DNA from: Nitrospirota bacterium
Lineage (GTDB): Bacteria > Nitrospirota > UBA9217
Length of the DNA stretch: 64,000 nucleotides
NCBI GenBank assembly: GCA_963663225.1
Contig: OY760142.1
Coordinates: 2,144,001-2,208,000, forward strand
Reading direction: 5' to 3'
Below, in pieces: positions 1 through 64,000 of the stretch. Both the position numbers and the translations under genes were made by a program. How positions within the stretch are numbered: the first letter of the stretch is position 1; each line of letters begins with the position of its first letter. Under the pieces are notes generated by a model that searched no databases, was not told where the DNA came from, and worked only from the letters and a program-made list of their open reading frames with translations.

Positions 1-2
1 AT

Positions 3-383
3 GTTAAGTTTTATGTCAGCGGCGGTATCACCGAGGAGGACATTCCTGTCCTGAATCCCGTTGTGCACGGGTATGGCATCGGCACGTCCATCAGCAACGC
101 ACCTGTCATTGATTTCTCCATGGATATCGTGGAGATAGACGGCAAGCCGGCGGCGAAACGGGGAAAATGGTCAGGCAGTAAAAGCATGCTGGTGTGCGGC
201 CAGTGTGGACTCCGAAAGATCGTGCCAAAAAGCACCGGCAAAGAAAAACCGTGTCCCTGCGGAGGTATCTTCAAGGAAATGCTGATGACAGTCTTTGAAG
301 ATGGAGAACAGCTGCAGGAGCCGGAACCGCCCGCGAAAATTCGGGAAGGAGTGCTCTGGCAGATAAAAGGGCTTGCCTTGTAG
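3..383 (+). CDS. pncB: Nicotinate phosphoribosyltransferase, C-terminal part (5' truncated by window edge)
   Basis: Frame open from nt 3: VKFYVSGGITEE..GYGIGTSISNAPVIDFSMDIVEIDGKPAAKRGK, typical NAPRTase C-terminal motifs, followed by a CxxC..CPC zinc-ribbon-like tail. Confidence 0.8.
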   Translation, partial: VKFYVSGGITEEDIPVLNPVVHGYGIGTSISNAPVIDFSMDIVEIDGKPAAKRGKWSGSKSMLVCGQCGLRKIVPKSTGKEKPCPCGGIFKEMLMTVFEDGEQLQEPEPPAKIREGVLWQIKGLAL

Positions 384-429
384 GGAAACACGAAACACAG
401 TTTTTCATGCACTATGGTTTTTCCTGTAG

Positions 430-479
430 TTCAATCCCTGCGACACGGAAGTTCTCGACTCTCGCCAGGGGAGGAATGC
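430..479. repeat. Dispersed ~50-bp repeat, copy 1 (IS200/IS605 end-like remnant)
   Basis: TTCAATCCCTGCGACACGGAA..GGGGAGGAATGC matches 19641-19689 (20/21 and 12/12 nt in the flanking blocks). Confidence 0.6.
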
Positions 480-663
480 GGCAATTCGTGCCCTGCACTC
501 GCGCTATCGCACTCGTTAGCGCTGGGTACAAGCGGGAAATCGCTTGCATTTCTTTACATTGGTAGCGTTTTATATTATCTTTTCCCGATCATTTTGCGCT
601 GTGTGCTGATTCGTGCGCTGACATCCTAATCACACTACACCTGCGGTACCAGGGAGGCTTATT

Positions 664-972
664 ATGAGAAAATATGCTCTGCTTGTTGCGTTGATTGTTC
701 TGTGCTGCATGTTGACGGCGCCAACTGCTGCATTGTCCGCCGAACCGAAATATGAAATGAAATCGGAAGCGGTAATCAAAGATATTCTGAATGAAAATCT
801 GAACAAACGGGTGACGGTCCGGCTGGAAACCGGCGAGAGCCTGGAAGGATTTGTGACCAAAGTGGGGGAGCACCTCGTGCATCTTTCAAAAATTACCGGC
901 AGGGACTTTTTTGATGCCACGGTCCGCATCGAGAAAATCAGTTCGGTGATTTTCCGCGTGAGGGGCAATTGA
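664..972 (+). CDS. Small secreted protein, possible Sm/Hfq-like fold
   Basis: GGGAGG RBS; signal peptide (..TAALSA); RVTVRLETGESLEGFV..IEKISSVIF resembles Sm1/Sm2 strand pattern. Confidence 0.75.
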   Translation: MRKYALLVALIVLCCMLTAPTAALSAEPKYEMKSEAVIKDILNENLNKRVTVRLETGESLEGFVTKVGEHLVHLSKITGRDFFDATVRIEKISSVIFRVRGN

Positions 973-1056
973 ACTAATTGCATCATTTTGTCGCGGCGTA
1001 TATCGCCGGAACGAGATGAACCCCGCACGGATGGAATGCCGGGTCGATTTTTTATT

Positions 1057-1449
1057 ATGACCATACTGCAAGTAGCATGTGCAATTATCGAACAAAACGA
1101 TAGAATACTCTGCGCGCAGCGCAGCGAATCCATGAGCCTTCCCCTGAAATGGGAGTTCCCCGGAGGAAAGATGAGGAACGGGGAACTTCCTGAAGAATGT
1201 CTCAAACGGGAGCTTCTGGAAGAACTGGGAATCAATATTTCCGTGTGCCGTTCTCTTTCTCCGCTGACTCATCACTACCCGACATTTTCCGTCACTCTGC
1301 ATCCGTTTATTTGCAGGATCTCAGACGGAGAAATAACCCTGCATGAACACAAAGCCGTGGTCTGGCTGCCTGCGGAGCGGCTTTTTGAACTTGACTGGGC
1401 GGAAGCTGATGTTCCGCTTATAAAAAACTATAGAAACACAGTACGATGA
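1057..1449 (+). CDS. NUDIX hydrolase, MutT/NudG-like
   Basis: Nudix box WEFPGGKMRNGELPEECLKRELLEELG; ATG at 1057 gives typical ~130 aa length. Confidence 0.9.
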   Translation: MTILQVACAIIEQNDRILCAQRSESMSLPLKWEFPGGKMRNGELPEECLKRELLEELGINISVCRSLSPLTHHYPTFSVTLHPFICRISDGEITLHEHKAVVWLPAERLFELDWAEADVPLIKNYRNTVR

Positions 1450-1560
1450 TCTTTCTACCAGAGTCCGCTTTTCCGTCTCGGAATATATTTCATCTTCGGC
1501 TGCACATGTCCAAAGCTTAAAAAAACGCAGCGTATTACCGGAAGATAGCGAAGGAGGTTT

Positions 1561-2313
1561 ATGAATATACCCCGGGAACAGTACCGTTATTTTCTCAAGG
1601 ACAGCGTCCGGCTTGCCATTGATTTCAGCCGGACCGACCAGAGCAGGGGAATACCGCCCCCTCCCGTGGAAAAACCGTTCGATCCGCGCGATAGCCGCAT
1701 ACATCTCACTCACCCGGGAGAGTGGAAAAAAATACGAGACGTCGGCCTTGTGTCTGCAATCAAAAACCGTAAAAGCCATCGGCAGTTCACTCTCGATCCT
1801 CTTTCTCTGGAAGAAGTGTCTTTTCTGCTCTGGGCGACGCAGGGTGTCCGGGAGAGAGCAGGCGTGTTTACGGCCTTCCGTACCGTGCCTTCGGCAGGCT
1901 GCCGCCATGCGCTCGAAACCTATCTGTGCGTGCAGAACGTGACGGGGCTGGAGACGGGAATCTATCGCTACCTTCCGCTGGAACATCAGCTTCTGACGGT
2001 GTCCTTGGACCAGGACCTGCCGATTAAAATAACAGCCGCCGCCCTGCACCAGCCCTTCGTCGGAAAAGCGGCGGTGACGTTTGTCTGGACGGCGGTGCCG
2101 TACCGCATGGAGTGGCGATATGACAATGCGGCCCATAAAGTCATCGCGCTGGATGCAGGCCACGTGTGCCAGAACCTTTATCTTTCGTGTGCGGCGATCA
2201 ACGCGGGGACCTGCGCGGTTGCGGCATACAATCAAGGGCTCATGGACGAACTGCTGGGTGTGGACGGGGAAGATGAATTCACGATTTACCTCGCGCCGGT
2301 GGGCAGGATTTGA
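1561..2313 (+). CDS. SagB/ThcOx-family nitroreductase-like dehydrogenase
   Basis: RKSHRQF, RTVPSAGCRHALE, DAGHVCQNLYL motifs; AGGAGG RBS. Confidence 0.88.
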   Translation: MNIPREQYRYFLKDSVRLAIDFSRTDQSRGIPPPPVEKPFDPRDSRIHLTHPGEWKKIRDVGLVSAIKNRKSHRQFTLDPLSLEEVSFLLWATQGVRERAGVFTAFRTVPSAGCRHALETYLCVQNVTGLETGIYRYLPLEHQLLTVSLDQDLPIKITAAALHQPFVGKAAVTFVWTAVPYRMEWRYDNAAHKVIALDAGHVCQNLYLSCAAINAGTCAVAAYNQGLMDELLGVDGEDEFTIYLAPVGRI

Positions 2314-2375
2314 AATATGACTGTAACATCGTGTTATAATGATAATAAGGGGAATGCTCTTCCAGGGAGGAACAG

Positions 2376-3110
2376 ATGAAAAAACATGTTTATATACTCA
2401 TGGCGGTAATCGCGGTTTTCGTGCTCACGTCCTGCGAGACCAGATATGTGGCCAAACCGCTGCCGTTCAAACCGCCTTCAGCATATCCTAATTCCCAGGT
2501 CCTTGCCGGGGCGACAATCGCGGCGCGGGCATACACCGAAGCCGGGGAGGCCAAGGAAAATTTCGGGTTCGATATCATCAGCGCTGGCATGATTCCCGTA
2601 GAAATTGTCATCGACAATCGCGGGACGCATCCGATCGAAATCAATGCAACGCAAACATTTCTCGAAGACAAGAACAGCAACCTCTGGCCGATTCTTGCAA
2701 GAAACTACGCATATGAACGCGCCACCCGTTTCACGCAGACCCACGAAACATTCAAAGAGTCCGCATACTCAAGTTTTCTCGGTGCAGCCGCCGGCGCAGC
2801 AATCGGACTTGCGGTCGGCGTTCTGACAGGGCATAACATCGGTGAGGCGATAGGCAAGGGCGCGGTGGTCGGCGGCGTGGGCGGTGGCATTATCGGGGGA
2901 GCAAAAGGATACGGCAACGCCGATGAAGCGCGTCATGCCGTGATGGAAGACTTGCAGCAGAAGTCTCTTCAGGTAAGGTCCATTATGCCCAATGATCTGT
3001 CGTACGGGTTCATCTTTTTCCCGGGCGAAGCAAAGACAGCGAAGCAACTCAGACTGCAGATCATCGAGAGAGACACCGGAAAAACGCATACTCTTCTGAT
3101 CTCTCTGTAA
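2376..3110 (+). CDS. Glycine-zipper lipoprotein
   Basis: Lipobox LTSC; GAAAGAAIGLAVG..GAVVGGVGGGIIGG glycine zipper. Confidence 0.8.
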   Translation: MKKHVYILMAVIAVFVLTSCETRYVAKPLPFKPPSAYPNSQVLAGATIAARAYTEAGEAKENFGFDIISAGMIPVEIVIDNRGTHPIEINATQTFLEDKNSNLWPILARNYAYERATRFTQTHETFKESAYSSFLGAAAGAAIGLAVGVLTGHNIGEAIGKGAVVGGVGGGIIGGAKGYGNADEARHAVMEDLQQKSLQVRSIMPNDLSYGFIFFPGEAKTAKQLRLQIIERDTGKTHTLLISL

Positions 3111-3127
3111 TCGGTTTCTGTGACTTG

Positions 3128-3157
3128 CCGTTGCTTTTGCCGGTGCAAAAGCAACGG
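3128..3157 (+). terminator. 13-bp perfect hairpin after the lipoprotein gene
   Basis: CCGTTGCTTTTGC-CGGT-GCAAAAGCAACGG. Confidence 0.55.
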
Positions 3158-3405
3158 TGTTATTGCTTGCAAAAAACAGCTTTAAGCGGCCTCCCGTCCA
3201 TTCAATCCCAGTGACAAAGAATCTCACGGCTCCTAAATTTATTCTGAAATCATCCGAAAAGATTAACAGAAACTGCTGCAGGGCACCATAAAACTTTTGG
3301 ATTATTGCATTTATTTTTGCCGTCTGATTCAAAAGTATTGCCGATCCTGTTTTATTATGGTATTCTTGGCTGTATTTTCAAAAGCTTATCGAGGATAATC
3401 TGGTT

Positions 3406-4134
3406 ATGCTTGAATATTTCGATGCGGACATTGTGAATGCATGCAAAACACTGTTTGGCCGCGAAGCCAGCATTACCCGTGATTTTGTCCATGCCCTTGG
3501 GCATGATGACCTGAAATCCGCTTTCCGTAAAAAAGCCTTCGAGACTCACCCCGATCTGCACTCCGGCGGAGAAGACTATGTACGAAAACAGCAGTCGGAC
3601 CTGTTTATGGGAGTGCGGTCGGCCTATGACACCCTTGTAAAATTTTACGAAAAGCGCCAGAAACGTCTCCCTACAGGCGCAGCGTTTCAGACAGTGAGCA
3701 GGCCGTCGTACAGTACCGATTGGTGTGCCGCGGAAACAGTCCCGCCGCGACGGCTGGAAATCGGCGGATACCTTTATTATCGGGGGTGTATTCCCTATGC
3801 GGTGTTGATCAAGGCGCTGGCATGGCAGAAGCAGCAGCGGCCGTCTATCGGGGCTATCGCCAAGCAGTGGAACTGGCTGAGCGATGTGCAGATTAAGAGC
3901 ATTCTGTCGTTCCATGGACAGCCGCGTCTGTTTGGAGAACGCGCAGTACACCTGCAATTCCTGAATTCATTCAAAGTCAGGACCTTGCTTGCATTTCAGC
4001 GCAAGCAGCAGAAAAAGATCGGGCAGTATTTTGTGGAGAACGGTTTCCTTACAGAGCATAAAGTGGCGCAGATGGTTGAGGCACTGCAGAAGCACAATGC
4101 CCAGCTCAGCATGCCCACAACAAAAGGCGTATAG
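3406..4134 (+). CDS. J-domain (DnaJ-like) protein with C-terminal MshEN-like repeats
   Basis: KSAFRKKAFETHPD J-domain motif; repeats LEIGGYLYYRG..ALAWQ, RLFGE..LLAFQ, KIGQYFVENGFLT. Confidence 0.8.
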   Translation: MLEYFDADIVNACKTLFGREASITRDFVHALGHDDLKSAFRKKAFETHPDLHSGGEDYVRKQQSDLFMGVRSAYDTLVKFYEKRQKRLPTGAAFQTVSRPSYSTDWCAAETVPPRRLEIGGYLYYRGCIPYAVLIKALAWQKQQRPSIGAIAKQWNWLSDVQIKSILSFHGQPRLFGERAVHLQFLNSFKVRTLLAFQRKQQKKIGQYFVENGFLTEHKVAQMVEALQKHNAQLSMPTTKGV

Positions 4135-4145
4135 GAGGCTTCGGC

Positions 4146-4355
4146 ATGAGCGACGAAATAACCTTTGTTGTAGAGCACTCCGTAGAAGGCGGATACGAAG
4201 CGCAAGCTATCGGCCACTCACTCAGCACGCATGCTGAGACGCTCGATAAGCTGAAAAAAATGGTGCAGGTGGCTGTTCTGTTTCATTTCGCGGATGATGT
4301 CCGTCCCCGGATCGTAAAACTGCATATGGTGCAGGAAGAGCTGTTCGCCGTTTAA
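4146..4355 (+). CDS. Small HicB-like fold protein
   Basis: EITFVVEHSVEGGYEAQAIG..HAETLDKLKKMV..AVLFHF pattern; AGGAGG RBS. Confidence 0.7.
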   Translation: MSDEITFVVEHSVEGGYEAQAIGHSLSTHAETLDKLKKMVQVAVLFHFADDVRPRIVKLHMVQEELFAV

Positions 4356-4445
4356 AAATTCAGACTGCAATGCTCATTGTGTTGCCGTGCCGTGACGCGC
4401 ATACGGGCGGGCGGATTGATGTCCCGCCTGCCCGTTTCATTCTCA

Positions 4446-5249
4446 TCAGTTTTTTGAGTATCCCGGAGGATAGGGCGCGTACCTGTTTTCATCCCAAAGA
4501 CGATTCCCGAACTTTTGTCCGCACTGCACGATGCCTTTTCTGCACAGCACGTCCCGCCATTCATATTTGACAATAGTTTTTTGCATGGGTGTGCGCTCCG
4601 GGTCGAACTGTACCGTGATCACCGGCGAGTACTGTGCGTCGCCGAAGCCGGTGCCCGCACTCTCCTCAGCGAGGGCGCGGTCCGCATTCATTGATTTTTT
4701 TGCCGATGGCGCTCCCGCGGCTGATTTCTCACGTTGTTCCTCCTGAAAGACTTGTGGTTGTATTTTTTCCTTGTAGATAGCCGCGGCGATCACGCCCATG
4801 GCCGAGGAATCCGCGAAGGTTCTGACCGTGTAGGAGTCGGCAGTGTCCGTGAAATAGAACCGGTGGACCTGTTCCCGGCTGGTGCGCCAGCCGTTGTACT
4901 GCGCTGTTTCCCCGGCATTCACGATGTACATGTTTTCATTGGCGCCGAGATTCGATTGCTTGCCGCTGATGATGTTCCTGCCGTCCACGGCAATGACGAC
5001 TCCGATGCGTTCCGAGGTTTTATTGCGGATGATAATGCCGTACTGTTCTCCTTTGCGCGCTTCCAGATATTTTTTGAAGACATGCGTTCCGCCCTTCCAA
5101 AAGTCATCGTGCGGTATGGTTTGAAATACGGACCCCGCGTCCGACACGATTTCGATGCCGACCGCTTCCTTTGACGGTTGCTTGCCCATGGACAGGGCCG
5201 GTACTGCCGTCATAATCATGACCAGTGCTGCAAACAGTATTTTTTTCAT
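4446..5249 (-). CDS. Secreted conserved hypothetical protein
   Basis: Signal peptide MKKILFAALVMIMTAVPALS after GGAGAA RBS; VIAVDGRNIISG and GTGFG motifs. Confidence 0.75.
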   Translation of the reverse strand: MKKILFAALVMIMTAVPALSMGKQPSKEAVGIEIVSDAGSVFQTIPHDDFWKGGTHVFKKYLEARKGEQYGIIIRNKTSERIGVVIAVDGRNIISGKQSNLGANENMYIVNAGETAQYNGWRTSREQVHRFYFTDTADSYTVRTFADSSAMGVIAAAIYKEKIQPQVFQEEQREKSAAGAPSAKKSMNADRALAEESAGTGFGDAQYSPVITVQFDPERTPMQKTIVKYEWRDVLCRKGIVQCGQKFGNRLWDENRYAPYPPGYSKN

Positions 5250-5419
5250 TGTTTTCTCCTCTCCGAGTCTCTGTATGCTGCAGGACAACGACCGTGTCGC
5301 TGCATGCTTTACCGGATTGGACAAGAGAAAAGGAAATTTGTTCCCGAAAAAATACGGACTGCGGAGAGCAACCAAGTTCTTTGCACGGGAGAATCAAGAG
5401 GCAGGAGCAGTGGAGCGGA

Positions 5420-7240
5420 TCAGTCTATCCGCTCCCTGTTTTTCGGACGTTTGTTGGATTCAAGAATTCTTTTGCGAAGCCGTATGTTCTGCGGGGTCAC
5501 TTCCACCAGCTCATCGTCCTTGATGAATTCCAGCGCCTGCTCAAGTGAAAGCTGGCGGGGAGGGACCAGCCGCAGCGCCTCGTCGGCGCCGGAAGCGCGC
5601 ATATTGGTCAGTTTCTTTTCCTTGACCACGTTTACATCGATGTCGTTCTCACGGGAGTTCTCGCCGATAATCATGCCTTCATACACAGGGGTGCCTTCCT
5701 TCAGGAAAAGCTCCCCGCGGGGCTGCAGATGGAACAGTGCATAGGTCGTGGTTTTCCCCGGACGGTCGGCAACGAGTGCGCCGGTGGTGCGCTTCGCGAT
5801 TGGCCCCTGCCACAGGTCGTAGCCGTCAAAGATGTGGTTCAATAGACCGGTGCCGCGCGTATCAGTCAGAAACTCAGACCGGAAACCGATGAGTCCGCGG
5901 GCGGGAATGCGGAATTCGAGCCGCACCCTGCCGTGGCCGTTGTTCGCCATCTTGGTCATGCGGCCCCTGCGGCTGCCGAGTTTCTGGGTGACCACGCCGA
6001 TGAATTCCTCGGGGCAGTCAATGACCAGGTTTTCCATGGGTTCGTACGTGCTGCCGTCCTGCTGCTTTGTTATGGTCTCGGGCTGGGACACCGAAAGCTC
6101 ATAGCCTTCACGGCGCATCATCTCGATCAGGATGGCGAGCTGCAGTTCCCCGCGTCCCATGACCTTGAAACTGTCGGTCGCTTCCTGGGGCTCCACCCTG
6201 ATCGCGACGTTGTACAGCAGTTCCTTCTCAAGCCGCTCCTTCAGGTGGCGTGACGTGACAAACTTTCCTTCCTTGCCAGCGAAGGGCGAATTGTTGATGG
6301 AAAACATCATCGAAATCGTCGGTTCGTCCACGGCTATGCGCGGCAACGGCTTCGGGTTCTCCGGGTCCGTGATAGTATCACCGATATTGACGCCTTCGAC
6401 GCCTGCCAGGGCAACAATATCGCCAACCGTGGCCCGGTCGGTGTCTTTTCTTTTGAGGCCCTGGAATTCGTACAGGGAGGTGATTTTTGTTTTCACCGTC
6501 TCGCCGGCCTGGTTCACGACGCCGATGATTTCCGCAACTTTCGCGGTGCCGGAGAATATCCTTCCGATTGCCAGCCTGCCCACATAGTCGTTGTAATCGA
6601 TGTTCGCGACCAGGAGCTGGAGGGGAGAATTTTCGTCGCCTTCCGGGACAGGAATGATTTTAACGATAAGATCGAACAGGGGCTGGAGGTCTCTTCCATC
6701 CTCTTCCATTTTCAGCTTGGCAATGCCGTCGCGTGCAATGGTGTATACGATGGGAAAGTCAAGCTGGTCGTCCGTAGCGTCGAGGTCGATGAACAAGTCG
6801 TAGACTTCATTCACGACTTCGGTAATTCGCGCATCAGGCCGGTCGATCTTGTTGATCACGAGGATGGGAGGCAGGCCGAGCTCCAGGGCTTTTTTGAGCA
6901 CGAACCGCGTCTGGGGAAGGGGGCCTTCCGAGGCGTCCACAAGCAGCAGCACGCCGTCTACCATTTTCAGGGTCCGCTCGACTTCTCCGCCGAAGTCGGC
7001 ATGGCCCGGCGTGTCCACGATATTGATTTTTACGCCGTTGTACGTGACTGCCGTGTTTTTCGCCATGATCGTGATGCCGCGCTCACGTTCGAGGTCGATG
7101 TTGTCCATGACCCGCTCCTGCACGCGCTCGTTGTCGCGGAATGTTCCGCTCTGGCGCAGCAGCGCGTCCACGAGCGTGGTTTTGCCGTGGTCGACATGGG
7201 CGATGATTGCGATATTTCGTAAATCGGTCCGTTTTACCAT
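5420..7240 (-). CDS. typA: Translational GTPase TypA/BipA
   Basis: [52 protein letters not shown]. Confidence 0.97.
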
Positions 7241-7555
7241 GATAAATCGGTTCTCTCTTTCTTATTGTACCACTGAGCGAGGCGAGAAGGCAGGGAGTTT
7301 TTCCTGTCGCAGCGGCAAGAAGCCGTGACCTCTGTAAGGATTGGTTTTATACCACGCCAGAGCGGGTTTTGTCAATGCAATAATCTGTTTTTGATCCTTG
7401 TATGGTGCACGACCCCACATGGAAGGACTTTATCGAAATAGTTGACATTCGCGGGCAATTCTTTTACTCTGTCACACCGGAAGCGCCGAATGCCTGCTGC
7501 CGTAATTACATCCGGCTTCCCGGTCTCATCGCAAAACGAGATACTTCTTTTCATT

Positions 7556-9478
7556 ATGGAACCTGTATCACAGCGTATTTACAAACAATTGCAAAAACGC
7601 CTGGCCGGACCTCAGGAGCTTTATCTCATTGTATCCATCGAGACGCAAAAGCTTCTGGTCTGCAACGGCGGCTCTGTTGTCGAGCAATACGACTGTTCCA
7701 CATCCCGCTTCGGCAATGGCAACCGGGAAAACTCGCTCAAAACGCCGCTCGGCCTTCATCGGATAAAGGAAAAGTTCGGGGACGACGCGCCTGCGGGCCG
7801 CGTTTTCAGGGACCGTGAGGACACGAGCGAAGACTGGGACCACAGCAAGAACGGGGACAATCTTATCCTGAGCCGCATTCTCAGGCTCGAAGGCCTTGAA
7901 GAAGGGATCAACAAGGGCGCAGGGGTCGATTCCTACGAACGCTACATCTATATCCACGGCACAGGCCGGGAGGACCTGATCGGCACTCCCTTGTCGCACG
8001 GGTGCGTGTGCATGCGGAACCTGGACGTTATCAGACTGTTCGACGCGATTCCGCAAAACACGCTTGTGTATATCGATCCGCCGCCTCTCTTTGTTAACGG
8101 CCATGCATGCAGAAACATTCATTTCACCGGTATTTTCGGCAGCGGCATGAGTGCGCTCGCGCAGTATCTTCGCTTCCAGGGCATCGCGGTCTCCGGCTCC
8201 GACCGGTTCCATACAAGTGAAGACACCGCGTTTATCCGGCGATCTCTCGAAGGGCTGGGATGCATCATCGCCCCTCAGGACGGATCGGGTGTCGGAGCAG
8301 ACACGGATGTTGTCTGTGTTTCGACCGCGATAGAAGAGTCGAATCCTGACATTGCCGTGGCGCGCAAACTGAATGTTCCGATTGTCCACCGCTCCGACCT
8401 GCTTGCTGCGATCATTGCGACGAATAAGACCATTGCCGTGGCAGGCACAAGCGGAAAGTCCACCGTGACGGCAATGATATTCGAATTCCTGACCGCGTGC
8501 GAAAAATCGCCTTCCCTGATAAGCGGCGCCGCCCTGCGCAGGCTTGAGAAAGAAGGACTCATCGGAAACGCCTGGAGCGGAGGTTCCGACCTTCTGGTGG
8601 TTGAGGCGGACGAGAGCGACGGGTCGCTGGTAAAATACCGGCCCGAGGCCGCAGTTCTGCTGAATATTTCAAAGGACCATAAAACAGTCGAGGAGATTAA
8701 AACGCTTTTCGAAACGCTGGCTGCGCAGTCTTCCTGGACAGCGCTGAACGCCGACGATCCGATTCTTGCCTCCCTTTCCGCGGCAAGCCGGTTCGGAAGA
8801 AACGGTTCAGCCTCATGGCGGCCGGACCGGGAGCAGCTTCTGCCGGACTCGGTCAAGCTTGTCAAAGACAGCGTTGAATTTCATCTGCCGCTTCCCGGCG
8901 AGCATAATCTCGAAAATCTGCGCGCCGCGCTGTGCGTCTGCGAACATTTCGGATGCGACCAGAACCTCCTTGCCGGGGCAGTCAAAAATTATGCAGGAGT
9001 CGCCCGGCGTTTCTCCGTGATCAGAACCAGGCAGAACGTATGCGTGGTCGATGACTTCGCGCACAATCCGGCAAAAATTGCCGCCGTTGTTCGCGCGGCG
9101 CGCGGGCTTTCCGACCGCATCATAGCCGTGTACCAGCCGCATGGGTTCGGCCCGACCCGGTTTCTGAAGGACGAATATATTGCCATCTTCCGGACCGCTT
9201 TCCGGCGGGATGAATCGCTCTGTCTTCTGCCGATCTATTATGCCGGCGGCACCGCGCAGAAAAATATTTCATCAGGAGACATTATCGCCGGTCTCGGCCC
9301 TGTGCCGTTTAAAGCGCACGCGGCAAGAGACCGCGATGAGCTGCTGCATAAATTGAAGGCCGACGCGCGTCCGGGGGACTGTGTCCTTGTCATGGGAGCA
9401 CGGGACCCGTCGCTGCCTGTTTTGGTGAACCGGATTGTCGAGATGTTCGGTGGGGAAATAAAGGAAGGCAATCCATGA
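7556..9478 (+). CDS. Fusion of L,D-transpeptidase (YkuD) domain and MurC/Mpl-like Mur ligase
   Basis: N-term KTPLG..IYIHGT..SHGCVCM; C-term GIFGSGMSALA, VAGTSGKSTVT, VEADESD, DDFAHNP, YQPHG; one uninterrupted ORF; start uncertain. Confidence 0.85.
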   Translation: MEPVSQRIYKQLQKRLAGPQELYLIVSIETQKLLVCNGGSVVEQYDCSTSRFGNGNRENSLKTPLGLHRIKEKFGDDAPAGRVFRDREDTSEDWDHSKNGDNLILSRILRLEGLEEGINKGAGVDSYERYIYIHGTGREDLIGTPLSHGCVCMRNLDVIRLFDAIPQNTLVYIDPPPLFVNGHACRNIHFTGIFGSGMSALAQYLRFQGIAVSGSDRFHTSEDTAFIRRSLEGLGCIIAPQDGSGVGADTDVVCVSTAIEESNPDIAVARKLNVPIVHRSDLLAAIIATNKTIAVAGTSGKSTVTAMIFEFLTACEKSPSLISGAALRRLEKEGLIGNAWSGGSDLLVVEADESDGSLVKYRPEAAVLLNISKDHKTVEEIKTLFETLAAQSSWTALNADDPILASLSAASRFGRNGSASWRPDREQLLPDSVKLVKDSVEFHLPLPGEHNLENLRAALCVCEHFGCDQNLLAGAVKNYAGVARRFSVIRTRQNVCVVDDFAHNPAKIAAVVRAARGLSDRIIAVYQPHGFGPTRFLKDEYIAIFRTAFRRDESLCLLPIYYAGGTAQKNISSGDIIAGLGPVPFKAHAARDRDELLHKLKADARPGDCVLVMGARDPSLPVLVNRIVEMFGGEIKEGNP

Positions 9479-10302
9479 CACTCACTCTGCAATCAGCCAC
9501 GCAGCTGAACAATGGCGTCTGCATGCCCGTTCTCGGTCTGGGAGTTTATCAGATACGTTCCGGCAGGGAGTCGTACCAGGCAGTATCAACGGCCCTTGAA
9601 ATCGGTTACCGCCATATCGATACCGCGAGCTACTACGGCAATGAAGAAGATATAGGCAAGGCGGTCCGTGACAGCGCTGTCCCTCGGGAAGAAATTTTTG
9701 TCACCACCAAACTCTGGAACAGCGACCACGGTTACGATTCCGCGCTGCGGGCTTTTGATGCATCACTCAGGCGGCTGAATCTGGACTACCTTGATCTTTA
9801 TTTGATCCATTTTCCGGTCACGAGCCTGCGGAAGGAAAGCTGGCGAGCGCTCGAAAAGATACTGAAAAACGGAAGAGCCCGCGCAATCGGGGTGAGCAAT
9901 TACACGGAACGCCACCTGCAGGAACTGCTCAACCAATCGTCGATCGTGCCTGCGGTCAATCAGGTCGAATTCAGCCCGTTTCTGTATCAGCGCGACCTGC
10001 TCGAATTCTGCCGGAGGCAGGGGATACAGCTCACCGCATACGCCCCGCTTACCGAGGGCCACCGGCTGAATGATCCCCGAATAACAGCCATTGCAAAAAA
10101 GCACGGCCGCACAAACGCCCAGATCATGCTTCGGTGGGCTGTCCAGCACGAAGTGGCCGTCATTCCAAAATCCAAACATGCTGACAGAATCGCTGAGAAC
10201 GCAGACGTTTTCAGCTTCGAACTCACCAGCGAAGAGATGGCAATACTCGACCGTCTTCATGACGGCTTCCGCTGCTGTTGGGACCCGACCTCGGTTGCAT
10301 GA
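9475..10302 (+). CDS. Aldo/keto reductase (2,5-DKG/glyoxal reductase-like)
   Basis: GYRHIDTASYYGNE, LDLYLIHFP, AIGVSNY, VIPKS; ATGA overlap with upstream gene. Confidence 0.93.
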   Translation: MTLTLQSATQLNNGVCMPVLGLGVYQIRSGRESYQAVSTALEIGYRHIDTASYYGNEEDIGKAVRDSAVPREEIFVTTKLWNSDHGYDSALRAFDASLRRLNLDYLDLYLIHFPVTSLRKESWRALEKILKNGRARAIGVSNYTERHLQELLNQSSIVPAVNQVEFSPFLYQRDLLEFCRRQGIQLTAYAPLTEGHRLNDPRITAIAKKHGRTNAQIMLRWAVQHEVAVIPKSKHADRIAENADVFSFELTSEEMAILDRLHDGFRCCWDPTSVA

Positions 10303-10407
10303 CCGCTTACACTCTTCTGCCCTATGCAGCAACCCTTGTGTTTTAAAATAGAGAGTTGTAATATGCACGCTCCACGATCCTGACTCTCTTAACTCCAGGG
10401 AGTTGCA

Positions 10408-11526
10408 ATGTTCATATTCGGCATTATCCTGTTATCTGCGGTTACAGTCATACACGTCTATGTCTTATGGCGCGTCAGCACGGTTCCGTCCATCAGGCAG
10501 CGCGTAACCGGCAAAGCGTTTGTCGTCGCGGGAGTGGTACTCTGGGCCCTGTTTGTCGCAGGCCGACTCTACGGCCATAATAATCCCGGTCTTTTCGCAA
10601 TACTGCTGGAAACGGCAGGCATGGTCTGGATGGTTGTCGTGTTCCTGATCTCGGTGCCGATGCTGGCAGTGGATGCAATCACTGGCTTCGGCATGCTCAT
10701 GCCCCAGGTTGCGCGATGGATGCGGGGGGCTGCAATCGCGATCGGCATCGCGCTTTCAATCGTCGCCTTGGTCCAAGGAACCCGCCAGCCCGTGGTCGAG
10801 AACTATGAAGTGCCCCTGCCGGGGCTTCATCCCAAACTAGACGGCACGGTTATCGTCGGAGTGTCCGACATGCATCTCGGCTCCCTGCGGAAAGAACAAT
10901 GGATCAAAGAACGGGTTTCCCAGGTTCTGGCGGAGCGGCCCGACATCATTGTTCTGCTTGGCGATATTTTTGAAGGACATGATCTGCCGCCGAAAGCGTT
11001 CATTACGGAGTTGTCGAAATTAAAAGCCCCGATGGGAGTCTGGGCGGTGCTGGGCAACCATGAGTTTCACGGCGAGAATAATGACATCGGTCCCCTGTTT
11101 CAGGACGCCGGCATCACCCTGCTCAGAAATGAGAAGGCCGTACTCTTACCGGGTCTGGTGCTGGCAGGCGTGGACGATTTGACGTTCAATCGCCGCACCG
11201 GGTCGAAGGTTGACCTTGTTACCAGAGCGCTCGCGCCGCCCTCCTCCGGCGCGACCATCCTTCTTTCGCACACGCCCTGGCATGCAGACCGCGCAGCTAG
11301 CGCCGGCGCTGGTCTTATGCTCTGCGGTCATACCCATGGAGGCCAGGTCTGGCCGTTCGGATATTTCGTCAGGACAATATACCCGCTGCTCGCGGGCAGA
11401 TATGACGTGGACGGCATGACGGTCATCGTGTCCCGCGGCGCGGGTCTGTGGGGGCCGCCCATGCGGCTGTGGGAGCGGGGAGATGTTATTCGTGTGACTC
11501 TGCGGGCAAAGAAAAAGGAAGTGTAA
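10408..11526 (+). CDS. Membrane-anchored metallophosphoesterase (YkuE-like)
   Basis: Four N-terminal TM segments; SDMHLG, GDIFE, LGNHE, LLSHTP, GHTHGGQ. Confidence 0.9.
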   Translation: MFIFGIILLSAVTVIHVYVLWRVSTVPSIRQRVTGKAFVVAGVVLWALFVAGRLYGHNNPGLFAILLETAGMVWMVVVFLISVPMLAVDAITGFGMLMPQVARWMRGAAIAIGIALSIVALVQGTRQPVVENYEVPLPGLHPKLDGTVIVGVSDMHLGSLRKEQWIKERVSQVLAERPDIIVLLGDIFEGHDLPPKAFITELSKLKAPMGVWAVLGNHEFHGENNDIGPLFQDAGITLLRNEKAVLLPGLVLAGVDDLTFNRRTGSKVDLVTRALAPPSSGATILLSHTPWHADRAASAGAGLMLCGHTHGGQVWPFGYFVRTIYPLLAGRYDVDGMTVIVSRGAGLWGPPMRLWERGDVIRVTLRAKKKEV

Positions 11527-11594
11527 AAACTCCACTTCCTCATCGTGGTCTCTGACTGCTTTTTAGAGAAAGACCGGCAGCCGCTTCCTGTCCG

Positions 11595-12206
11595 TTACTT
11601 CAGGAGTTTTGCGGCGATCATGGCAACATGCCTGCCCTGATAGCGCGCGGCTGCAAGCTCATTTTCGCTCGGCAGTCGTTCGCCTTTTCCGCCCGCGATG
11701 GTCGACGCGCCATACGGCGAGCAGCCGGTGATCTCGTCGATCCTCATCTGTCCCTGGAACGCATACGGCAGACCTACAATAATCATTCCCTGATGCAGCA
11801 GCGTTGTGTGGAAACTCAGGATAGTTGATTCCTGGCCGCCGTGCTGGGTGGCCGAACTCGTGAACACGCTGCCGACCTTGCCGACCAGTTTTCCCGTTGC
11901 CCAGAGCTGTCCCGTGGCATCGAGAAACTGGCGCATCTGTCCGCACATGTTTCCGAACCTCGTCGGCGCACCGAAAATAATAGCGTCTGCAGCCGCCAGC
12001 TCATCCACCGTGCAGACCGGGATATGGGCAAAAGCCTTCTGGGCTTCAATCGCTCCCATTGCCTTCAGAATTTCCGGCGTGAGCGTCTCGGGCACCCTGC
12101 GCAAAACCGGCTCGGCACCCGGCGCTTCCTTCACGCCAGCGGCGACTGCTTCGGCCATGCGATAAATGTGGCCATACATCGAATAAAACGGAATCAAGAC
12201 CTTCAT
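11595..12206 (-). CDS. wrbA: NAD(P)H:quinone oxidoreductase WrbA
   Basis: [32 protein letters not shown]. Confidence 0.95.
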
Positions 12207-12521
12207 ATACTTCCTCCTGTAATTTGAATTTCTCCATAGTAGTATGGTTTCAAGTATAGCACCGGATGGGCAAAGAGGGGCGGAGAGAAATTAAAAAGTG
12301 TTTAACATGTTCATACCGTTTACATATTGCATCAACAACAGACATAGTGCCGTTTTTGCAAAGCACTTGACAACTTCTCGTATATCCATATAATCAACGC
12401 AGCCTCCACGATATTTTGCTCTATCACGCAGTGTGATTTTGTCAAACCAGCATTCATTAATCGGCAAAAGCCGTAAACAGCAGGCTTTTTTATAAAAACG
12501 TCATTGCAACGGGATACCAGC

Positions 12522-13613
12522 ATGAAAGATTCACCAACGCAAAACAAAACGGTTCCAGACCACAAAGACGACGCACAGATGAGAGTGGACCAAATCAACG
12601 GTTTCCAGCGGGAACTTGTTCAACTCGAACAGGAAAACGTATTACATCTGTCCGACGAAGACCGTAGGAAGGTGGAGTCCTACCATGAAGGCCTGTTGCA
12701 GCAGCTTGCAAACCAGTTCGATGTGGACACCACCAAAATGCAGAAACAGATGTCCTGGGGTATGCGTATTATTTCCTTTCTGGGCGCTGCGGCAATTTCG
12801 GCAGCGGTTTTTTTCTTCTTTTACCGGTTCTGGGGGTTGTTTTCCGTTCCAATGCAGGTTTGTGTTCTTGTGGCCGGTCCTATCCTGCTTTCGGTCGGAA
12901 TAGAAGTGGCGGCGCGGAAAGAAAAGACCCTGTACTTCTCGGCCATTATCGGCCTGGTGGCCTTTGCAGCCTTTGTGCTGAATCTGAGCATGCTTGGCCA
13001 AATATTCAACATCACACCCACTCAAAATGCTTTTCTTATTTGGGCTATTTTTGCCTTCATCCTCGCATATACCTATGGTCTGCGCATCTTGCTCGTGGCG
13101 GGTATCATCTCTCTCACCGGTTATCTCTCGGCAACAGTCGGGACCTGGAGCGGGTGCTATTGGCTTGGCTTCGGCGAACGGCCGGAAAATTTTATTGTTG
13201 CGGGGCTTGTCCTGTTTTTTATCTCCTTCATTCCCCATCGATCGTTCCGCGATTTCCCGCCGCTCTATCGATTATTTGGTCTTTTGACTGTTTTTATTGC
13301 CGTCTTTATCCTGGCGAACTGGGGCAGCATCAGTTACCTGGACATTCCGTCGAAATCGGTCGAGCATCTTTATCAGATCATCGGCTTCCTTGCGGCGGGC
13401 CTCGCCATCTGGCTCGGAATCAAGCAGCACTGGCCCGGCGTGACCAACCTCGGCAGCACCTTTTTCGCCATATTTCTGTACACGAAGTTTTATGATTGGT
13501 GGTGGAACTGGATGCCGAAGTATCTCTTCTTTCTCGTGATCGGACTTGTCGCGCTCCTGTTGCTTCTGGTTCTCAAGCGGCTCCGGGCAAGAACCCGTGA
13601 GGTGCTGCCATGA
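12522..13613 (+). CDS. DUF2157-type multi-pass membrane protein
   Basis: Soluble N-terminus then about 9 TM segments; LSMLGQIFNI motif; coupled to next gene. Confidence 0.75.
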   Translation: MKDSPTQNKTVPDHKDDAQMRVDQINGFQRELVQLEQENVLHLSDEDRRKVESYHEGLLQQLANQFDVDTTKMQKQMSWGMRIISFLGAAAISAAVFFFFYRFWGLFSVPMQVCVLVAGPILLSVGIEVAARKEKTLYFSAIIGLVAFAAFVLNLSMLGQIFNITPTQNAFLIWAIFAFILAYTYGLRILLVAGIISLTGYLSATVGTWSGCYWLGFGERPENFIVAGLVLFFISFIPHRSFRDFPPLYRLFGLLTVFIAVFILANWGSISYLDIPSKSVEHLYQIIGFLAAGLAIWLGIKQHWPGVTNLGSTFFAIFLYTKFYDWWWNWMPKYLFFLVIGLVALLLLLVLKRLRARTREVLP

Positions 13614-14530
13614 AACGATATGGTCTTATAACGGCGATACTCCTGCTTGCGGCGGTCAACGCCCTGATACTTGCGAATGCAGCATACAACCGGTCTTCGG
13701 AATTTGAATCGGAAGTGAGTCTGACGGAGCGGGAACTCCCGGTCCATTATTCATGGAGTCCTTCCAGGAAGGAAAATACGGGGCTCTCACTGCGGCTCAA
13801 TTGGCAGGTGTATGATGCGGGGATGACTGCAAAAGGCGAACGATACCGCACACATCACATTTCCTGGTTCGACCAAGCCAAACTTGAGGCCCTTGGCTTC
13901 AATTGCTCGCGGCTGCTCTCCAGCGAAAACGCCGAGCTGTACTACAAAAAAATGCTTCCGCGAAAAACGTTCGCAGTTCTCGAATACGAGGGAAAAACCT
14001 GGCAGGAATGGCAGAATGATCATGAACAGCGCATAGAGGAAATGGAAGAAGATGTGGCGAGAGGTGAAGAAACCAAGAAAAATCTGGAGGATTTTAAAAA
14101 AGAATACCAGAGCTCGCTTATAGCAAAGTCGCGGCTGTTTGTTGTGGACGTGGGAAACAACGCTTTCCTGCTGCGTCGGAAATATCCCGATCGATCGCGC
14201 TTTATCATCACGCCTGCCAAAGTGAGTCTTTCTTATCAGCTGAAAAATACGGACGGCGCCAAACCCGCAATCGATCGTCTGAACGGAGTGATCAATGCAA
14301 TACTGATCGAGGAAATCAATGTTCCTCTCGAAAAGCGGGGAGATTTGGATCGGATTCTTACTGAGAAAAAAGGGAAGGAACATGGTACTTTTACGCCGTA
14401 CCATTATTACAGCCAGCAACAACCGCCTGCGTATATTGTTACACTCCGGTATGGGAAAAAATATGAACCGTGGATTGAGGATGTCCAGAAGATCGCGGCG
14501 CAAAGAAGTACTACGACAGAAGGGAAATAA
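13610..14530 (+). CDS. DUF4824-type membrane-anchored protein
   Basis: N-terminal TM; LTERELP..ENTGLSLRLNW, SRLFVVDVG, YGKKYEPWI; ATGA overlap. Confidence 0.7.
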   Translation: MKRYGLITAILLLAAVNALILANAAYNRSSEFESEVSLTERELPVHYSWSPSRKENTGLSLRLNWQVYDAGMTAKGERYRTHHISWFDQAKLEALGFNCSRLLSSENAELYYKKMLPRKTFAVLEYEGKTWQEWQNDHEQRIEEMEEDVARGEETKKNLEDFKKEYQSSLIAKSRLFVVDVGNNAFLLRRKYPDRSRFIITPAKVSLSYQLKNTDGAKPAIDRLNGVINAILIEEINVPLEKRGDLDRILTEKKGKEHGTFTPYHYYSQQQPPAYIVTLRYGKKYEPWIEDVQKIAAQRSTTTEGK

Positions 14531-14614
14531 AATTTAATCATTCCTTGCTGATAATGTGATAAGTTCTTTATTGTTTTCATATTTTGAGAAAAATATGTCT
14601 TTGGAGGGAAGAAA

Positions 14615-15364
14615 ATGTGTAAGTTTATCCTTGCGTTCTTCTGTATTTTGTTTGCCTCGTCGGCTACTATGGCTGAAACGATTGAGAAACCAGATGTGAA
14701 AGCGGGGGATACATGGAGCTACCAATACATAGTGGAAAAATCTGCGAATCAAGCGCGGAATACACCCGCACAATGGTTTGAGCGACATTATGAAGTATCT
14801 GTAATGCGTGTTTCTAAAGAAAACATCCTCTTATCGAGAAAAGAGCGAAAATCTAATCAAGGACCTATGGAAGCATTGATAGGATCCGACTTCAGCAGGT
14901 TTAGAAGCATCAATGGTGAAGAGAAGATTGTAAGCCAGCCTTTAAATTTTCCTCTTGCACCTGGAAAATCATGGAAGCTGGAATACAAGGAGGATCGTCC
15001 CAGTAATGCTGTAAAAAGCCAGGTTACTACTTTAAAATATGACGTGGTCGGATGGGAAGAAGTCGTGGTCCCGGCGGGTAAATTTAAAGCGGTAAAAATT
15101 GAAGCTTCTGGGAACTGGAAGTCAGAACTTGCTCCTTCGCAAGGTATGAGAAGCAGTGCGGAAACCACGCAAGACGGGGCAACCATAATTATGCAGGCAC
15201 AGAAAAATGTGCAAAGAACAACGGTAGGACGATTATACCGTGTCTATTGGTATGTACCGGAAACGAAAATTTACGTTAAGTCGATAGAAGAAAGTTATTT
15301 CTCAAGCGGCATGTTAAATGAACGTCGTACAGAAGAATTGGAGTCGTATAAGGTTTCTCAGTAG
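14615..15364 (+). CDS. Secreted hypothetical protein (AT-richer than neighbours)
   Basis: Signal peptide; KPDVKAGDTWSY and EEVVVPAGKFKAVKI motifs. Confidence 0.75.
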   Translation: MCKFILAFFCILFASSATMAETIEKPDVKAGDTWSYQYIVEKSANQARNTPAQWFERHYEVSVMRVSKENILLSRKERKSNQGPMEALIGSDFSRFRSINGEEKIVSQPLNFPLAPGKSWKLEYKEDRPSNAVKSQVTTLKYDVVGWEEVVVPAGKFKAVKIEASGNWKSELAPSQGMRSSAETTQDGATIIMQAQKNVQRTTVGRLYRVYWYVPETKIYVKSIEESYFSSGMLNERRTEELESYKVSQ

Positions 15365-15725
15365 GATTATTATGGACTCAAGGCCCGCTATTCACAAGAG
15401 TCATTTGTGAGGCGTATATACACTTATCTGAGCAAATTGCTATTCTTGATGCCGACATGAGCAGAAAGTTTTGGCCTCGGATGTTGCCGCAGGAAAAAGC
15501 ACTGTTCTGCAGCACTGGAAATATTCCGACCATTCACGCTTTATCATTATATTTATCGATGCCACTTTAAGCCTGATTCTGTAACCTAAAAGCAGGACTT
15601 CCAGCTTCGAACCGCCAATCCGGTGCCCGGCCATAATCGGTAATTGTTCTTTTCTCGAAGACAAATCAAGGGTATAATATATTTAGTTTCAAGATACGGC
15701 CCAGAACAGCATTGTGGAGAACTGC

Positions 15726-16523
15726 ATGAGCGAAGATCTTGCCCGCATTGTTACCCAGCTTTTTGCGAAACCGACGAACGGAAAAGAGTTGTCAGCACAG
15801 GTTCAACATCTCGGCGAAGAGATAAGAAAAGTAATTCAAAGTGAGAATACAGTATTCGGGAAATTTCTCGGACTGCTGGAGTCGTTCCGTGAGATCATTC
15901 CTGATGAACAGCAGCGATATCTTGCCGCACTCAAGGCATTGTCCACAACCTTGAAACTACCCCCCCAGGAAATCAAGAAAGCCATCAGCGGACAGCTTGA
16001 TGAACTGAAAATACTCGAGAAAGGGTTGGTGCCGACCCAGCATGCCTGGCGTGATGAGCTGAAAGGCATGGAAGCCAGGTCGCAGCAGCTTGATGGCGAA
16101 ATGACCCAGCTGCGGGAAAGAATAAAGCAGCTCGAAAGCGAGGAAAAAGCATTGCGGTCCGCCATGTCGGTGCGGGAAAAGGACATGGCATTAGCAGAGA
16201 AAACAGTGCGGGAGCTTTTTGCGAGTATAGTGGCGGAGGTAAGCGCTTTCAACAAAAAGGTGTCGGAATTAACTGTTGACGCCCCGGCAGCACAACCGGC
16301 CGCATCTTCCGCACAGGCAGTCCCGCAGATGGGATCTCAGCAGAACGTTGCCGCCGGTACGGGAAAAAGCGGCGAACAGACGGTCGAGGCAGGGGCAGCC
16401 CAAGCAAAGCAGGACACGAAATACCAAAAAAAATGCCCCCTGTGCGGGGGGCCGTTCAACCTGCTTGAGTATCAAAATATCTGGCAGTGCTATTCCTGCG
16501 CCTATGAAGAACCGAACCGTTGA
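15726..16523 (+). CDS. Coiled-coil protein with C-terminal zinc ribbon
   Basis: Long heptad region; CPLCGG..WQCYSCAY. Confidence 0.75.
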   Translation: MSEDLARIVTQLFAKPTNGKELSAQVQHLGEEIRKVIQSENTVFGKFLGLLESFREIIPDEQQRYLAALKALSTTLKLPPQEIKKAISGQLDELKILEKGLVPTQHAWRDELKGMEARSQQLDGEMTQLRERIKQLESEEKALRSAMSVREKDMALAEKTVRELFASIVAEVSAFNKKVSELTVDAPAAQPAASSAQAVPQMGSQQNVAAGTGKSGEQTVEAGAAQAKQDTKYQKKCPLCGGPFNLLEYQNIWQCYSCAYEEPNR

Positions 16524-16659
16524 GAGGCGTCTTTAAAGATAAATTTTTTCTGCAAGAGCTCGCGCGTTGATTTCTGAAAGTGCCGTTCTCTGCCGCCCGG
16601 CTATTCATATCATCTCAAAAATCTCTCAAACCTCATAATCTCTTACGATAATACGTCTC

Positions 16660-17727
16660 TTAACTGTACATCAGCTTCCGTTCAAGGTCTTTTGAACGGG
16701 AGACGCGTTTTGCCTCATCGAGAGTTATGAGCTCCGCCCTGCAGAGTTGAATGAGGTGCTGGTCCATTGTCTGCATGTGGTATTCGTCGCGCCCTTTCTC
16801 GATGTACTGCTCAATCTCGTCAAGTTTATTGTCCCGGATGCACGCCTTGATGGTAGGGGTCGCGTACATTACTTCGAGGACAGGCAGGACGGTATCCTCT
16901 GTTTTCCCCCGGATAAGTCTCATGGATATGACGGCGATAAGACTCTCCGCCAGCCGTTGCCTGACATTCTCCTGCGCCTCGGGCGGGAAATAACCAACGA
17001 TGCGGTTGATGGAAGAAGCGGTGTTATGAGTATGAAGCGTAGAAAAAACCAGATGTCCTGTCTCGGCGGCCTTGACACAGGCGTCTATGGTTTCGAGGTC
17101 GCGCATTTCTCCGACCATGATGACGTCCGGATTCATGCGCATCGCGGACCGGAGGGCAACGCTGAAGCTTTCCGTGTCGATACCTACTTCTCGCTGAATG
17201 ATACAGCTTTTGCTCGACGTGAACAGGAATTCGATCGGGTCCTCAATGGTAATGATGTTATAGTCGAAATTATCATTGACATACTTTATCATCGACGCGA
17301 GCGTCGTTGACTTGCCGTTGCCGGTCGGTCCGGTGACGAGCACCAGGCCGTTCGGGACCTGCGCAATCTTGCCGAGGACCGGGGGAAGATTCAACTGTTC
17401 GAAAGTACTTATCTGGTGGGGGATGACCCGCATGACGACGCCGATATTGCCGCGCTGCCGGAAGATGCTCACGCGGAAGCGTCCGACGTCAGCCAGGGTA
17501 TAGGCGGTATCAAATTCCCTCAAGTCATCCGGCAGTTTCCGGTTGTGTTGGGCCAGGACTGCGTTAGCGACAAACTCAGTGTCCTGCTTCGTCAGGTTCG
17601 CGAGTTTGGCGCGAATGATGTAGCCGCGCACCCGGAACATCGGGGGGTTATCGACCTCAAAATGGATGTCCGAGACTTTTTTATCGAAGGCAATGTGAAG
17701 GATCTGATTCAGTATTTCATTATTCAT
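16660..17727 (-). CDS. PilT/PilU-family type IV pilus retraction ATPase
   Basis: SDIHF, GPTGNGKSTT, TIEDPIE, DVIMVGEMRD, AETGHLVFSTLHT, MQTMDQ. Confidence 0.92.
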   Translation of the reverse strand: MNNEILNQILHIAFDKKVSDIHFEVDNPPMFRVRGYIIRAKLANLTKQDTEFVANAVLAQHNRKLPDDLREFDTAYTLADVGRFRVSIFRQRGNIGVVMRVIPHQISTFEQLNLPPVLGKIAQVPNGLVLVTGPTGNGKSTTLASMIKYVNDNFDYNIITIEDPIEFLFTSSKSCIIQREVGIDTESFSVALRSAMRMNPDVIMVGEMRDLETIDACVKAAETGHLVFSTLHTHNTASSINRIVGYFPPEAQENVRQRLAESLIAVISMRLIRGKTEDTVLPVLEVMYATPTIKACIRDNKLDEIEQYIEKGRDEYHMQTMDQHLIQLCRAELITLDEAKRVSRSKDLERKLMYS

Positions 17728-17788
17728 GGCGTTCTTGTACCTCCGCGTTTTCTTGTAGGTTTAAACCAACCGGTTTGCTGCCCGCTCT

Positions 17789-19588
17789 CTATGTTTTTTG
17801 AGACGTTTTCATAGTCTGTCTGCGATACAGCGTATATTCCAGAACAATGCCGACCTGCTGCGCAAGTATCTCGAGTATATCAAGCTGCACAGGGGCTGCT
17901 TCTTTCTTCCCGAAATCACCGTATACAACCGCAATGACTTTTCGATTGCTTATCAAGGGCAGCAGGACAACAGCCGGACTCAGAGGGGCGCCGATTTCTT
18001 GGAAAAGTCCTTTGAGAGACTCATCGCTGCTTTCCCCATAAAATGCCGCTCCTTTTTCGAGCGCGTTCCGGAAAATCGAAGGTTTTGCAAGTGATATTTT
18101 GAGCCTCTCTGCGGGCGTAGGCCCCATGCTTTTTTCGGTGCTCAGTCCTATGGCCCGTTCACCTGCAAGTTCCGAAGGATGCACAATGAACGTGACTGCG
18201 CGTTCGAACATTTCAGAAACAGCCGCGAGAATCACCAGCGCCGCATCCGAAGGGTTGGTGATTTCGCGAAGCGATTTAATGTTGTCCTTCAACGCCTTCA
18301 GATGTTGTCCAACGGCATCGGATCTGTGCTGTAATTCTTTGATATATGACTTGAATGTGCCGAGAAAGGCTATTGTGTCCTGGACATACGTTTCTTTCCG
18401 TACTTCTTTCAGTGGTTTCGGGAAAACGGCTCTGGCACCGTCGTTATATGACTGAAGGATGAAGCTGTGCTCCTGTAGAGAGGCGAACTGAAGGAAAGGG
18501 ACAGCCGGATGTTTTCCCCGCACCCGATTCCGAAGGCTGATGATTTTCTCTTCGGGAAAACCGCCATCGGATTTGGAGGGGGAGTCAAAAACGACCACAG
18601 GCGCTCTCAGGGCGGCGAGACAGTCCGAAATAATTCGCTCGAGATCCGTCTCATCGTCGGTTGTGAATACGGGTATTCCATCTTCTTTGCAGATGGTCAT
18701 AATGGAATGCATAATCAGCTTATCATTGCTGAATAGAACGACAGTTTTGCCCGCCTGCTGCGCCGCAGCATCCGGCGTGGCTGTGTGATCCATGGATTTT
18801 TTTAAAAAAGAAACGATTTTTTCCTGCTCTTCAAAAGGAAAACCCGCGAGCATTTCCTTTATATTTTGGCGGTGAATCTCGACCGGATCGAAGGTTTTCA
18901 TTTCTGTAACGGGACGCGGCATCTTTTTTTCAAGTTGATCAAGATTGGCAAGTCCGAGATCGTCCGCGGTAATGAATGCGTGTTCTCCTTTTGTCCCCCC
19001 GCCGGTTTCCTCCGGCAGAACATCGGCATAAAGCGATTCAAAGGAGGGGACCTCTTTTCCGTTCGCCCGGTCACGTTCTCGCTCGTCAAAGACACGAAGC
19101 GCATCCATCAAAGCCATCTGTGCATCAATTCCCACATCCTGCTCCGTGCCGCTGAAAGCCGCACCGCCTTCGGAGGAGAACACGAACGTATCGGTATCGA
19201 ACGTAAAGGTGCCTTTGGTCCAGCTCATCAGTTCAATGATGGTCATCTCTACCAGTTTCCTGAGTCCGCGGAGAGCATCTTCCCGCTTGAGCTTGCCCAT
19301 TTGCATGAGGGTGACCATAAGCGGTTTTCGGTTGCCGGGATTGTCGTTCGAAGCGGCTATTGCCTGCTTGAGATCGTCAATTGTTATCACGCCTGCTTTT
19401 ACCAGGACGGTCCCGATCCGGATTCTGTCGCTGGTGTGATTTGCGCCGACAATATATCCATTGCTGAAAACGAGCTTGCTTTCCCCTTTATTCCCCTTAA
19501 CAAAAAAAATGCCCGACTTCCGTGTTGTGTGAACCAACTGGATGACGTCTGCTATAGGCAGGTTTTCTAATTCTCCGGTAAGTGCCAT
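17789..19588 (-). CDS. DUF4388 (PatA-N-like) protein with MshEN-like, degenerate receiver and GAF-like domains
   Basis: MALTGELENLPIADVIQLV..KSG; RIGTVLVKAGVIT; C-terminal LLPLISNRKVIAVVYGD. Confidence 0.8.
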   Translation of the reverse strand: MALTGELENLPIADVIQLVHTTRKSGIFFVKGNKGESKLVFSNGYIVGANHTSDRIRIGTVLVKAGVITIDDLKQAIAASNDNPGNRKPLMVTLMQMGKLKREDALRGLRKLVEMTIIELMSWTKGTFTFDTDTFVFSSEGGAAFSGTEQDVGIDAQMALMDALRVFDERERDRANGKEVPSFESLYADVLPEETGGGTKGEHAFITADDLGLANLDQLEKKMPRPVTEMKTFDPVEIHRQNIKEMLAGFPFEEQEKIVSFLKKSMDHTATPDAAAQQAGKTVVLFSNDKLIMHSIMTICKEDGIPVFTTDDETDLERIISDCLAALRAPVVVFDSPSKSDGGFPEEKIISLRNRVRGKHPAVPFLQFASLQEHSFILQSYNDGARAVFPKPLKEVRKETYVQDTIAFLGTFKSYIKELQHRSDAVGQHLKALKDNIKSLREITNPSDAALVILAAVSEMFERAVTFIVHPSELAGERAIGLSTEKSMGPTPAERLKISLAKPSIFRNALEKGAAFYGESSDESLKGLFQEIGAPLSPAVVLLPLISNRKVIAVVYGDFGKKEAAPVQLDILEILAQQVGIVLEYTLYRRQTMKTSQKT

Positions 19589-19639
19589 GGTGCTCGGTAT
19601 CCCTTCGGAATTGCAAAATGTTAATTCAGAAAGCACAAA

Positions 19640-19787
19640 TTTCAATCCCTGCGACATGGAATCCCCCAGCTCACGTCGGGGAGGAATGCACTAAGTCGCG
19701 GGAGGTCGTGTCTATCGAGGGAGCCTCAGGCTCCTGCCGGAGGGACTCCACTAGCCCGGAGGCATCCGGCCATATCGTGCCTCAGAT
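19640..19787 (-). ncRNA. Candidate structured RNA / 5' leader of the DUF4388-pilT operon
   Basis: Three stems (GCCGGA/TCCGGC; GGAGCC-TGA-GGCTCC; TCCCGCGAC/GTCGCAGGGA enclosing TCCCC/GGGGA) just downstream of a near-consensus promoter; no family recognised. Confidence 0.35.
19641..19689. repeat. Dispersed ~50-bp repeat, copy 2 (IS200/IS605 end-like remnant)
   Basis: TTCAATCCCTGCGACATGGAATCCCCCAGCTCACGTCGGGGAGGAATGC; homologous to 430-479. Confidence 0.6.
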
Positions 19788-19793
19788 GAAGAT

Positions 19794-19822
19794 ATTATAG
19801 TATGATAGGAAAATAGAATCAA
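19794..19822 (-). promoter_or_regulatory. Sigma70-type promoter
   Basis: TTGATT-17 nt-TATAAT on the minus strand. Confidence 0.65.
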
Positions 19823-19986
19823 GCGCACTTCTCAAGCATCAGGCAGAAAGAATTTTGTATCTCGCCGGATAAAGGCTGAAGACTTTTCTGACTTACTACG
19901 GTGAAATAGGATATTGGGGCATGACTCATTTTTGGTATTCAGGCACCGCACTTCCGGTTGCTTCACGCAGTCCTGATTAGCTCTTA

Positions 19987-20802
19987 TCAGGGAATAGGAC
20001 AGAATGCAGAGTTGTGATGCCGAAGCACGATGTCCTTGAGTTCCTCCTGCCGTGCCGGGGAGAGGCCAAGCATGCCGATTTCTATCACTAGTTCTTCATA
20101 TGTTCCCTGACCGCCGAGATAGCCGTTTACGCGTGTGACTGCCGTTGATTGCAGGAACTCATGCGTCGCAGGATAGATTTTTTGAAACTCTTCCAGAAAC
20201 TGGGGAAAACGTCGTAGATCGTATTTTTGGTGGTAATCCTCTGCCAGGTTGAAACCGTCATACGGGACAATCTCTGTTGCCAGCCGGGTGCGCAGCCGAC
20301 CGGCGGTTTTTGCCTTTGATTCTTCTGCGATGCGTTTTTGATTCTCGTCATGATAGAAAATAACCGATGCATATTGGCGGGACCAGGCGGGACTTGCAGG
20401 ATCGTGGTTTGTCCAGAACACATCCAGCAGCTGCTTATAGGTTATTCTCGTAGGATCATAATCGATTTCGATCGTTTCACTATGATCACCGAGGGAGTAA
20501 TAGGTCGGGTTTTCCTTGTTCCCGCCCGCGTATCCCACGCGTGTTCGAATTACACCGGGAAGACCCCCGAACCGGGAGTCGGGTCCCCAGAATCAACCCA
20601 GAGCGAACGTCGCCATTTCTAATTTCGCGGGAACAAGGGAGTCGATACGAGGCTTGTGGAGCGGATCATCGAAATATCCCGTATTTTTAGTGTTCTTATT
20701 CACGGCAGATATCTCCTGTCCCTGCGAAAAGAAGAATGTACCTCCAACACACAGCAGGAAAACCATCTCGAGGAACAATTTTTTTTTGCAGCAATTCACC
20801 AT
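19987..20802 (-). CDS. msrA: Selenocysteine-containing peptide-methionine (S)-S-oxide reductase MsrA (Sec at 20593-20595), N-terminal signal/anchor
   Basis: ORFs 20593-20802 and 19987-20538 are in frame across TGA giving ATFALG-U-FWGPDSRFG..RTRVGYAGG..AEDYHQKY (canonical GCFWG); SECIS-like hairpin follows. Confidence 0.92.
20562..20580 (-). promoter_or_regulatory. Bacterial SECIS element of msrA
   Basis: GACTCCCG-GTT-CGGGGGTC stem beginning 12 nt after UGA, G first in loop. Confidence 0.75.
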
Positions 20803-21146
20803 GATTTTTTATTATCGGTAAGCTTTCGGGCCGGTGATATTATTTCGCCTATTTTTATCATACACCTTTGGAGGGGGCCAAGACCATGCTTTTTTCGTGA
20901 GGTTGCGAGAATTAATCAAGACAAGGCAGATCGCACCTGGCAGAACAATAACAAAACGCATCTGTGAAAGGAAACAATATTAGGCTTTGATCAACAAAAA
21001 TTATTATACCTCATTGTACAAAAACACAAGCAGGAAAACAGGGCGCCGTGAACGATAATGCGGGAAAATGAACCTTGTTTTGCACAAATGTTCACAAAGA
21101 TTTTTTAGCCATGTTGACCGCATGTTCTGTACACGACGCCTTGCCG

Positions 21147-22364
21147 TTATCGCACTTCCACTCGACCCGTCATATATTCATGGATCGAACAGAAGTAATC
21201 ATAACTCCCTTTGCGGTCGAAAGTCCGGCTGAACATTTTTCCGGGAAAGAGCGAGCCGGAACCGGGCGTGCCGTCAGTGAATGCGACCGTGTGCGGACCG
21301 CCGTCATTGTTTTTCCATGTGACAGTTTCACCGGGAACAATGATGACGACCGGCGGTGCAAATGCGAAGTTTTCAATAGAAACCATTGCACCGGCTGCAC
21401 GCGGCTGCACGACGACTTTGCGCGGTTGCTGTCCGACCGCTACCGTTGTACTCGTGCCTCCGGCGATATTGACAATGGAGAGCGTATCCGATCCTTCATT
21501 TGTCACATATGCGGTTTTGCCGTCGCCGGATACCGCCAACCAGTGCGGCTGTTCGCCGACTTTGATGCTGCGAACGTATTTGTTCGTCATTGCATCAAAT
21601 AAGAACAACTCTCCCGGTCCCTGTACGATTGCCATGCCGAACATTGTATTGCGAAGATGGTTTACGTAATGCGGGGATACTCCGGTTGGTATCTCTTTGA
21701 CGATCTTGTTTGAAGCCGGATTGAGTATTTCAATTGCATTGATGCCTGCTTCGGTAAAAAAAATTGCTTTGCCGTCGTAGCCGTATTCCAGATCACGCGG
21801 TGTCTTATCAAGCGGAATAGAGCGGACAAGGGCGCGTTTTGACAGGTCGAGGACCGCCAGGGAGAAATGACCCGGTGCCTGCGAGGATACATACGCAGTT
21901 TTGCCGTCAGGGCTTACTCCGATGGTATGCGGCTTACCGACATTTACCGTGGCAATGACTGATTGTTTCGCAGTGTCGACAAAAGCGATTTTGTCTTCAC
22001 CGTTTACGGCTACCAACAGCAGCTCTTTCCCCGGTACGAGGGTGACGCCGTGCGGTGATTTCCCGACCTCAATGGTTTTCATAACACGATCAGCGGATGT
22101 GTCGATGACGCTGACGATCGAAGATCCATCGCTGCTTACATAAACCCATCGCCCGTCCGGAGTAATGGCCATGCCGTGAGGGCCGGCAGGGACCGGTATT
22201 GTTGTGACAACCGCACGTGTGGTCGTATCGATCACGCTCACTGTATTGTCCTTAAAATTACCAACATAGGCTTTTGGCCCGGCATTGACAATGCCTGAAA
22301 ACAGACAAAGCGTCAGTGCTGCAAGCACAAGCCGGAACAGCCTAGCATGTACACGCGAATACAT
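21147..22364 (-). CDS. Secreted YVTN 7-blade beta-propeller fused to C-terminal type-1 cupredoxin
   Basis: Signal peptide; seven YVTN-like repeats; GETVTWKN..PHTV..YFCSIHEYMTG (H, C, H, M copper ligands). Confidence 0.88.
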   Translation of the reverse strand: MYSRVHARLFRLVLAALTLCLFSGIVNAGPKAYVGNFKDNTVSVIDTTTRAVVTTIPVPAGPHGMAITPDGRWVYVSSDGSSIVSVIDTSADRVMKTIEVGKSPHGVTLVPGKELLLVAVNGEDKIAFVDTAKQSVIATVNVGKPHTIGVSPDGKTAYVSSQAPGHFSLAVLDLSKRALVRSIPLDKTPRDLEYGYDGKAIFFTEAGINAIEILNPASNKIVKEIPTGVSPHYVNHLRNTMFGMAIVQGPGELFLFDAMTNKYVRSIKVGEQPHWLAVSGDGKTAYVTNEGSDTLSIVNIAGGTSTTVAVGQQPRKVVVQPRAAGAMVSIENFAFAPPVVIIVPGETVTWKNNDGGPHTVAFTDGTPGSGSLFPGKMFSRTFDRKGSYDYFCSIHEYMTGRVEVR

Positions 22365-22763
22365 AATGTGCCTTCTTTCTCAAAGTGGAACGCGTTTTCC
22401 GCGTAGTAGCTACTTTGCTTTCTTTGTTGTTGATTTAATGATATCAGACGAGGCTCGGGAGTCAATAAGAGGAAAGTATGCTCCAAGTTCTATTTCGGCT
22501 TGAGCGCATTATTAGAATATTGTGTCCTGTCTGTCTTTCCAGAATGAAACGATTCTTTCATGAGTTTTTCCGGATTATTTTAGCGAATCCTGCGTGATGG
22601 CAATGTTTTATGATGAAGTACTTTCTATCAGCTTTTTTAGAAACGCTAATGGAGAATAATTGCAACTTTAGTCCCATTGACTCACAGTCTCCATGGTGCT
22701 TAAAATTAAAACAGTTTCCTATGCACCGCAAATTATGATGAGAAGAGAAAGGAGGTGGAAAGA

Positions 22764-22946
22764 GTGGCTGAAGACCAGTTTGATGCTACGCAGTATTATA
22801 TAGTCAAAAAAGGCGACACCCTCTGGAAAATTGCCGAAAACTATTATGGCGACGGTAAACTGTACAAAAAAATATTTGAAGCGAACGCCGATATTCTCAA
22901 AAACCCCGATGTGATCCAAATTGGACAAAAACTGCGGATTCCATAA
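22764..22946 (+). CDS. Stand-alone LysM domain protein (~60 aa)
   Basis: YIVKKGDTLWKIAENYYG..IFEAN..NPDVIQIGQKLRIP; GGAGGT RBS 7 nt before GTG at 22764. Confidence 0.8.
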   Translation: MAEDQFDATQYYIVKKGDTLWKIAENYYGDGKLYKKIFEANADILKNPDVIQIGQKLRIP

Positions 22947-23025
22947 AATATCGTGTAAGCATCCCCTGGCATCCGGCTGAGTTTCTCCGACGGCAAAACA
23001 AATACTTTAACGAAAGGAAAATATT

Positions 23026-23409
23026 ATGAATAAGAAAATAGTCGTTTTGATAGCTGTTCTCTGCGTATGCGCCATTATGTTATTTGCCTGCACCGCAAGC
23101 AAGGAATCTGCGGAAATGACCGCAAAATGGACGGCTTTAGACACCGGCATTCCTAAAATGCTGGAATCCCTTCAGAGCAGAGTGGACATTCTTTCCCAGT
23201 CTAAAAAACTTCCCGCGAGCATTTCAGCTGAGGCATTCACTCAGGTAAAATCCGCTCTTGCTTCCGCCAAGGACGAATGGACCAAGGCAAAAGAGACATA
23301 TAAGACCGGAAAAGTTGCTGACGCTATTAAAATGGGGACGTCGGTAAAAGAGAAGCTCGTCAAAGCCATGGAAACTCTCGGAATGACCGTGCCGGCCGGT
23401 ATGAAGTAA
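23026..23409 (+). CDS. Helical lipoprotein, hypothetical
   Basis: Lipobox LFAC; AAGGA RBS. Confidence 0.75.
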   Translation: MNKKIVVLIAVLCVCAIMLFACTASKESAEMTAKWTALDTGIPKMLESLQSRVDILSQSKKLPASISAEAFTQVKSALASAKDEWTKAKETYKTGKVADAIKMGTSVKEKLVKAMETLGMTVPAGMK

Positions 23410-23991
23410 TAAAAAATAGAATGGAAACCAAAAAAGGCGCATTTCAAGAAAAATCGTGCGTGTGCTCCTTTTACGAAGAACCTATTAATTAAGTAAAACC
23501 CCCTCCAGACGCGACCTCCACGACTGGAGGGGGAGGGCTCTGTTGCTGGGATTGCAAACAGCGGATTAGACTTTCTTTTCTATATTCACTTGCTCCTGAC
23601 TCTCGCATTGCTCCTCGGTTCCTTCTTTCTCCTTCGCAAAGACAATGAGTTTTTCCAATAGACAGCAGATCAGGACATCAGCGTTTGTACAGAAAACAGT
23701 TTCATTATTTTTTTCGAACCCATGTTATTGATTATACGCGTTCTTCCTTAAATACGAAAAAAAGCTTACGCAACAGATTGTTGCAAAGTTGCGTAAAAAT
23801 TTGACAATATGCTCATCCCTTTGGTAATCTTTAATAAAATATGCATACCCGAAAAGTTTATTGTTGTTCTCTTGCTGCGGTTATGCTAAGTGTCATGCGA
23901 ACATTGTTCAGTCATCCATGATTTAATTGTCTAGAGATGGTTAAAAACACCGATCCCTGAGACTCTGATTTCAGATGAGGTTACATCAAGA

Positions 23992-26900
23992 ATGGATACT
24001 GTACGCAAACGATACATTCTCCGCATAACCATCGGCTATGCGGTCATTGCCGCGCTGTGGATACTTCTTTCCGATCAGCTTCTGTCAATGTTCGTTGATA
24101 TTTCCTCGATTATCTGGTTGGCAACGGTAAAAGGTCTGGCATTTATTCTGGCAACCGCAGTACTCTTGTATTTTGCCTTGGATAGTGTACCGGGCAAGAA
24201 CGGCATATCACAGCCCGGTCCCGAACCCATTGACGCAATGCCGTTCGATACTTTTTCAGCTATATCGGAAACAACGGAGCACATGCCGCGCTGGATCTTT
24301 TATGCATTTGCTGTTTTATTGACTGGGGCAATGCTGTTGGTGCGTGCAGAAATAACCGTCTCGTTTGGTGATAGACCCCTCCTGATACTCTTCGTGCTAC
24401 CGATCGTCCTCAGCGCACTTCTGGGAGGAGCAGGCCCCGGTCTTGTCTCCACCGCCGTGTCGGCCCTCGGCGCGGCATATTTTATGTCTCCTTCACACAG
24501 CTTTTATATAGCAGTGGTCTATGACCGGTTCCAATGGGGAATGCTGATTGCAAATGGCGTCATCATCAGTTTTCTGAGCGAAGCAACTCGCCGCGCTTTC
24601 AGGCGGGCAAAGGCGATGAGTCGCCATCTTGAGGCTATTGTCACCGGGACTCCCGACGCCGTGTATATCAAAGATGCGACAGGGCGGTATCAGCTTTTTA
24701 ATGAAGGTGCTGCGCGGCTTGTCGGAAAACCTGCTGCCGAGATAATAGGGCGCGACGACAATGCGATTTTTTCGGGCGAGGCTGCTGCCCGATTGAAGGA
24801 ACTGGACAGATCAATTATGGAGAGCGGCAAGACACAGACCCGTGAAGAGTGTCTCACCACGATCAACAGAAAAGAAAAGGTTTTTCTGGCGACCAAAGGG
24901 CCGGTGTTTGATCATTTCGGCAATATTGCTGGTTTGTTCGGGATATCACGGGACATTACCGATTTAAAGGAGGCTGACCGGGAAAAAGAGAACGCCTTGG
25001 AATTGCTGCGCTTGTGTAATGAGTCCGCTACTATAAAGGATTTGATAGGAAACCTTGTTAAGCATTTCAAAAAGACAACAGGGTGCACTGCGGTCGGTGT
25101 GCGGCTGCGGCAGGGAGATGATTTCCCATATTATGAAACCCAGGGTTTTCCCGACGATTTTATACTGCTGGAAAACAGCCTTTGTTCATACGACGAGAAC
25201 GGCGGACTGATACGCGACAGCACGGGAGGCTCTGCGCTTGATTGCATGTGCGGCAATATTTTGCGCGGTCGTTTCGACCCTGCCAGGCCGTTCTTCAGCC
25301 AGCGCGGCAGTTTTTGGAGCAGCAACACTACGGAATTGCTGGCTTCTACGTCGGAGCAAGACCGACAGGGAAAGACAAGAAACCGCTGCAACAGCAGGGG
25401 ATATGAGTCAGTGGCATTGATACCGATACGTGCCGCCGGCGAGATCATGGGACTGCTTCAACTCAACGACCGGAGAAAAGGGCGTTTTAACACTGCGATG
25501 ATATCGACGCTTGAAGACCGCGTAAACTATGTTGGTATAACGCTCGAAAAACTGATAACGGAACAAGCCCTGTTTGACAGCGAAACCATGTACCGTTCAC
25601 TGTTTGAGAACATGCTGAACGGTTTTGCGTATTGCCGCATGCTTTTCGAAAACGAAAAAGCAGTGGATTTCATCTATCTGAGAGTCAATCACGCATTCGA
25701 AGTTCTAACCGGTCTCACGGATGTTGTCGGAAAACGGATCAGCGATGTCATTCCCGGCATTCGTGAGGCCGATCCTCAATTGCTTGAGATGTATGGCCGG
25801 GTGGCGATGACCGGAACACCGGAACGGTTCGAGTATTTCCTGAAAGCCCTGGACATGTGGCTTTGGGTATCAGTATACAGTCCGAAGCGGGAGCACTTTG
25901 TGGCGGTATTTGATGTTATTAACGATCGGAAAAAAGCTGAACAGGAAAAAGCGCTCTATCAGCGCCAGCTTGAGCTGCTTCTGGAGACAGCAGGAGACGG
26001 CATATTTGGAGTTGATCGGGCAGGGAAAATAACGTTTGCAAACCAGGCGGCGGCGATTCTGGTCAGCATACCAAAAAATGAATTGATCGGCTTGAGGAGC
26101 CATGAAATTTTCCACGCTCATCGCAGCAACGGTGCAGAATATCCCTGGCATGACTGCCCTCTCTGCAAGACCCTTGACGACGGGCTTTCCCGTTTTGGAG
26201 AAGAAACCTACTTCAAAGCGCATGGCTCGACATTTCCAATAGAATTTACCTGCACGGCGATAATCGAAGCAGGTATAACGAGCGGGGCGGTCATGATGTT
26301 CCGCGACATTACCGATCGGAAAAAAATGGAAAATGAATTGCGACAATCCCAAAAACTTGAAGGAATCGGGCAGCTTGCAAGCGGCATTGCTCACGATTTC
26401 AACAATGTTCTGAGTGCTGTTGTGGGTTTTGCCGGCATGCTTCAGATGAAGCTGGACAAGTCCGACAGCCTGCAACACTATGTCGACCAGATTATGGCTG
26501 CGGGCCAACGCGGCGCGGACCTGACACAACAGATTCTAGCATTCAGCAGGAAACAGGCGCTGAACAAGAAACCCGTTAGCCTGAATATGGTCATCAGGAA
26601 TCTCGAAAAGATGCTGCATAGGCTGGTCCGGGAGGATATCGCCATCCTATTGGACCTCTCCCAGAAAGACCTCGTGATTTTAGCTGACACAAGCCAGATA
26701 GAGCAGATATTGATCAACCTGGCGACAAACGCGCGCGATGCCATGCCGAAAGGCGGCAGGCTCATTATTGCCACGGAGCGGGTTGTTATGGACGAAAAAT
26801 ATATCGAAATGCACGGCAGCGGGAGTCCGGGAGAATATGTCCTTCTTACCGTGTCCGACACCGGCTGCGGTATGGATGCTGAAATCCGCTCACGCGTCTT

Positions 26901-27471
26901 TGAACCGTTTTTTACCATGAAGGAAGCAGGAAAGGGCACCGGACTCGGCTTGTCGGTGGTGCATGGGATCGTAAAACAGCACAACGGATTCATATCCGTT
27001 TACAGCGAACCCGGAATAGGAACCGTATTCAAGATATACCTGCCGTTGACCGCACAGGCCTCTGAGGGACTGCCGGAAAAGGATTTCGGGAATGTCAGGG
27101 GCGGGGCAGAAATGATATTGGTTGCGGAAGACGATGCGTCACTCAGGTCACTCTCGAAAACACTGCTGGAACAGCATGGCTACACTGTGATAGGTGCAGT
27201 TGACGGAGAGGATGCCGTGCGGAACTTTTTACAGCATCGGGATGAAATAAAACTGGTCATCCTTGACTGCATCATGCCCAATAAAGGCGGCGAAGAAGCA
27301 TATAATGAGATATACCGGCTGTCCCCCGGGATGAAAGTTATTTTCCTGAGCGGCTATATAGAAGATAGTTTCGATCATATCGATTTTCCGGAGAATCAGG
27401 CACTTTTTATCCAGAAGCCGATATCACCGAACGATCTGCTCAGGAACGTGCGCGTGATACTGGATGGCTAG
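23992..27471 (+). CDS. Hybrid sensor histidine kinase (TM/DUF4118-like, PAS x3, GAF, HisKA, HATPase, receiver)
   Basis: GIAHDFNN H-box, NLATNARDAM, DTGCGM, GTGLGL, receiver ILVAEDD..LVILD..FIQKP. Confidence 0.93.
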   Translation: MDTVRKRYILRITIGYAVIAALWILLSDQLLSMFVDISSIIWLATVKGLAFILATAVLLYFALDSVPGKNGISQPGPEPIDAMPFDTFSAISETTEHMPRWIFYAFAVLLTGAMLLVRAEITVSFGDRPLLILFVLPIVLSALLGGAGPGLVSTAVSALGAAYFMSPSHSFYIAVVYDRFQWGMLIANGVIISFLSEATRRAFRRAKAMSRHLEAIVTGTPDAVYIKDATGRYQLFNEGAARLVGKPAAEIIGRDDNAIFSGEAAARLKELDRSIMESGKTQTREECLTTINRKEKVFLATKGPVFDHFGNIAGLFGISRDITDLKEADREKENALELLRLCNESATIKDLIGNLVKHFKKTTGCTAVGVRLRQGDDFPYYETQGFPDDFILLENSLCSYDENGGLIRDSTGGSALDCMCGNILRGRFDPARPFFSQRGSFWSSNTTELLASTSEQDRQGKTRNRCNSRGYESVALIPIRAAGEIMGLLQLNDRRKGRFNTAMISTLEDRVNYVGITLEKLITEQALFDSETMYRSLFENMLNGFAYCRMLFENEKAVDFIYLRVNHAFEVLTGLTDVVGKRISDVIPGIREADPQLLEMYGRVAMTGTPERFEYFLKALDMWLWVSVYSPKREHFVAVFDVINDRKKAEQEKALYQRQLELLLETAGDGIFGVDRAGKITFANQAAAILVSIPKNELIGLRSHEIFHAHRSNGAEYPWHDCPLCKTLDDGLSRFGEETYFKAHGSTFPIEFTCTAIIEAGITSGAVMMFRDITDRKKMENELRQSQKLEGIGQLASGIAHDFNNVLSAVVGFAGMLQMKLDKSDSLQHYVDQIMAAGQRGADLTQQILAFSRKQALNKKPVSLNMVIRNLEKMLHRLVREDIAILLDLSQKDLVILADTSQIEQILINLATNARDAMPKGGRLIIATERVVMDEKYIEMHGSGSPGEYVLLTVSDTGCGMDAEIRSRVFEPFFTMKEAGKGTGLGLSVVHGIVKQHNGFISVYSEPGIGTVFKIYLPLTAQASEGLPEKDFGNVRGGAEMILVAEDDASLRSLSKTLLEQHGYTVIGAVDGEDAVRNFLQHRDEIKLVILDCIMPNKGGEEAYNEIYRLSPGMKVIFLSGYIEDSFDHIDFPENQALFIQKPISPNDLLRNVRVILDG

Positions 27472-27616
27472 GCAATCCCTGGAGGCGGTTTTTTTTCGGA
27501 TGCCGACATCGGCAGAAATTTGTGCTACAATGATCATACTGCTTTGGATGCAAGTACTTCCGATGCTCTGGCATCATATATGATAAAAATATAGCGAACT
27601 GCATGGAGAATTTGGC

Positions 27617-28000
27617 ATGAATTGGCTTTCGAAATATTCCGACTCCGCGTACGCCCTGCTGCGAATCATGGCGGGGTTTATGTTCTCATTTCATGGTGTG
27701 CAGAAAGTTCTAGGTATACTTTCCGAGTTCCACCCTGCTATCGGGTCGCAGCTCTGGACCGGTGGAGTCATCGAGTTGGTCTGCGGCCTGTTGATATTGC
27801 TCGGCTTTCAGACCCGCTGGGCCGCTTTTCTGGCAAGCGGGGAAATGGTCGTGGCATACCTTCAATTCCACTGGAAATTTCAAATGGGAGCCCAGTTTTT
27901 TCCGGCGATAAACAAAGGTGAACTGGCCGTACTCTATTGTTTCATATTTCTCCTGATTGCCTGCCGCGGCGGTGTCAAATGGAGCGTGGATAAGAAATAA
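27617..28000 (+). CDS. DoxX family membrane protein
   Basis: LLRIMAG..HGVQK, IELVCGLLILLGFQTRWAA, GELAVLY. Confidence 0.88.
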   Translation: MNWLSKYSDSAYALLRIMAGFMFSFHGVQKVLGILSEFHPAIGSQLWTGGVIELVCGLLILLGFQTRWAAFLASGEMVVAYLQFHWKFQMGAQFFPAINKGELAVLYCFIFLLIACRGGVKWSVDKK

Positions 28001-28259
28001 AAGATCTCACCCTGTTCATCCCACGGCCGCTGTCCGAATACTCTTCTCCAGAGTATCCAACCGGACGCGGTGCACGCACCTCTCTTTTTGTTCCGAAAGA
28101 GGACCTCCTTTATGTTGCAATACCCGGCAGTCTCAACAGTCAGGCAGAAATACGTGTTTTTGCACTCAAGCCATGAATCGTTCTAATTAGCATTTGAAAT
28201 GCCATTGAGCGATAACGGTTCTGATTCGGTTTTGAAATAATATTTCAAACCGCAGGTCG

Positions 28260-29303
28260 TCATGGCAAAGCCGCTTCCTTCGGCGTGGCATCGAGTTCCA
28301 GACGGTCCTGATCACGCAAAATAGTTATTGCTACTGTTTTACCGATGGGCCATTCGGACAAAAACCGGTGGATATGGTCCACGCTTGTTACCCTGTGCCC
28401 ATTGATGCCCACGATAAGATCGCCCTTTCGCAGCCCTGACTGCTCAGCAGGGCTGTCCGGCATTACAGAAATGACTTCCACCGAATTTTCCTGCGTCAAA
28501 TTATGAAAACGTACCATTCTGCGGCCGAGGGGCCGCTGCTGCGCACTGATTCCCAGATAGCCTCTGCGCACCCGTCCGTGTGTGAGCAGTTGTGAAACGA
28601 CCCATTTTGCCGTATCAGAGGGGATGGAAAAGCCGATACCCTGCGCTCCCATGATGATTGCAGTATTGATGCCCGCAATTCTGCCCCTAGAATCCACCAG
28701 CGGCCCGCCGGAATTGCCCGGGTTCAGCGGCGCCGTGTGCTGGATGATGTTCTCAATGAGCCGACCGTCCCGGCTGCGTAACGCCCTGCCGAGAGCGCTT
28801 ACCACTCCCGTGGAAACGGTCGATTGAAAACCGAATGGATTCCCGATAGCGATTATCAACTGGCCGACTTGCAGAGATGCTGATTCGCCCAGTGCGGCAA
28901 ACGGCAATTTGGCCGCTTCAGCCCTGATTACGGCTAGATCAGTGGCCGGATCAGTGCCGACGAGTGCCGCGGCATGGGTGGTGCCGTCGGTCAGTGAAAT
29001 TGTCAATTGCCGTGATGCATGGACCACATGGTCATTGGTAAGGATATAGCCGTCGGGAGCGATAATGACGCCTGAACCGGACCCTGTTTGCTCAGGTTCG
29101 TTGTTTTTCGGCAGACGGCCGGCGGAAATGCTCACAACCGCCGGCCCCACCGTATCCACCACGGTTATGACCGCCCGTGAATAGGCATCGAGAAGTTCTA
29201 CGTCGGATTTCCCCTGGTTTGTCACTTCGCAGGGGCCCTCTGCGTCCGGCACGGTCTGGGCATTATTGATCAGTCTGAGGGTCTTCTGCATTGTTTCATT
29301 CAT
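28260..29303 (-). CDS. HtrA-like trypsin serine protease with one PDZ domain, no signal peptide
   Basis: GSGSG, LTNDHVV, DLAVI, NPGNSGGPL; C-terminal PDZ. Confidence 0.92.
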   Translation of the reverse strand: MNETMQKTLRLINNAQTVPDAEGPCEVTNQGKSDVELLDAYSRAVITVVDTVGPAVVSISAGRLPKNNEPEQTGSGSGVIIAPDGYILTNDHVVHASRQLTISLTDGTTHAAALVGTDPATDLAVIRAEAAKLPFAALGESASLQVGQLIIAIGNPFGFQSTVSTGVVSALGRALRSRDGRLIENIIQHTAPLNPGNSGGPLVDSRGRIAGINTAIIMGAQGIGFSIPSDTAKWVVSQLLTHGRVRRGYLGISAQQRPLGRRMVRFHNLTQENSVEVISVMPDSPAEQSGLRKGDLIVGINGHRVTSVDHIHRFLSEWPIGKTVAITILRDQDRLELDATPKEAALP

Positions 29304-29322
29304 AGTGCTGTTCTCGCCTTTC

Positions 29323-29709
29323 TTATTTCATCGAATGCAATGCCAGATGGTTTCCTTCCGTGTCTTCGAAATGCGCAATGAACCCATATTGCCCGATACT
29401 TTTTTTCGGAATCACGGTGCTTCCCCCGTTGGCGTTGATTCTTCGCAGGGTCTCCTCGATGTCGTCAACACTGAAGTAGATGACGATTCCTTCGCCTGAC
29501 GGCTTGTAAATCTTCCCTTTGACGAGCATTCCGCCCGCTCCCGGAACGCCCTGTTCCATGGGGAAAAAGGCTATATTCAGTTCTTCCATATTTTCCTGGG
29601 TCAGTTTTTTATCAAACACCCTTTCGTAGAATGTTTTGGCTCTTCCCAGATCCTTTACCGGGATTTCGAACCAGTTGACAGGGTTTGTTTTTGTCATAAC
29701 GGTAGCCAT
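29323..29709 (-). CDS. VOC/glyoxalase family protein
   Basis: VNWFEIPVKDLGRAKTFYERVF..FEDTEGNHLALHS; AGGAGG RBS. Confidence 0.9.
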   Translation of the reverse strand: MATVMTKTNPVNWFEIPVKDLGRAKTFYERVFDKKLTQENMEELNIAFFPMEQGVPGAGGMLVKGKIYKPSGEGIVIYFSVDDIEETLRRINANGGSTVIPKKSIGQYGFIAHFEDTEGNHLALHSMK

Positions 29710-30059
29710 AACTGCCTCCTTTGCTTGATCATGTTCGCGGAACATCGTACACTGAATACAAAACCGGTTTCATTATGATGCGATGCCATTTCTTAGTGCA
29801 TTCAGCATCGTCCGCGTATTCTTATTATAGCACTGAGGGAAATTACACGAATAAAACGCGGAAACAGAATGCTTCTGCCTGTTCCTTGAAACCTTTGTCG
29901 TAAATTCAGGGGCAACACGATTTCAGCATAAGCGCTTGGTTGACGCCGCCCAAGTAGGGTGGTATCCTTTAAAAAAGACTATAATTATCCTTTTTTATGT
30001 CCGGTGGTTGGGTGCAGGGCACAAAAAACGAAGCAGAAGGTCTTTCGAGGAGGTGCAGC

Positions 30060-31043
30060 ATGCCGGCAGCAATAAAAAATAAAGATGATTTGATTATCAC
30101 GCGTTTTTTTGACGCTCCGTGCGACCACGTATGGAAAGCTTGGTCCGAACCGGAGCGTTTTCAGCGCTGGTGGGGACCGAAACTGTTTACGGCTCCGCAC
30201 GCCAGCATAGATTTCCGGGTCGGCGGTAGATATCTCGCATGCATGCGGTCGCCTGAAGGACGGGATTTCTGGAGCACCGGCGTGTATCTTGAGATTGTTC
30301 CGGATGAGCGGATTATCTATACGGACAATTTTGCAGATGAAAAGGGCAATGTGGTCGCGGCTTCGCACTATGGGATGACCGGAGACTGGCCTGAGGAATT
30401 GCAGGTAACGGTGACGTTTGAGGATTTCGACGGGAACACAAAGATGACGTTGAGGCATGCCGGCCTTCCGTCAGGACAGATGAAAGAATTGGCGGCAGAC
30501 GGGTGGAACGGATCTTTCGACAAACTGGCTGAGAGCCTTGCGTCAGAACACAACCAGACAACCATTATAGCGGAACCGGACAAGCAAGAAATTATCTTTA
30601 CCCGGACTTTCGACGCGCCGAGAATGGTTGTGTTTAAAGCATATACAGATCCATGGCTTATTTCCGAGTGGTGGGGCCCGAAACGCTTCTCAACCATTGT
30701 GGACAGCATGGATGTGCGGGAGGGAGGCGTTTGGCGATTCATCAATCGTGATGCGTACGGCAATGAGTACGCGTTCCGCGGTGTGTATCATACGGTCCGC
30801 CAGCCTGAACGGCTTGTTTATACGTTTGAATTCGAAGGCATGCCCGACCATACGGCGCTGGAAACTGTAAGCTTCGAAGAAGATATGGATGACAAAACCA
30901 GAATGACAAGCAGGTCTGTTTACCAGTCTGCCAAGGACCGTGACGAGATGCTCAAAGCGGGAATGCAGGAGGGAGTGGTCGAGACCATGGACCGCCTTGC
31001 CGAACTTTTGGCTAAGTCTACTATCCTGAAAAAAGCGGCGTAA
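30060..31043 (+). CDS. Tandem SRPBCC (AHSA1-like) domain protein
   Basis: Two repeats of R.FDAP..VWKAW/FKAY..WWGP..D.R.GG. Confidence 0.88.
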   Translation: MPAAIKNKDDLIITRFFDAPCDHVWKAWSEPERFQRWWGPKLFTAPHASIDFRVGGRYLACMRSPEGRDFWSTGVYLEIVPDERIIYTDNFADEKGNVVAASHYGMTGDWPEELQVTVTFEDFDGNTKMTLRHAGLPSGQMKELAADGWNGSFDKLAESLASEHNQTTIIAEPDKQEIIFTRTFDAPRMVVFKAYTDPWLISEWWGPKRFSTIVDSMDVREGGVWRFINRDAYGNEYAFRGVYHTVRQPERLVYTFEFEGMPDHTALETVSFEEDMDDKTRMTSRSVYQSAKDRDEMLKAGMQEGVVETMDRLAELLAKSTILKKAA

Positions 31044-31135
31044 AAAACAGGTGTATTATACTCGTCGGAGCGGCGTGAGATATGCGAGAAGGCGACCCCT
31101 CAGCGCCGCATTCTTTGGATCGTCAGAGTAGGGAA

Positions 31136-31474
31136 CTATTTGCAGTTGTGCCAGACGTTGCAGCCGCCTGACTTAGTTGTATCGTAGTTTTTTTTTGCAT
31201 AGCAGCTGCAGTTGCAAAGGTTCAGGTTCGGCGCGGTCCGTGGGCAGCAGTAATATTTGCCGGGGGCGCATCCGGTATTAAAACCGCAGTTCAGATTGCT
31301 GCCGCAGGGATTGGCTGCCAGGAGATAGGTACCTTGGGAAGAAGCTTCGGCTTCCGCCTGCGAACAGAGAAACGGCGCCGTCTGGTCGTTTTTCAGGTCT
31401 TCCCCGATTGCTATACCGCAGAATGCCACTATGCAGAGTGAAACAACTACCGCAATCTTGCCGTACCGATGCAT
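31136..31474 (-). CDS. Secreted cysteine-rich small protein
   Basis: GGAGG RBS; signal peptide; 10 Cys in the last 58 aa. Confidence 0.7.
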   Translation of the reverse strand: MHRYGKIAVVVSLCIVAFCGIAIGEDLKNDQTAPFLCSQAEAEASSQGTYLLAANPCGSNLNCGFNTGCAPGKYYCCPRTAPNLNLCNCSCYAKKNYDTTKSGGCNVWHNCK

Positions 31475-31745
31475 GTGCGCCTCCTTCCGGAAATGTTCGT
31501 GTCCGCCATTGCTGCAGAGAATATAGAATGGATCATATAGCGTTGCACATTCACCGTCAAGAGATATTTATGGAATGGACGGTAGTTTAGCGAAATTTCT
31601 GCTTAGTATCCTATTCACGCCTGATTTTAAAATGCTTTGACAACCCATTCAAACATCCTTGACAAGCGGCAGGATATCCATAATAATCATCAAAATATTT
31701 GATCTTAGGCCCGATTTCCTGTCGGTTTCCGGATTGTCGCATCGT

Positions 31746-33722
31746 ATGGGCATAAAAAAAACTAAAAGCGGAGTACCTGTTCTGCTGATCCTGCTGATTC
31801 TCCTCCTCTGGGGATGCAGCGGCAAGAATGATGCTGCGCCCCTTGCGCGTCAGGGCGTGGTCAACCTTTCCGCAGCGGATATGACGCACTCCGCTCCCGT
31901 GCGACTCGACGGTGAATGGCAATTTTACTGGGATCGCCTGCTCGCACCGAAGGATTTTCGCGGCCCTCAGGCTCCGGCGGTTACGGGGTTTCTCACGCTT
32001 CCCGGTTCCTGGAATGGATTCGAGCTTACGGGGAAGAAGTTGGGTGGAGCCGGGTTTGCAACGTTCCGGCTCCGTGTCTTGCCGGGTCCTGCCAGGCACG
32101 ACTTGGCATTGCACATCGGCTTGATAAATTCCGCTTATAAACTATGGGCGAACGGCAAATTGCTTCTTGAAAATGGCGTAATCGGTAAAAATGCAGCGGA
32201 AGAAATTCCGATACAATCCTTTCAACAAGTCAAATTGCGGACCGAAAACCGACCGATCGAACTGGTGCTGCAGATATCCAACTTCCATGATCGTGAGGGG
32301 GGTGTTATATCCCCGCTGCTTCTCGGACATCCGGACAAACTGGCTGCGCACTGGATGAAAGAGCGCTCTCTGACGCTGATCAGCATCGGCAGTCTCATGG
32401 TTATGGGCGTGTATCATATTTTTTTGTACATTTTCCGCGCAAAGAACACGGCGCCGCTCTATTTCGGCATGTATTGCCTGCTCTGGATGGTGTTCTCCCT
32501 GACCAACAATGCGAACGGCTGGCCGGTGCGTGTGCTTATCGGAGATATTCCCGCGTGGCTGTTAAACCGCATTGATATGATCTGCGTCGTAATTTCGGTT
32601 CCCGTTATTTATGGATTCGTAAGATCCCTGTATCCTCTGGAGTTCTCTTTTCGGGTGCAGCAGGTGACATGGTTTGCGGCCTCAGTTTATCTGGTCCTCG
32701 GGCTGCTCGCATCGACCATGATGTTTACTTCTTTCATATATCTTTATTACATTTTCTGCATGGCCCTGATATGCTACATGGTGATCATGCTGGGTGTGGC
32801 AATACGAAGAGAGCGGGAAAGTGCATTCTATATTCTGTTGGGATTTCTTGGCTTGGGGCTCGTTTCCATCAACGACATGCTTTATGACCTTCAGGTGATC
32901 CGGTCGGTATACCTTATGGAAGTAGGTATGCTCGGCTTTATTCTGCTTCAGGCGTGTGCGTTGTCCCGGCGATTTTCACGCGCCTTCTCCTCGGTAGAAC
33001 AGCTGTCAGGAGAACTGGGGGACAAGAATGTAATTCTGGAACGGGAGATTGTAGAGCGGACGAGGTTAGAACGGGAGATCATAAGCACGAGCGAAGAAGA
33101 ACGCCGCCGGATCAGCCGCGAACTTCATGACGGATTGTGCCAGAAACTGACCGGTGCCAGGCTGCAGTTTTCTGTACTGACGCGGAAGCTTGCAGGCGCA
33201 GATAAGAAAACCGCAGAACTGTCTTCTGTCTCATCACTGCTGGAGGAATCGGTCAATCAGGCATATGATCTGTCACGCGGTTTGTGGCCCGTGGAGCATG
33301 ATCCCCAGGGGACCAGTCCGTCACTGGAGAAGCTTGCCCGGCGACTGTCCGAGTCGAGCGGCATTGCCATTGAACTCAGCCAGAAGCAGGGCTGCGAAAA
33401 ATGTAAAAACACTGCCGTCATCCAGCTGTACCGGATAGCGCAGGAGGCAATCACGAACGCGGTAAAGCATGCCCGGCCGGAGAGAATCACGATCAATTTC
33501 GATTGTGCGGACAGAAAACAGATTACCCTCGCAATTCAGGATAACGGCATAGGCAGGAGTGCCGCAGCAGCGACGCGGGGAGGACTTGGTATCAGCATCA
33601 TGTATCATCGGGCGAGGATGATCGGCGGCGGATTGACAATTGCCGATGCGGACGACGGAGGAACCCTGGTCAGCTGCGTTGTGCCTTGTATAATGGGGAA
33701 GGGTGATGGTGAGGTGAGGTGA
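31746..33722 (+). CDS. 7TM-DISM-type sensor histidine kinase (HisKA_3)
   Basis: LDGEWQFYW..LPGSWN extracellular domain, 7 TM, EERRRISRELHDGLCQ, QEAITNAVKH, DNGIG, GLGI. Confidence 0.9.
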   Translation: MGIKKTKSGVPVLLILLILLLWGCSGKNDAAPLARQGVVNLSAADMTHSAPVRLDGEWQFYWDRLLAPKDFRGPQAPAVTGFLTLPGSWNGFELTGKKLGGAGFATFRLRVLPGPARHDLALHIGLINSAYKLWANGKLLLENGVIGKNAAEEIPIQSFQQVKLRTENRPIELVLQISNFHDREGGVISPLLLGHPDKLAAHWMKERSLTLISIGSLMVMGVYHIFLYIFRAKNTAPLYFGMYCLLWMVFSLTNNANGWPVRVLIGDIPAWLLNRIDMICVVISVPVIYGFVRSLYPLEFSFRVQQVTWFAASVYLVLGLLASTMMFTSFIYLYYIFCMALICYMVIMLGVAIRRERESAFYILLGFLGLGLVSINDMLYDLQVIRSVYLMEVGMLGFILLQACALSRRFSRAFSSVEQLSGELGDKNVILEREIVERTRLEREIISTSEEERRRISRELHDGLCQKLTGARLQFSVLTRKLAGADKKTAELSSVSSLLEESVNQAYDLSRGLWPVEHDPQGTSPSLEKLARRLSESSGIAIELSQKQGCEKCKNTAVIQLYRIAQEAITNAVKHARPERITINFDCADRKQITLAIQDNGIGRSAAAATRGGLGISIMYHRARMIGGGLTIADADDGGTLVSCVVPCIMGKGDGEVR

Positions 33723-33723
33723 A

Positions 33724-34362
33724 ATGAAGAACGCTAGGCTGAAAAAAACGAAGCGCATTTTCATGATTGACGATCATCCCGCGGTGCGGCAGGGAGTGAA
33801 GCTGTTGCTGGAACAGGAAGGCTACGTTGTCTGCGGCGAGGCAGGCAGCAGCGCTGAGGCAATGGCACGCATACAGTCCTCGCGCGCTGATCTGGCTTTG
33901 CTCGATATTTCCCTTGGAGAAGAGAACGGGCTTGCGTGCATTGCGGAGCTGCGCAAGCGAGGCATCAATGTACTGGTATATTCCATGCATGAAGATGCCG
34001 CCACGATTGACAAGGCCTTCGCCGCAGGAGCAGATGGATATGTTTCAAAGCGGGAACAGCCGGAGGTGCTGCTTGTGGCGCTTGGCGATGTTCTGGGAGG
34101 AAAGCGACACATCAGTCCGGCAACGGCCCAGAGTCTTGCGAAGAGGGTCCTTGCTTCGCCCGAAGCAGGTCGGGAATCCACGCTGAGTGAACGAGAAAAG
34201 CAGATCCTGCATCGGCTCGGCCGGGGCGAGTCAAATGCGGAAATAGCCGATGCCCTCGCAATCGGCGTGCGCACGGTGGAGACCTACTGCACCAGAATTA
34301 TCGAAAAACTCGAGTTGGACGGCATGAAAGAGCTCAGGCGCTACGCCATACAGAAGAAATAG
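33724..34362 (+). CDS. NarL/LuxR-family response regulator
   Basis: IDDHPAVRQG, LLDISL, YVSK; HTH LSEREKQIL..SNAEIA..RTVETY. Confidence 0.93.
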   Translation: MKNARLKKTKRIFMIDDHPAVRQGVKLLLEQEGYVVCGEAGSSAEAMARIQSSRADLALLDISLGEENGLACIAELRKRGINVLVYSMHEDAATIDKAFAAGADGYVSKREQPEVLLVALGDVLGGKRHISPATAQSLAKRVLASPEAGRESTLSEREKQILHRLGRGESNAEIADALAIGVRTVETYCTRIIEKLELDGMKELRRYAIQKK

Positions 34363-34407
34363 TTATCTCTTTTAAAATACGCTCTCGTCTTCTTTCTTTT
34401 TCCCTGT

Positions 34408-34445
34408 CCGTAATTTCCCGTACAAAGAAACCGTAATTCTCCGTG
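34408..34445 (+). promoter_or_regulatory. Direct repeat, candidate binding site of the adjacent NarL regulator
   Basis: CCGTAATTTCCCGTA and CCGTAATTCTCCGTG, 23 bp apart, upstream of the DUF1566 gene. Confidence 0.45.
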
Positions 34446-34567
34446 CATACAAGTTTCATATTTTCATCTACTATTACAGCGCAGTTTTTTGCAGGATGAA
34501 TGTCTCAGGCTGTATTGTTAACCATCCCTTTACAATTCCGTTGTTTATACATGAGGAGAAAATTGCT

Positions 34568-35731
34568 ATGGCAAAGAGTTTTTTCATATTTTTTGCATCA
34601 GCAGCACTATGCAGTGTATTGTTGCTGGCCGGTTGCGGTGGCGGAAGCGGCAGCAGTAACAATACTATGAATGGGATTGCCCTCCCTCAAACAGGGCAGA
34701 TTATTTCTTATACCACTGACTCAACTGATGATGGTGGATTGCAAAAGGGTGTAGTCTGGCCGAGTCCCAGGTTTGCAGCTGTCAGCAGCGGCACCGGCAC
34801 GGTTGTCACTGACAGCCTTACCGGGCTGATGTGGGAAGCAGACGCGGGAACTCCGGCGTTCAGCAGCTGCACCGGGGGCGCGAAAACCTGGCAGGCTGCA
34901 TTGGATCGTATGACCTGCCTGAATGCCGGCAATTATCTCGGCCATAACGACTGGCGGCTGCCGAATATCAGGGAGCTCAGAAGTCTTGTTAATTACGGTC
35001 AGGACAATACGGCAACCTGGCTCAATACCCAGGGTTTCATCAATGTAATCCCCACCACCTACTGGGCGTCCACTACGAATGCGGGTGGTACGTCCATGGC
35101 GTGGTATGTCAGCATGTACAATGGCAGCACATCCGCCGACACCAAAACAGCCTCCTACCGCGTCTTGGCCGTGCGTACCGGACAGGATGTTGCCACGGCC
35201 GAAGTGGCCGCGACCGGCCAGCTCATATCCTACGGCACCGGACCGACGGATGACGGCGCATTGCGGAAGGGGGCGGCATGGCCGAATCCGAGATTTACCG
35301 TTGCGAGCAGCGGCACCGGCACCTTCGCGGGCACGGTCGTCACTGATAATCTTACAGGGCTCATGTGGGCGGGCGATGCGGGAATTCCAACGTTCGGCAG
35401 CTGCACCGGAAGCTATAAACTCTGGCAGGGCGCGCTGGATTATGTGGCATGCCTGAATGCCGGAAACTACCTCGGCCATAACGACTGGCGTCTGCCGAAC
35501 CTGGACGAACTGGAAAGCCTTGTCAACTATGAACGGGACAGCATGTCGAGCTGGCTGAACACGCAGGGTTTCAGTAATGCGCGAAATGCTTACTATTGGT
35601 CCTCAACCACGATCTGCCCAACCTGCTCTCTCACGATCGCGTGGTACGTCAGTATGTGGTCCGGCAACATATACTACACGTATAAAGAAACCGACTCGCG
35701 TTCCGTCTGGCCGGTCCGCGCCGGACGATAA
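34568..35731 (+). CDS. Lipoprotein with two DUF1566 (Lcl-like, C-type lectin fold) domains
   Basis: Lipobox LAGC; twice TGQ..DDG.L.KG..WP.PRF, VTD.LTGLMW, DWRLPN..EL.SL, YW.STT, .VR.G. Confidence 0.88.
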   Translation: MAKSFFIFFASAALCSVLLLAGCGGGSGSSNNTMNGIALPQTGQIISYTTDSTDDGGLQKGVVWPSPRFAAVSSGTGTVVTDSLTGLMWEADAGTPAFSSCTGGAKTWQAALDRMTCLNAGNYLGHNDWRLPNIRELRSLVNYGQDNTATWLNTQGFINVIPTTYWASTTNAGGTSMAWYVSMYNGSTSADTKTASYRVLAVRTGQDVATAEVAATGQLISYGTGPTDDGALRKGAAWPNPRFTVASSGTGTFAGTVVTDNLTGLMWAGDAGIPTFGSCTGSYKLWQGALDYVACLNAGNYLGHNDWRLPNLDELESLVNYERDSMSSWLNTQGFSNARNAYYWSSTTICPTCSLTIAWYVSMWSGNIYYTYKETDSRSVWPVRAGR

Positions 35732-35829
35732 ATTATTTGTTCGTTCCATTATTATCGAGCAGGAACAACTTAGTTCCATCTCCGGGTCTCTCGGTGTCGT
35801 GAGGGAGAGTGCCGGCAGAAACGAGTTCT

Positions 35830-36255
35830 ATGCAAAATATGAGCAATGATAAGGCAGCGCGCATTTTTCTCATCGACGATCATCCGGCGGTGCGGCAGGG
35901 GTTGCAGCTGCTGTTTGAACAAGAGGGCCACATCGTCTGCGGTGAGGCCGATGGCACTGCTGAAACTTTGGAGCGTATTAAGACGTCAGCGGCAGATCTG
36001 GCCCTGCTCGACATCTCCCTCGGTGAAGAGAACGGGTTTGCGTGCATCGCGGAGCTGCGCAATCGAAGCATCCCCGTGCTTGTGTACTCCATGCATGAAG
36101 ACGAAAACACCATTGACAGGGCATTTGACGCCGGGGCTGCCGGGTACGTTTCGAAGCGGGAACAGCCGGAGGTGCTGCTGGCTGCGGTGGCTGACGTTTT
36201 TGCGGGCAAGTGTCACGTCAGCCCCCGGGCGGTACGGAGCCTGAGAAGAACGTAA
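35830..36255 (+). CDS. Receiver-only paralog of the NarL regulator (HTH absent)
   Basis: Closely similar to the receiver of 33724-34362 (LALLDISLGEENG.ACIAELR, YVSKREQPEVLL) but stops after HVSPRAVRSL. Confidence 0.8.
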   Translation: MQNMSNDKAARIFLIDDHPAVRQGLQLLFEQEGHIVCGEADGTAETLERIKTSAADLALLDISLGEENGFACIAELRNRSIPVLVYSMHEDENTIDRAFDAGAAGYVSKREQPEVLLAAVADVFAGKCHVSPRAVRSLRRT

Positions 36256-36290
36256 GCCTGAGAACGGGATATAAAATAGAAGGGGAACAT

Positions 36291-38258
36291 ATGAAAGAGA
36301 TCGTCAACGAGGTATTCGCCTGCATGATAGTCGTGATCATGGGGCTGTCATCAATCGGTTGCAGCAGCAGCGGCAGCGGAGCCGCCGGCACGGCCCCAGT
36401 AACAAACTACTATCCACGCTTTGCCTACGTAGCGAACTACCTCGATAATACCATCTCAACGTATGCGATCGATTCGGCGACCGGCAGGATGAAATACATC
36501 GGCAAGGTCGCAGCAGGGTCGGGTCCGAATTCCGTCGCAATTGACCCTTCCGGCAAATATATCTATGCAGCGAACTATGCTTCCAATACCGTTACGCAGT
36601 ATACGATTGACGCTAATGGGGTGCTTGCGGCCATGACGCCGCCGAGCGTCTCGGCAGGGATGGGGCCTTATTCCGTCACGGTCGATCCCTCCGGCAAGTA
36701 TGTCTATGTTACGAATTGCGCCGACGGTACCGTTTCGCAGTATACGATCGGCGTCAACGGCGCGCTCACGGCCATGATACCGTCGAGCGTCCCTGCAGGG
36801 GCGAACCCCTATTCCGTCACGGTTGATCCCACAGGCAAATATGTTTATGTCGCAAATTTTGGCGCCAGCACCGTTTCGCAGTACACGATCGGCACCAACG
36901 GCGCGCTCACGGCTATGACGCCGTCGAGTATTCCGTCGGGAACAAATCCCTACTCCGTCACCATCGATCCGTCCGGCAAGTATGTCTATGTGGCAAACTA
37001 TCTTGCCAACACAGTCTCGCAGTATACAATCGGCGCCGGTGGTGGGCTTACGGCTATGACATCACCCAGTATCGCCGCAGGAACGGGCCCTTATGCTGCC
37101 GTTGTCGACCCGTCGGGGAAATATGCCTATACTGCGAATGGCGACAATAACACCGTCTCGCAGTATATTATCGGCACCAATGGCACACTCTCGTCCAATA
37201 CACCGGCAACGGCAGTGGCGCAGTCCTCGCCGACAGGCATTGTAATCAGCCGCGGTACGACAACGCACGCGGCCACGCCCAAGTACGCCTATGTGGCGAA
37301 TACCAACGGCAACAGCGTTTCGCAGTATGCAATCGCCGCAAGCGGTTCGTTTACGGCCTTGACGCCGGCGAGCATTGCGGCAGGGTCGTCCCCCGAATTC
37401 GTCACAACCGACCCGTTCGGCAGGTACGTTTACGTGGCGAATACCATGGACAACACTGTTTCGCAGTATACGATCGGTGCCGATGGTTCGCTTACGCCTA
37501 TGACGCCGCCAAGCGTCGCGGCGGGGACATACCCCGTCGCAGTTACGGTCGACCCGACGGGCAGGTATGCCTACGTGGCGAATTACTACACTATTTCGCA
37601 GTATACCATCGGCGTTGACGGCGCTCTGACGCCCATGACCCCGTCAGGCTTCTCGTCGTATGCTCCGTATTTTATTGCGGTACATCCGTCAGGCAAATAC
37701 GCCTATGTAACGAATCAAAGCGCCTATACCGTCTCGCAGTATACCATCGGCTCCAACGGTACGCTCACAGCCATGGGCACACCGACCATTGCAACAGAAG
37801 CAGTTCCCAAATTTATTGCCGTCGACCCCTCAGGAAAATACGCCTATGTGGCGAATTCAAACAGCAACACGGTTTCCCAGTATACTATCGACAGCAACGG
37901 AGCGCTCACGGCCATGACGCCGTCGAGCATCACTGCGGGGACGAGGCCCTATGGCGTCACGGTGGATCCATCCGGAAAGTATGTCTATGTTGCAAATATG
38001 ACCGGTTCTAATGTTTCACAGTATACCATTGGCGCCGACGGCGCGCTTACCCTGATCGGAACCATCGCGGCGGGTGCGTGGACCTATGCCGTCACGGTCG
38101 ATCCTTCGGGCAAGTATGCATACACGGCGAATAAAGGCACCGGCACTGTTTCGCAGTACACGATCGGCGCAGGTGGTGCGCTCACGCCCATGACGCCATC
38201 GGGGGTTGGAACAGGGAGTGATCCCGTTTCCGTTGTTACGGTGGGCGCCTATGAATAG
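36291..38258 (+). CDS. Lipoprotein with double lactonase-like beta-propeller (~14 repeats)
   Basis: Lipobox-like SIGC; ~45-aa repeats DPSGKY.YVAN..TVSQYTIG..G.LT.M. Confidence 0.87.
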   Translation: MKEIVNEVFACMIVVIMGLSSIGCSSSGSGAAGTAPVTNYYPRFAYVANYLDNTISTYAIDSATGRMKYIGKVAAGSGPNSVAIDPSGKYIYAANYASNTVTQYTIDANGVLAAMTPPSVSAGMGPYSVTVDPSGKYVYVTNCADGTVSQYTIGVNGALTAMIPSSVPAGANPYSVTVDPTGKYVYVANFGASTVSQYTIGTNGALTAMTPSSIPSGTNPYSVTIDPSGKYVYVANYLANTVSQYTIGAGGGLTAMTSPSIAAGTGPYAAVVDPSGKYAYTANGDNNTVSQYIIGTNGTLSSNTPATAVAQSSPTGIVISRGTTTHAATPKYAYVANTNGNSVSQYAIAASGSFTALTPASIAAGSSPEFVTTDPFGRYVYVANTMDNTVSQYTIGADGSLTPMTPPSVAAGTYPVAVTVDPTGRYAYVANYYTISQYTIGVDGALTPMTPSGFSSYAPYFIAVHPSGKYAYVTNQSAYTVSQYTIGSNGTLTAMGTPTIATEAVPKFIAVDPSGKYAYVANSNSNTVSQYTIDSNGALTAMTPSSITAGTRPYGVTVDPSGKYVYVANMTGSNVSQYTIGADGALTLIGTIAAGAWTYAVTVDPSGKYAYTANKGTGTVSQYTIGAGGALTPMTPSGVGTGSDPVSVVTVGAYE

Positions 38259-38410
38259 GCCGGCCGCAGCATCCATGAGAAGGCGGTTACTCGTTTAATA
38301 CCCGCGCTTGCAGGCGACATGAGTCTTTACCGTCCGGGTGTTCATCTTGTCATTTTTGAGAATACTGATATACTACAAAAATTACATTGCAAGATAAAGG
38401 GCAGATAAAA

Positions 38411-39781
38411 ATGAAAAATAGACGATTGCATTTTTTACTAACAGTTTTTTTGTCCATTGTTTTCATAGCGGCATGCAGCGGGAACAATGAAGGCAAGACA
38501 GCAGCGGTTTTGATCAGCAGCATCACGGTCACTCCCCAACCTGTCGTAAGTTCGGCAACATTTACCGCATCGGTTTCCGTCGCATCCGGCGTGACACCGA
38601 GCTACCAGTGGAGTGTGAGCGGCATCACGGCCGGCACATCGAACAGCATAACCTGGACATCGCCGGGCATACCGGGGAATTACACGGTCAACCTGCTGGT
38701 GAGCGCGGCAACCGATACCGCGTCCCTGAGCACCACTATGACCGTTACCAGCAACAACCCGTGGCCGAAATTCCACCGCGATGCGCAGGCCACTGGCCTC
38801 AGCCCGGTCACATCGAACGCAACAGGCCATCTTAAGTGGAGCTACACGACAGGAGACTATATCGTCTGGTCTTCTCCGGCAATAGCTGCGGATGGTACCG
38901 TGTATGTGGGGTCGTATGACAACAGACTGTATGCGTTCACGTCCACCGGCGGCCTCAAATGGAGCTATCTTACGGGGGACTTCGTCTCATCTTCTCCTGC
39001 AATCGGCGCGGACGGGACCGTGTACACGGGATCGTGGGACGGCAAACTGTACGCCCTCAGAGCAGATGGTACCCTCAAGTGGAGCTATACGATAGGCGGA
39101 CGAGTTTCTTCTCCTGCCATCGGACCGGATGGAATGGTGTATGTGGGGTCGTGGGACGGCAAACTGTACGCCCTCAGAGCAGATGGTACCCTCAAGTGGA
39201 GCTATACGACAGGAGGCACCGTCTTTTCTACTCCTGCCATAGCCCCGGATGGGACCGTATATGTGGGATCGGATGACGCCAAGGTGTATGCGATCAAGCC
39301 TGATGGCACCCTCAAATGGACCTATACCACCGGACACTGGGTAGAGTCTTCAGCGGCGATAGCCCCGGATGGGACCGTGTACGTGGGGTCGTGTGATCGA
39401 AACCTTTATGCGTTTAACCCGGACGGCAGCCTTAAGTGGAGGTATACCGCGGCCGGTCCTGTTTATTCTTCCCCTGCCATAGGGTCGGATGGGACCGTAT
39501 ATGTGGGTTCGGATGACTACAATCTGTATGCGATCAAGTCCGACGGCAGTCTCAAGTGGAGCTACAATACGGGAGGCTCGGTTATTTCTTCTCCCGCTAT
39601 CGGCGCGGACGGGACGGTATACGTCGCCTCCTCCTCTCCCTATCTGTATGCGATCAGGTCCGACGGCAGCCTCAACTGGAGGTATGATATACTAACCATG
39701 GCCTATTCTTCTCCCGCCATAGGAGCGGATGGAACCGTGTACGTGGGGTCGTTTAACAGAAAGCTTTTTGCTATACAGTAA
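38411..39781 (+). CDS. Lipoprotein with Ig-like domain and PQQ-like beta-propeller
   Basis: Lipobox IAAC; WPKFHRD; eight SSPAIG.DGTVYVGS..LYA..DG.LKW.Y repeats. Confidence 0.88.
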   Translation: MKNRRLHFLLTVFLSIVFIAACSGNNEGKTAAVLISSITVTPQPVVSSATFTASVSVASGVTPSYQWSVSGITAGTSNSITWTSPGIPGNYTVNLLVSAATDTASLSTTMTVTSNNPWPKFHRDAQATGLSPVTSNATGHLKWSYTTGDYIVWSSPAIAADGTVYVGSYDNRLYAFTSTGGLKWSYLTGDFVSSSPAIGADGTVYTGSWDGKLYALRADGTLKWSYTIGGRVSSPAIGPDGMVYVGSWDGKLYALRADGTLKWSYTTGGTVFSTPAIAPDGTVYVGSDDAKVYAIKPDGTLKWTYTTGHWVESSAAIAPDGTVYVGSCDRNLYAFNPDGSLKWRYTAAGPVYSSPAIGSDGTVYVGSDDYNLYAIKSDGSLKWSYNTGGSVISSPAIGADGTVYVASSSPYLYAIRSDGSLNWRYDILTMAYSSPAIGADGTVYVGSFNRKLFAIQ

Positions 39782-39788
39782 AGTATCA

Positions 39789-39814
39789 GCCGGCAAGGAT
39801 AAATTCTTGCCGGC
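39789..39814 (+). terminator. Hairpin after the PQQ-propeller gene
   Basis: GCCGGCAAGGA-TAAA-TTCTTGCCGGC. Confidence 0.55.
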
Positions 39815-39957
39815 ATTTCCGTATTATTATAAAGAACAAAGCGATTAGCTGTATTCCTTCACGACATCTCCTTTATGCACTTCTCAATCCACTGCCGCGT
39901 TTGCCTCCTCTTCGCGGAGCATCTTTTCTGCAGGGAGTCATCTTCCCGTTGCCTGAT

Positions 39958-39995
39958 GTAACCGAACTGTAACCCAACAGTAATGCTCGTGTAAT
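39958..39995 (+). promoter_or_regulatory. Pho-box-like array (4 x GTAAY, 11-bp period)
   Basis: GTAAC 39958, GTAAC 39969, GTAAT 39980, GTAAT 39991. Confidence 0.65.
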
Positions 39996-40073
39996 CCATA
40001 CCTGTTACATTTCTGTATATTGTCATTTAACCAGCAACCAGCTTGATTAGTCCAAATTGATTGGAGATGCTGC

Positions 40074-41522
40074 GTGAAAAATAAATACGGCGGTATTCGC
40101 ATCAAAACGATTTCATTCATTGAGCCGGGCGCGCCCGGCCTCCATATCTTCAGGAAATATCCTATACCCCGGCTTGGAGCGGTGCTGCTGGCAACGATTC
40201 TCAAAGAGCGAGGCTATGAGGTTAGAGTTTTCATCGAAGACATTGCCGAGCCTGACTGGTCGTACATTGAAAACTCGGACGTTGTCTGCATATCCACGAT
40301 CACGTCCACGGCAAACAAAGCGTACGCCCTGGGAAAACGTCTGCGGAATATCGGCATTCCCGTGGTCATGGGCGGCGCGCATGCCACGTTTCTCCCTGAC
40401 GAAGCGCTGGATCATGCAGATTTTGTTATACGGGGTGAAGGGGAGCAATCTCTCGGAGAGCTGCTTGAGTGTCTGGAAACTGGCACTTCAGGATTGGGGC
40501 ATATTAGCGGCCTTTCCTATAAAGACAATGAGGGAAGAAATATTCACAACCCTTCCGGCGAGTTCATACAAAATCTTGATGATCTTCCGATTCCCGATTT
40601 TTCACTCGTCCATGGCTGGAACACGAACACGCCGTACCCTGTCTCCACATCGCGGGGCTGCCCGTTCGCTTGCAGTTTCTGCTCCGTCATCAATATGTTC
40701 GGCCGAAAATATCGTTTTAAATCCGTTGAGGGGTCCCTGAGTGAACTGCGTCATGCGTCATCAGTGTCCCAGGCGACGAAGTTCATTGTGGACGACAATT
40801 TTGCTGCGCATCCGGAAAGGACGAAAGCAATCCTGCAGGGGATGATTGCAGAGGAGATCAAGACTTCATGGTCGGCGCAAGTAAGGGTGGACGTTGCAAA
40901 GGACGAGGAACTTCTGCGTTTGATGGCAGAGTCGGGATGCTATACGCTGTTTATAGGGTTCGAATCCATAAATCCGCGCACGCTTGCGGCATACAATAAA
41001 AAACAGAATAAACAGGACATTGTTTCATGCATTCGATCTGTTCAGAGTCACGGCATCCATATTCACGGTATGTTTGTTTTCGGCGCTGATACCGATGATG
41101 TCGGCACGATTCGGGATACGGCTGCTTTTGCGACCGATCTCGGCATTGACACGGTGCAGTTCATGATTCTCACACCGCTTCCGGGAACGACATTTTATGC
41201 CGACATGGAAAAAAGCGGGAGACTGATGCACAAAGACTGGAGCAAATACGATTCCCATCATGTGGTCTTTACTCCTTTATTGCTTTCTCATTCGATTCTG
41301 CAGACTGAAACGTTCAGGGCAATGGGACGCTTTTATACCTGGAAACATATTTTCAGATATTTAATACGATTGGAGTTTCAGTATGCTGCTATAGGACTGT
41401 TCGGTAAAACGGCAGTGAACAAATTCCTAAAATCATCAGATCGATATCTTGCTGACATGACGAGGCGGTTTAAAAATCCTGACTGTACAGAAATGCGTGA
41501 AGGTGATTTTTCCGGAAAATGA
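40074..41522 (+). CDS. B12-binding-domain radical SAM protein
   Basis: N-terminal PRLG..VVMGGAHATFLPDE..GEGE; SRGCPFACSFC; GFES; TPLPGT. Confidence 0.92.
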   Translation: MKNKYGGIRIKTISFIEPGAPGLHIFRKYPIPRLGAVLLATILKERGYEVRVFIEDIAEPDWSYIENSDVVCISTITSTANKAYALGKRLRNIGIPVVMGGAHATFLPDEALDHADFVIRGEGEQSLGELLECLETGTSGLGHISGLSYKDNEGRNIHNPSGEFIQNLDDLPIPDFSLVHGWNTNTPYPVSTSRGCPFACSFCSVINMFGRKYRFKSVEGSLSELRHASSVSQATKFIVDDNFAAHPERTKAILQGMIAEEIKTSWSAQVRVDVAKDEELLRLMAESGCYTLFIGFESINPRTLAAYNKKQNKQDIVSCIRSVQSHGIHIHGMFVFGADTDDVGTIRDTAAFATDLGIDTVQFMILTPLPGTTFYADMEKSGRLMHKDWSKYDSHHVVFTPLLLSHSILQTETFRAMGRFYTWKHIFRYLIRLEFQYAAIGLFGKTAVNKFLKSSDRYLADMTRRFKNPDCTEMREGDFSGK

Positions 41523-41552
41523 ACTTAACCGGCATAGCCGCTAAAAAAATAA

Positions 41553-41570
41553 TTGTAATAATATTGTAAC
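41553..41570 (+). promoter_or_regulatory. Pho-box-like repeat (2 units, 11-bp period) before a TATGAT -10
   Basis: TTGTAAT-AATA-TTGTAAC, then TGCTATGAT at 41578-41586. Confidence 0.5.
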
Positions 41571-41607
41571 AATTTGCTGCTATGATTCAACCAAACAGGA
41601 GGCACTT

Positions 41608-41820
41608 ATGCACATTCGCCGGTTGGCTCCGGGAATAGAGCAGATTTTCATCGATGATTATTCTTCAGGATGTCCCTATGTTCCCATCAACAAGGATTAT
41701 TGTTCCGCATCGGTAATGTCGGTTCCGATCACGGATCGCACCATGGATAGTTACTGCAGTTCGGAAGACTTCGACCGCTGCCCGTTGTTTCTGGCCAAAG
41801 TATTACGAAGATGCTCCTGA
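41608..41820 (+). CDS. Small Cys-rich putative metal-binding protein
   Basis: AGGAGG RBS; CPY..C..YC..CPLF pattern. Confidence 0.7.
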   Translation: MHIRRLAPGIEQIFIDDYSSGCPYVPINKDYCSASVMSVPITDRTMDSYCSSEDFDRCPLFLAKVLRRCS

Positions 41821-41882
41821 GTGCGCTGTTGTCTCAGGACAGTTTTTTACGCGGGAAGGATTCATGAGAGGGAGTGTTTACC

Positions 41883-42119
41883 ATGAGTGAAATCAGTGTA
41901 AACAGTACGTCTGTGCTGTCAAATGAAAAAGAAAAAAACAAACGGGAAGACACAATTATGAAACTAGCGCAGGAACTGGGGCTTCCTGTAGAAGATGTTA
42001 AAAAATCGTATGAAGAGATATTAGAAAAATTCAGGAATGCGACAATCAAAGACTTTGTGCCTATTTTCGTCACCCGTAGTACCAGAGAGCGTCTGAAGCA
42101 TTTGCAACATACGAATTGA
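41883..42119 (+). CDS. Small three-helix-bundle (DUF3562-like) protein
   Basis: LAQELGLPVEDV..ATIKDFVPIFVTRSTRERL. Confidence 0.7.
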   Translation: MSEISVNSTSVLSNEKEKNKREDTIMKLAQELGLPVEDVKKSYEEILEKFRNATIKDFVPIFVTRSTRERLKHLQHTN

Positions 42120-42234
42120 TTTTTTCGCGATCAACGGAACATTATCCCTGTTTTGACCTTCAGCTACAACTCTACCCGTAATGCTTTTGTAGCAAAACCT
42201 TCAATTGTAAGCCCGTCTGATTATTCCTGTAAAA

Positions 42235-42272
42235 TTAATCCAATCTTAACATACTCGTAATCCGGGCGTAAC
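42235..42272 (+). promoter_or_regulatory. Pho-box-like array (4 x KTAAY, 11-bp period)
   Basis: TTAAT 42235, TTAAC 42246, GTAAT 42257, GTAAC 42268. Confidence 0.65.
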
Positions 42273-42434
42273 GAATCCCTGGCAACATTTCGTACAAAAT
42301 GATTATTGTCGTAAAACACTGAGGTGAACAATATTGATAGATCGGGGGTGATTCAACAAGAATAATCTGGTTACTTTAACAATTTGTTGTGAGCTGAGAT
42401 AAATTATACGCTCTTATCGAAAGGAGTGCCGTTC

Positions 42435-44207
42435 ATGAATATCCTTGTTTCCCGTAAAAACATACTGGCCACTTTGCTGGCAATTGCCGTTGCGGCCGCT
42501 TTAACAGGGACAAGCTTTGCTCACGATCAGGAATTTGGTTTTCAGAAGCCATGGAAGTTCGGCATCATGGCCGACACCCAGTGGAAAACATCTCCTGACG
42601 GCAAGAATCCAAACAATGTTGCCATCGGGGTAATCAACCATCTTAATCAGGAATTCATCAAGCATGGGGTCAAGTTCGTGATTCAGGTCGGTGACCTGAC
42701 GGAAAACGGCAATAATATGGAAATGGACACCACAGCCACCTTCAGACAGGCGCTGTACAACGCTGGCATAGGCTTTTATCCTTTGCGTGGAAACCACGAG
42801 ACGTCTGCGGCTGTTGCAGAAGAATTCAGGCGAGTTTTTCCTCAAACCCGGACCGGCATGAATAACCAGACTCCGTCAGATGCCTTCGTCACGACTGCGT
42901 ATTACGGTGCGCCGCCGGCCAATACCAACACTGCGTTTATTACCGGCTCAAACTTTACCAGCCCCCTGGACATCGATCAGAATTATGCCGGACTGAGCTA
43001 CTCCTTTGATTACAATAATGCGCTTTTTCTGCTGCTCGACGGATTCACCATCCCGAACATTGCATGCAATCTGATCGAAAATCAGCAGCCCTGGATATCG
43101 AATACTCTTGCAGCCAGAGAATCTGACGCCCACGCCTTTGTTTTCAGTCATAAAGGCATGATTACGGAAAACCACAAAGACATTCTTTTTACAGAACCCG
43201 GCAAATGCAATGGAAGCAGCACCAACAGCACTCCTGCAGCCAAGCCCGCCGAACAGAATACTTTTCTAAGCAGCCTGTTCAACAACGGAGTACGGTTGTA
43301 TATAAACGGCCACGACCACATGCACAATCGTGCGATCGTTGAAAGTCCGGACCGCACATCGGTGGTGCAGAATATTACCGCCTCTTCAAACAGCTACAAG
43401 TTCTATATACCGTTGATTCCCTCAAACGACGAAACGTATAATCTTCCTGCATTCGGATTTCGGCGAGAGACTGTGGTGGCGCAGGAACTTTTTACCGTCG
43501 GCTACTATATTGTGACCGTAGATGGGCCGCGGGTGACGGTGGATTACTATTCTTCGCCTAATGGTTGCAGCGGCGATTGCGACCAGACGAACGATGTAAT
43601 ACCCTATACATTTACCAAGAGGGAAAGCTTTGGTTACAGCCTGAACGGCAAAGATTTCTTAATTCCGCAAGGCGCTTCGTATGCTTCTGTTCGAGACCAT
43701 CATCATGGTACGAACGGTGCAATCCTTGAAGGTATGAACAACAGTACGGCAAAAGCATATGATGGACGGTCTTTGACCAAAATTGTCAGCACCGGATGGT
43801 CTCCGAAAACGCAGGGTACGAACAATGGTGCGTTTACGCTCTGGGGCATGGCAGGTAGTTTGGGAAGCGACCAGACGGACGTGTTTGCGCTTTCCTTGAG
43901 CTATGAACATGCCGATGTGGACCATAAGGATTTAAAGCGAGGTGGGTTCGGTTTGGTCACAAAAGACGCCTATGGCAACTGGACCAACGCAGTGGATAAG
44001 AATTACGGTGGTGCAAAAAAGTTTATATACGGTCCGTGGCAATCCGGCTATGAACTCGGCACGTATGGCGTGGATCCGCACACGCATACAGTTTGGGCGG
44101 TGATTAATTATAATGGTGATTTTTCATCAGGTGAATTTCACGCAGTGCATCCTCAAGATCACAAGAACGAGCAGCGGGGAGGGCGGAGCACCGATGATCA
44201 TAAGTGA
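42435..44207 (+). CDS. Secreted calcineurin-like metallophosphoesterase
   Basis: Signal peptide (..TSFA); MADTQ, QVGDL, RGNHE, FSHK, NGHDHMH. Confidence 0.88.
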   Translation: MNILVSRKNILATLLAIAVAAALTGTSFAHDQEFGFQKPWKFGIMADTQWKTSPDGKNPNNVAIGVINHLNQEFIKHGVKFVIQVGDLTENGNNMEMDTTATFRQALYNAGIGFYPLRGNHETSAAVAEEFRRVFPQTRTGMNNQTPSDAFVTTAYYGAPPANTNTAFITGSNFTSPLDIDQNYAGLSYSFDYNNALFLLLDGFTIPNIACNLIENQQPWISNTLAARESDAHAFVFSHKGMITENHKDILFTEPGKCNGSSTNSTPAAKPAEQNTFLSSLFNNGVRLYINGHDHMHNRAIVESPDRTSVVQNITASSNSYKFYIPLIPSNDETYNLPAFGFRRETVVAQELFTVGYYIVTVDGPRVTVDYYSSPNGCSGDCDQTNDVIPYTFTKRESFGYSLNGKDFLIPQGASYASVRDHHHGTNGAILEGMNNSTAKAYDGRSLTKIVSTGWSPKTQGTNNGAFTLWGMAGSLGSDQTDVFALSLSYEHADVDHKDLKRGGFGLVTKDAYGNWTNAVDKNYGGAKKFIYGPWQSGYELGTYGVDPHTHTVWAVINYNGDFSSGEFHAVHPQDHKNEQRGGRSTDDHK

Positions 44208-44351
44208 AATTTTCGGAACGGCAGTTTTTAGAACCGGCAGCTGAAGTCGTTTATGCCGGGGAGTCCGTGCCTGTTCCGCGGGCTCTCCGGCATTTTAAAT
44301 TGTATTCGACATCCTCGACCCGGTACTCCCACAGTGTGTTTAATTCTTTTT

Positions 44352-45026
44352 TTATTCAAAACCGAACAATATACTCTGGAACAACCTTGTTCCTGCCTGT
44401 ATTTGTTCCCCGACCACATAATTCCCCGGAGTGCCGTGGTTTATTTCCCGGTGTTCTTTTGTGTGTTCTTCTGACCAGAAGAAGATTGTTCTTTTTCAGA
44501 ACGCCTTAATAATGTTCTTTTCCGGGAGCGTAAAGAGGTCCAGGTCAGGCGCATAGACCACGGGTTCGCACCCTTTTCCAGCGGCTGAATAATTAAGCTC
44601 ACTGTCTATCGTCAGTTCCATCGGCTTTTTGCAGTGTGCGCATTCAGTGTGGACCGTGACCGTAAGCTGTTCATTTCGTAATCGCCCTTGCACGAAGGGC
44701 GTGGCAAACGCATCCACTGCTCAGGCCGCGTATACCTGCTCGCCGGTGCTGAAGGTCAGATGATGGGGCGTTTTCTCTATTGTTACCGGATATGCCCATG
44801 TCACCGATCCTTCAGGATTTCTGAACAGGAACGTCATGCGCTTTTCCATGTCCTCAAGAAGGAATGCGACCCGGTCGCGGGGCATATTCAGCTTTTGCGC
44901 GATAACATCGGGCGGGAGAGGCTTTCCTGTACGGGGAAGTTCTCTGACTGTAAAATGATGCACTCGCCGGTGATCGGCGGTCATAAAACGCACCGCATTT
45001 TTAAACCTCCTGATCTTGTCTTCCAT
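44352..45026 (-). CDS. merB: MerB-like organometal lyase with two selenocysteines (U102 at 44721-44723, U177 at 44496-44498), 224 aa
   Basis: Read-through gives WAYPVT..HHL..VYAA-U-AVDA..ECAHCKKPMELTI..IIKAF-U-KRTIFFWSEEH..FGFE-TAA, matching MerB YAWCALD and SFCCHVHFFAS; SECIS-like hairpin after each UGA; AAGGAG RBS. Confidence 0.85.
44466..44483 (-). promoter_or_regulatory. SECIS-like hairpin for the second UGA of the MerB-like gene
   Basis: TTCTTCT-GGTC-AGAAGAA starting 12 nt after UGA. Confidence 0.7.
44683..44701 (-). promoter_or_regulatory. SECIS-like hairpin for the first UGA of the MerB-like gene
   Basis: CGCCCTT-CGTGC-AAGGGCG starting 19 nt after UGA. Confidence 0.7.
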
Positions 45027-45068
45027 GCAGTCTCCTTTCGTAACGCGAATAAGCTATGTATACTTTTA

Positions 45069-45605
45069 TCATATTTGCCGCTCCGTCCGCGATTGCTTTC
45101 TGATGAGGATGATTTCTGCTGCTGGAATACCGAGCGACTCAAGAAAGTCCTGATGGGCTTCCGGGGCGAGCCGTTCAAATTCCGTATGCCATTTGCTTCG
45201 TGCCGTTTCATCCAGTCCGGAGTTCTGCAGCAATTGTATCCAGCGTTTTTTGTCCATGAACCCCGCCCTGGCAATTGCGCGATTGTTCTTTAAAAGAGTG
45301 ACAATAAAATGCTGCTGATTGCGCAAAGCACGGATTTCGTTGTTTAAGTCTTCAAGCCGCTTTTTAAGGAGATAAACGACGCCTTTTCCGCCATTGGTTT
45401 TTATGACCCTGTCGATGTCTTTGAGCGGCAGTCCCGCCCTGCGGTACGTGCATATTTGTTCAAGACGGGCGCAGTCTTTTTCGGTGTAGGCCCGGTAATT
45501 CGAGCTGCTTCTTCCCGAGGGAGAGAACAGTCCGAGCGAATCATAGTAAAGCAGGGTGCTGCGGGAAAGGCCGAATTTTTTCGACAATTTGCCGATGGTA
45601 TACAT
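45069..45605 (-). CDS. MerR-family transcriptional regulator
   Basis: YTIGKLSKKFGLSRSTLLYYDSLGL..NYRAY HTH; coiled coil; C-terminal WH.EFE..APE.HQ.FL.SLG domain; AGGAGG RBS. Confidence 0.92.
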   Translation of the reverse strand: MYTIGKLSKKFGLSRSTLLYYDSLGLFSPSGRSSSNYRAYTEKDCARLEQICTYRRAGLPLKDIDRVIKTNGGKGVVYLLKKRLEDLNNEIRALRNQQHFIVTLLKNNRAIARAGFMDKKRWIQLLQNSGLDETARSKWHTEFERLAPEAHQDFLESLGIPAAEIILIRKQSRTERQI

Positions 45606-45629
45606 GATCACCTCCTGCATCAGCAGTGT

Positions 45630-45660
45630 AGCATAAACTATAAAGCAATAGACAGGTCAA
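45630..45660 (-). promoter_or_regulatory. MerR-type promoter with 19-bp spacer
   Basis: TTGACC-19 nt-TATGCT with CTAT..ATAG dyad in the spacer. Confidence 0.7.
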
Positions 45661-45824
45661 GGTGTTTTTTTAATTTCAGGTCTTTCCGGGTTAAACGGTA
45701 CGCAGGGGCGGGGAGATTGAGAAAAGCTGTTTTCTTGTTGCATCAGTAAATCAAGCCGAAATTCCGTTGTGCGATGTTTTAAGGTATAATCATAAACGGG
45801 AGTTTTATGAACAGGGATATCTTC

Positions 45825-46286
45825 ATGATAAAGAAAAGGGTTTACACATTGTGTATCTGTTTTATCATTACACTCGGTTCATCCGGATGTTCGGGCGTTC
45901 GGCCCGCAACGCTCGGCGTCAAAGACGGACGGCTGTCGCCCTGTCCATCTTCGCCGAACTGTGTTTCGAGCCAGAGCCTTGACAGAGAGCATGCGATCAG
46001 TCCGCTGATGTATGCGCCCCTGTCTGCGTCTGCCGCGCATGATAAATTAAAAAAAATAATTTGGGGCATGAAAAGGACCGAGATTATAACCGACACCGGC
46101 ACGTATATCCACGCGGAGTTTACCAGCGCGGTCTGGCGGTTTGTGGACGATGTGGAATTCTTTTTTGACGAGTCGTCGAATACGATTCATATTCGTTCCG
46201 CGTCGCGACTTGGGAAATCGGATTTCGGCGTGAACCGGAAAAGAATAGAGTCTATCCGGTCGCTTTGGAATGCCAGGGAGCATTGA
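45825..46286 (+). CDS. DUF1499 family lipoprotein
   Basis: LSPCPSSPNCVSSQ, FVDDVEF, RSASRLGKSDFGVNRKRIE. Confidence 0.88.
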   Translation: MIKKRVYTLCICFIITLGSSGCSGVRPATLGVKDGRLSPCPSSPNCVSSQSLDREHAISPLMYAPLSASAAHDKLKKIIWGMKRTEIITDTGTYIHAEFTSAVWRFVDDVEFFFDESSNTIHIRSASRLGKSDFGVNRKRIESIRSLWNAREH

Positions 46287-46292
46287 CGGCGT

Positions 46293-46979
46293 ATGGCCCC
46301 GTTTTTTTCCATCATCGTGCCTGTTTTGAATGAGTCCGCCGCAATCAACGAATTGATCGGACATATTCGCACCCTTGACGTCACCGGTATTGCCGAGATT
46401 ATCGTGGTTGATGGCGACCCCGGCGGAAGCACGATCAATGCTGTCCAGGATAATGGCGTGCTCAAAGCTACCTCATCCAAGGGCCGCGCGCGCCAAATGA
46501 ACCACGGCGCGGCGCTTGCTTCAGGCACCATCCTGCTTTTTTTGCATGCCGATACCCGGCTCCCTGAAAATGCCTTTACTCATATTTCCGGAACGATGCG
46601 CGACCAGCTCGTTGTGGGGGGCGCTTTTGATCTGGGATTGGACACCAGGCGCTGTATTTTCAGGATCACCGAACGGTATGTGTTTTTTCGCACACGAGTG
46701 ACCAGAATTCCCTTTGGTGACCAGGCTATTTTTCTCAGAAAGGAATATTTTAGTGCGATCGGCGGCTACCGGGACATTCCCCTGATGGAGGATGTGGAAA
46801 TCATGTCCCGAATAAAAAAGCGGGGGGATCGCATCAACATCATTCCCGAAAAAGTGCGGACTTCTCCACGGAGATGGGAAGAGGAAGGCATTCTGTACTG
46901 CACGGTCCGCAACATGGCTTTGCAAGTGCTTTTCGCGCTGGGCGTTTCACCGGAGCGGCTTGTTGCCTGGTACAAATAA
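46293..46979 (+). CDS. GT2 glycosyltransferase, TIGR04283-like
   Basis: SIIVPVLNE, GRARQMNHGA, LFLHADT, PFGDQAIF, PLMEDVE, TSPRRW. Confidence 0.88.
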   Translation: MAPFFSIIVPVLNESAAINELIGHIRTLDVTGIAEIIVVDGDPGGSTINAVQDNGVLKATSSKGRARQMNHGAALASGTILLFLHADTRLPENAFTHISGTMRDQLVVGGAFDLGLDTRRCIFRITERYVFFRTRVTRIPFGDQAIFLRKEYFSAIGGYRDIPLMEDVEIMSRIKKRGDRINIIPEKVRTSPRRWEEEGILYCTVRNMALQVLFALGVSPERLVAWYK

Positions 46980-47115
46980 TCACGAACAACGATAGTTTTG
47001 CATGATTGTTATTTTTTCTGTCCGGGCGGCGAAGCGGACCGGGTCGTGCTACAATAGGAAGGTGTTCATGAAGATTCCGGTGAACCAAATCTATTGATGC
47101 AGGAGGATACGTATC

Positions 47116-47544
47116 ATGCCAGTACGGAGTGCTGAAGCGCGCTGGGAAGGAAATCTCAAAAAAGGAAAAGGGAGTGTGAAACTGGGAAGCGGTGTTTTTG
47201 AAGGCAAATATTCGTTCGGGTCACGTTTCGAAAAAGACCCCGGTACGAATCCAGAAGAGTTAATAGGGGCCGCTCATGCAGGCTGTTTCAGTATGGCTCT
47301 TTCAATGATATTGGAACAGGCCGGGTATACGGCAGACAGCATTCACACTAGTGCACGGGTTTCGATTGACAAATCAGGAGATGGGTTTAAAATCACTTCC
47401 ATTGCGCTTGAAACAGAAGGGAAGATTCCGGGAATCGATGAAAACACCTTCAAAGAAAAAGCCGAGATGGCCAAAAAAGGATGTCCGGTTTCCGTGGCAT
47501 TGTCCAGTGTTGCCATCACGCTTCAGGCAAAGCTTGTAAAATAG
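47116..47544 (+). CDS. osmC: OsmC family peroxiredoxin
   Basis: GTNPEELIGAAHAGCFSMAL, AKKGCPVS. Confidence 0.92.
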   Translation: MPVRSAEARWEGNLKKGKGSVKLGSGVFEGKYSFGSRFEKDPGTNPEELIGAAHAGCFSMALSMILEQAGYTADSIHTSARVSIDKSGDGFKITSIALETEGKIPGIDENTFKEKAEMAKKGCPVSVALSSVAITLQAKLVK

Positions 47545-47606
47545 TAACCACCGAAAAAACCCGGGGCGACAGGGGAAACTGCAAGCGGACGAACGAGGTA
47601 AAATAC

Positions 47607-48071
47607 ATGTTTCTTTATTTAGTGCGGCATGGCGAGGCGAAACCGGAGACAGAAGATCCTGCGCGGGGCCTGACGGATAAAGGCTTCCGAGATGTTTCGC
47701 TGACGGCGCTGTACGTTCACGACCGGGACATAAAACCCGACGTTATTTATCACAGCGGCAGAAAACGGGCCCAGCAGACCGCGCAGATTTTCAACGATTA
47801 TGTAAAACCGCTTAAAGGCATAATTGAAGCCGACAATCTTGCGCCGATGGACGATCCCGCCATATGGGCCGGGCGCATTTCCGGGATGCGTGAAAACATT
47901 ATGCTCGTGGGACATCTTCCGTACCTGGCAAGGCTTGCCGGTCTGTTGTTGTGCGGGGACAAGGATAAGCTGGCTGCCGATTTCAAGACCGGAGGAATTG
48001 CCTGCTTCGAGCGGCTGAGCGACGGCAGGTGGATCGTTGCGTGGATGCTTTCACCGGCCATGCTCTCTTAG
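47607..48071 (+). CDS. sixA: Phosphohistidine phosphatase SixA
   Basis: LYLVRHGEA, R.LT..G, S..RA.QTA, LVGHLP. Confidence 0.88.
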   Translation: MFLYLVRHGEAKPETEDPARGLTDKGFRDVSLTALYVHDRDIKPDVIYHSGRKRAQQTAQIFNDYVKPLKGIIEADNLAPMDDPAIWAGRISGMRENIMLVGHLPYLARLAGLLLCGDKDKLAADFKTGGIACFERLSDGRWIVAWMLSPAMLS

Positions 48072-48125
48072 GAGAAACAGACGGCGAAGCCGGTTACTAC
48101 AGTCACTGAAAGGAGATGTTGAATT

Positions 48126-48536
48126 ATGGAAACACTGACATTGGAAAAGGTCAAAGTATTGCTGGATCGCGGAGTTGAAAAAATTGCCAGGGATTTTCAA
48201 CGCCCCGCCTGCGTCTCAATTTGCGATGCAAACGGTTTTTTACTCGGTTTCATCCGCATGGATGGCGGGCCGGTCAGAAGCATCCAGATAGCCCAGTGCA
48301 AGGCCCACACCGCCATCCGGATGGGAGTATCCACGGACGCCTTTCAGGAAAGACTTCGCAAGGACAACACCGATATCCGGTATTTTTGCGATCCGCTTCT
48401 TACCGCGCTACCGGGCGGCAGTCTGCTGAAAAACAAGGAAGGGAAAGTAGTCGGAGCTGCCGGTGTCAGCGGTCTCGCCCCGAGTGAAGATCAGATGGTT
48501 ACGAATGATCTGGCGAGCCTGGTGAGTACCTGGTGA
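48126..48536 (+). CDS. GlcG/HbpS-family heme-binding protein
   Basis: DANG.LL.F.RMDG, IA..KAHTA, PGG..GAAGVSG..ED. Confidence 0.85.
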   Translation: METLTLEKVKVLLDRGVEKIARDFQRPACVSICDANGFLLGFIRMDGGPVRSIQIAQCKAHTAIRMGVSTDAFQERLRKDNTDIRYFCDPLLTALPGGSLLKNKEGKVVGAAGVSGLAPSEDQMVTNDLASLVSTW

Positions 48537-48603
48537 CGAATCCGCGGCTGGTGGGTATCGGATCGTCAGGAGTTGATGATTAAAACAGTTCCTAGAAATC
48601 GAT

Positions 48604-48635
48604 AACGGGCCGGCAGTGAAAGCTGCCGGCCCGTT
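48604..48635. terminator. Hairpin between convergent genes
   Basis: AACGGGCCGGCAG-TGAAAG-CTGCCGGCCCGTT. Confidence 0.7.
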
Positions 48636-48657
48636 TGGCTGTTTCAGGAGCGAACGT

Positions 48658-48972
48658 TTACGTGCCTGATGCGGTGTTCAGCTTTCCTTTTACGCTTTTG
48701 ATCTTGTCTTCCATGGTTTGTGCCCGGTCAGACCGTGATCCCAGTTTTATCACCGTGGATATGCGGGGTGCCCCCATTTGATGCACAGCTTCATGGCAGC
48801 GCTTGATGGCGGCAAAAACCGCGTCCCATTCTCCTTCTACATTCGTCCCATAGGCATGCAGAGAAGTTTTCAGGCTAGCCTCGGCAAGTATTTTTTCGCA
48901 CGCTGCAACGTATGAGGACAGCGAAACTCCCACGCCGATCGGGACGATACAAACATCTACTATGACATCCAT
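48658..48972 (-). CDS. MTH1187/YkoF-family thiamine-binding protein
   Basis: IVPIG.G.SLS.YVA..HAYGTNVEGEWD..GAPRIST.IK..R.D. Confidence 0.88.
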   Translation of the reverse strand: MDVIVDVCIVPIGVGVSLSSYVAACEKILAEASLKTSLHAYGTNVEGEWDAVFAAIKRCHEAVHQMGAPRISTVIKLGSRSDRAQTMEDKIKSVKGKLNTASGT

Positions 48973-49292
48973 TTTCAATAAACCCCTTTCGTAAAATATA
49001 ATGCTAAAGACTGATTATGCCAACAACCGGCAACCGGTACCGATCTTGCTTCCGGCAACCAGCAATCATATCGATTTTTTTCAGTTTATCAGCTTTTGTC
49101 GCGAATGTAACAGAACTTTCTTGTTATTTCAAGTGAATAGTAAAATCCTGTTGACAGGTGCAGGGAATTTCAAGTATATAATTTCAAAGACATTCGCCTG
49201 CTGGCTTCAGATATACGGTCTGTTCGTATTATCACCGGCAGGCCGAAGAAAAGTTTCCGTTTGAAAATCTTTCCCGGAAGGAATGGCTCAGT

Positions 49293-51209
49293 ATGAAAAA
49301 TAAAATTTGTTTTGTCGCCTGCTATCCGGAACTTGCCGCGCTGGCCAATGAAGTCAAGAAGGAGCAAAGCCTTCCTTTTGACGTTGTGGTCGGAAATCTG
49401 GAGGAAGGGGTCCGGCAGGCGCTGGAAGCCGAGAAAAAAGGCGCCCAGGTTATTATCAGCCGGGGAGGGACGGCCTCCCTGATCCAGCAGCACGTAAAAG
49501 TTGCGGTGATGGAAATTCCGGTCACTGGCTATGATATCCTGCGTGTTATTTATCCTCTGTCCGGCCAGAACAGGACCGTGGCAATCCTCGGGTATCAAAA
49601 TGTCGTGCTCGGCTGCCGCACGGCGGCCAAGATTCTCGGCATCCCCATACGGGAAGAGATCATCCTCGGTTTGAACGGACCCGTGACCGACTGGAAGGAT
49701 GTACGCGCACAGGTCGAGCGCATGATCAAGGAAGACGGCGTGAACACGATCATCGGCGACATCAACGTGCAGACGAAACTTGACTTTCCGGGCATAGATA
49801 TGCGGGTGATCGTGTCCGGTAGGGAATCCATCATCCCGGCGGTGGAAGAGGCGGCGCGCATCGTTAAAGTGCGTGAGGAGGAGCAGAAGGCTGCCCAACG
49901 GCTGCAGGCCATCCTTAATTTTGTACACGACGGTATTATCGCTACCGATGAGCACGGCAACATCACCGTTTTGAACCCGGCCGCCAAAAAGACCTTCGAT
50001 ATACGGCAGAACCAGGTCATCGGACGCCATATCACATCCCTGATCAAGAATACGCGCATTGACGAGGTCTTGAAATCCGGAAAAGCCGAAGTCGGCCAGA
50101 TGCAGAAGGCGGCGAGCGGCCATATTCTCACCAATCGGATCCCCATTCACGTCGATGGAGAAGTGAAAGGCGTCGTGGCAACGTTCCAGGAAGCGACGCA
50201 GATTCAGGACGCGGAACGGACAATCCGTCAGACCCTGTATGGAAAAGGCCTTGTGGCCACCTACACTTTTGATGATATTCTGACAGTCGATCCCCATATG
50301 AAACGGCTTGTCGAAATCGCAAAGGGATATTCTGAAACCGGAGCCACGGTGCTCATCCAGGGAGAGAGCGGGACCGGCAAGGAACTATTTGCGCAAAGTA
50401 TTCATACCCAGAGCCCCCGCTCGCGCGGCCCCTTCGTAGCGGTCAATTGCGCGGCGTTGCCGCATCATCTTCTGGAAAGCGAGTTGTTCGGATATGTGGA
50501 AGGTGCGTTCACCGGGGCGAAAAAAGTCGGCAAAATCGGTCTGTTTGAACTGGCGCATACGGGAACGATCTTTCTGGACGAAATAGGCGACATGGACAAG
50601 GTTCTGCAATCCCGGTTGCTTCGGGTTCTCGCTGAGCGCCAGGTCATGCGTCTCGGCTCCGACGCGCTTATCCCGGTTGATATCCGGGTCATCGCGGCCA
50701 CCAACACCGATCTCAGAAAGCAGGTGCAGTCCGGCCAGTTCCGCAAGGACCTCTATTACCGGCTGAATGTGCTGAATCTTTCGATTATCCCTCTCCGGGA
50801 GCGGCATAATGATATTCCTCTACTCGCGGCCCATTTTTTTGAGCGATTCAACCATGAACACAAACGGAATATTAAAAAGCTGCCGGTCGAGGTCATGCGT
50901 ATGTTCGGCAACTATGCATGGCCCGGCAATGTCCGAGAACTCGAAAATGTCATGGAGCGCATTGTGCTTTCGGCAGAGAAAAAGGCCATCCATCTCCCGA
51001 CCGTACGCCTGATCGTCGATGAACTTCTTGCTGCGCATGCAGATGAAGCCGGTGGCTTAAACCAGGATAAAGATTTGTTCTCGGGTTCATTTCAGGACAT
51101 AAAACGGCGCATTATCACGCACGTATTGAAAGAAGAAAACTGGAACAAGAGTAAAACTGCGAGAAGATTGGGGGTTGACAGGACCACGGTCGATCGCTTC
51201 TGCGAATAG
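49293..51209 (+). CDS. Sigma54-dependent activator, PrpR-like (PrpR_N, PAS, AAA+, Fis HTH)
   Basis: IISRGGTA; GESGTGKE, GAFTGA, FLDEIG, WPGNVREL, NKSKTARRLGVDRTT. Confidence 0.92.
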   Translation: MKNKICFVACYPELAALANEVKKEQSLPFDVVVGNLEEGVRQALEAEKKGAQVIISRGGTASLIQQHVKVAVMEIPVTGYDILRVIYPLSGQNRTVAILGYQNVVLGCRTAAKILGIPIREEIILGLNGPVTDWKDVRAQVERMIKEDGVNTIIGDINVQTKLDFPGIDMRVIVSGRESIIPAVEEAARIVKVREEEQKAAQRLQAILNFVHDGIIATDEHGNITVLNPAAKKTFDIRQNQVIGRHITSLIKNTRIDEVLKSGKAEVGQMQKAASGHILTNRIPIHVDGEVKGVVATFQEATQIQDAERTIRQTLYGKGLVATYTFDDILTVDPHMKRLVEIAKGYSETGATVLIQGESGTGKELFAQSIHTQSPRSRGPFVAVNCAALPHHLLESELFGYVEGAFTGAKKVGKIGLFELAHTGTIFLDEIGDMDKVLQSRLLRVLAERQVMRLGSDALIPVDIRVIAATNTDLRKQVQSGQFRKDLYYRLNVLNLSIIPLRERHNDIPLLAAHFFERFNHEHKRNIKKLPVEVMRMFGNYAWPGNVRELENVMERIVLSAEKKAIHLPTVRLIVDELLAAHADEAGGLNQDKDLFSGSFQDIKRRIITHVLKEENWNKSKTARRLGVDRTTVDRFCE

Positions 51210-51248
51210 CTTTCTATTAAGATGTTAACTGTTGTAAAAAACAGCACT

Positions 51249-51290
51249 ACAAGCAGATAATATGCACATTATCTGCTTGTTTTTGTTTTT
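51249..51290 (+). terminator. Rho-independent terminator (or activator site)
   Basis: ACAAGCAGATAAT-6 nt-ATTATCTGCTTGT followed by T-rich tract. Confidence 0.65.
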
Positions 51291-51320
51291 ATAATGCGTA
51301 ACAGTATGAAAAATAAATAA

Positions 51321-51336
51321 TGGCATGCAATGTGCA
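51321..51336 (+). promoter_or_regulatory. Sigma54 -24/-12 promoter
   Basis: TGGCATGCAATGTGCA, correct GG-N10-GC spacing, downstream of the sigma54 activator gene. Confidence 0.65.
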
Positions 51337-51823
51337 TAAAAGAAAATAAAAAATACTGCTATTAACCTCAGCTAGGACGGCTTTGTTGCACTGAAATGAA
51401 TAAACGAATATATAAAAAGCTTTGAAATTAAACTGATATTTTGCCGAATTCGTATGATACAATTAGAAAACAATATGCTATCGTTCTGTCTTCATCCATA
51501 GCTGTGTGCATCGTTTACGGAAATTTGAGCCTAACGGTTATAATGTGTTTGTTACAAAAGTCATACTCGTAATAGCTGTTGAAGGAATGATTCGGAAAAG
51601 GTGAATGCTTTTCCCTCCCTGTGGCGAGACCGCGATGTTATAAGCCGCACTTCGACCGATGTATTCAGTCTGACTGTCATAACAAGGCGATATTGACGGC
51701 GCAGCGCAAAGCAGGTGGGAAATAATAGCCGATACTGATGAGACTTTGAACAACATCTTTTCTATTCGCAAGTGTAAAAAGAAACGTCGGATGTAAAAAA
51801 TTATCGTTAGGGAGGATTCTGAA

Positions 51824-52603
51824 ATGCCGAAGTTTAATGCCAATCTTACAATGCTTTTCGCGGACGTGCCGTTCCTTGACCGCTTTCGTCTGGCGTCCCA
51901 GCATGGATTTAAGGGAGTTGAGTTTCTGTTCCCCTATGCATGGGAAAAAGACCAGCTGGTTGAACGGCTGAAAAGCAACAATCTTGTGCAGGTGTTGCAT
52001 AATATGCCTGCAGGCAACTGGGACGGTGGTGAACGCGGTATCGCCTGTATCCCCGGCAGGGAGTCCGAATTCGAAGCAGGTGTCGGCCGCGCAATTGAAT
52101 ACGCACAGGCTTTGGGTTGTACCCAATTGAACTGCCTTGCCGGAAAGACACCGCAGGGCGCCAAACCGGAAACCGTACGGAAGACGCTTGTGGACAATCT
52201 GCGTTTTGCCGCACAAGAGCTTGAGAAGCGTAATATCCGTCTCCTCGTGGAAATGTTGAATAATCGAGACATCCCCGGTTTTCATCTGGTCACGACCGCG
52301 GACGCACTCTCGCTGATCACTGATGTCAGCCACCCCAATATTTATATGCAGTACGACGTTTACCATATGCAGATCATGGAGGGAAACCTGACAACAACGA
52401 TACGCGAGAATCTGAAGCATATTGCCCATATCCAAATTGCGGATGTTCCGGGCCGTCATGAACCCGGTACCGGAGAAATCAATTATGCAAATCTCTTCCG
52501 GTTTATCGACGAAATGGGCTACAAGGGATGGATCGGTTGTGAATATGTCCCTGCGGGGAAAACAGCTGAAGGGTTGTCCTGGATGAACGCCTATCGCTCC
52601 TGA
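51824..52603 (+). CDS. hyi: Hydroxypyruvate isomerase
   Basis: MPKFNANLTMLF, VEFLFPY, GERGIAC, YDVYHMQ, QIADVPGRHEPGTGEIN. Confidence 0.9.
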   Translation: MPKFNANLTMLFADVPFLDRFRLASQHGFKGVEFLFPYAWEKDQLVERLKSNNLVQVLHNMPAGNWDGGERGIACIPGRESEFEAGVGRAIEYAQALGCTQLNCLAGKTPQGAKPETVRKTLVDNLRFAAQELEKRNIRLLVEMLNNRDIPGFHLVTTADALSLITDVSHPNIYMQYDVYHMQIMEGNLTTTIRENLKHIAHIQIADVPGRHEPGTGEINYANLFRFIDEMGYKGWIGCEYVPAGKTAEGLSWMNAYRS

Positions 52604-52723
52604 GTATGCACAAGGGGTCCGGAAGCGATCATTTCTCAGACTGAATTTTTTGTTCCGTGCGATGTGAATGCCGGATGCAGCAATAATGCTCAATTTTAAA
52701 GGTAATGATAAGGAGGAACTACT

Positions 52724-53617
52724 ATGGCAGTACTTGGATTTGTAGGGCTTGGTATTATGGGAAAACCGATGGCTGGTCATCTTTTGGCCGGAGGACATAC
52801 GGTCAATGTTTACAATATCGTTCCGGAGCCGATGCAGGAACTGGCAAAAAAAGGGGCGGTCGTGTGCAACTCCTGCAAGGAAGTCGCGGTAAAATCCGAT
52901 ATCATCATCACCATGGTTCCGGACACCCCTGATGTTGAAATTGTGCTTTTCGGCAAAGACGGTCTGGCTGAAGGTCTGAAGCAAGGGGCTATCGTCGTTG
53001 ACATGAGCTCGATTTCACCGATCGCGACAAAGGAGTTCGCCCAGCGCCTCGCCAAACAGGGGGTCAGCATGCTTGATGCCCCGGTTTCCGGCGGACAGGT
53101 CGGCGCGGAGCAGGCAACGCTTTCGATCATGGTGGGCGGCAGCAAAGATGTATTCGATAACGTGAAGCCGATTCTTGATCTTATGGGGAAAAAGATCACG
53201 CATGTGGGCGGCAATGGAGACGGCCAGACGTGCAAAGTGGCAAACCAGATAGTTGTTGCGGGCACGATCCAAACCATCAGCGAAGCGCTGCTTTTTGCTG
53301 CAAAAGCAGGGGCCGATCCGGCCAAAGTCCGCGAAGCGCTTCTCGGCGGATTTGCTCAGAGCCGTATTCTGGAACTGCACGGCGACCGCATGATCAAGCG
53401 GAACTTTCAGCCGGGATTCCGGATCAGACTGCAGCAGAAGGACCTGAACAACGCACTGCAGTCGGCACGCAGCCTGGGGCTTTCGCTTCCTGCGACTGCA
53501 ATCGCCCAGGAATTGTACAATTGCGTTTCCGCGCATGACGGGGTCGATCTCGACCATTCGGCGCTTGTGCTGGCGCTTGAGCAGCTTGCGAATTTTCAAG
53601 TTGCAAAGGAAAAATAA
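52724..53617 (+). CDS. glxR: 2-hydroxy-3-oxopropionate (tartronate semialdehyde) reductase
   Basis: GFVGLGIMGKPMA, DMSSISP, DAPVSGG, GDGQTCKVANQI, ILELHGDRMIKR. Confidence 0.9.
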   Translation: MAVLGFVGLGIMGKPMAGHLLAGGHTVNVYNIVPEPMQELAKKGAVVCNSCKEVAVKSDIIITMVPDTPDVEIVLFGKDGLAEGLKQGAIVVDMSSISPIATKEFAQRLAKQGVSMLDAPVSGGQVGAEQATLSIMVGGSKDVFDNVKPILDLMGKKITHVGGNGDGQTCKVANQIVVAGTIQTISEALLFAAKAGADPAKVREALLGGFAQSRILELHGDRMIKRNFQPGFRIRLQQKDLNNALQSARSLGLSLPATAIAQELYNCVSAHDGVDLDHSALVLALEQLANFQVAKEK

Positions 53618-53743
53618 AAGCTGCCTACCCGTCGATACTGTTATGACAATAGAATGCTGGTGGAGGAGTTTTGCTGAGAATTGTTTTTCATCTTCCGGAG
53701 GTGGGCATATGCTCACCTCCTTTTTTTGTATGGCGGGAAAACG

Positions 53744-54430
53744 CTATCGGCCGGTAAGGTAAGAAAGCACCTGACCCATCAGAGCATTAACCCGATCATA
53801 CGCCGCATTGGCTACGCTACGCAATTCCTGCTCGGACTGCACGAAAGGACCGGGCAGGAGTTCCCCCTTGCAGTTATTCAGAATGTCTGCGGCGGTTTCC
53901 GGGGTCGTTTCAAGATGGAATTGTAGGCCAATAACGTGTTTCCCGATCTGAAACGCCTGGTTTTCGCAAACAGCACTCCTTGCAAGACGCACGGCACGAG
54001 GAGGTAGATCAAAGGTTTCGCCGTGCCAGTGAAACACCGTGCATTTTTTAGGAAACAGAAATGCTTCTCCTCCAGTAGTCACTGCCTCTATCGGGAACCA
54101 GCCTATTTCCTTTTGCGGATTCTGATACACGCGCGATCCGAGCGCGCTGGCGATAAGCTGCGCTCCGAGGCAGACACCGAGCAGTGGTATACCGTGTTTT
54201 ACCGCATCGCGCAAAAACTGCTTTTCAGGCCTGAGCCACGTCAGGATGGATTCATCATTAACGCTCATCGGACCGCCCATGGCGATGATGAGATCAAGGT
54301 TGTCCAACCGTGGGAGTGTTTGGCCATCAAAAAAACGGGTATATTGTATTTTTGCGCTTCGTGATTCCAGCCAGGGATCCATACTGCCGATGTCTTCAAA
54401 CGCAACGTGCTGCAAAACGTGCACGTTCAT
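53744..54430 (-). CDS. Class I glutamine amidotransferase-like protein
   Basis: QHVAFE, GGPMS, GVCLGAQL, HWHGETF, LQFHLE. Confidence 0.9.
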   Translation of the reverse strand: MNVHVLQHVAFEDIGSMDPWLESRSAKIQYTRFFDGQTLPRLDNLDLIIAMGGPMSVNDESILTWLRPEKQFLRDAVKHGIPLLGVCLGAQLIASALGSRVYQNPQKEIGWFPIEAVTTGGEAFLFPKKCTVFHWHGETFDLPPRAVRLARSAVCENQAFQIGKHVIGLQFHLETTPETAADILNNCKGELLPGPFVQSEQELRSVANAAYDRVNALMGQVLSYLTGR

Positions 54431-54470
54431 ATAGTTCTCTCCATTTATGATGTCCCGCAGCCGGGACGGT

Positions 54471-54989
54471 TTACTGCTTTAAGAACAGTTCCATCCTGTC
54501 CGACCACACCGCGTATCCTTTGCTGCTCAAATGCGAACCGTCTTCCAGAAAATATTCAGAAATTGTTTTTCCCTGTTGGTCTACAAAAAGGCTGCAGACG
54601 TCAAGATACGCAGCGCCGTATTTCAGCGCACATTCACGAATCCGGAGATTGATGGCGTGAATGCGGTTATTGTCTATCCACGTCAGTGTGGTGGGCAGAA
54701 TGCTCTGCACGACTGTTTTTGAAGAGCGGAAACCCGCTGTAACGGCATGCACGGTTTCCTGATAGGTTCCGAGAAAATCATAGTGCCCTTCACCGATATT
54801 GTTGATGCCGGTCATGAGAAAAATATAATCGGGGATTTCTGATTCAGCCTGAACCCGGGGGATGCGCGCGAGCAGTGCCTCAACGCGTTCACTGGAGATG
54901 CCGAGGTTGGTTACGCGGTACTCCGGAAACCGTTTTTGCCAGTCAAATCGCTGGGTCAGAGAATCTCCTAACAAGAGAAGCCGTTTCAT
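54471..54989 (-). CDS. GDSL/SGNH esterase
   Basis: GDSLT, NLGIS, MTGINN, DGSHL. Confidence 0.88.
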   Translation of the reverse strand: MKRLLLLGDSLTQRFDWQKRFPEYRVTNLGISSERVEALLARIPRVQAESEIPDYIFLMTGINNIGEGHYDFLGTYQETVHAVTAGFRSSKTVVQSILPTTLTWIDNNRIHAINLRIRECALKYGAAYLDVCSLFVDQQGKTISEYFLEDGSHLSSKGYAVWSDRMELFLKQ

Positions 54990-55020
54990 TTTTCTGCATC
55001 CGTTCTTTCTCTCATGTCCG

Positions 55021-55788
55021 TCAATCCTCTGCGGAATTTTGATTTTGATCGCCGTGCAAATATTTCTTTCTTTTGTTATGCCGGTATCGCAGCTGCAGCA
55101 GCTCTACGAAAAGAGCAAATCCCATGGGCAGATAAATATACGCTTTCGGAACGTGCTGATGCATGCCTTCCAGAAATATGGTGACTCCGATGGTGATCAG
55201 AAAGGAAAGGGCCAGTATTTTCAGCGAAGGACGCTGAAGGATAAAGTCTCCGATTGGTCTTGCGAATGCGAGAATGGCAAGAAAGGAGACAACGACGGCG
55301 GTGATGATTACCCATATTTCATCGGTCAGTCCTATTGCGGTAATGACTGAATCAATGGAAAAAACGATGTCCAGCAGGATGATCTGGACAATAACGCCGC
55401 GAAACTTTTTGGATCCGCTGACGATTCCGGATGGCTGACTATCCATTAACTCTATGGTATGGTGTATTTCCGTTACCGCCTTCCAGAGCAGAAACAATCC
55501 GCCCGACAGCAAAATAACATCGCGGACTGAAACGCTGGAAAAAAACGGTTGTGTCAGATTTGACAGGGTGAGCAGGATGAAGAGCAAGAGGATCCTTGCA
55601 AACAGGGCCATGGTGAGCCCGATGATTCTCGCCTTGCTCCTTTGTGATTCAGGCAACCTCCCCACAAAGATGGTGATGACGAGAATATTGTCTACCCCCA
55701 AAACCAGCTCCAGGCCGATGAGCAGAAATAATAACGCTAGTATGTCGGTCATATGGTCCAATATTTCGATCAGGCTGAAATCCTGCAC
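55021..55788 (-). CDS. TerC-family membrane protein
   Basis: LELVLGVDNI, LDIVFSIDSVITAIG; start uncertain (alternative 55752). Confidence 0.9.
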   Translation of the reverse strand: MQDFSLIEILDHMTDILALLFLLIGLELVLGVDNILVITIFVGRLPESQRSKARIIGLTMALFARILLLFILLTLSNLTQPFFSSVSVRDVILLSGGLFLLWKAVTEIHHTIELMDSQPSGIVSGSKKFRGVIVQIILLDIVFSIDSVITAIGLTDEIWVIITAVVVSFLAILAFARPIGDFILQRPSLKILALSFLITIGVTIFLEGMHQHVPKAYIYLPMGFALFVELLQLRYRHNKRKKYLHGDQNQNSAED

Positions 55789-55860
55789 ACGGTTCCGCCG
55801 TGCAGGACTGTGCTGTTTAACTGCACGGGAACAGGAACCGGTTCCCCTGAAAACCGTTTG

Positions 55861-56472
55861 CTAATGGATACTATGCTTTCTGGTTTGCGCAGAGGAAAGA
55901 AGATTCAAGCTCTTGCGAGCGCCGAGGAGCTGCTGGCGAATTGAGTCTACCTGGCGCGCCACATCTTTGAAGTTTTCCTCGTTTGCCGCGAGTGACACTT
56001 GGCCGGCACTCTCGATAAGGTCCGTCATCGCCTGCTGTACGACGTAGAGAGAGGGCGCATTTTCCACGGACGCCGCTCCGTCATTCCGGCGTGTGTCTGC
56101 AAATGCCATGATGAGCCCGTGCAGTCCTTGGGCCGTCTGGACGAGTGAACCGTAGCTCGTCAGCAGTTTCTGAAACACCTCTCGGCGGCGCCGCAGTTCA
56201 TCCGCCCGGTCTTTGATCGCCATGGCCTGGGCCTGCTGCGTGTTCACGATTGTTTTTACGGCTTCCATGAGGGCATTCACCAAAGGCTGAAGCCTCTGGT
56301 CCACCGTTCCGAGTTCCGATAACTTCCCCGCCGTAATCTCTAAATTGTGTTGTGAATCGAGAGGCAGCCGCTGCGCTTCAGTGGCAATGGATACAATCTG
56401 TCGAAGCTCATCCTCAAGCGCCAAGGCGGCCTGGACAAGGCCGCTTGTCGGTTTTAGCTCCTGATTTTTCAT
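55861..56472 (-). CDS. Helical/coiled-coil hypothetical protein
   Basis: 203-aa ORF with ATGA overlap to the upstream GDSL gene. Confidence 0.7.
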   Translation of the reverse strand: MKNQELKPTSGLVQAALALEDELRQIVSIATEAQRLPLDSQHNLEITAGKLSELGTVDQRLQPLVNALMEAVKTIVNTQQAQAMAIKDRADELRRRREVFQKLLTSYGSLVQTAQGLHGLIMAFADTRRNDGAASVENAPSLYVVQQAMTDLIESAGQVSLAANEENFKDVARQVDSIRQQLLGARKSLNLLSSAQTRKHSIH

Positions 56473-57008
56473 CGTGATGCTCCTGTTCGTAAAAAATGTT
56501 CCACTTCAATCGACCATGCTTCATATCCGCTGCTGCTTACATGGACTCCGTCTTCCTGCAGATATCGTTCGTTCGGAGCCCCCTTCGCGTCAACAAAGGC
56601 CTGATACACGTCAAGATATTCAGCACTGAACTCGCCGGCCATTTCGCGTATCCTGCGGTTGCAATCCTGTATCCGTTTGTTCTCTATCCATTCGAGCGTA
56701 GTCGGCAGGATGCTTTGCACAACCGTTTTTGCACTCTTATAGTGCGTGGTGAGATTCCGGATTATCTCCCTGTAGTCGTCAAAAAAGCGATAATCTCCTT
56801 CGCCGATGTTGTTGATGCCGGTCATAAGAAAGATGAAACCCGGATGAAGAACCTCGTCATAGATATCAGGCATCCGGGTCCGCAGTTCTTCAACCCGCTC
56901 TCCGGAAATGCCGAGATTAAGCACGTTGTATTCCGGGAAACGTCTGTCCCATCCGAACCACTGTGTCAGCGAGTCACCTATGAAGGCAAGCGTTTGCAAG
57001 ATATTCAT
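56469..57008 (-). CDS. GDSL/SGNH esterase (paralog of 54471-54989)
   Basis: GDSLT, NLGISG, MTGINN, DGVH. Confidence 0.88.
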   Translation of the reverse strand: MNILQTLAFIGDSLTQWFGWDRRFPEYNVLNLGISGERVEELRTRMPDIYDEVLHPGFIFLMTGINNIGEGDYRFFDDYREIIRNLTTHYKSAKTVVQSILPTTLEWIENKRIQDCNRRIREMAGEFSAEYLDVYQAFVDAKGAPNERYLQEDGVHVSSSGYEAWSIEVEHFLRTGASR

Positions 57009-57160
57009 CCTTTCGTACCGGCAGGCGCACCGCAGTGTCAAGTGTATGCAAATAGAACTGAAGAGTCAAGAAGATAAGATACCTTCGGTGCGTTTCCCCG
57101 TCTTGACAATTTCGCGTTTACAGGGTATTTTGTTGCGTACTGCAATATGAGGAGGGAAAT

Positions 57161-57502
57161 ATGAGTTTTCCGGGTTTTTTCCTGGGATTATTTTTTCTGG
57201 CTGTTCCTCTGGTAGCTTCTGCGGAGAGTGTCGGAGATAAAGCAAAACATGATGTCAATACCATTCATCAGAACCAGAAGCATGATATAAAGAAGGTGCA
57301 CCAGAACCAGAAAAACGACGTAAAAAAAGTCCATCAAAACCAGAAGCATGACGCCAAAAAGATTCATCAGAACCAGAAGCATGATATAAAAAAGGTGCAC
57401 CAGAACCAGAAAAATGACGTAAAAAAGATCCATCAAAACCAGAAACAAGATGCCGGGACGATTCATGAACAGCAGAAGCGCGATTTGAAAGCTTTAAATT
57501 AA
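57161..57502 (+). CDS. Secreted 11-residue tandem-repeat protein
   Basis: GGAGG RBS; signal peptide (..VASA); about 7.5 copies of K(H/N)D(I/V/A)KK(V/I)HQNQ. Confidence 0.8.
   Translation: MSFPGFFLGLFFLAVPLVASAESVGDKAKHDVNTIHQNQKHDIKKVHQNQKNDVKKVHQNQKHDAKKIHQNQKHDIKKVHQNQKNDVKKIHQNQKQDAGTIHEQQKRDLKALN
57245..57490 (+). repeat. 33-bp coding tandem repeat
   Basis: CAYCARAACCAGAARMAYGAY unit repeated every 33 bp. Confidence 0.85.
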
Positions 57503-57656
57503 GGAAGCACAAGCGCGATGATACACCGATCCGGCGCGGACATTTAAAAAAATCACCAGACAGCAGCGTCTGTCATGAATGCCGGTAGTTATCCCCTCCG
57601 TACGCAGCATATACTATTCTCAAATAGCGTTCACCGCACAGGGCGAGAGGTATACG

Positions 57657-60263
57657 ATGATTCTGACCAGGTTTCAGGAAGCCGCACGGTCCTTTCCGGA
57701 CAATGTTGCTGTTCGTTTCAAGGAAGGCCAACGCGTTGAACAGTACACCTATCAACGTTTTCTGCGGATGATTGCTTCCCTTGCACAGGCGCTTTCTGAA
57801 AACGGGATTAACAAGGGAGACCGTGTCGCTGTCTTGTCGGAGAACAGACCGGAATGGTTGGCAGCGTATCTTGCTGTCGTTTCCCTGGGGGCGGTGATCG
57901 TACCGCTTGATGCGCAGCTTACGGAGAGAGAGGTCGCGCTTCTGCTCGAAAGCGCGGAGGCAAAAGCGATCTTTATCTCGGCGGCGTGCAGGCAGAAGCT
58001 TCCCCGTGGTTTTTCCGGAATGATCATCGCGCTGGATCCGGGAGACGGGCACGTGTTTGCCGACATGGCGTCCGCCCACGCTGACGCCATGCTTTCCCCC
58101 GGACCTCCGGGAAACTCCCTTGCCGCGCTTTTGTATACATCGGGGACAACGGGTGATCCCAAAGGGGTGATGCTTTCGCAAAGCAACCTTGCCTCCAATC
58201 TGGAAAGCATCCTCAAACTCAACCTCTTCGACCATCGCGATAATTTTCTCTGCATCCTTCCCCTGCACCATACGTATGCCGCCATGGCATGTGTTCTGCT
58301 CCCTCTGAGCCTCGGGGGATGCGTCACCATCTTAAACAGCCTGAAAGGACCGGAGATTCTTTCCTGTATACAGGAAACCGGCGTCAGCGTGCTGGTCGGC
58401 GTGCCTCAGCTGTTTGCAGGACTGCGCCGGGCCATCTTTGATGAGATCCAGAAAAAACCGCTGCCGCTGCGTCTTCTGGTCAGACTTCTTCTCGGGTTCA
58501 ACAGCCTGGTGCGCAGGACCACGGGGGGCAATTTCGGCAAAATCCTTTTCAAGGCAGTGCATTCAAAATTCGGCCCTCAATTTAAACTTTCAGCCTGCGG
58601 AGGCGCACGGCTCGAACCGGACATATACACTGACATGACCAATATCGGCTTCTGGATTGTTGAAGGGTACGGACTTACGGAAACATCGCCGCTCTGCACG
58701 TTTAATCTCAGAAAGCCGGGATCCATCGGCATTGCAATCCCGGGCGTGGAAGTGAAACTATCAAATCCTGATGAGCAGGGGCAGGGAGAGATCACGGTGC
58801 GCGGTCCGAACGTGATGCTGGGGTATTATAAAAAACCGCAGGAGACGGCCGACGTGCTGAAGGACGGCTGGTTCTACACCGGCGACCTTGCCTATCAGGA
58901 TCAGGAGGGTTTTTTCTTCATCACGGGCAGGTCCAAAGAAATGATCGTGCTGCCGACCGGCAAAAAAATATTTCCGGAAGAGCTTGAGAAGTTCTATAAA
59001 CAAATCCCGGCCATCAAGGAAATCTGCCTTCTGCAGGGGGAACGAGGTCTTGAAGCGGCCGTTGTTCCCGATTTTGACTATCTCAGAAAAATGAACTTGT
59101 CCAATTCCCGCGAAACGATCGCCTTCGAGATTGCGGACCTGTCGAAAAATCTTCCCTTATACCAGCACATAACGGGGCTGAAGATATTCAAAGACCCTCT
59201 GCCCGCAACGCGTCTTGGAAAACTGCGACGAAGCAAGATAAAAGACCTGTATCAGCAGGGAGGAGAGCGTGTCGAGAAAACCGCACGTGAAACCGACGGC
59301 GACCTTTTGAAGGATCCGGTGGCGCAAAAACTGATCGCCTGCCTGGAGCCGTTTTCCGCCAAGAAAACCATCGTGCCTGATGACAACCTGGAGCTGGATT
59401 TGGGGCTTGATTCGCTCAGCCGTGTGGAACTGGTGGTGAGCATCGAAGAGTCATTCGCCTTGAGCCTGCCCGATTCGTTCGGGTCGGAGGTTTTTACGGT
59501 GAAAGACGCTGTGCTCCAACTCAGAGAACTCCTTGCTGCGGGGCCGGTATACACCGGTGAACGGGTGCACAAGTCGTGGAGCGATATCCTTTCCCAGGAA
59601 CCGCCTCCCGAACTCAGGACGTCTCTTCCGCTGGAGCGGGGAATATTTCGCAACACGCTGATGTTTCTGATCAAGCAGACGCTTACTTTCGCGTTCAAGG
59701 TGTACGGGCGCCTTTCCGTGCAGGGGCTGGATCATCTGCCGGTGCGCGGGCCGTACATCATCGCCCCGAACCATCTGAGCCTTATGGATGCTCCGGCCGT
59801 TATCGCGGGCCTGCCGTGGAAAATTACTTCGCAGGCGTTCTTTCTCGGCGCCACTGAGTATTTCAGCGGGGCGCTTTCGTCACGGATTGCCAGGATGATT
59901 CACGTGGTCCCTGTCGACATGGAAACGCGGCTTCACAGCGCGATGCAGTTGTCCGCGTACATGCTCAGGCGGGGTAGCATTCTGTGTGTGTTCCCCGAAG
60001 GCAGCCGCTCTCGGGACGGCAGCATTAAGGAATTCAAGAAAGGCGTCGGGATTCTTGCAGGTGAACTGCAGATCCCCGTTGTTCCGGTCGCCATCAGGGG
60101 TACATATGAAATGCTTTCATCCGGCAAGAGATTTCCCAGACCGGTAAAAATCAACGTGTCTTTCGGCAAACCACTGTACCCCGGGAGTATGGACAGCGAT
60201 GAAATTGCAAAAAAACTCCGGGACGATGTGGAATCTTTGCTGAAAGAAGAACCCGGGCAATGA
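57657..60263 (+). CDS. Long-chain acyl-AMP/CoA ligase fused to acyl carrier and PlsC-type acyltransferase domains
   Basis: YTSGTTGDPKG, EGYGLTE, TGD, DLGLDSL (Ppant Ser), NHLSLMD, FPEGSRS. Confidence 0.92.
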   Translation: MILTRFQEAARSFPDNVAVRFKEGQRVEQYTYQRFLRMIASLAQALSENGINKGDRVAVLSENRPEWLAAYLAVVSLGAVIVPLDAQLTEREVALLLESAEAKAIFISAACRQKLPRGFSGMIIALDPGDGHVFADMASAHADAMLSPGPPGNSLAALLYTSGTTGDPKGVMLSQSNLASNLESILKLNLFDHRDNFLCILPLHHTYAAMACVLLPLSLGGCVTILNSLKGPEILSCIQETGVSVLVGVPQLFAGLRRAIFDEIQKKPLPLRLLVRLLLGFNSLVRRTTGGNFGKILFKAVHSKFGPQFKLSACGGARLEPDIYTDMTNIGFWIVEGYGLTETSPLCTFNLRKPGSIGIAIPGVEVKLSNPDEQGQGEITVRGPNVMLGYYKKPQETADVLKDGWFYTGDLAYQDQEGFFFITGRSKEMIVLPTGKKIFPEELEKFYKQIPAIKEICLLQGERGLEAAVVPDFDYLRKMNLSNSRETIAFEIADLSKNLPLYQHITGLKIFKDPLPATRLGKLRRSKIKDLYQQGGERVEKTARETDGDLLKDPVAQKLIACLEPFSAKKTIVPDDNLELDLGLDSLSRVELVVSIEESFALSLPDSFGSEVFTVKDAVLQLRELLAAGPVYTGERVHKSWSDILSQEPPPELRTSLPLERGIFRNTLMFLIKQTLTFAFKVYGRLSVQGLDHLPVRGPYIIAPNHLSLMDAPAVIAGLPWKITSQAFFLGATEYFSGALSSRIARMIHVVPVDMETRLHSAMQLSAYMLRRGSILCVFPEGSRSRDGSIKEFKKGVGILAGELQIPVVPVAIRGTYEMLSSGKRFPRPVKINVSFGKPLYPGSMDSDEIAKKLRDDVESLLKEEPGQ

Positions 60264-60306
60264 CAACCGTAAACCAATGCAAAAATGCAATGGAAAGGAA
60301 GTGCGT

Positions 60307-61200
60307 ATGAAGAAAATACCCCTGTTGTTTTTCCTGATTGCTGCTGCGTTTTTTTCTTCCTGCGCATCGACACAGGGGCCGGCTGCGCCGGAGATAATAA
60401 AACCGAAAATAGCCCTGGTGCTCGGCGGAGGGGCAGCCCGCGGCTTTGCGCATGTGGGGGTGATCCGCCAGCTTGAACATGAAAAGATTCCAATCGATAT
60501 GATTGTGGGGACGAGCGTCGGCAGCCTTATCGGCGCGATTTACGCGAACGATCTGAACAGCTTTGAACTCGAATGGACGGCGTTCGCCCTGGAAAAAGAT
60601 GATGTATTTGATTATGCGATTCTGTCGGCTTTTACCGGAATGGGGCTTGCAAAAGGGGACAAGCTGGAAGAGTTTTTAAAGAAGAAGGTTTCCGTACCGA
60701 ATATCGAAAACCTCAAACTTCCGTTTGCCGCCGTGGCTACGGACCTGAATCGGGGAACGCGCGTTGTTCTCGACCGCGGTTCGGTGGCCAAGGCTGTTCA
60801 TGCAAGCAGCGCCATTCCTGGTGTCTTCACGCCGGTGGATTATCAGGGCCGCCTGCTGGTGGACGGCGGTCTCATTGACAATATCCCCATCGCAGTTGCC
60901 CGGGAAAAGGGCGCGGACATTATTATTGCTGTCGACATCAGCGAAAATGTGACTAATTTTAATATAACCAATCCTATTGACGTACTGCTTCAGTCCGTTA
61001 ACATTATGTTCAACCAAAATGTGCAATATAAAAAGAAAAACGCGGACATACTAATCAGTCCGCAAATAGGCGACGTGGGAATGCTCGATTTTACTCAGAA
61101 AAAGCGGTGTATGCAGGCAGGAATCGAAGCGACGCGTCAGGCAATGCCGGAAATCATGAAAAAAATCGAGGAGTGGGGAAAGAAGCAGACTCAGAAATAA
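60307..61200 (+). CDS. Patatin-like phospholipase, lipoprotein
   Basis: Lipobox FSSC; LGGGAARG, GTSVG, VDGG. Confidence 0.92.
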   Translation: MKKIPLLFFLIAAAFFSSCASTQGPAAPEIIKPKIALVLGGGAARGFAHVGVIRQLEHEKIPIDMIVGTSVGSLIGAIYANDLNSFELEWTAFALEKDDVFDYAILSAFTGMGLAKGDKLEEFLKKKVSVPNIENLKLPFAAVATDLNRGTRVVLDRGSVAKAVHASSAIPGVFTPVDYQGRLLVDGGLIDNIPIAVAREKGADIIIAVDISENVTNFNITNPIDVLLQSVNIMFNQNVQYKKKNADILISPQIGDVGMLDFTQKKRCMQAGIEATRQAMPEIMKKIEEWGKKQTQK

Positions 61201-61304
61201 GAATATTCCTGGTACGGCTGCTGGACATCGGCAAATTTTCGCCGAGGATCATTTTTACTGTTTAATGCCGACGTGTCGGCATATTTCTTTCCGTGCAGTT
61301 TCCT

Positions 61305-62156
61305 ATGATTAAAAAAATCAAGATCATTCTTGAAATGATCAAATTCGAGCATACTGTTTTTGCATTGCCGTTCGCCTTTACTGCAGCGCTGATGGCGGCA
61401 AAAGGCTTGCCGTCGGGATGGCAGATTCTCTGGATTAGCATGGCTATGGTCGGGGCGCGTTCCGCAGCCATGGGATTCAACCGCTGGGCAGACCGGAAAT
61501 TCGACGCCGAAAATCCACGGACAAAGACCAGGGCGCTGCCTCTGGGACTTGTTTCTCCTTCGCAGGTGGTCGTTTTTACCGCTGTTTCTTCGACAGTGCT
61601 CATTTTTGCCGCCTACCAGCTGAACCCGCTTGCCTTTTATCTTTCACCAGTCGCGCTCGGTACGGTATTCTTTTATTCTTACACAAAACGATTCACATTT
61701 TTGTCGCATGCTTTTCTGGGACTTGCCATTGCCGGTGCCCCACTGGGTGCCTGGATTGCGGTTACGGGAAGGATTGAAATACCGGCGATTGTGCTCGGCA
61801 CGGCCGTCCTGTTCTGGCTTCTGGGGTTTGATGTCCTCTATGCGCTTCAGGACATGGAGTTTGATCGAAAAGCCGGGTTGCATTCCATCCCCCAACAGTT
61901 CGGCGTGCGGCGGTCTCTCCTGATATCGAGGACGTCACATGCAGTCACTATTGCGGCATTGTTCTGGCTTGCTTTTTTAGTGCCCCTCGACGGCTCCTAT
62001 ATAACAGGAGTTGCTCTTGCCTTCTGCCTCATTTTGTATGAACATGCTCTGGTGAAGGAACATGACCTCTCCAAGCTGAATATGGCTTTTTTCAATATGA
62101 ACGGATACATCAGCGTCACCATTTTTGTTTTTACGCTGTTGGATGTTCTTTTGTAG
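61305..62156 (+). CDS. UbiA-family polyprenyltransferase (MqnP-like)
   Basis: IKFEHTVFALPFA, ARSAAMGFNRWADRKFDAENPRT, YSYTKRFT, YALQD. Confidence 0.9.
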   Translation: MIKKIKIILEMIKFEHTVFALPFAFTAALMAAKGLPSGWQILWISMAMVGARSAAMGFNRWADRKFDAENPRTKTRALPLGLVSPSQVVVFTAVSSTVLIFAAYQLNPLAFYLSPVALGTVFFYSYTKRFTFLSHAFLGLAIAGAPLGAWIAVTGRIEIPAIVLGTAVLFWLLGFDVLYALQDMEFDRKAGLHSIPQQFGVRRSLLISRTSHAVTIAALFWLAFLVPLDGSYITGVALAFCLILYEHALVKEHDLSKLNMAFFNMNGYISVTIFVFTLLDVLL

Positions 62157-62185
62157 ATAATGATTCGAAATAAAAAGGAGATACT

Positions 62186-62689
62186 ATGAAATTAAGATTG
62201 ATAATACTGTTTTGCGTTGTCTTTGCGGCAACTTTCGCTTTTGCGGCGGAAGCGCCTGAAAAAAACCAGCAGAGCAAATCACAAAACACAATCGCTGAAA
62301 AAAATAAAAAAGACGGAATGGCGTTCCTTGCCGAGAATAAAAAGAAAAAAGGTGTAAAGGTTCTTGCAAGCGGTTTGCAGTACAAGATAATTACGGCGGG
62401 GAAAGGAAAAGTTCCCAAGATAACTGACCAGGTTACCGTGCATTACAAAGGCAGCCTTATTGACGGGACGGAATTTGACAGCTCTTACAAGCGCGGTCAA
62501 CCCGCAGTTTTTCCGGTTAATCGCGTGATCAAGGGGTGGGTCCAGGCGCTGCAGCTTATGAAGGAAGGTTCAAAATGGCAACTCGTCATTCCAGCGGACC
62601 TTGCGTACGGCGAGCGAGGAACTCCGGGAGGTCCTATCGGCCCGAACGCTGTTTTGATTTTTGAGGTCGAATTGCTTTCGGTGAAGTGA
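62186..62689 (+). CDS. FKBP-type peptidyl-prolyl isomerase, exported
   Basis: Signal peptide; SGLQY, VHYKG.L.DGTEFDSS, VIKGW, LAYG, LIFEVELL. Confidence 0.93.
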   Translation: MKLRLIILFCVVFAATFAFAAEAPEKNQQSKSQNTIAEKNKKDGMAFLAENKKKKGVKVLASGLQYKIITAGKGKVPKITDQVTVHYKGSLIDGTEFDSSYKRGQPAVFPVNRVIKGWVQALQLMKEGSKWQLVIPADLAYGERGTPGGPIGPNAVLIFEVELLSVK

Positions 62690-62796
62690 TGCTGGAATCA
62701 TAGAGACGGTTTTTGCAGGCAATTGTTGGTGGAACATTTAGGAGAGATGAAAACCGGATGGGCACTTTTGTGTAAGCAGTGCATTACCAATCACGG

Positions 62797-63594
62797 TTAA
62801 CCTTTTGCCGATGAATCGCCTCCCCATTCGCGCAGCTTGCCGGTGATAAACTCAATGATCTTTTGATGTTCCTCGGCCCCGCGGTCCTTGATCCGCAACG
62901 GTTCTCCGAACGCGATGTGGGCTTTTTTTGCCGGGTCTATCCAGCCGTAGTCTTTTAGATAGCTGCCGGTGCCCCATGCATCAGTTTTGAGAGCAATGGG
63001 TACCACCGGCACGTCCGCCTTTTTCGCAAGCTTGACTCCAATGGTGTTGAACTGATCGGGGTCAAATACCGTCGTGCGTGTGGTTTGCGGAAAAATGATG
63101 ATGGAAGTTCCCGCGTGCAACCTCTCCGTGCCTCCCTCCAGAACGGCCTTTAAATCATCGCGGGGGTTTGACCTGCCTACCGTAACGGGGTTCCGTGCCC
63201 GCATGACGTACTTGAACACCGGATACTCGATAAGGTCCTGCTTGACGACAAACGTTGTCTCTCTGAACGGGGCGATGATTGTCGGCAGGACGAAGGTTTC
63301 GAACGTGCTCATGTGGTTGCCGATGAACACGCAGGGGCCGTCAAGCTTTTTAAAAAAGTCCATGCCGGTCACTTCGAGCTGAACGCCGACCCGTTCCAAG
63401 GCGCGCAGCACCTCAATGCTGCTATTGCACCATTCCGCGGTGTCATAGCGATTGCGCTTTGCCTTTCTGCTTGCGCGCATGACGACGGAAATGACGTCCA
63501 GATAGAAAACAAAGGACGGCATTTTTTTGATAAAAAATGACACGGGATGGATTTTTGTGCTGTATGTGTCGCCTTCCAGCTTTACCGCTTCCAC
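62797..63594 (-). CDS. PlsC-type lysophospholipid acyltransferase
   Basis: GNHMSTFET, IIFPQTTR, VVPIAL. Confidence 0.88.
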   Translation of the reverse strand: MEAVKLEGDTYSTKIHPVSFFIKKMPSFVFYLDVISVVMRASRKAKRNRYDTAEWCNSSIEVLRALERVGVQLEVTGMDFFKKLDGPCVFIGNHMSTFETFVLPTIIAPFRETTFVVKQDLIEYPVFKYVMRARNPVTVGRSNPRDDLKAVLEGGTERLHAGTSIIIFPQTTRTTVFDPDQFNTIGVKLAKKADVPVVPIALKTDAWGTGSYLKDYGWIDPAKKAHIAFGEPLRIKDRGAEEHQKIIEFITGKLREWGGDSSAKG

Positions 63595-63762
63595 GAGTTT
63601 TTCCCGCCTCCGAAAGAATATTCTAAAATTTCAATCAGTATATCATGTCAGCGGAGAAGAGTGAAGAGGGAAAATATGCTCTGCAACAAAAGGGAACAGC
63701 GGTTTGCATGAACGGTGAAATAAAAGCTTGCAATGCCGCAATGAAAAAGAGAAAATAGGTCC

Positions 63763-64000
63763 ATGAATAATCTGACGCTTAGGCAGCAAGTCGCTCAAAT
63801 GGTTATGCCTCGCCTTGATGGTGCGAAGCTTGATGATCCCCGCTATCTCTCAAGAATCCAGGACCTTATTCAGGACGGCATCGGAGGTTTCATTCTATTC
63901 GGAGGAATCCTTGAACAGACTTCCCGTCATCTTCGGGAAATACAGGCTTTTGCCGGGATACCGCTTCTGATTGCCTCTGACATAGAACGCGGCCTTGGAC
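63763..64000 (+). CDS. Glycoside hydrolase family 3 (NagZ-like), N-terminal part, runs off the window
   Basis: MNNLTLRQQVAQMVM..GIGGFILF..IPLLIASDIERGLG; not in the ORF track. Confidence 0.8.
   Translation, partial: MNNLTLRQQVAQMVMPRLDGAKLDDPRYLSRIQDLIQDGIGGFILFGGILEQTSRHLREIQAFAGIPLLIASDIERGLG

Follow-up and report, generated by a model that had tools for sequence, protein, structure and literature searches.

The locus at 44352-45026 of the window (the whole 64,000-nucleotide stretch of Nitrospirota DNA analyzed here) raises the question of whether two in-frame TGA codons on the minus strand terminate short reading frames or are read as selenocysteine (Sec) within one gene and, in the latter case, what the encoded protein would do. 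The minus strand holds a single 224-residue frame in this interval, interrupted solely by the two TGA codons and ending at a TAA (44352-44354). The features that define it are the following:

44352..45026, minus strand: predicted MerB-fold selenoprotein gene, 224 codons plus TAA stop, with Sec102, Asp105 and Sec177 (assigned from the frame, Pfam, the alignment and the structural model)
44721..44723, minus strand: UGA codon 102, read here as Sec, at the column of MerB Cys96
44496..44498, minus strand: UGA codon 177, read here as Sec, at the column of MerB Cys159
45032..45036, minus strand: Shine-Dalgarno-like AGGAG, 5 nt upstream of the ATG at 45024-45026, read from the sequence
44253..44293, no strand assigned: terminator-like 17-bp GC-rich hairpin, from a consensus scan only

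The terminator-like hairpin sits between the selenoprotein stop codon and a convergent gene (42426-44207, plus strand); the number of such hairpins returned by the consensus scan is not above that obtained in shuffles. The translation table 11 ORF list contains only fragments of the gene, at 44721-45026 (101 aa) and 44496-44717 (73 aa), with the third segment unlisted, and in public protein sets the family appears either in pieces of 125-127 aa or read through, with Trp at both columns; in the JGI proteins we assume this Trp to be translated TGA. The initial annotation had described one gene rather than several fragments, with the contexts VYAA-U-AVD at the first UGA and IIKAF-U-KRTIFFWS at the second, and had expected annotation pipelines to break it up; the translated frame and the content of the public sets agree with it on all of these points.

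The fragments produced by gene callers and public protein sets speak for the reading of the TGAs as true stops, and the conservation of both codons among homologs speaks against it. Both columns carry TGA in all of the 81 homologous loci tallied (49-96% identity; 77 by script and 4 by eye), a tally outside which lie 263 further relatives found in a scan of the collection. The same two columns carry TGA in 7/7 close matches from a 401-genome sample of the window's own phylum and in 26/26 matches, down to 42% identity, from a separate 401-genome sample of Desulfobacterota, and the genomes with both TGAs span several phyla. Equally contrary to the stop reading, the protein is strongly conserved past both codons: residues 3' of each UGA are conserved among homologs, and the 38 invariant columns of alignment A5 include F182, S185-H188, R193, G201, Y203, Q217 and F221. 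The residue before Sec177 is Phe (F176) in 77/77 loci, and the family carries a CxxC pair, with C129 in 76/77 and C132 in 67/77. Sequencing error is further opposed by an independent 13.9 kb metagenome contig that spans the gene and, among the differences listed, shows none at either TGA.

The host genome encodes the Sec machinery, comprising selA (520.6 bits), the SelB wing domain (80.2 bits), selD (372.2 bits), which carries a TGA of its own, and a tRNA-Sec with anticodon TCA; SelA, SelB, SelD and this tRNA would serve both UGAs. The presence of these four components, the occurrence of TGA or Cys at both columns in homologs (TGA in 81/81, Cys in the relatives described below) and conservation beyond the UGAs had all been named beforehand as checks on the Sec reading, and each gave a positive result.

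Downstream of each UGA, the coding sequence can form a hairpin:

44683..44701, minus strand: SECIS-like hairpin 1, 7-bp stem, loop CGUGC, formed by the codons of T-P-F-V-Q-G-R (residues 109-115)
44466..44483, minus strand: SECIS-like hairpin 2, 7-bp stem, loop GGUC, formed by the codons of F-F-W-S-E-E (residues 182-187)

Counted from the U of the respective UGA, the stem of hairpin 1 pairs nucleotides 23-29 with 35-41 and that of hairpin 2 pairs 16-22 with 27-33, so that the loops begin 26 and 19 nt past the UGAs, exactly as had been initially described for a 7-bp hairpin 3' of each codon. Both apical loops contain a G, and most homologs lengthen hairpin 2 by a 4-bp lower helix, which is largely missing from the window copy. 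When the 60 nt that follow each UGA were folded as single sequences, the energies were no better than those of shuffles (z of -0.26 and -0.22), a result that counts in favor of the stop reading. No Rfam family reached its gathering score in the window, and the matches in 44300-45100 were all at chance level. Because single-sequence energy gives no support to the hairpins, we relied on comparative evidence for them.

Codon entropy among the tallied loci approaches 0 in just two places, residues 110-114 and residues 182-187, compared with 0.9-2.0 bits at other invariant residues. The codons of hairpin 1 are frozen as CCC (76/77) and as TTC, GTG and GGG (77/77 each), and those of hairpin 2 as TTC (77/77 and 76/76) and GAA (76/77). 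Pairing is maintained in 95.4% of cases for hairpin 1, including a compensatory change from G-C to U-A in 5 cells at pair 24-40, and in 97.9% for hairpin 2, with changes from U-A to C-G in 11 cells at the closing pair and in 1 at pair 19-30; sliding the partners by 1-3 columns as a control lowers pairing to 33-65%, and the observed covariation score was reached by 0 of 500 shuffles. The hairpins are built from codons of conserved peptides, and part of the pairing therefore follows from protein conservation; the frozen synonymous sites and the compensatory changes in both hairpins nevertheless argue against the TGAs being stops. Each UGA is followed, 19-26 nt downstream and inside the coding sequence, by a putative SECIS hairpin of its own. 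Judging from this comparative record, both in-frame UGAs are almost certainly decoded as Sec, and the predicted two-Sec selenoprotein is almost certainly genuine.

The relatives with Cys at these columns bear on the origin of the arrangement. Cys/Cys paralogs from the same taxonomic family as the window genome (loci L018-L027) share 26-30% identity with the window protein and are likewise MerB-like, with C-x-x-D and F-C motifs at the same two columns (Cys at both in the four paralogs aligned) and FFxSxxH after the second. They differ from the window family in having Cys codons instead of TGA and in lacking both the hairpin and the frozen codons: the 10 Cys-type paralogs, which serve as a negative control, contain zero in-frame stops, show Cys codons at column 2 in 10/10 and, for the 6 in which the motif was found, at column 1 as well, and use mixed codons across the FFxSxxH motif, with no hairpin. 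Since these paralogs already possess FFxSxxH, the data suggest that the second putative SECIS element grew out of a pre-existing protein motif. Mixed forms also occur: P0013, P0014 and six representatives have Cys at column 1, and the six end at column 2. For all of these C/U proteins we assume that the stop after column 2 is TGA. Among relatives at a greater distance (23-42% identity), column 1 is occupied by Ser, Glu or Gly and the Asp is missing from some, indicating that the wider superfamily is not uniformly catalytic. A tree of the U/U, W/W, C/U, S/C, non-Cys and C/C forms has a poorly resolved ingroup backbone, with 19 of its 56 inner branches open and long branches flagged, and supports no direction of change between Sec and Cys.

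The window protein matches the Pfam MerB family (PF03243) at 51.5 bits against a cut-off of 27, residues 83-215 covering profile positions 3-124 of 126, and a search of the genome with the same model also recovers the window gene with its two TGAs inside. A phmmer alignment to the MerB chains 3f2g and 1s6l places U102, D105 and U177 on C96, D99 and C159. The AlphaFold model (pLDDT 89.6, pTM 0.87) retrieves MerB or MerB2 as all of the top 11 Foldseek matches in the PDB (best E-value 4.2e-13, TM 0.76/0.81), the next match having an E-value of 0.43. The NCBIfam MerB equivalog models NF009710 and NF033555 score the protein below their cut-offs (51.9 against 193 and 39.9 against 200, respectively), and no NCBIfam model recognizes it above cut-off. 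The catalytic Cys pair of MerB is absent from the family, in which both Cys columns are UGA (Sec), and the Asp is retained, Asp105 being invariant in 77/77 codon-tallied loci. The active-site geometry is probably equivalent to that of MerB Cys96/Asp99/Cys159, although the residues differ. The proposals of the initial annotation that the protein is MerB-like and that the UGAs replace Cys96 and Cys159 with the Asp kept are borne out by the Pfam score, by the full MerB fold of the model and by the alignment of Asp105 with Asp99.

Next to the gene in the window lies a regulator on the same strand, which ends 42 nt before the selenoprotein gene begins:

45069..45620, minus strand: MerR-family regulator, 183 aa (PF13411 57.3 bits, PF00376 45.1 bits)

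This gene likely encodes a regulator or a co-transcribed partner of the selenoprotein gene. It is not the mercury-responsive MerR (37 bits against a cut-off of 150.85); NCBIfam offers no equivalog for the MerR-type or the MarR-type regulators, and the window MerR-type protein scores below all cut-offs. Recurrent neighbors across the 81 loci are MerR-type regulators (22/81), MarR-type regulators (19/81) and a 4HBT thioesterase (10/81), with neither regulator cluster present at 40/81. The MerR-type group has one conserved Cys (18/22) and two invariant His residues and no Cys-rich metal site; among the MarR-type regulators no Cys is conserved, and in neither group does the alignment show a thiophilic site. 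No linkage to merA, merT or merP, no conserved SAO-locus gene and no conserved transporter or chaperone partner was found in the 81 loci, and no MerA candidate in the window's own genome passes the cut-off (best 367.9 against 454.45). Two runs labeled RNA-Seq, marked "probably DNA", gave short contigs overlapping the selenoprotein gene (X20) or the regulator (X22).

The best explanation overall is probably a genuine 224-residue MerB-fold selenoprotein with a Sec/Asp/Sec site, acting as a putative organometal lyase. In the established mechanism of MerB, Asp99 is the proton donor and Cys96 and Cys159 are the metal-binding residues. By analogy, the two selenolates of the window protein would hold the soft metal or metalloid center of an organometal compound, Asp105 would protonate the carbon and the carbon-metal bond would be cleaved, the metal product being passed to cellular thiols or sulfide and not to MerA. 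Methylmercury and other organomercurials would be the leading substrate candidates, with other organometal(loid)s also possible. We rate carbon-metal lyase chemistry as slightly better than an even chance, and mercury as the physiological metal as a more tentative proposition that falls short of one. Since the gene stands alone except for a MerR- or MarR-family regulator, it probably encodes an inducible detoxification or turnover enzyme that is not part of a mer operon, and the MerR-type and MarR-type neighbors belong to stress-responsive regulator families, in keeping with a lyase. Counting against a lyase are the scores far below the curated MerB cut-offs, the lack of mer linkage and of MerA, an adjacent MerR-type regulator that is no Hg-MerR, the 40/81 loci with neither regulator cluster and the missing hgcA enrichment in the window genome's own taxonomic family. 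Hg(II) held between two selenolates would come off only with great difficulty, a point against rapid turnover when mercury is the metal. As to the chemistry itself, selenoamino acids and a selone-based mimic of MerB can break C-Hg bonds chemically, according to the available text of a review (PMC10114901).

Among the alternatives, the one that survives best is a redox selenoenzyme in which Sec102 and Sec177 would alternate between the selenolate state and a diselenide, or a selenenylsulfide with Cys129/Cys132. Such an enzyme would reduce or detoxify a peroxide, a disulfide or an electrophile, and stress-sensing regulators of the MerR or MarR type would control it. Members of the MerR and MarR families often sense oxidants or electrophiles, and the neighboring regulators without thiophilic metal sites, the conserved CxxC (C129 in 76/77, C132 in 67/77) and the missing mer context all fit such a role, as does the critical part of selenoproteins in antioxidant defense described in the accessible portion of a 2026 review (PMC13188914). 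The full-length MerB fold, with no other fold matching, and the invariance of the MerB proton-donor Asp stand against it, as do profile searches that returned no thioredoxin-like or peroxidase family. We know of no MerB-fold oxidoreductase and consider the redox reading unlikely.

Less probable still is a protein that binds soft metals or metalloids without catalysis: a sequestering protein, chaperone or sensor that would capture Hg, Cd, Cu, Ag, As or similar species. A two-selenolate site would bind soft metals very tightly, and the absence of MerA leaves no downstream partner to remove a product, both of which would suit a binder. According to the part of a preprint available to us, MerB itself binds metals besides mercury at the Hg site, and a single residue change is enough to make it a copper binder (bioRxiv 10.1101/2022.07.06.499078). 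Opposed to this reading are the invariance of the catalytic Asp, the lack of a conserved transporter or chaperone partner nearby and the cost that a two-Sec protein would presumably impose on stoichiometric scavenging. Finally, that the TGAs are true stops of a pseudogene or of separate small ORFs, or sequencing errors, so that no functional selenoprotein is made, is extremely improbable given the conservation of both codons and of what follows them.

The putative organometal lyase belongs to a family that is widespread in anaerobic bacteria, many of them also makers of methylmercury. A single scan of a collection in which each species is represented by one genome turned up 343 stretches that encode a relative, mostly from Desulfobacterota and Nitrospirota by record title, and 26 of the 401 genomes in an even sample of Desulfobacterota carry the gene. 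The window's own genome encodes hgcA (394.8 bits against a cut-off of 275), and hgcA exceeds the cut-off in 23 of the 40 carrier genomes searched (among the genomes of 80 loci), with 2 more having it in pieces. Within the window genome's own taxonomic family there is no enrichment, with hgcA in 4/7 carriers against 48/57 non-carriers, the three hgcA-negative carriers being 83-86% complete. In Desulfobacterota, hgcA occurs in 15/26 carriers against 107/375 non-carriers (odds ratio 3.4, uncorrected Fisher p 0.003); as in all of these samples, the counts ignore shared ancestry. Because none of the co-occurrence counts is corrected for ancestry, we treat the link between hgcA and the gene as a weak hint only, confounded by phylogeny.

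The pathways of anoxic demethylation are called unresolved in the available text of a 2021 review (PMC10114901), and a Sec-dependent MerB homolog in lineages that often carry hgcA makes this question directly testable. That the Sec/Asp/Sec family is the missing mer-independent organomercury lyase of anoxic environments is a speculative and rather doubtful step; if it were true, mercury-methylating and neighboring anaerobes of the Desulfobacterota and Nitrospirota would need no MerA to cleave methylmercury or other organometal(loid)s present at very low concentrations, and every merB-based gene survey would have missed the family because the two UGAs split the gene. For selenium biology, the family would present a catalytic site in which, by alignment to MerB, both metal ligands are recoded to Sec, each UGA having its own SECIS-like element made from the codons of a conserved peptide (PFVQG and FFWSEE). 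For annotation, it represents a real gene that is routinely mis-annotated.

Two known systems invite direct comparison with the window family. The first is SaoL, correctly cited in the initial annotation as a known Sec-containing MerB-like protein according to the available text of the Haft and Gwadz preprint (bioRxiv 10.1101/2022.07.06.499078). As described there, SaoL occurs in 45 of the 52 SAO loci found, mostly in Firmicutes, and marks a nine-gene locus with ABC transporter and efflux genes; its single Sec forms part of a Cys-Sec dipeptide, and the column of Cys96 still holds Cys. On that description, both groups belong to PF03243, are selenoproteins of anaerobes truncated in databases at a UGA, have Sec at the Cys159 column and Asp at the Asp99 column of MerB, and may act on a substrate other than mercury; they differ in that the window family has Sec at both columns and Phe-Sec rather than Cys-Sec. 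Identity with SaoL was considered and rejected: the window protein scores 42.2 bits on the SaoL model NF040728 against a cut-off of 140, and it has neither a CU dipeptide nor an SAO locus. The Cys/Cys paralogs, at 84-87 bits, lie closer to this model than the window family does and are still below its cut-off. We conclude that the two-Sec family is very likely distinct from SaoL. Our literature search found SaoL as the sole MerB-like selenoprotein and no description of a two-Sec MerB-like family; the family may already be listed in Haft and Tolstoy 2025 or in supplementary material to the 2008 GOS paper or to Peng 2016.

The second system is MerB itself (PDB 3f0o, 3f2f and 5c0t; MerB2 5c17), with which the window protein shares the full-length fold (TM 0.76/0.81), an N-terminal winged-helix-like part, the alignment of the three catalytic columns and an FF motif that follows the second of them. 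In a 2021 survey of homologs of MerB, Cys96, Asp99 and Cys159 are discussed as strictly conserved, with selenocysteine never mentioned in the available text (PMC8261052). The window protein, at approximately 21% identity to MerB and below the NCBIfam MerB cut-offs, has Sec in place of both Cys ligands, lies apart from merA, merT and merP, and contains ATPFVQGRL and FFWSEEH motifs that would double as SECIS-like elements.

The reverse strand of the window carries a MerB-like gene whose reading frame has no interruption other than two TGA codons:

44352-45026 (-), two-Sec MerB-like gene, a single frame of 224 codons
45024-45026 (-), start ATG
44721-44723 (-), in-frame TGA, codon 102
44496-44498 (-), in-frame TGA, codon 177
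44352-44354 (-), stop TAA

An AGGAG lies 5 nt 5' of the ATG, and translation of the frame returned the local sequences given in the initial annotation, VYAA-U-AVD and IIKAF-U-KRTIFFWS. The standard-code ORF listing holds only fragments of 101 and 73 aa, and public annotation is similarly broken at the alignment positions of MerB Cys96 (column 1, here Sec102) and Cys159 (column 2, here Sec177). Among the 120 listed of 446 public protein matches, most are 125-127 aa fragments stopping just before column 1; among the 150 listed of 918 matches to an exhaustive profile search, most stop at position 96 of the profile, fewer stop at 171, and some fragments cover 99-171. Trp occupies both columns in public "full-length" versions of the protein, ten JGI entries among them (P0002-P0011, P0029, P0042, P0045 and P0124 are such versions), which we take to be the result of gene calling on short contigs that translated TGA as Trp. 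About 25 N-terminal residues present in nearly all other homologues (L030-L107), a hydrophobic segment starting M-K-x-R-I-M-L-G, are missing from the window protein and from L028 and L029, the two relatives closest to it; an in-frame stop upstream of the window's ATG rules out a longer ORF there.

A scan of one genome per species returned 350 stretches, 343 of which encode relatives, and the best 80 of these 343 were used for codon counts. TGA is found at both columns in all 77 loci resolved by script (76 from the collection plus the window) and in four script-missed loci read by eye, for a total of 81/81. In even samples of 401 genomes, exactly two TGA codons were present in 7/7 close matches from the organism's own phylum, and two in 26/26 Desulfobacterota matches with identity down to 42%, eight of these 26 carrier genomes overlapping with the 80 loci. 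The likely source read run reproduces the stretch with zero differences, and an independent 13.9-kb metagenome contig from 2018 spans 44348-45700 with 55 differences, neither TGA being altered among those listed (41 of the 55 fall outside the listing). The presence of the TGA pair in 81 independent genomes excludes sequencing error, a doubt raised in the initial annotation. Its further concern, a loss of conservation after the UGAs, is not borne out either: the homologue alignment contains 38 invariant columns, many past residue 177.

The two 7-bp hairpins initially proposed were confirmed, with loops CGUGC and GGUC beginning 26 and 19 nt after the respective UGA. Their single-sequence folding energies are unremarkable (z -0.26 and -0.22). 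Codon entropy, computed over 77 sequences, is close to zero only at residues 110-114 (CCC 76/77; TTC, GTG and GGG each 77/77) and 182-187 (TTC 77/77 and 76/76; GAA 76/77 and 72/76), compared with 1.5-2.0 bits at invariant residues elsewhere, among them P80, T82, G95, P155, P160 and G201. Hairpin 1 is 95.4% paired across 69 distinct rows; pair 24-40 shows a double change from G-C to U-A in five cases, and the outermost pair is broken in 18 rows. Hairpin 2 is 97.9% paired across 74 distinct rows, including a lower 4-bp helix present in most homologues; its loop-closing pair shows eleven U-A to C-G double changes, in which the Trp codon UGG turns into Arg CGG and, along with it, Ser UCA into UCG; pair 19-30 shows one more. 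Sliding the partners by 1-3 columns drops pairing to 33-65%, and the observed covariation score was reached by 0/500 shuffles for either hairpin, a measure that relatedness can inflate. As a negative control, ten Cys-type paralogues keep FFxSxxH in the protein with mixed Phe and Ser codons; their residues at both Glu positions vary, and no hairpin is formed. Frozen codons, covariation and this control together indicate that the hairpins are under RNA-level selection tied to the presence of the UGA, and comparison thus assigns each UGA a predicted SECIS of its own. Metagenome contig depth shows 4- to 14-fold spikes exactly over the SECIS stretches (44441-44487 and 44676-44722), and these nucleotide-invariant segments are matched by short pieces of other organisms' contigs.

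The organism's own genome (one contig, 3.26 Mb, 99% complete) encodes selA (520.6 bits) adjoining selB, selD (372.2 bits) and a tRNA-Sec with anticodon TCA, removing the concern that it might be devoid of Sec machinery. Two features lie together on this contig (G000:C1):

G000:C1:522565-523479 (in L108) (-), selD with one in-frame TGA
G000:C1:522308-522451 (L004:1501-1644) (-), tRNA-Sec-like element directly downstream of selD

SelD is thus probably itself a selenoprotein. The 144-nt element is a full-model match to Rfam tRNA-Sec (48.9 bits; gathering score 47) with a ~55-nt insertion in the variable-arm region and an anticodon loop, CUGCAAA, that gives a GCA (Cys) anticodon; ARAGORN did not call it. 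Descriptions exist of other tRNAs that resemble tRNA-Sec and bear a Cys anticodon.

Scored with Cys in place of Sec, the protein reaches 51.5 bits on Pfam MerB (cut-off 27) and falls far below the NCBI curated models for MerB (51.9 vs 193; 39.9 vs 200) and SaoL (42.2 vs 140). MerB chains were the only phmmer matches among solved structures at E 0.001 or better, aligning U102 with Cys96, D105 with Asp99 and U177 with Cys159. When a confident AlphaFold2 model (32 full-length homologues; pLDDT 89.6, pTM 0.87) was compared with the PDB by Foldseek, the 11 best matches were all MerB or MerB2 (best E 4.2e-13, TM 0.76/0.81), the first other match appearing at E 0.43. A two-Sec selenoprotein with a predicted MerB fold is well supported at 44352-45026, and comparison places its predicted Sec, Asp and Sec on the MerB catalytic columns.

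Some relatives carry Cys at these columns. It fills both of them in four aligned paralogues from the organism's own bacterial family, whereas P0013, P0014 and six representatives of 50% clusters show Cys at column 1 followed by a stop at column 2. More distant representatives carry Ser at column 1 and Cys at column 2, or non-Cys residues without the Asp. In the tree, the Cys, Ser and non-Cys forms fall among U/U lineages, but the backbone is unresolved and no direction of Sec/Cys change was inferred from it. The Cys-type paralogues L018-L027 form a separate Cys/Cys family with open frames of 250-256 aa, which also appears to be unnamed; against the SaoL model, whose cut-off is 140, the two members scanned reached 84-87 bits, and against a MerB model 68-69 bits. 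In the two-Sec family, a C-x-x-C at 44628-44642 (codons 129-133; C129 in 76/77, C132 in 67/77) and Cys153 (62/77) could form another site for metal binding or redox chemistry; the Cys-type paralogues have CPEC and more Cys in the matching region.

Across the 81 loci only two kinds of neighbour recur: a regulator upstream on the same strand, MerR-family in 22 (window included) and MarR-family in 19, and a 4HBT thioesterase in 10; merA, merT, merP and SAO genes were linked in none.

45069-45620 (-), MerR-family regulator, 42-nt gap to the selenoprotein gene

The MerR-type regulator scores below every NCBIfam cut-off (Hg-MerR 37 vs 150.85) and shows one conserved Cys (18/22) along with two invariant His within a conserved C-terminal domain; a conserved Cys is absent from the MarR-type regulators. 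The own genome contains no MerA above cut-off and no further MerB-family gene. It does encode HgcA, making the organism a putative mercury methylator:

G000:C1:975295-976275 (in L111) (-), hgcA, 394.8 bits vs a curated cut-off of 275

hgcA exceeds the cut-off in 23 of 40 carrier genomes searched and is in pieces in two more. Within Desulfobacterota it occurs in 15/26 carriers vs 107/375 non-carriers (odds ratio 3.4, uncorrected p 0.003); in the window's own family, where it is nearly universal, carriers are not enriched (4/7 vs 48/57). This co-occurrence fits a shared anaerobic niche and hints at function weakly at best.

MerB acts through two thiol ligands and an Asp proton donor at the equivalent columns. 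By analogy, an organometal compound would be held through its metal by the two selenolates, and Asp105 would then protonate the leaving carbon. Rival readings are a redox enzyme working by diselenide or selenenylsulfide and a non-catalytic metal binder. With MerA missing, the regulators non-thiophilic and Hg-selenolate bonds expected to be tight, the physiological substrate of the proposed lyase may be an organomercurial or another organometal compound.

SaoL is the sole MerB-like selenoprotein in the tables of the 2022 and 2026 (PMC13188914) reviews and in the available text of the Haft and Gwadz preprint (bioRxiv 10.1101/2022.07.06.499078). The papers searched describe no MerB-like protein with two Sec, and an earlier listing elsewhere is possible. 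SaoL, as this preprint presents it, carries a single Sec as part of a CU dipeptide and belongs to a nine-gene locus; the present family differs in all three SaoL features tested. The two-Sec MerB-like family reads as a variant distinct from SaoL; it is well supported as a selenoprotein, with a function proposed by analogy to MerB.

Follow-up and report, generated by a model that had tools for sequence, protein, structure and literature searches.

The window, by which we mean the whole analysed stretch of 64,000 nucleotides, carries on its minus strand a two-gene unit consisting of an upstream gene for a MerR-type regulator and a downstream gene for a MerB-like protein with two in-frame TGA codons (Table 1). 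We propose that this unit is an autoregulated operon combining a MerR-type activator with a MerB-like carbon-metal lyase that contains two selenocysteine (Sec) residues. Taken as a whole, this statement has a little better than an even chance of being correct. The part concerning the operon and its operator is very likely by itself, and a carbon-metal lyase activity acting on an organomercurial is a plausible assignment that falls somewhat short of an even chance.

Organization of the two-gene unit

The preliminary description had placed a MerR-family gene 42 bp upstream of the MerB-like gene on the same strand and a TTGACC-N19-TATGCT promoter ahead of the pair, and both elements are confirmed from the sequence. 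The 19-nt spacer of this promoter reads TGTCTATTGCTTTATAGTT. Translation of the regulator is assigned to the ATG at 45605 rather than to the ATG listed at 45620, because the position of the AGGAGG motif supports the former; the MerB-like gene starts with the ATG at 45026. A simple scan of the intergenic gap (45027–45068) detected neither a promoter-like nor a terminator-like site. The GC-rich palindrome beyond the MerB-like gene likely marks the end of both convergent transcripts; since no T-run follows it on the minus strand, its role for the operon is one that we infer. In its surroundings in the window, the MerB-like gene is flanked by its regulator only.

Table 1. Features of the two-gene unit, listed in the direction of its transcription (window coordinates)
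Feature	Position	Strand	Basis or details
Putative promoter/operator	45625..45661	-	C-TTGACC (-35, 45660-45655), 19-nt spacer, TATGCT (-10, 45635-45630), then ACACT
Ribosome-binding site AGGAGG of the regulator gene	45611..45616	-	Sequence; kept in orthologous loci
Regulator ORF, MerR superfamily, 178 aa	45069..45605	-	Sequence, Pfam MerR_1, AlphaFold, alignment of 41 sequences
Intergenic gap, 42 bp, with GGAG at 45035-45032	45027..45068	-	Sequence and scan
MerB-like gene, 224 aa, predicted Sec102 and Sec177	44352..45026	-	Pfam, profile alignment, AlphaFold, Foldseek
First in-frame TGA, predicted Sec102, at the MerB Cys96 position	44721..44723	-	Sequence and MerB alignment
SECIS-like hairpin 1	44683..44701	-	Fold; 7-bp stem CGCCCUU/AAGGGCG, loop CGUGC
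Second in-frame TGA, predicted Sec177, at the MerB Cys159 position	44496..44498	-	Sequence and MerB alignment
SECIS-like hairpin 2	44466..44483	-	Fold; 7-bp stem UUCUUCU/AGAAGAA, loop GGUC
17-bp GC-rich palindrome between convergent genes	44253..44293	.	Scores as a plus-strand terminator

A MerB-fold protein with two predicted selenocysteines

With both TGA codons read through, residues 83–215 of the downstream product match the Pfam MerB family (PF03243) at 51.5 bits against a gathering threshold of 27, and the NCBIfam cut-offs for true MerB are missed (NF009710 and NF033555; 51.9 versus 193 and 39.9 versus 200). The AlphaFold model (pLDDT 91.1) adopts the MerB fold: the top 11 Foldseek matches are all MerB or MerB2, and the comparison with MerB yields an E-value of 4e-13 and TM-scores of 0.70–0.81 at a sequence identity of about 21%. 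Alignment of the active site with MerB structures equates residues 102, 105, and 177 with Cys96, Asp99, and Cys159, and Cys129 with Cys117, so that the predicted catalytic triad comprises Sec102, Asp105, and Sec177. Within the cysteine signature of MerB (Cys96, Asp99, Cys159, and Cys117), the aspartate and the Cys117 equivalent are present, and positions 96 and 159 are occupied by TGA codons. Asp105 does not vary among the 34 aligned sequences, nor does any other part of the MerB active-site constellation.

All 33 full-length homologues listed with two TGA codons, which span three phyla, have these codons at the same two positions, and conservation at the protein level runs on through both. 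A sister clade carries cysteine at both positions (the Cys-Cys clade), and the family therefore displays the pattern by which bacterial selenoproteins are recognized, namely a conserved in-frame TGA with cysteine in other homologues. A stem-loop with G or U in its loop, as sought for SECIS elements, follows each codon at a short distance, beginning 19 nt after the first TGA and 12 nt after the second. The core of hairpin 1, ACGCCCTTCGTGCAAGGGC, does not differ among the 10 loci compared, synonymous positions included, down to a protein identity of 47%. Hairpin 2 is also present in 10 of 10 loci, two of which (L024 and L034) show a compensatory change of the loop-closing pair from CUGGUCAG to CCGGUCGG. 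Folded alone, the hairpins are no more stable than shuffled sequences (z-scores of -0.89 and -0.86; an equally good fold is reached by 33 and 36 of 200 shuffles), and Rfam searches at the gathering threshold and at E-values up to 10 returned no SECIS or other family match. Of the Sec machinery, the genome encodes selB (375.9 bits, cut-off 242) and a tRNA-Sec with the anticodon TCA.

If the TGA codons were genuine stops, the locus would hold a split or decayed MerB gene, as is suggested by the gene callers, which end the frame at residue 101, and by the lack of an Rfam SECIS match. The retention of the same two codons in all 33 homologues with conservation continuing through both, the maintenance of both hairpins with one compensatory change, the presence of the Sec machinery, and a Pfam match spanning both codons argue strongly against this reading, which we consider exceedingly improbable. 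Judged from these sequence comparisons, both TGA codons of the MerB-like gene are decoded as Sec, and we count the recoding signals as established.

A MerR-superfamily regulator with a distinct C-terminal domain

The upstream gene product matches the Pfam family MerR_1 (PF13411) at 57.4 bits. Its AlphaFold model (pLDDT 89.4) contains the N-terminal winged helix-turn-helix (HTH) and the antiparallel coiled-coil dimerization helix of the MerR superfamily, the latter at residues 73–105, followed by a helical C-terminal domain of about 60 residues. Among proteins of solved structure, TipAL, BrlR, and SkgA are nearest to the regulator in sequence. In Foldseek comparisons, the model matches MtaN with a TM-score of 0.87 on the target, and the matches cover only the first 105–125 residues. 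The C-terminal domain has no Pfam match at E-values up to 0.1 and no PDB match by Foldseek. A TipAS sensor domain is not recognized in the regulator, as there is no TipAS Pfam match and the Foldseek alignment ends at about residue 125. A query of the ESM Atlas with the sensor domain gave a best score of 0.84, to hypothetical proteins of 49–90 residues, which is below a meaningful level. Across a family alignment of 41 sequences, W122, W139, H140, E144, P148, and H151 are invariant.

As the preliminary description had stated, the regulator possesses exactly two cysteines, both in its N-terminal third (C45 and C52). C52 is conserved in at least 90% of the 41 family sequences and C45 is not conserved; no conserved cysteine occurs past residue 52, and the sensor domain contains no cysteine. 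The accompanying view that this protein is not an Hg(II)-type MerR is borne out, since it scores 37.1 bits against the TIGR02051 cut-off of 150.85 and its dimerization and C-terminal parts are free of cysteine, leaving it without the three metal-binding cysteines of Hg(II) sensors. A comparison of a 68-residue piece of the regulator with PDB sequences, performed to align Cys52 with the sensor cysteine of NmlR, produced chance matches only.

Database searches with the regulator return more than 1,500 proteins at E-values of 1e-3 or better, including roughly 75 at an identity of at least 63%. It defines an undescribed MerR subfamily, and the members examined possess a small sensor domain of a new kind together with a putative cognate DNA site. 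A plasmid search returned seven records at 39–40% identity. In the one record examined, from a Vibrio plasmid, the homologue is 40% identical and its gene lies downstream of a DMT transporter gene, which indicates that the regulator family is not tied to organometals.

A conserved operator precedes the first gene of the pair

MerR-family activators are established to act at a cognate site inside a promoter with a 19–20-bp spacer. Comparison of the 11 regulator-linked loci, which come from two phyla, revealed a 31-bp element, CTTGACCTG[T/A]CTA-N3-CTT-N-A-N2-GT, with no deviation at the specified positions in any of them. The spacer measures 19 nt in each of the 11 and its sequence is conserved, and the flanks upstream of the element are unrelated to each other. 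The gene order is merR-merB at nine of these loci and merB-merR at two (L111 and L113), and the operator always stands ahead of the first gene, whichever that is. This arrangement supports the earlier proposal of a two-gene unit under an over-spaced MerR-type promoter that includes the regulator's own gene. The element has a single match in its own 3.26-Mb genome, in which the looser pattern TTGAC[CA]-N19-TAnnnT occurs 76 times. On the basis of the cross-locus conservation, the element at 45625–45661 is regarded as the putative cognate site of the regulator family.

The CTAT..ATAG dyad that had been pointed out in the spacer is present but weak. Inverted repeats of at least 4 bp are found in 16% of random genomic 19-mers and in 4% of shuffles of the window spacer. 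Of the 11 related operators, two (L034 and L111) have a broken dyad, and five more keep only three of its four pairs, with CTAC as the left arm. The operator is thus convincing because of the comparison across loci and not because of the dyad. The conserved element is largely asymmetric, with a symmetric part of only 3–4 bp; an asymmetric site is unusual for a MerR-type dimer. In GC-rich relatives, the -10 box is poor (CAACCT, CAGCCT). A near-identical element also precedes two paralogous regulators (47–49% identity) with different cargo, namely a free-standing copy of the sensor domain of 60–70 residues.

Distribution of the enzyme and its pairing with the regulator

Two samples of 401 genomes each were surveyed, one from the phylum of the host and one from a second, sulfate-reducer-rich phylum. 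Seven genomes of the host's phylum contain the two-TGA gene, and six of them encode the regulator at an identity of at least 70%, always immediately upstream; the seventh retains a decayed copy in the form of a 53-aa remnant. In the second phylum, the MerB-like gene occurs in 26 genomes. The regulator is found anywhere in the genome in four of these carriers, adjacent to the enzyme gene in all four, and is absent from the other 22, six of which have a MarR gene instead. The one Chloroflexi record examined likewise has the enzyme gene without the regulator. The conserved merR-merB(Sec) pairing expected at the outset therefore stands in one respect and fails in another: the genes are adjacent wherever both exist, as in all 10 sampled genomes with both complete genes, but most carriers have no regulator. 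With 22 of the 26 second-phylum carriers lacking it, pairing with the regulator does not characterize the enzyme family in general, and the switch is to be viewed as an add-on outside the enzyme's core biology. The regulator-linked genes fall into at least two separate well-supported clades of the MerB tree, and in the neighbourhoods of relatives the enzyme is flanked by a regulator or by unrelated genes. Among the sequencing runs listed as containing the stretch, none is an RNA run. Three runs labelled RNA-Seq, which probably represent DNA, contain short contigs from relatives that cover parts of both genes, and none of these contigs bridges the junction.

Adjacency would have no regulatory meaning if the regulator controlled only itself or if the two genes were transcribed separately. 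Such an arrangement could be read from relative L113, in which about 250 bp with a strong hairpin lie between the two genes, and from the paralogous loci, in which a terminator-like hairpin separates the cargo ORF from the regulator gene. It is difficult to reconcile with the two loci in merB-merR order, where the operator precedes merB and not the regulator gene, with the adjacency in 10 of 10 genomes, or with the short gap in the window, which has no predicted promoter or terminator, and we rate it as very improbable.

Mercury-related genes of the host genome

The absence of merA, merT, and merP from the window, noted earlier, extends to the 3.26-Mb genome, in which none of them was found above curated cut-offs; a profile search of the genome for MerC, MerP, and true MerR likewise gave no hit above cut-off. 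For merA, the best candidate found in the genome search that had been recommended reaches 368 bits against a cut-off of 454. This candidate was rejected, as it is matched best by the NF004991 FAD-containing oxidoreductase subfamily (750 versus 620 bits) and has no C-terminal cysteine pair. About 77 kb away and outside the window lies a small MerT-like ORF that carries a Cys-TGA motif; its score of 22.5 bits is below the cut-off of 32.9. The genome contains hgcAB (HgcA, 394 bits versus 275; HgcB, 117 versus 99).

In the second phylum, HgcA matches occur in 14 of the 26 carriers of the MerB-like gene and in 107 of 375 non-carriers (odds ratio 2.9, Fisher p 0.013, with relatedness ignored and the counts taken by eye at a threshold of 1e-40), and the remaining 12 carriers have no match. 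In the family to which the window belongs, nearly every genome has HgcA (53 of 64), and the association there is therefore uninformative. The modest enrichment in the second phylum may serve as a lead, and only as a lead, toward a functional link between HgcA and the enzyme.

Proposed mechanism and alternative explanations

In the proposed mechanism, a dimeric MerR-superfamily activator would bind the conserved element in the 19-bp-spacer promoter at 45625–45661. The regulator would be grouped with TipAL, Mta, and BrlR, which have a C-terminal effector domain, and not with the metal-thiolate class of CueR, ZntR, and MerR. A ligand held in the helical C-terminal domain, possibly with the participation of the conserved Cys52, would lead to realignment of the -35 and -10 boxes, and transcription of the regulator gene and the downstream MerB-like gene would then rise. 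The MerB-fold protein with Sec102, Asp105, and Sec177 would most likely cleave a carbon-metal bond by protonolysis, the favoured substrate being methylmercury or another soft organometal cation. MerA would not be needed if the metal stays on the two selenolates or moves to cellular thiols or sulfide. In this scheme we infer that the regulator activates and does not repress, that the genes are co-transcribed, and that transcription starts near 45623, together with the ligand, the substrate, and the fate of the metal. By chemical reasoning, mercury bound to two selenolates should dissociate very slowly, a point against a multi-turnover lyase.

In another reading, the architecture is the same but the protein is a stoichiometric binder. 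Its two selenolates would form an inducible trap, or a chaperone, for Hg(II), methylmercury, or some other soft metal, and in a methylator the protein might supply HgcAB with the metal or take the metal away from HgcAB. In favour of this reading, Sec provides both metal ligands, and bonds between Hg and Se are extremely strong. The genome lacks a MerA that could receive the product and does contain HgcAB, and HgcA is commoner in the second-phylum carriers, although the 12 of 26 carriers without a match and the uninformative association in the window's own family detract from this argument. A binder would not need the proton donor Asp105 or the MerB active-site constellation, the invariance of which speaks against this reading; we regard it as unlikely. 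The unit may instead encode an inducible lyase for a non-mercury organometal or organometalloid, such as methylated tin, lead, or arsenic, or Se or Te species, with the His/Glu/Trp-rich sensor domain recognizing the compound. This domain has the invariant His140, Glu144, and His151 in place of cysteine, and His and Glu donors suit harder cations better than mercury. The solved MerB entries include the further complexes 5u79–5u7c, which contain organotin and organolead compounds. At two of 26 loci, the genes directly upstream encode SAM methyltransferases, and the available text of Haft and Gwadz argues that the MerB-like SaoL may have a different substrate range because of its Sec. No finding favours one metal in particular, and none of the 26 examined flanks contains a transporter or other metal-specific gene; we regard a non-mercury substrate as unlikely.

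Cleavage of methylmercury or another soft organometal cation remains the favoured reading. In a far-reaching form, which is speculative and has a low probability, the unit would be a sense-and-cleave module by which mercury-methylating anaerobes deal specifically with methylmercury of their own making or from their surroundings, or with a related organometal. The diselenolate site would break the C-Hg bond and hold the mercury without MerA, and the new MerR-type sensor would answer the organometal cation through a non-thiolate domain, possibly together with Cys52, the only conserved cysteine.

Comparison with known systems

The MerB-like protein shares its fold and active-site positions with MerB of plasmid R831b (PDB 3F0P, 3F2F, and others), in which both catalytic residues are cysteines, whereas both are Sec here. 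Its gene lies outside any mer operon, and the host is an hgcAB-carrying anaerobe without MerA, MerT, MerP, or MerR above cut-off. Like the present protein, SaoL of the SAO locus (NF040728) is a MerB homologue of anaerobes with Sec at the metal site and stands outside classical mercury resistance. According to the available text of the preprint of Haft and Gwadz (2022), SaoL has a single Sec in a Cys-Sec dipeptide and is encoded in a nine-gene transport locus. The protein described here differs in having two Sec residues and the motif A-F-U-K with no CU dipeptide, and it scores 42.2 bits against the NF040728 cut-off of 140.

By both sequence and fold, TipAL/TipAS of Streptomyces and Mta, BmrR, and BrlR are the closest solved relatives of the regulator. 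The TipAL/Mta class has in common with it the HTH, the coiled coil, a C-terminal effector domain, and an autoregulated promoter. TipAS is the separately made ligand-binding half of TipA, and the co-regulated free-standing sensor-domain copy of the paralogous loci resembles it. In contrast to this class, the C-terminal domain of the regulator is neither TipAS-like nor GyrI-like and consists of about 60 residues with no cysteine.

As a minimal operon of a regulator and one detoxifying enzyme, the unit is comparable to NmlR/AdhR with adhC, a case in which a regulator of the MerR family is co-transcribed with its enzyme gene. Cys52 of Bacillus subtilis AdhR and Cys54 of Haemophilus influenzae NmlR, each a single conserved cysteine in the DNA-binding half, are described in the available text of PMC4776306 as needed for activation. 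The present regulator has its family-conserved Cys52, for which ungapped offsets give chain residue 54 or 55, a numbering that may differ in the crystallized construct; unlike NmlR, it possesses a sensor domain. The classical MerR/mer operator of Tn21/Tn501 also has a 19-bp spacer that separates good -35 and -10 boxes, with the regulator site inside it. The present regulator differs from that MerR by lacking the three Hg-binding cysteines, and its operator is for the most part asymmetric and does not form a long perfect dyad. The usual divergence of merR from the mer genes, mentioned in the preliminary description, applies to Tn21/Tn501-type operons; in Gram-positive mer operons, merR is the first co-transcribed gene.

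Implications for surveys of mercury demethylation

Mer-operon-independent demethylation is seen in anoxic sediments, and the sense-and-cleave reading, if true, would supply its long-sought genetic basis. The regulator and its sharply conserved operator offer a practical handle on the purpose of the enzyme, ahead of difficult selenoprotein biochemistry. A survey of MerB by Christakis et al. (2021, PMC8261052) required the signature Cys96, Asp99, Cys159, and Cys117 and, in its available text, reports hgcAB in no MerB-only genome. Surveys demanding cysteine at positions 96 and 159 cannot see the two-Sec enzyme. The present locus represents a MerB-fold protein that such a filter leaves uncounted, in an hgcAB-positive genome without merA, and the gene for this protein is also present in 26 of 401 second-phylum genomes.

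Our own metagenome scan with the family alignment recovered 44 loci at 22–29% identity. All of them belong to the Cys-Cys sister clade because the back-translated pattern encoded cysteine, and the scan is therefore silent on the Sec clade. At eight of the 44 loci, an unrelated generic MerR HTH is encoded 1.5–2 kb upstream.

Organization of the gene pair

The regulator gene and the MerB-like gene form a two-gene unit behind TTGACC-N19-TATGCT, as the preliminary description had proposed; the sequence confirms this observation, and comparison across loci strengthens it. The MerB-like frame requires read-through of two TGA codons. The neighbours are unrelated to the pair: the convergent one is a secreted metallophosphoesterase-like gene, and the divergent one is a DUF1499 gene, next to which lie glycosyltransferase and OsmC genes. 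Most MerB-like homologues open with an additional N-terminal segment of ~28 residues (M.GLWR.M...P..LW.K; L024:1402-1500 and L029:3929-4010 in relatives). This segment is absent in the window's genus; in the window, the ATG at 45026 has stop codons ahead of it.

Features of the regulator–MerB-like locus and the hgc genes of the same genome
Feature	Position	Strand	Basis
-35, TTGACC	45660-45655	-	sequence
Spacer, 19 nt	between TTGACC and TATGCT	-	sequence
-10, TATGCT	45635-45630	-	sequence
AGGAGG	45616-45611	-	sequence, ahead of regulator ATG
Regulator ORF, 178 codons	ATG 45605, end 45069	-	sequence
Intergenic gap, 42 bp, holds GGAG	between regulator and MerB-like gene	-	sequence
MerB-like frame	ATG 45026 to TAA 44352	-	read-through of two TGA
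In-frame TGA codons	44723-44721 and 44498-44496	-	sequence
Strong palindrome, 3' of MerB-like gene	44253-44293		simple scan
hgcA, hgcB	L020:940-2166 and 641-955 (G000:C1 about 975.0-976.5 kb, outside window)	-	above NCBIfam cut-offs

A MerB-like protein with two selenocysteines

The MerB-like product matches Pfam MerB with 51.5 bits over residues 83-215, a stretch that covers both TGA codons. Alignment of the family profile with solved MerB places residue 102 at Cys96, Asp105 at Asp99, residue 177 at Cys159 and Cys129 at Cys117, and thus reproduces the active-site geometry at the sequence level. The AlphaFold model (pLDDT 91.1, pTM 0.88) adopts the MerB fold: its top eleven Foldseek matches are MerB or MerB2 throughout (E to 4e-13), with TM scores of 0.70-0.81 against MerB crystal structures.

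Downstream of each TGA, at 19 nt and 12 nt respectively, lies a hairpin with a stem of 7 bp and G/U in its loop. Folded in isolation, the hairpins are no stabler than shuffles (z about -0.9), and an Rfam search returned no match for either. Both are kept in ten loci with protein identity down to 47%; hairpin 1 is invariant across them, synonymous sites included, while the loop-closing pair of hairpin 2 is changed in a compensatory way in two of the ten. The same two TGA codons occur in all full-length homologues found, in 7 genomes of the window's own phylum and 26 of a second phylum, a count that omits one partial second copy with a single TGA in one of these genomes. The window's genome also contains selB (376 bits, cut-off 242) and tRNA-Sec. 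Read from these features, the gene evidently encodes a two-selenocysteine protein.

Its sister clade, at 22-30% identity, carries Cys at both Sec sites, and the branch between the two clades has full support in the MerB tree. Members of this Cys-Cys clade, found in 9 of the 401 own-phylum genomes and at 44 metagenome loci (L026, L088-L091; L041-L084), show the motifs YALCATDALG and TFCPFMNFFCS and are remote from classical MerB too. In run X1, which contains the whole stretch, several further contigs match only the first TGA and hairpin region (window 44652-44748), with depths reaching sixfold that of the contig carrying the whole stretch; other members of the X1 community probably carry homologues.

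NCBIfam scores ruled out true MerB (52, cut-off 193) and SaoL (42, cut-off 140). SaoL, a MerB-like selenoprotein, has one Sec in a Cys-Sec motif, whereas the present protein has two. SaoL is the sole MerB-like entry in the tables of the 2022 and 2026 selenoproteome reviews, and literature on organomercurial or alkylmercury lyase and selenocysteine yielded no description of another.

Distribution of the pairing

Among 401 sampled genomes of the own phylum, the two-TGA gene occurs in 7, all from one family. A regulator of at least 70% identity is present in six of these carriers and in no other sampled genome, and in all six it lies directly upstream on the same strand. The seventh keeps a decayed copy of the unit (L025, genome G011, about 1365-2052): the operator is followed by the first 53 regulator codons, which continue out of frame into a MerB-like gene without its first ~39 residues, and both TGA codons and both hairpins are retained.

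In the second phylum, that of a record titled Syntrophaceae, 26 of 401 sampled genomes carry the two-TGA gene. Only four of them encode the regulator anywhere (49-53% identity over full length), in each case next to the MerB-like gene. At the other 22 loci, a MarR-family gene lies directly upstream on the same strand in six (L101, L105, L106, L107, L108 and L112) and a SAM-methyltransferase directly upstream in two (L112 and L115); the remaining neighbours are unrelated. A Pfam scan of 95 flanking ORFs at the 26 loci detected no mer genes. One Chloroflexi record has the MerB-like gene and lacks the regulator. The expected conserved pairing therefore holds as adjacency (6/6 and 4/4) but not as a general rule, with 22 of the 26 second-phylum carriers lacking the regulator.

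In the MerB tree, which omits eight near-duplicate or partial rows, the regulator-linked genes fall in the clade of the window's family (support 98/96) with one second-phylum member close by, and the reversed-order pair occupies a separate clade (100/98). Parsimony gives three changes; the well-supported branches also allow a single origin.

A conserved operator

The promoter pattern and dyad alone are thin evidence, because TTGAC[CA]-N19-TAnnnT occurs 76 times in the window's genome and 16% of random genomic 19-mers contain a 4-bp inverted repeat. We aligned the upstream regions of 11 regulator-linked loci: seven from the window's family, of which six are complete pairs and one is decayed, and four second-phylum pairs. 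All 11 agree at the positions CTTGACCTG.CTA...CTT.A..GT, and DNA farther upstream shares nothing. In two second-phylum loci the MerB-like gene comes first and the element precedes it; its place is therefore tied to the operon and not to the regulator gene. The operator occurs once in the window's genome, whether the search pattern is strict or loose. Its conserved positions are largely asymmetric, and the CTAT/ATAG pairing noted in the preliminary description is disrupted in two operators and keeps three of its four pairs in another five. Judged from conservation rather than from the dyad, the promoter is evidently real.

Two paralogous regulators (47-49% identity), one of them in a same-genus genome, likewise have a near-identical element in front of them. 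Their upstream cargo is a free-standing 60-70-residue copy of the regulator C-terminal domain (L037 about 2100-2260 and L038 about 2080-2250, both on the minus strand). The order of operator, sensor-domain ORF, terminator-like hairpin and paralogous regulator gene is reminiscent of TipAS/TipAL.

The regulator

The regulator matches Pfam MerR_1 (57.4 bits), and a score of 37 against the TIGR02051 cut-off of 150.85 rules out a Hg(II)-type MerR, as anticipated. The nearest solved proteins by sequence are TipAL, BrlR and SkgA. Its model (pLDDT 89.4) comprises a winged HTH, a long coiled coil (73-105) and a four-helix bundle (108-177). Foldseek matches stop near residue 125, and neither Pfam nor ESM Atlas names the last domain. 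Across 41 family members, W122, L126, G130, W139, H140, F143, E144, P148, H151, F154 and L158 are invariant. As for the two N-terminal cysteines remarked on earlier, C52 is kept in at least 90% of the members, but C45 is variable. In the NmlR/AdhR branch, according to PMC4776306, sensing depends on a single conserved Cys, residue 52 or 54; by residue number, C52 is a candidate counterpart.

At an E-value threshold of 1e-3, the regulator has more than 1,500 matches in a large protein database. Those listed, 120 in number, cover at least 92% of its length, one being named from a gammaproteobacterium, and a Vibrio plasmid carries a copy (40% identity) downstream of a DMT transporter gene. The subfamily is therefore broad, with the MerB-like gene as one of several cargos.

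Proposed mechanism and alternatives

The enzyme family is a variant of MerB and the switch a variant of MerR-type activation; we found neither in print. Following what is established for MerR-family activators, a regulator dimer would sit on the over-long spacer, and its ligand-bound form would untwist it so that RNA polymerase opens the promoter, yielding more regulator and more MerB-like enzyme. By analogy with MerB chemistry, Sec102 and Sec177 would coordinate the metal in an organometal cation, and Asp105 would donate a proton to the carbon, after which the hydrocarbon would be released. The selenolates may keep the metal until it is taken off by thiols or sulfide. The earlier interpretation as an inducible, selenium-dependent detoxification unit is partly supported.

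Three rival explanations were weighed, all less likely than the one proposed here. The protein could be a stoichiometric trap or chaperone, or another organometal could be the substrate. It is improbable that the two genes are transcribed separately; a simple scan of the gap between them found no promoter- or terminator-like sites.

Mercury genes in the genome

A genome-wide search bore out the absence of merA. Of the three best MerA-like matches, two are dihydrolipoyl dehydrogenases and one belongs to an NCBI FAD-containing oxidoreductase subfamily; the last, the best match, is without the C-terminal Cys pair. MerC gave no match, and MerP, MerT and true MerR all fall below cut-offs in this genome. 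The suggested search for hgcAB recovered both genes (HgcA 394, cut-off 275; HgcB 117, cut-off 99). The N-terminal extension of this HgcA contains Cys-Cys pairs (SCCAAP, KTCCS), whereas most HgcA reportedly have a Cys-Sec motif.

Of the 64 genomes in the window's family, 53 have HgcA. Among the sampled second-phylum genomes, 14 of the 26 that carry the two-Sec gene have it, compared with 107 of the 375 that do not (odds ratio 2.9 and p 0.013, ignoring relatedness). The survey by Christakis et al. demanded Cys at positions 96, 159 and 117 and reported HgcAB in no MerB-only genome (PMC8261052); by that filter as described there, two-Sec MerB-like proteins would fail.

A 95-aa membrane ORF with weak likeness to MerT lies ~77 kb away, outside the window (L039:1468-1752, plus strand; G000:C1 about 2266.33-2266.61 kb). 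It scores 22.5 bits against PF02411 (cut-off 32.9) and has an in-frame TGA in F-C-U-Q; a preprint by Haft and Gwadz notes that MerT-family selenoproteins carrying a CU motif exist but are rare. In-frame TGA codons are also present in the adjacent upstream ORF (L039:989-1486).
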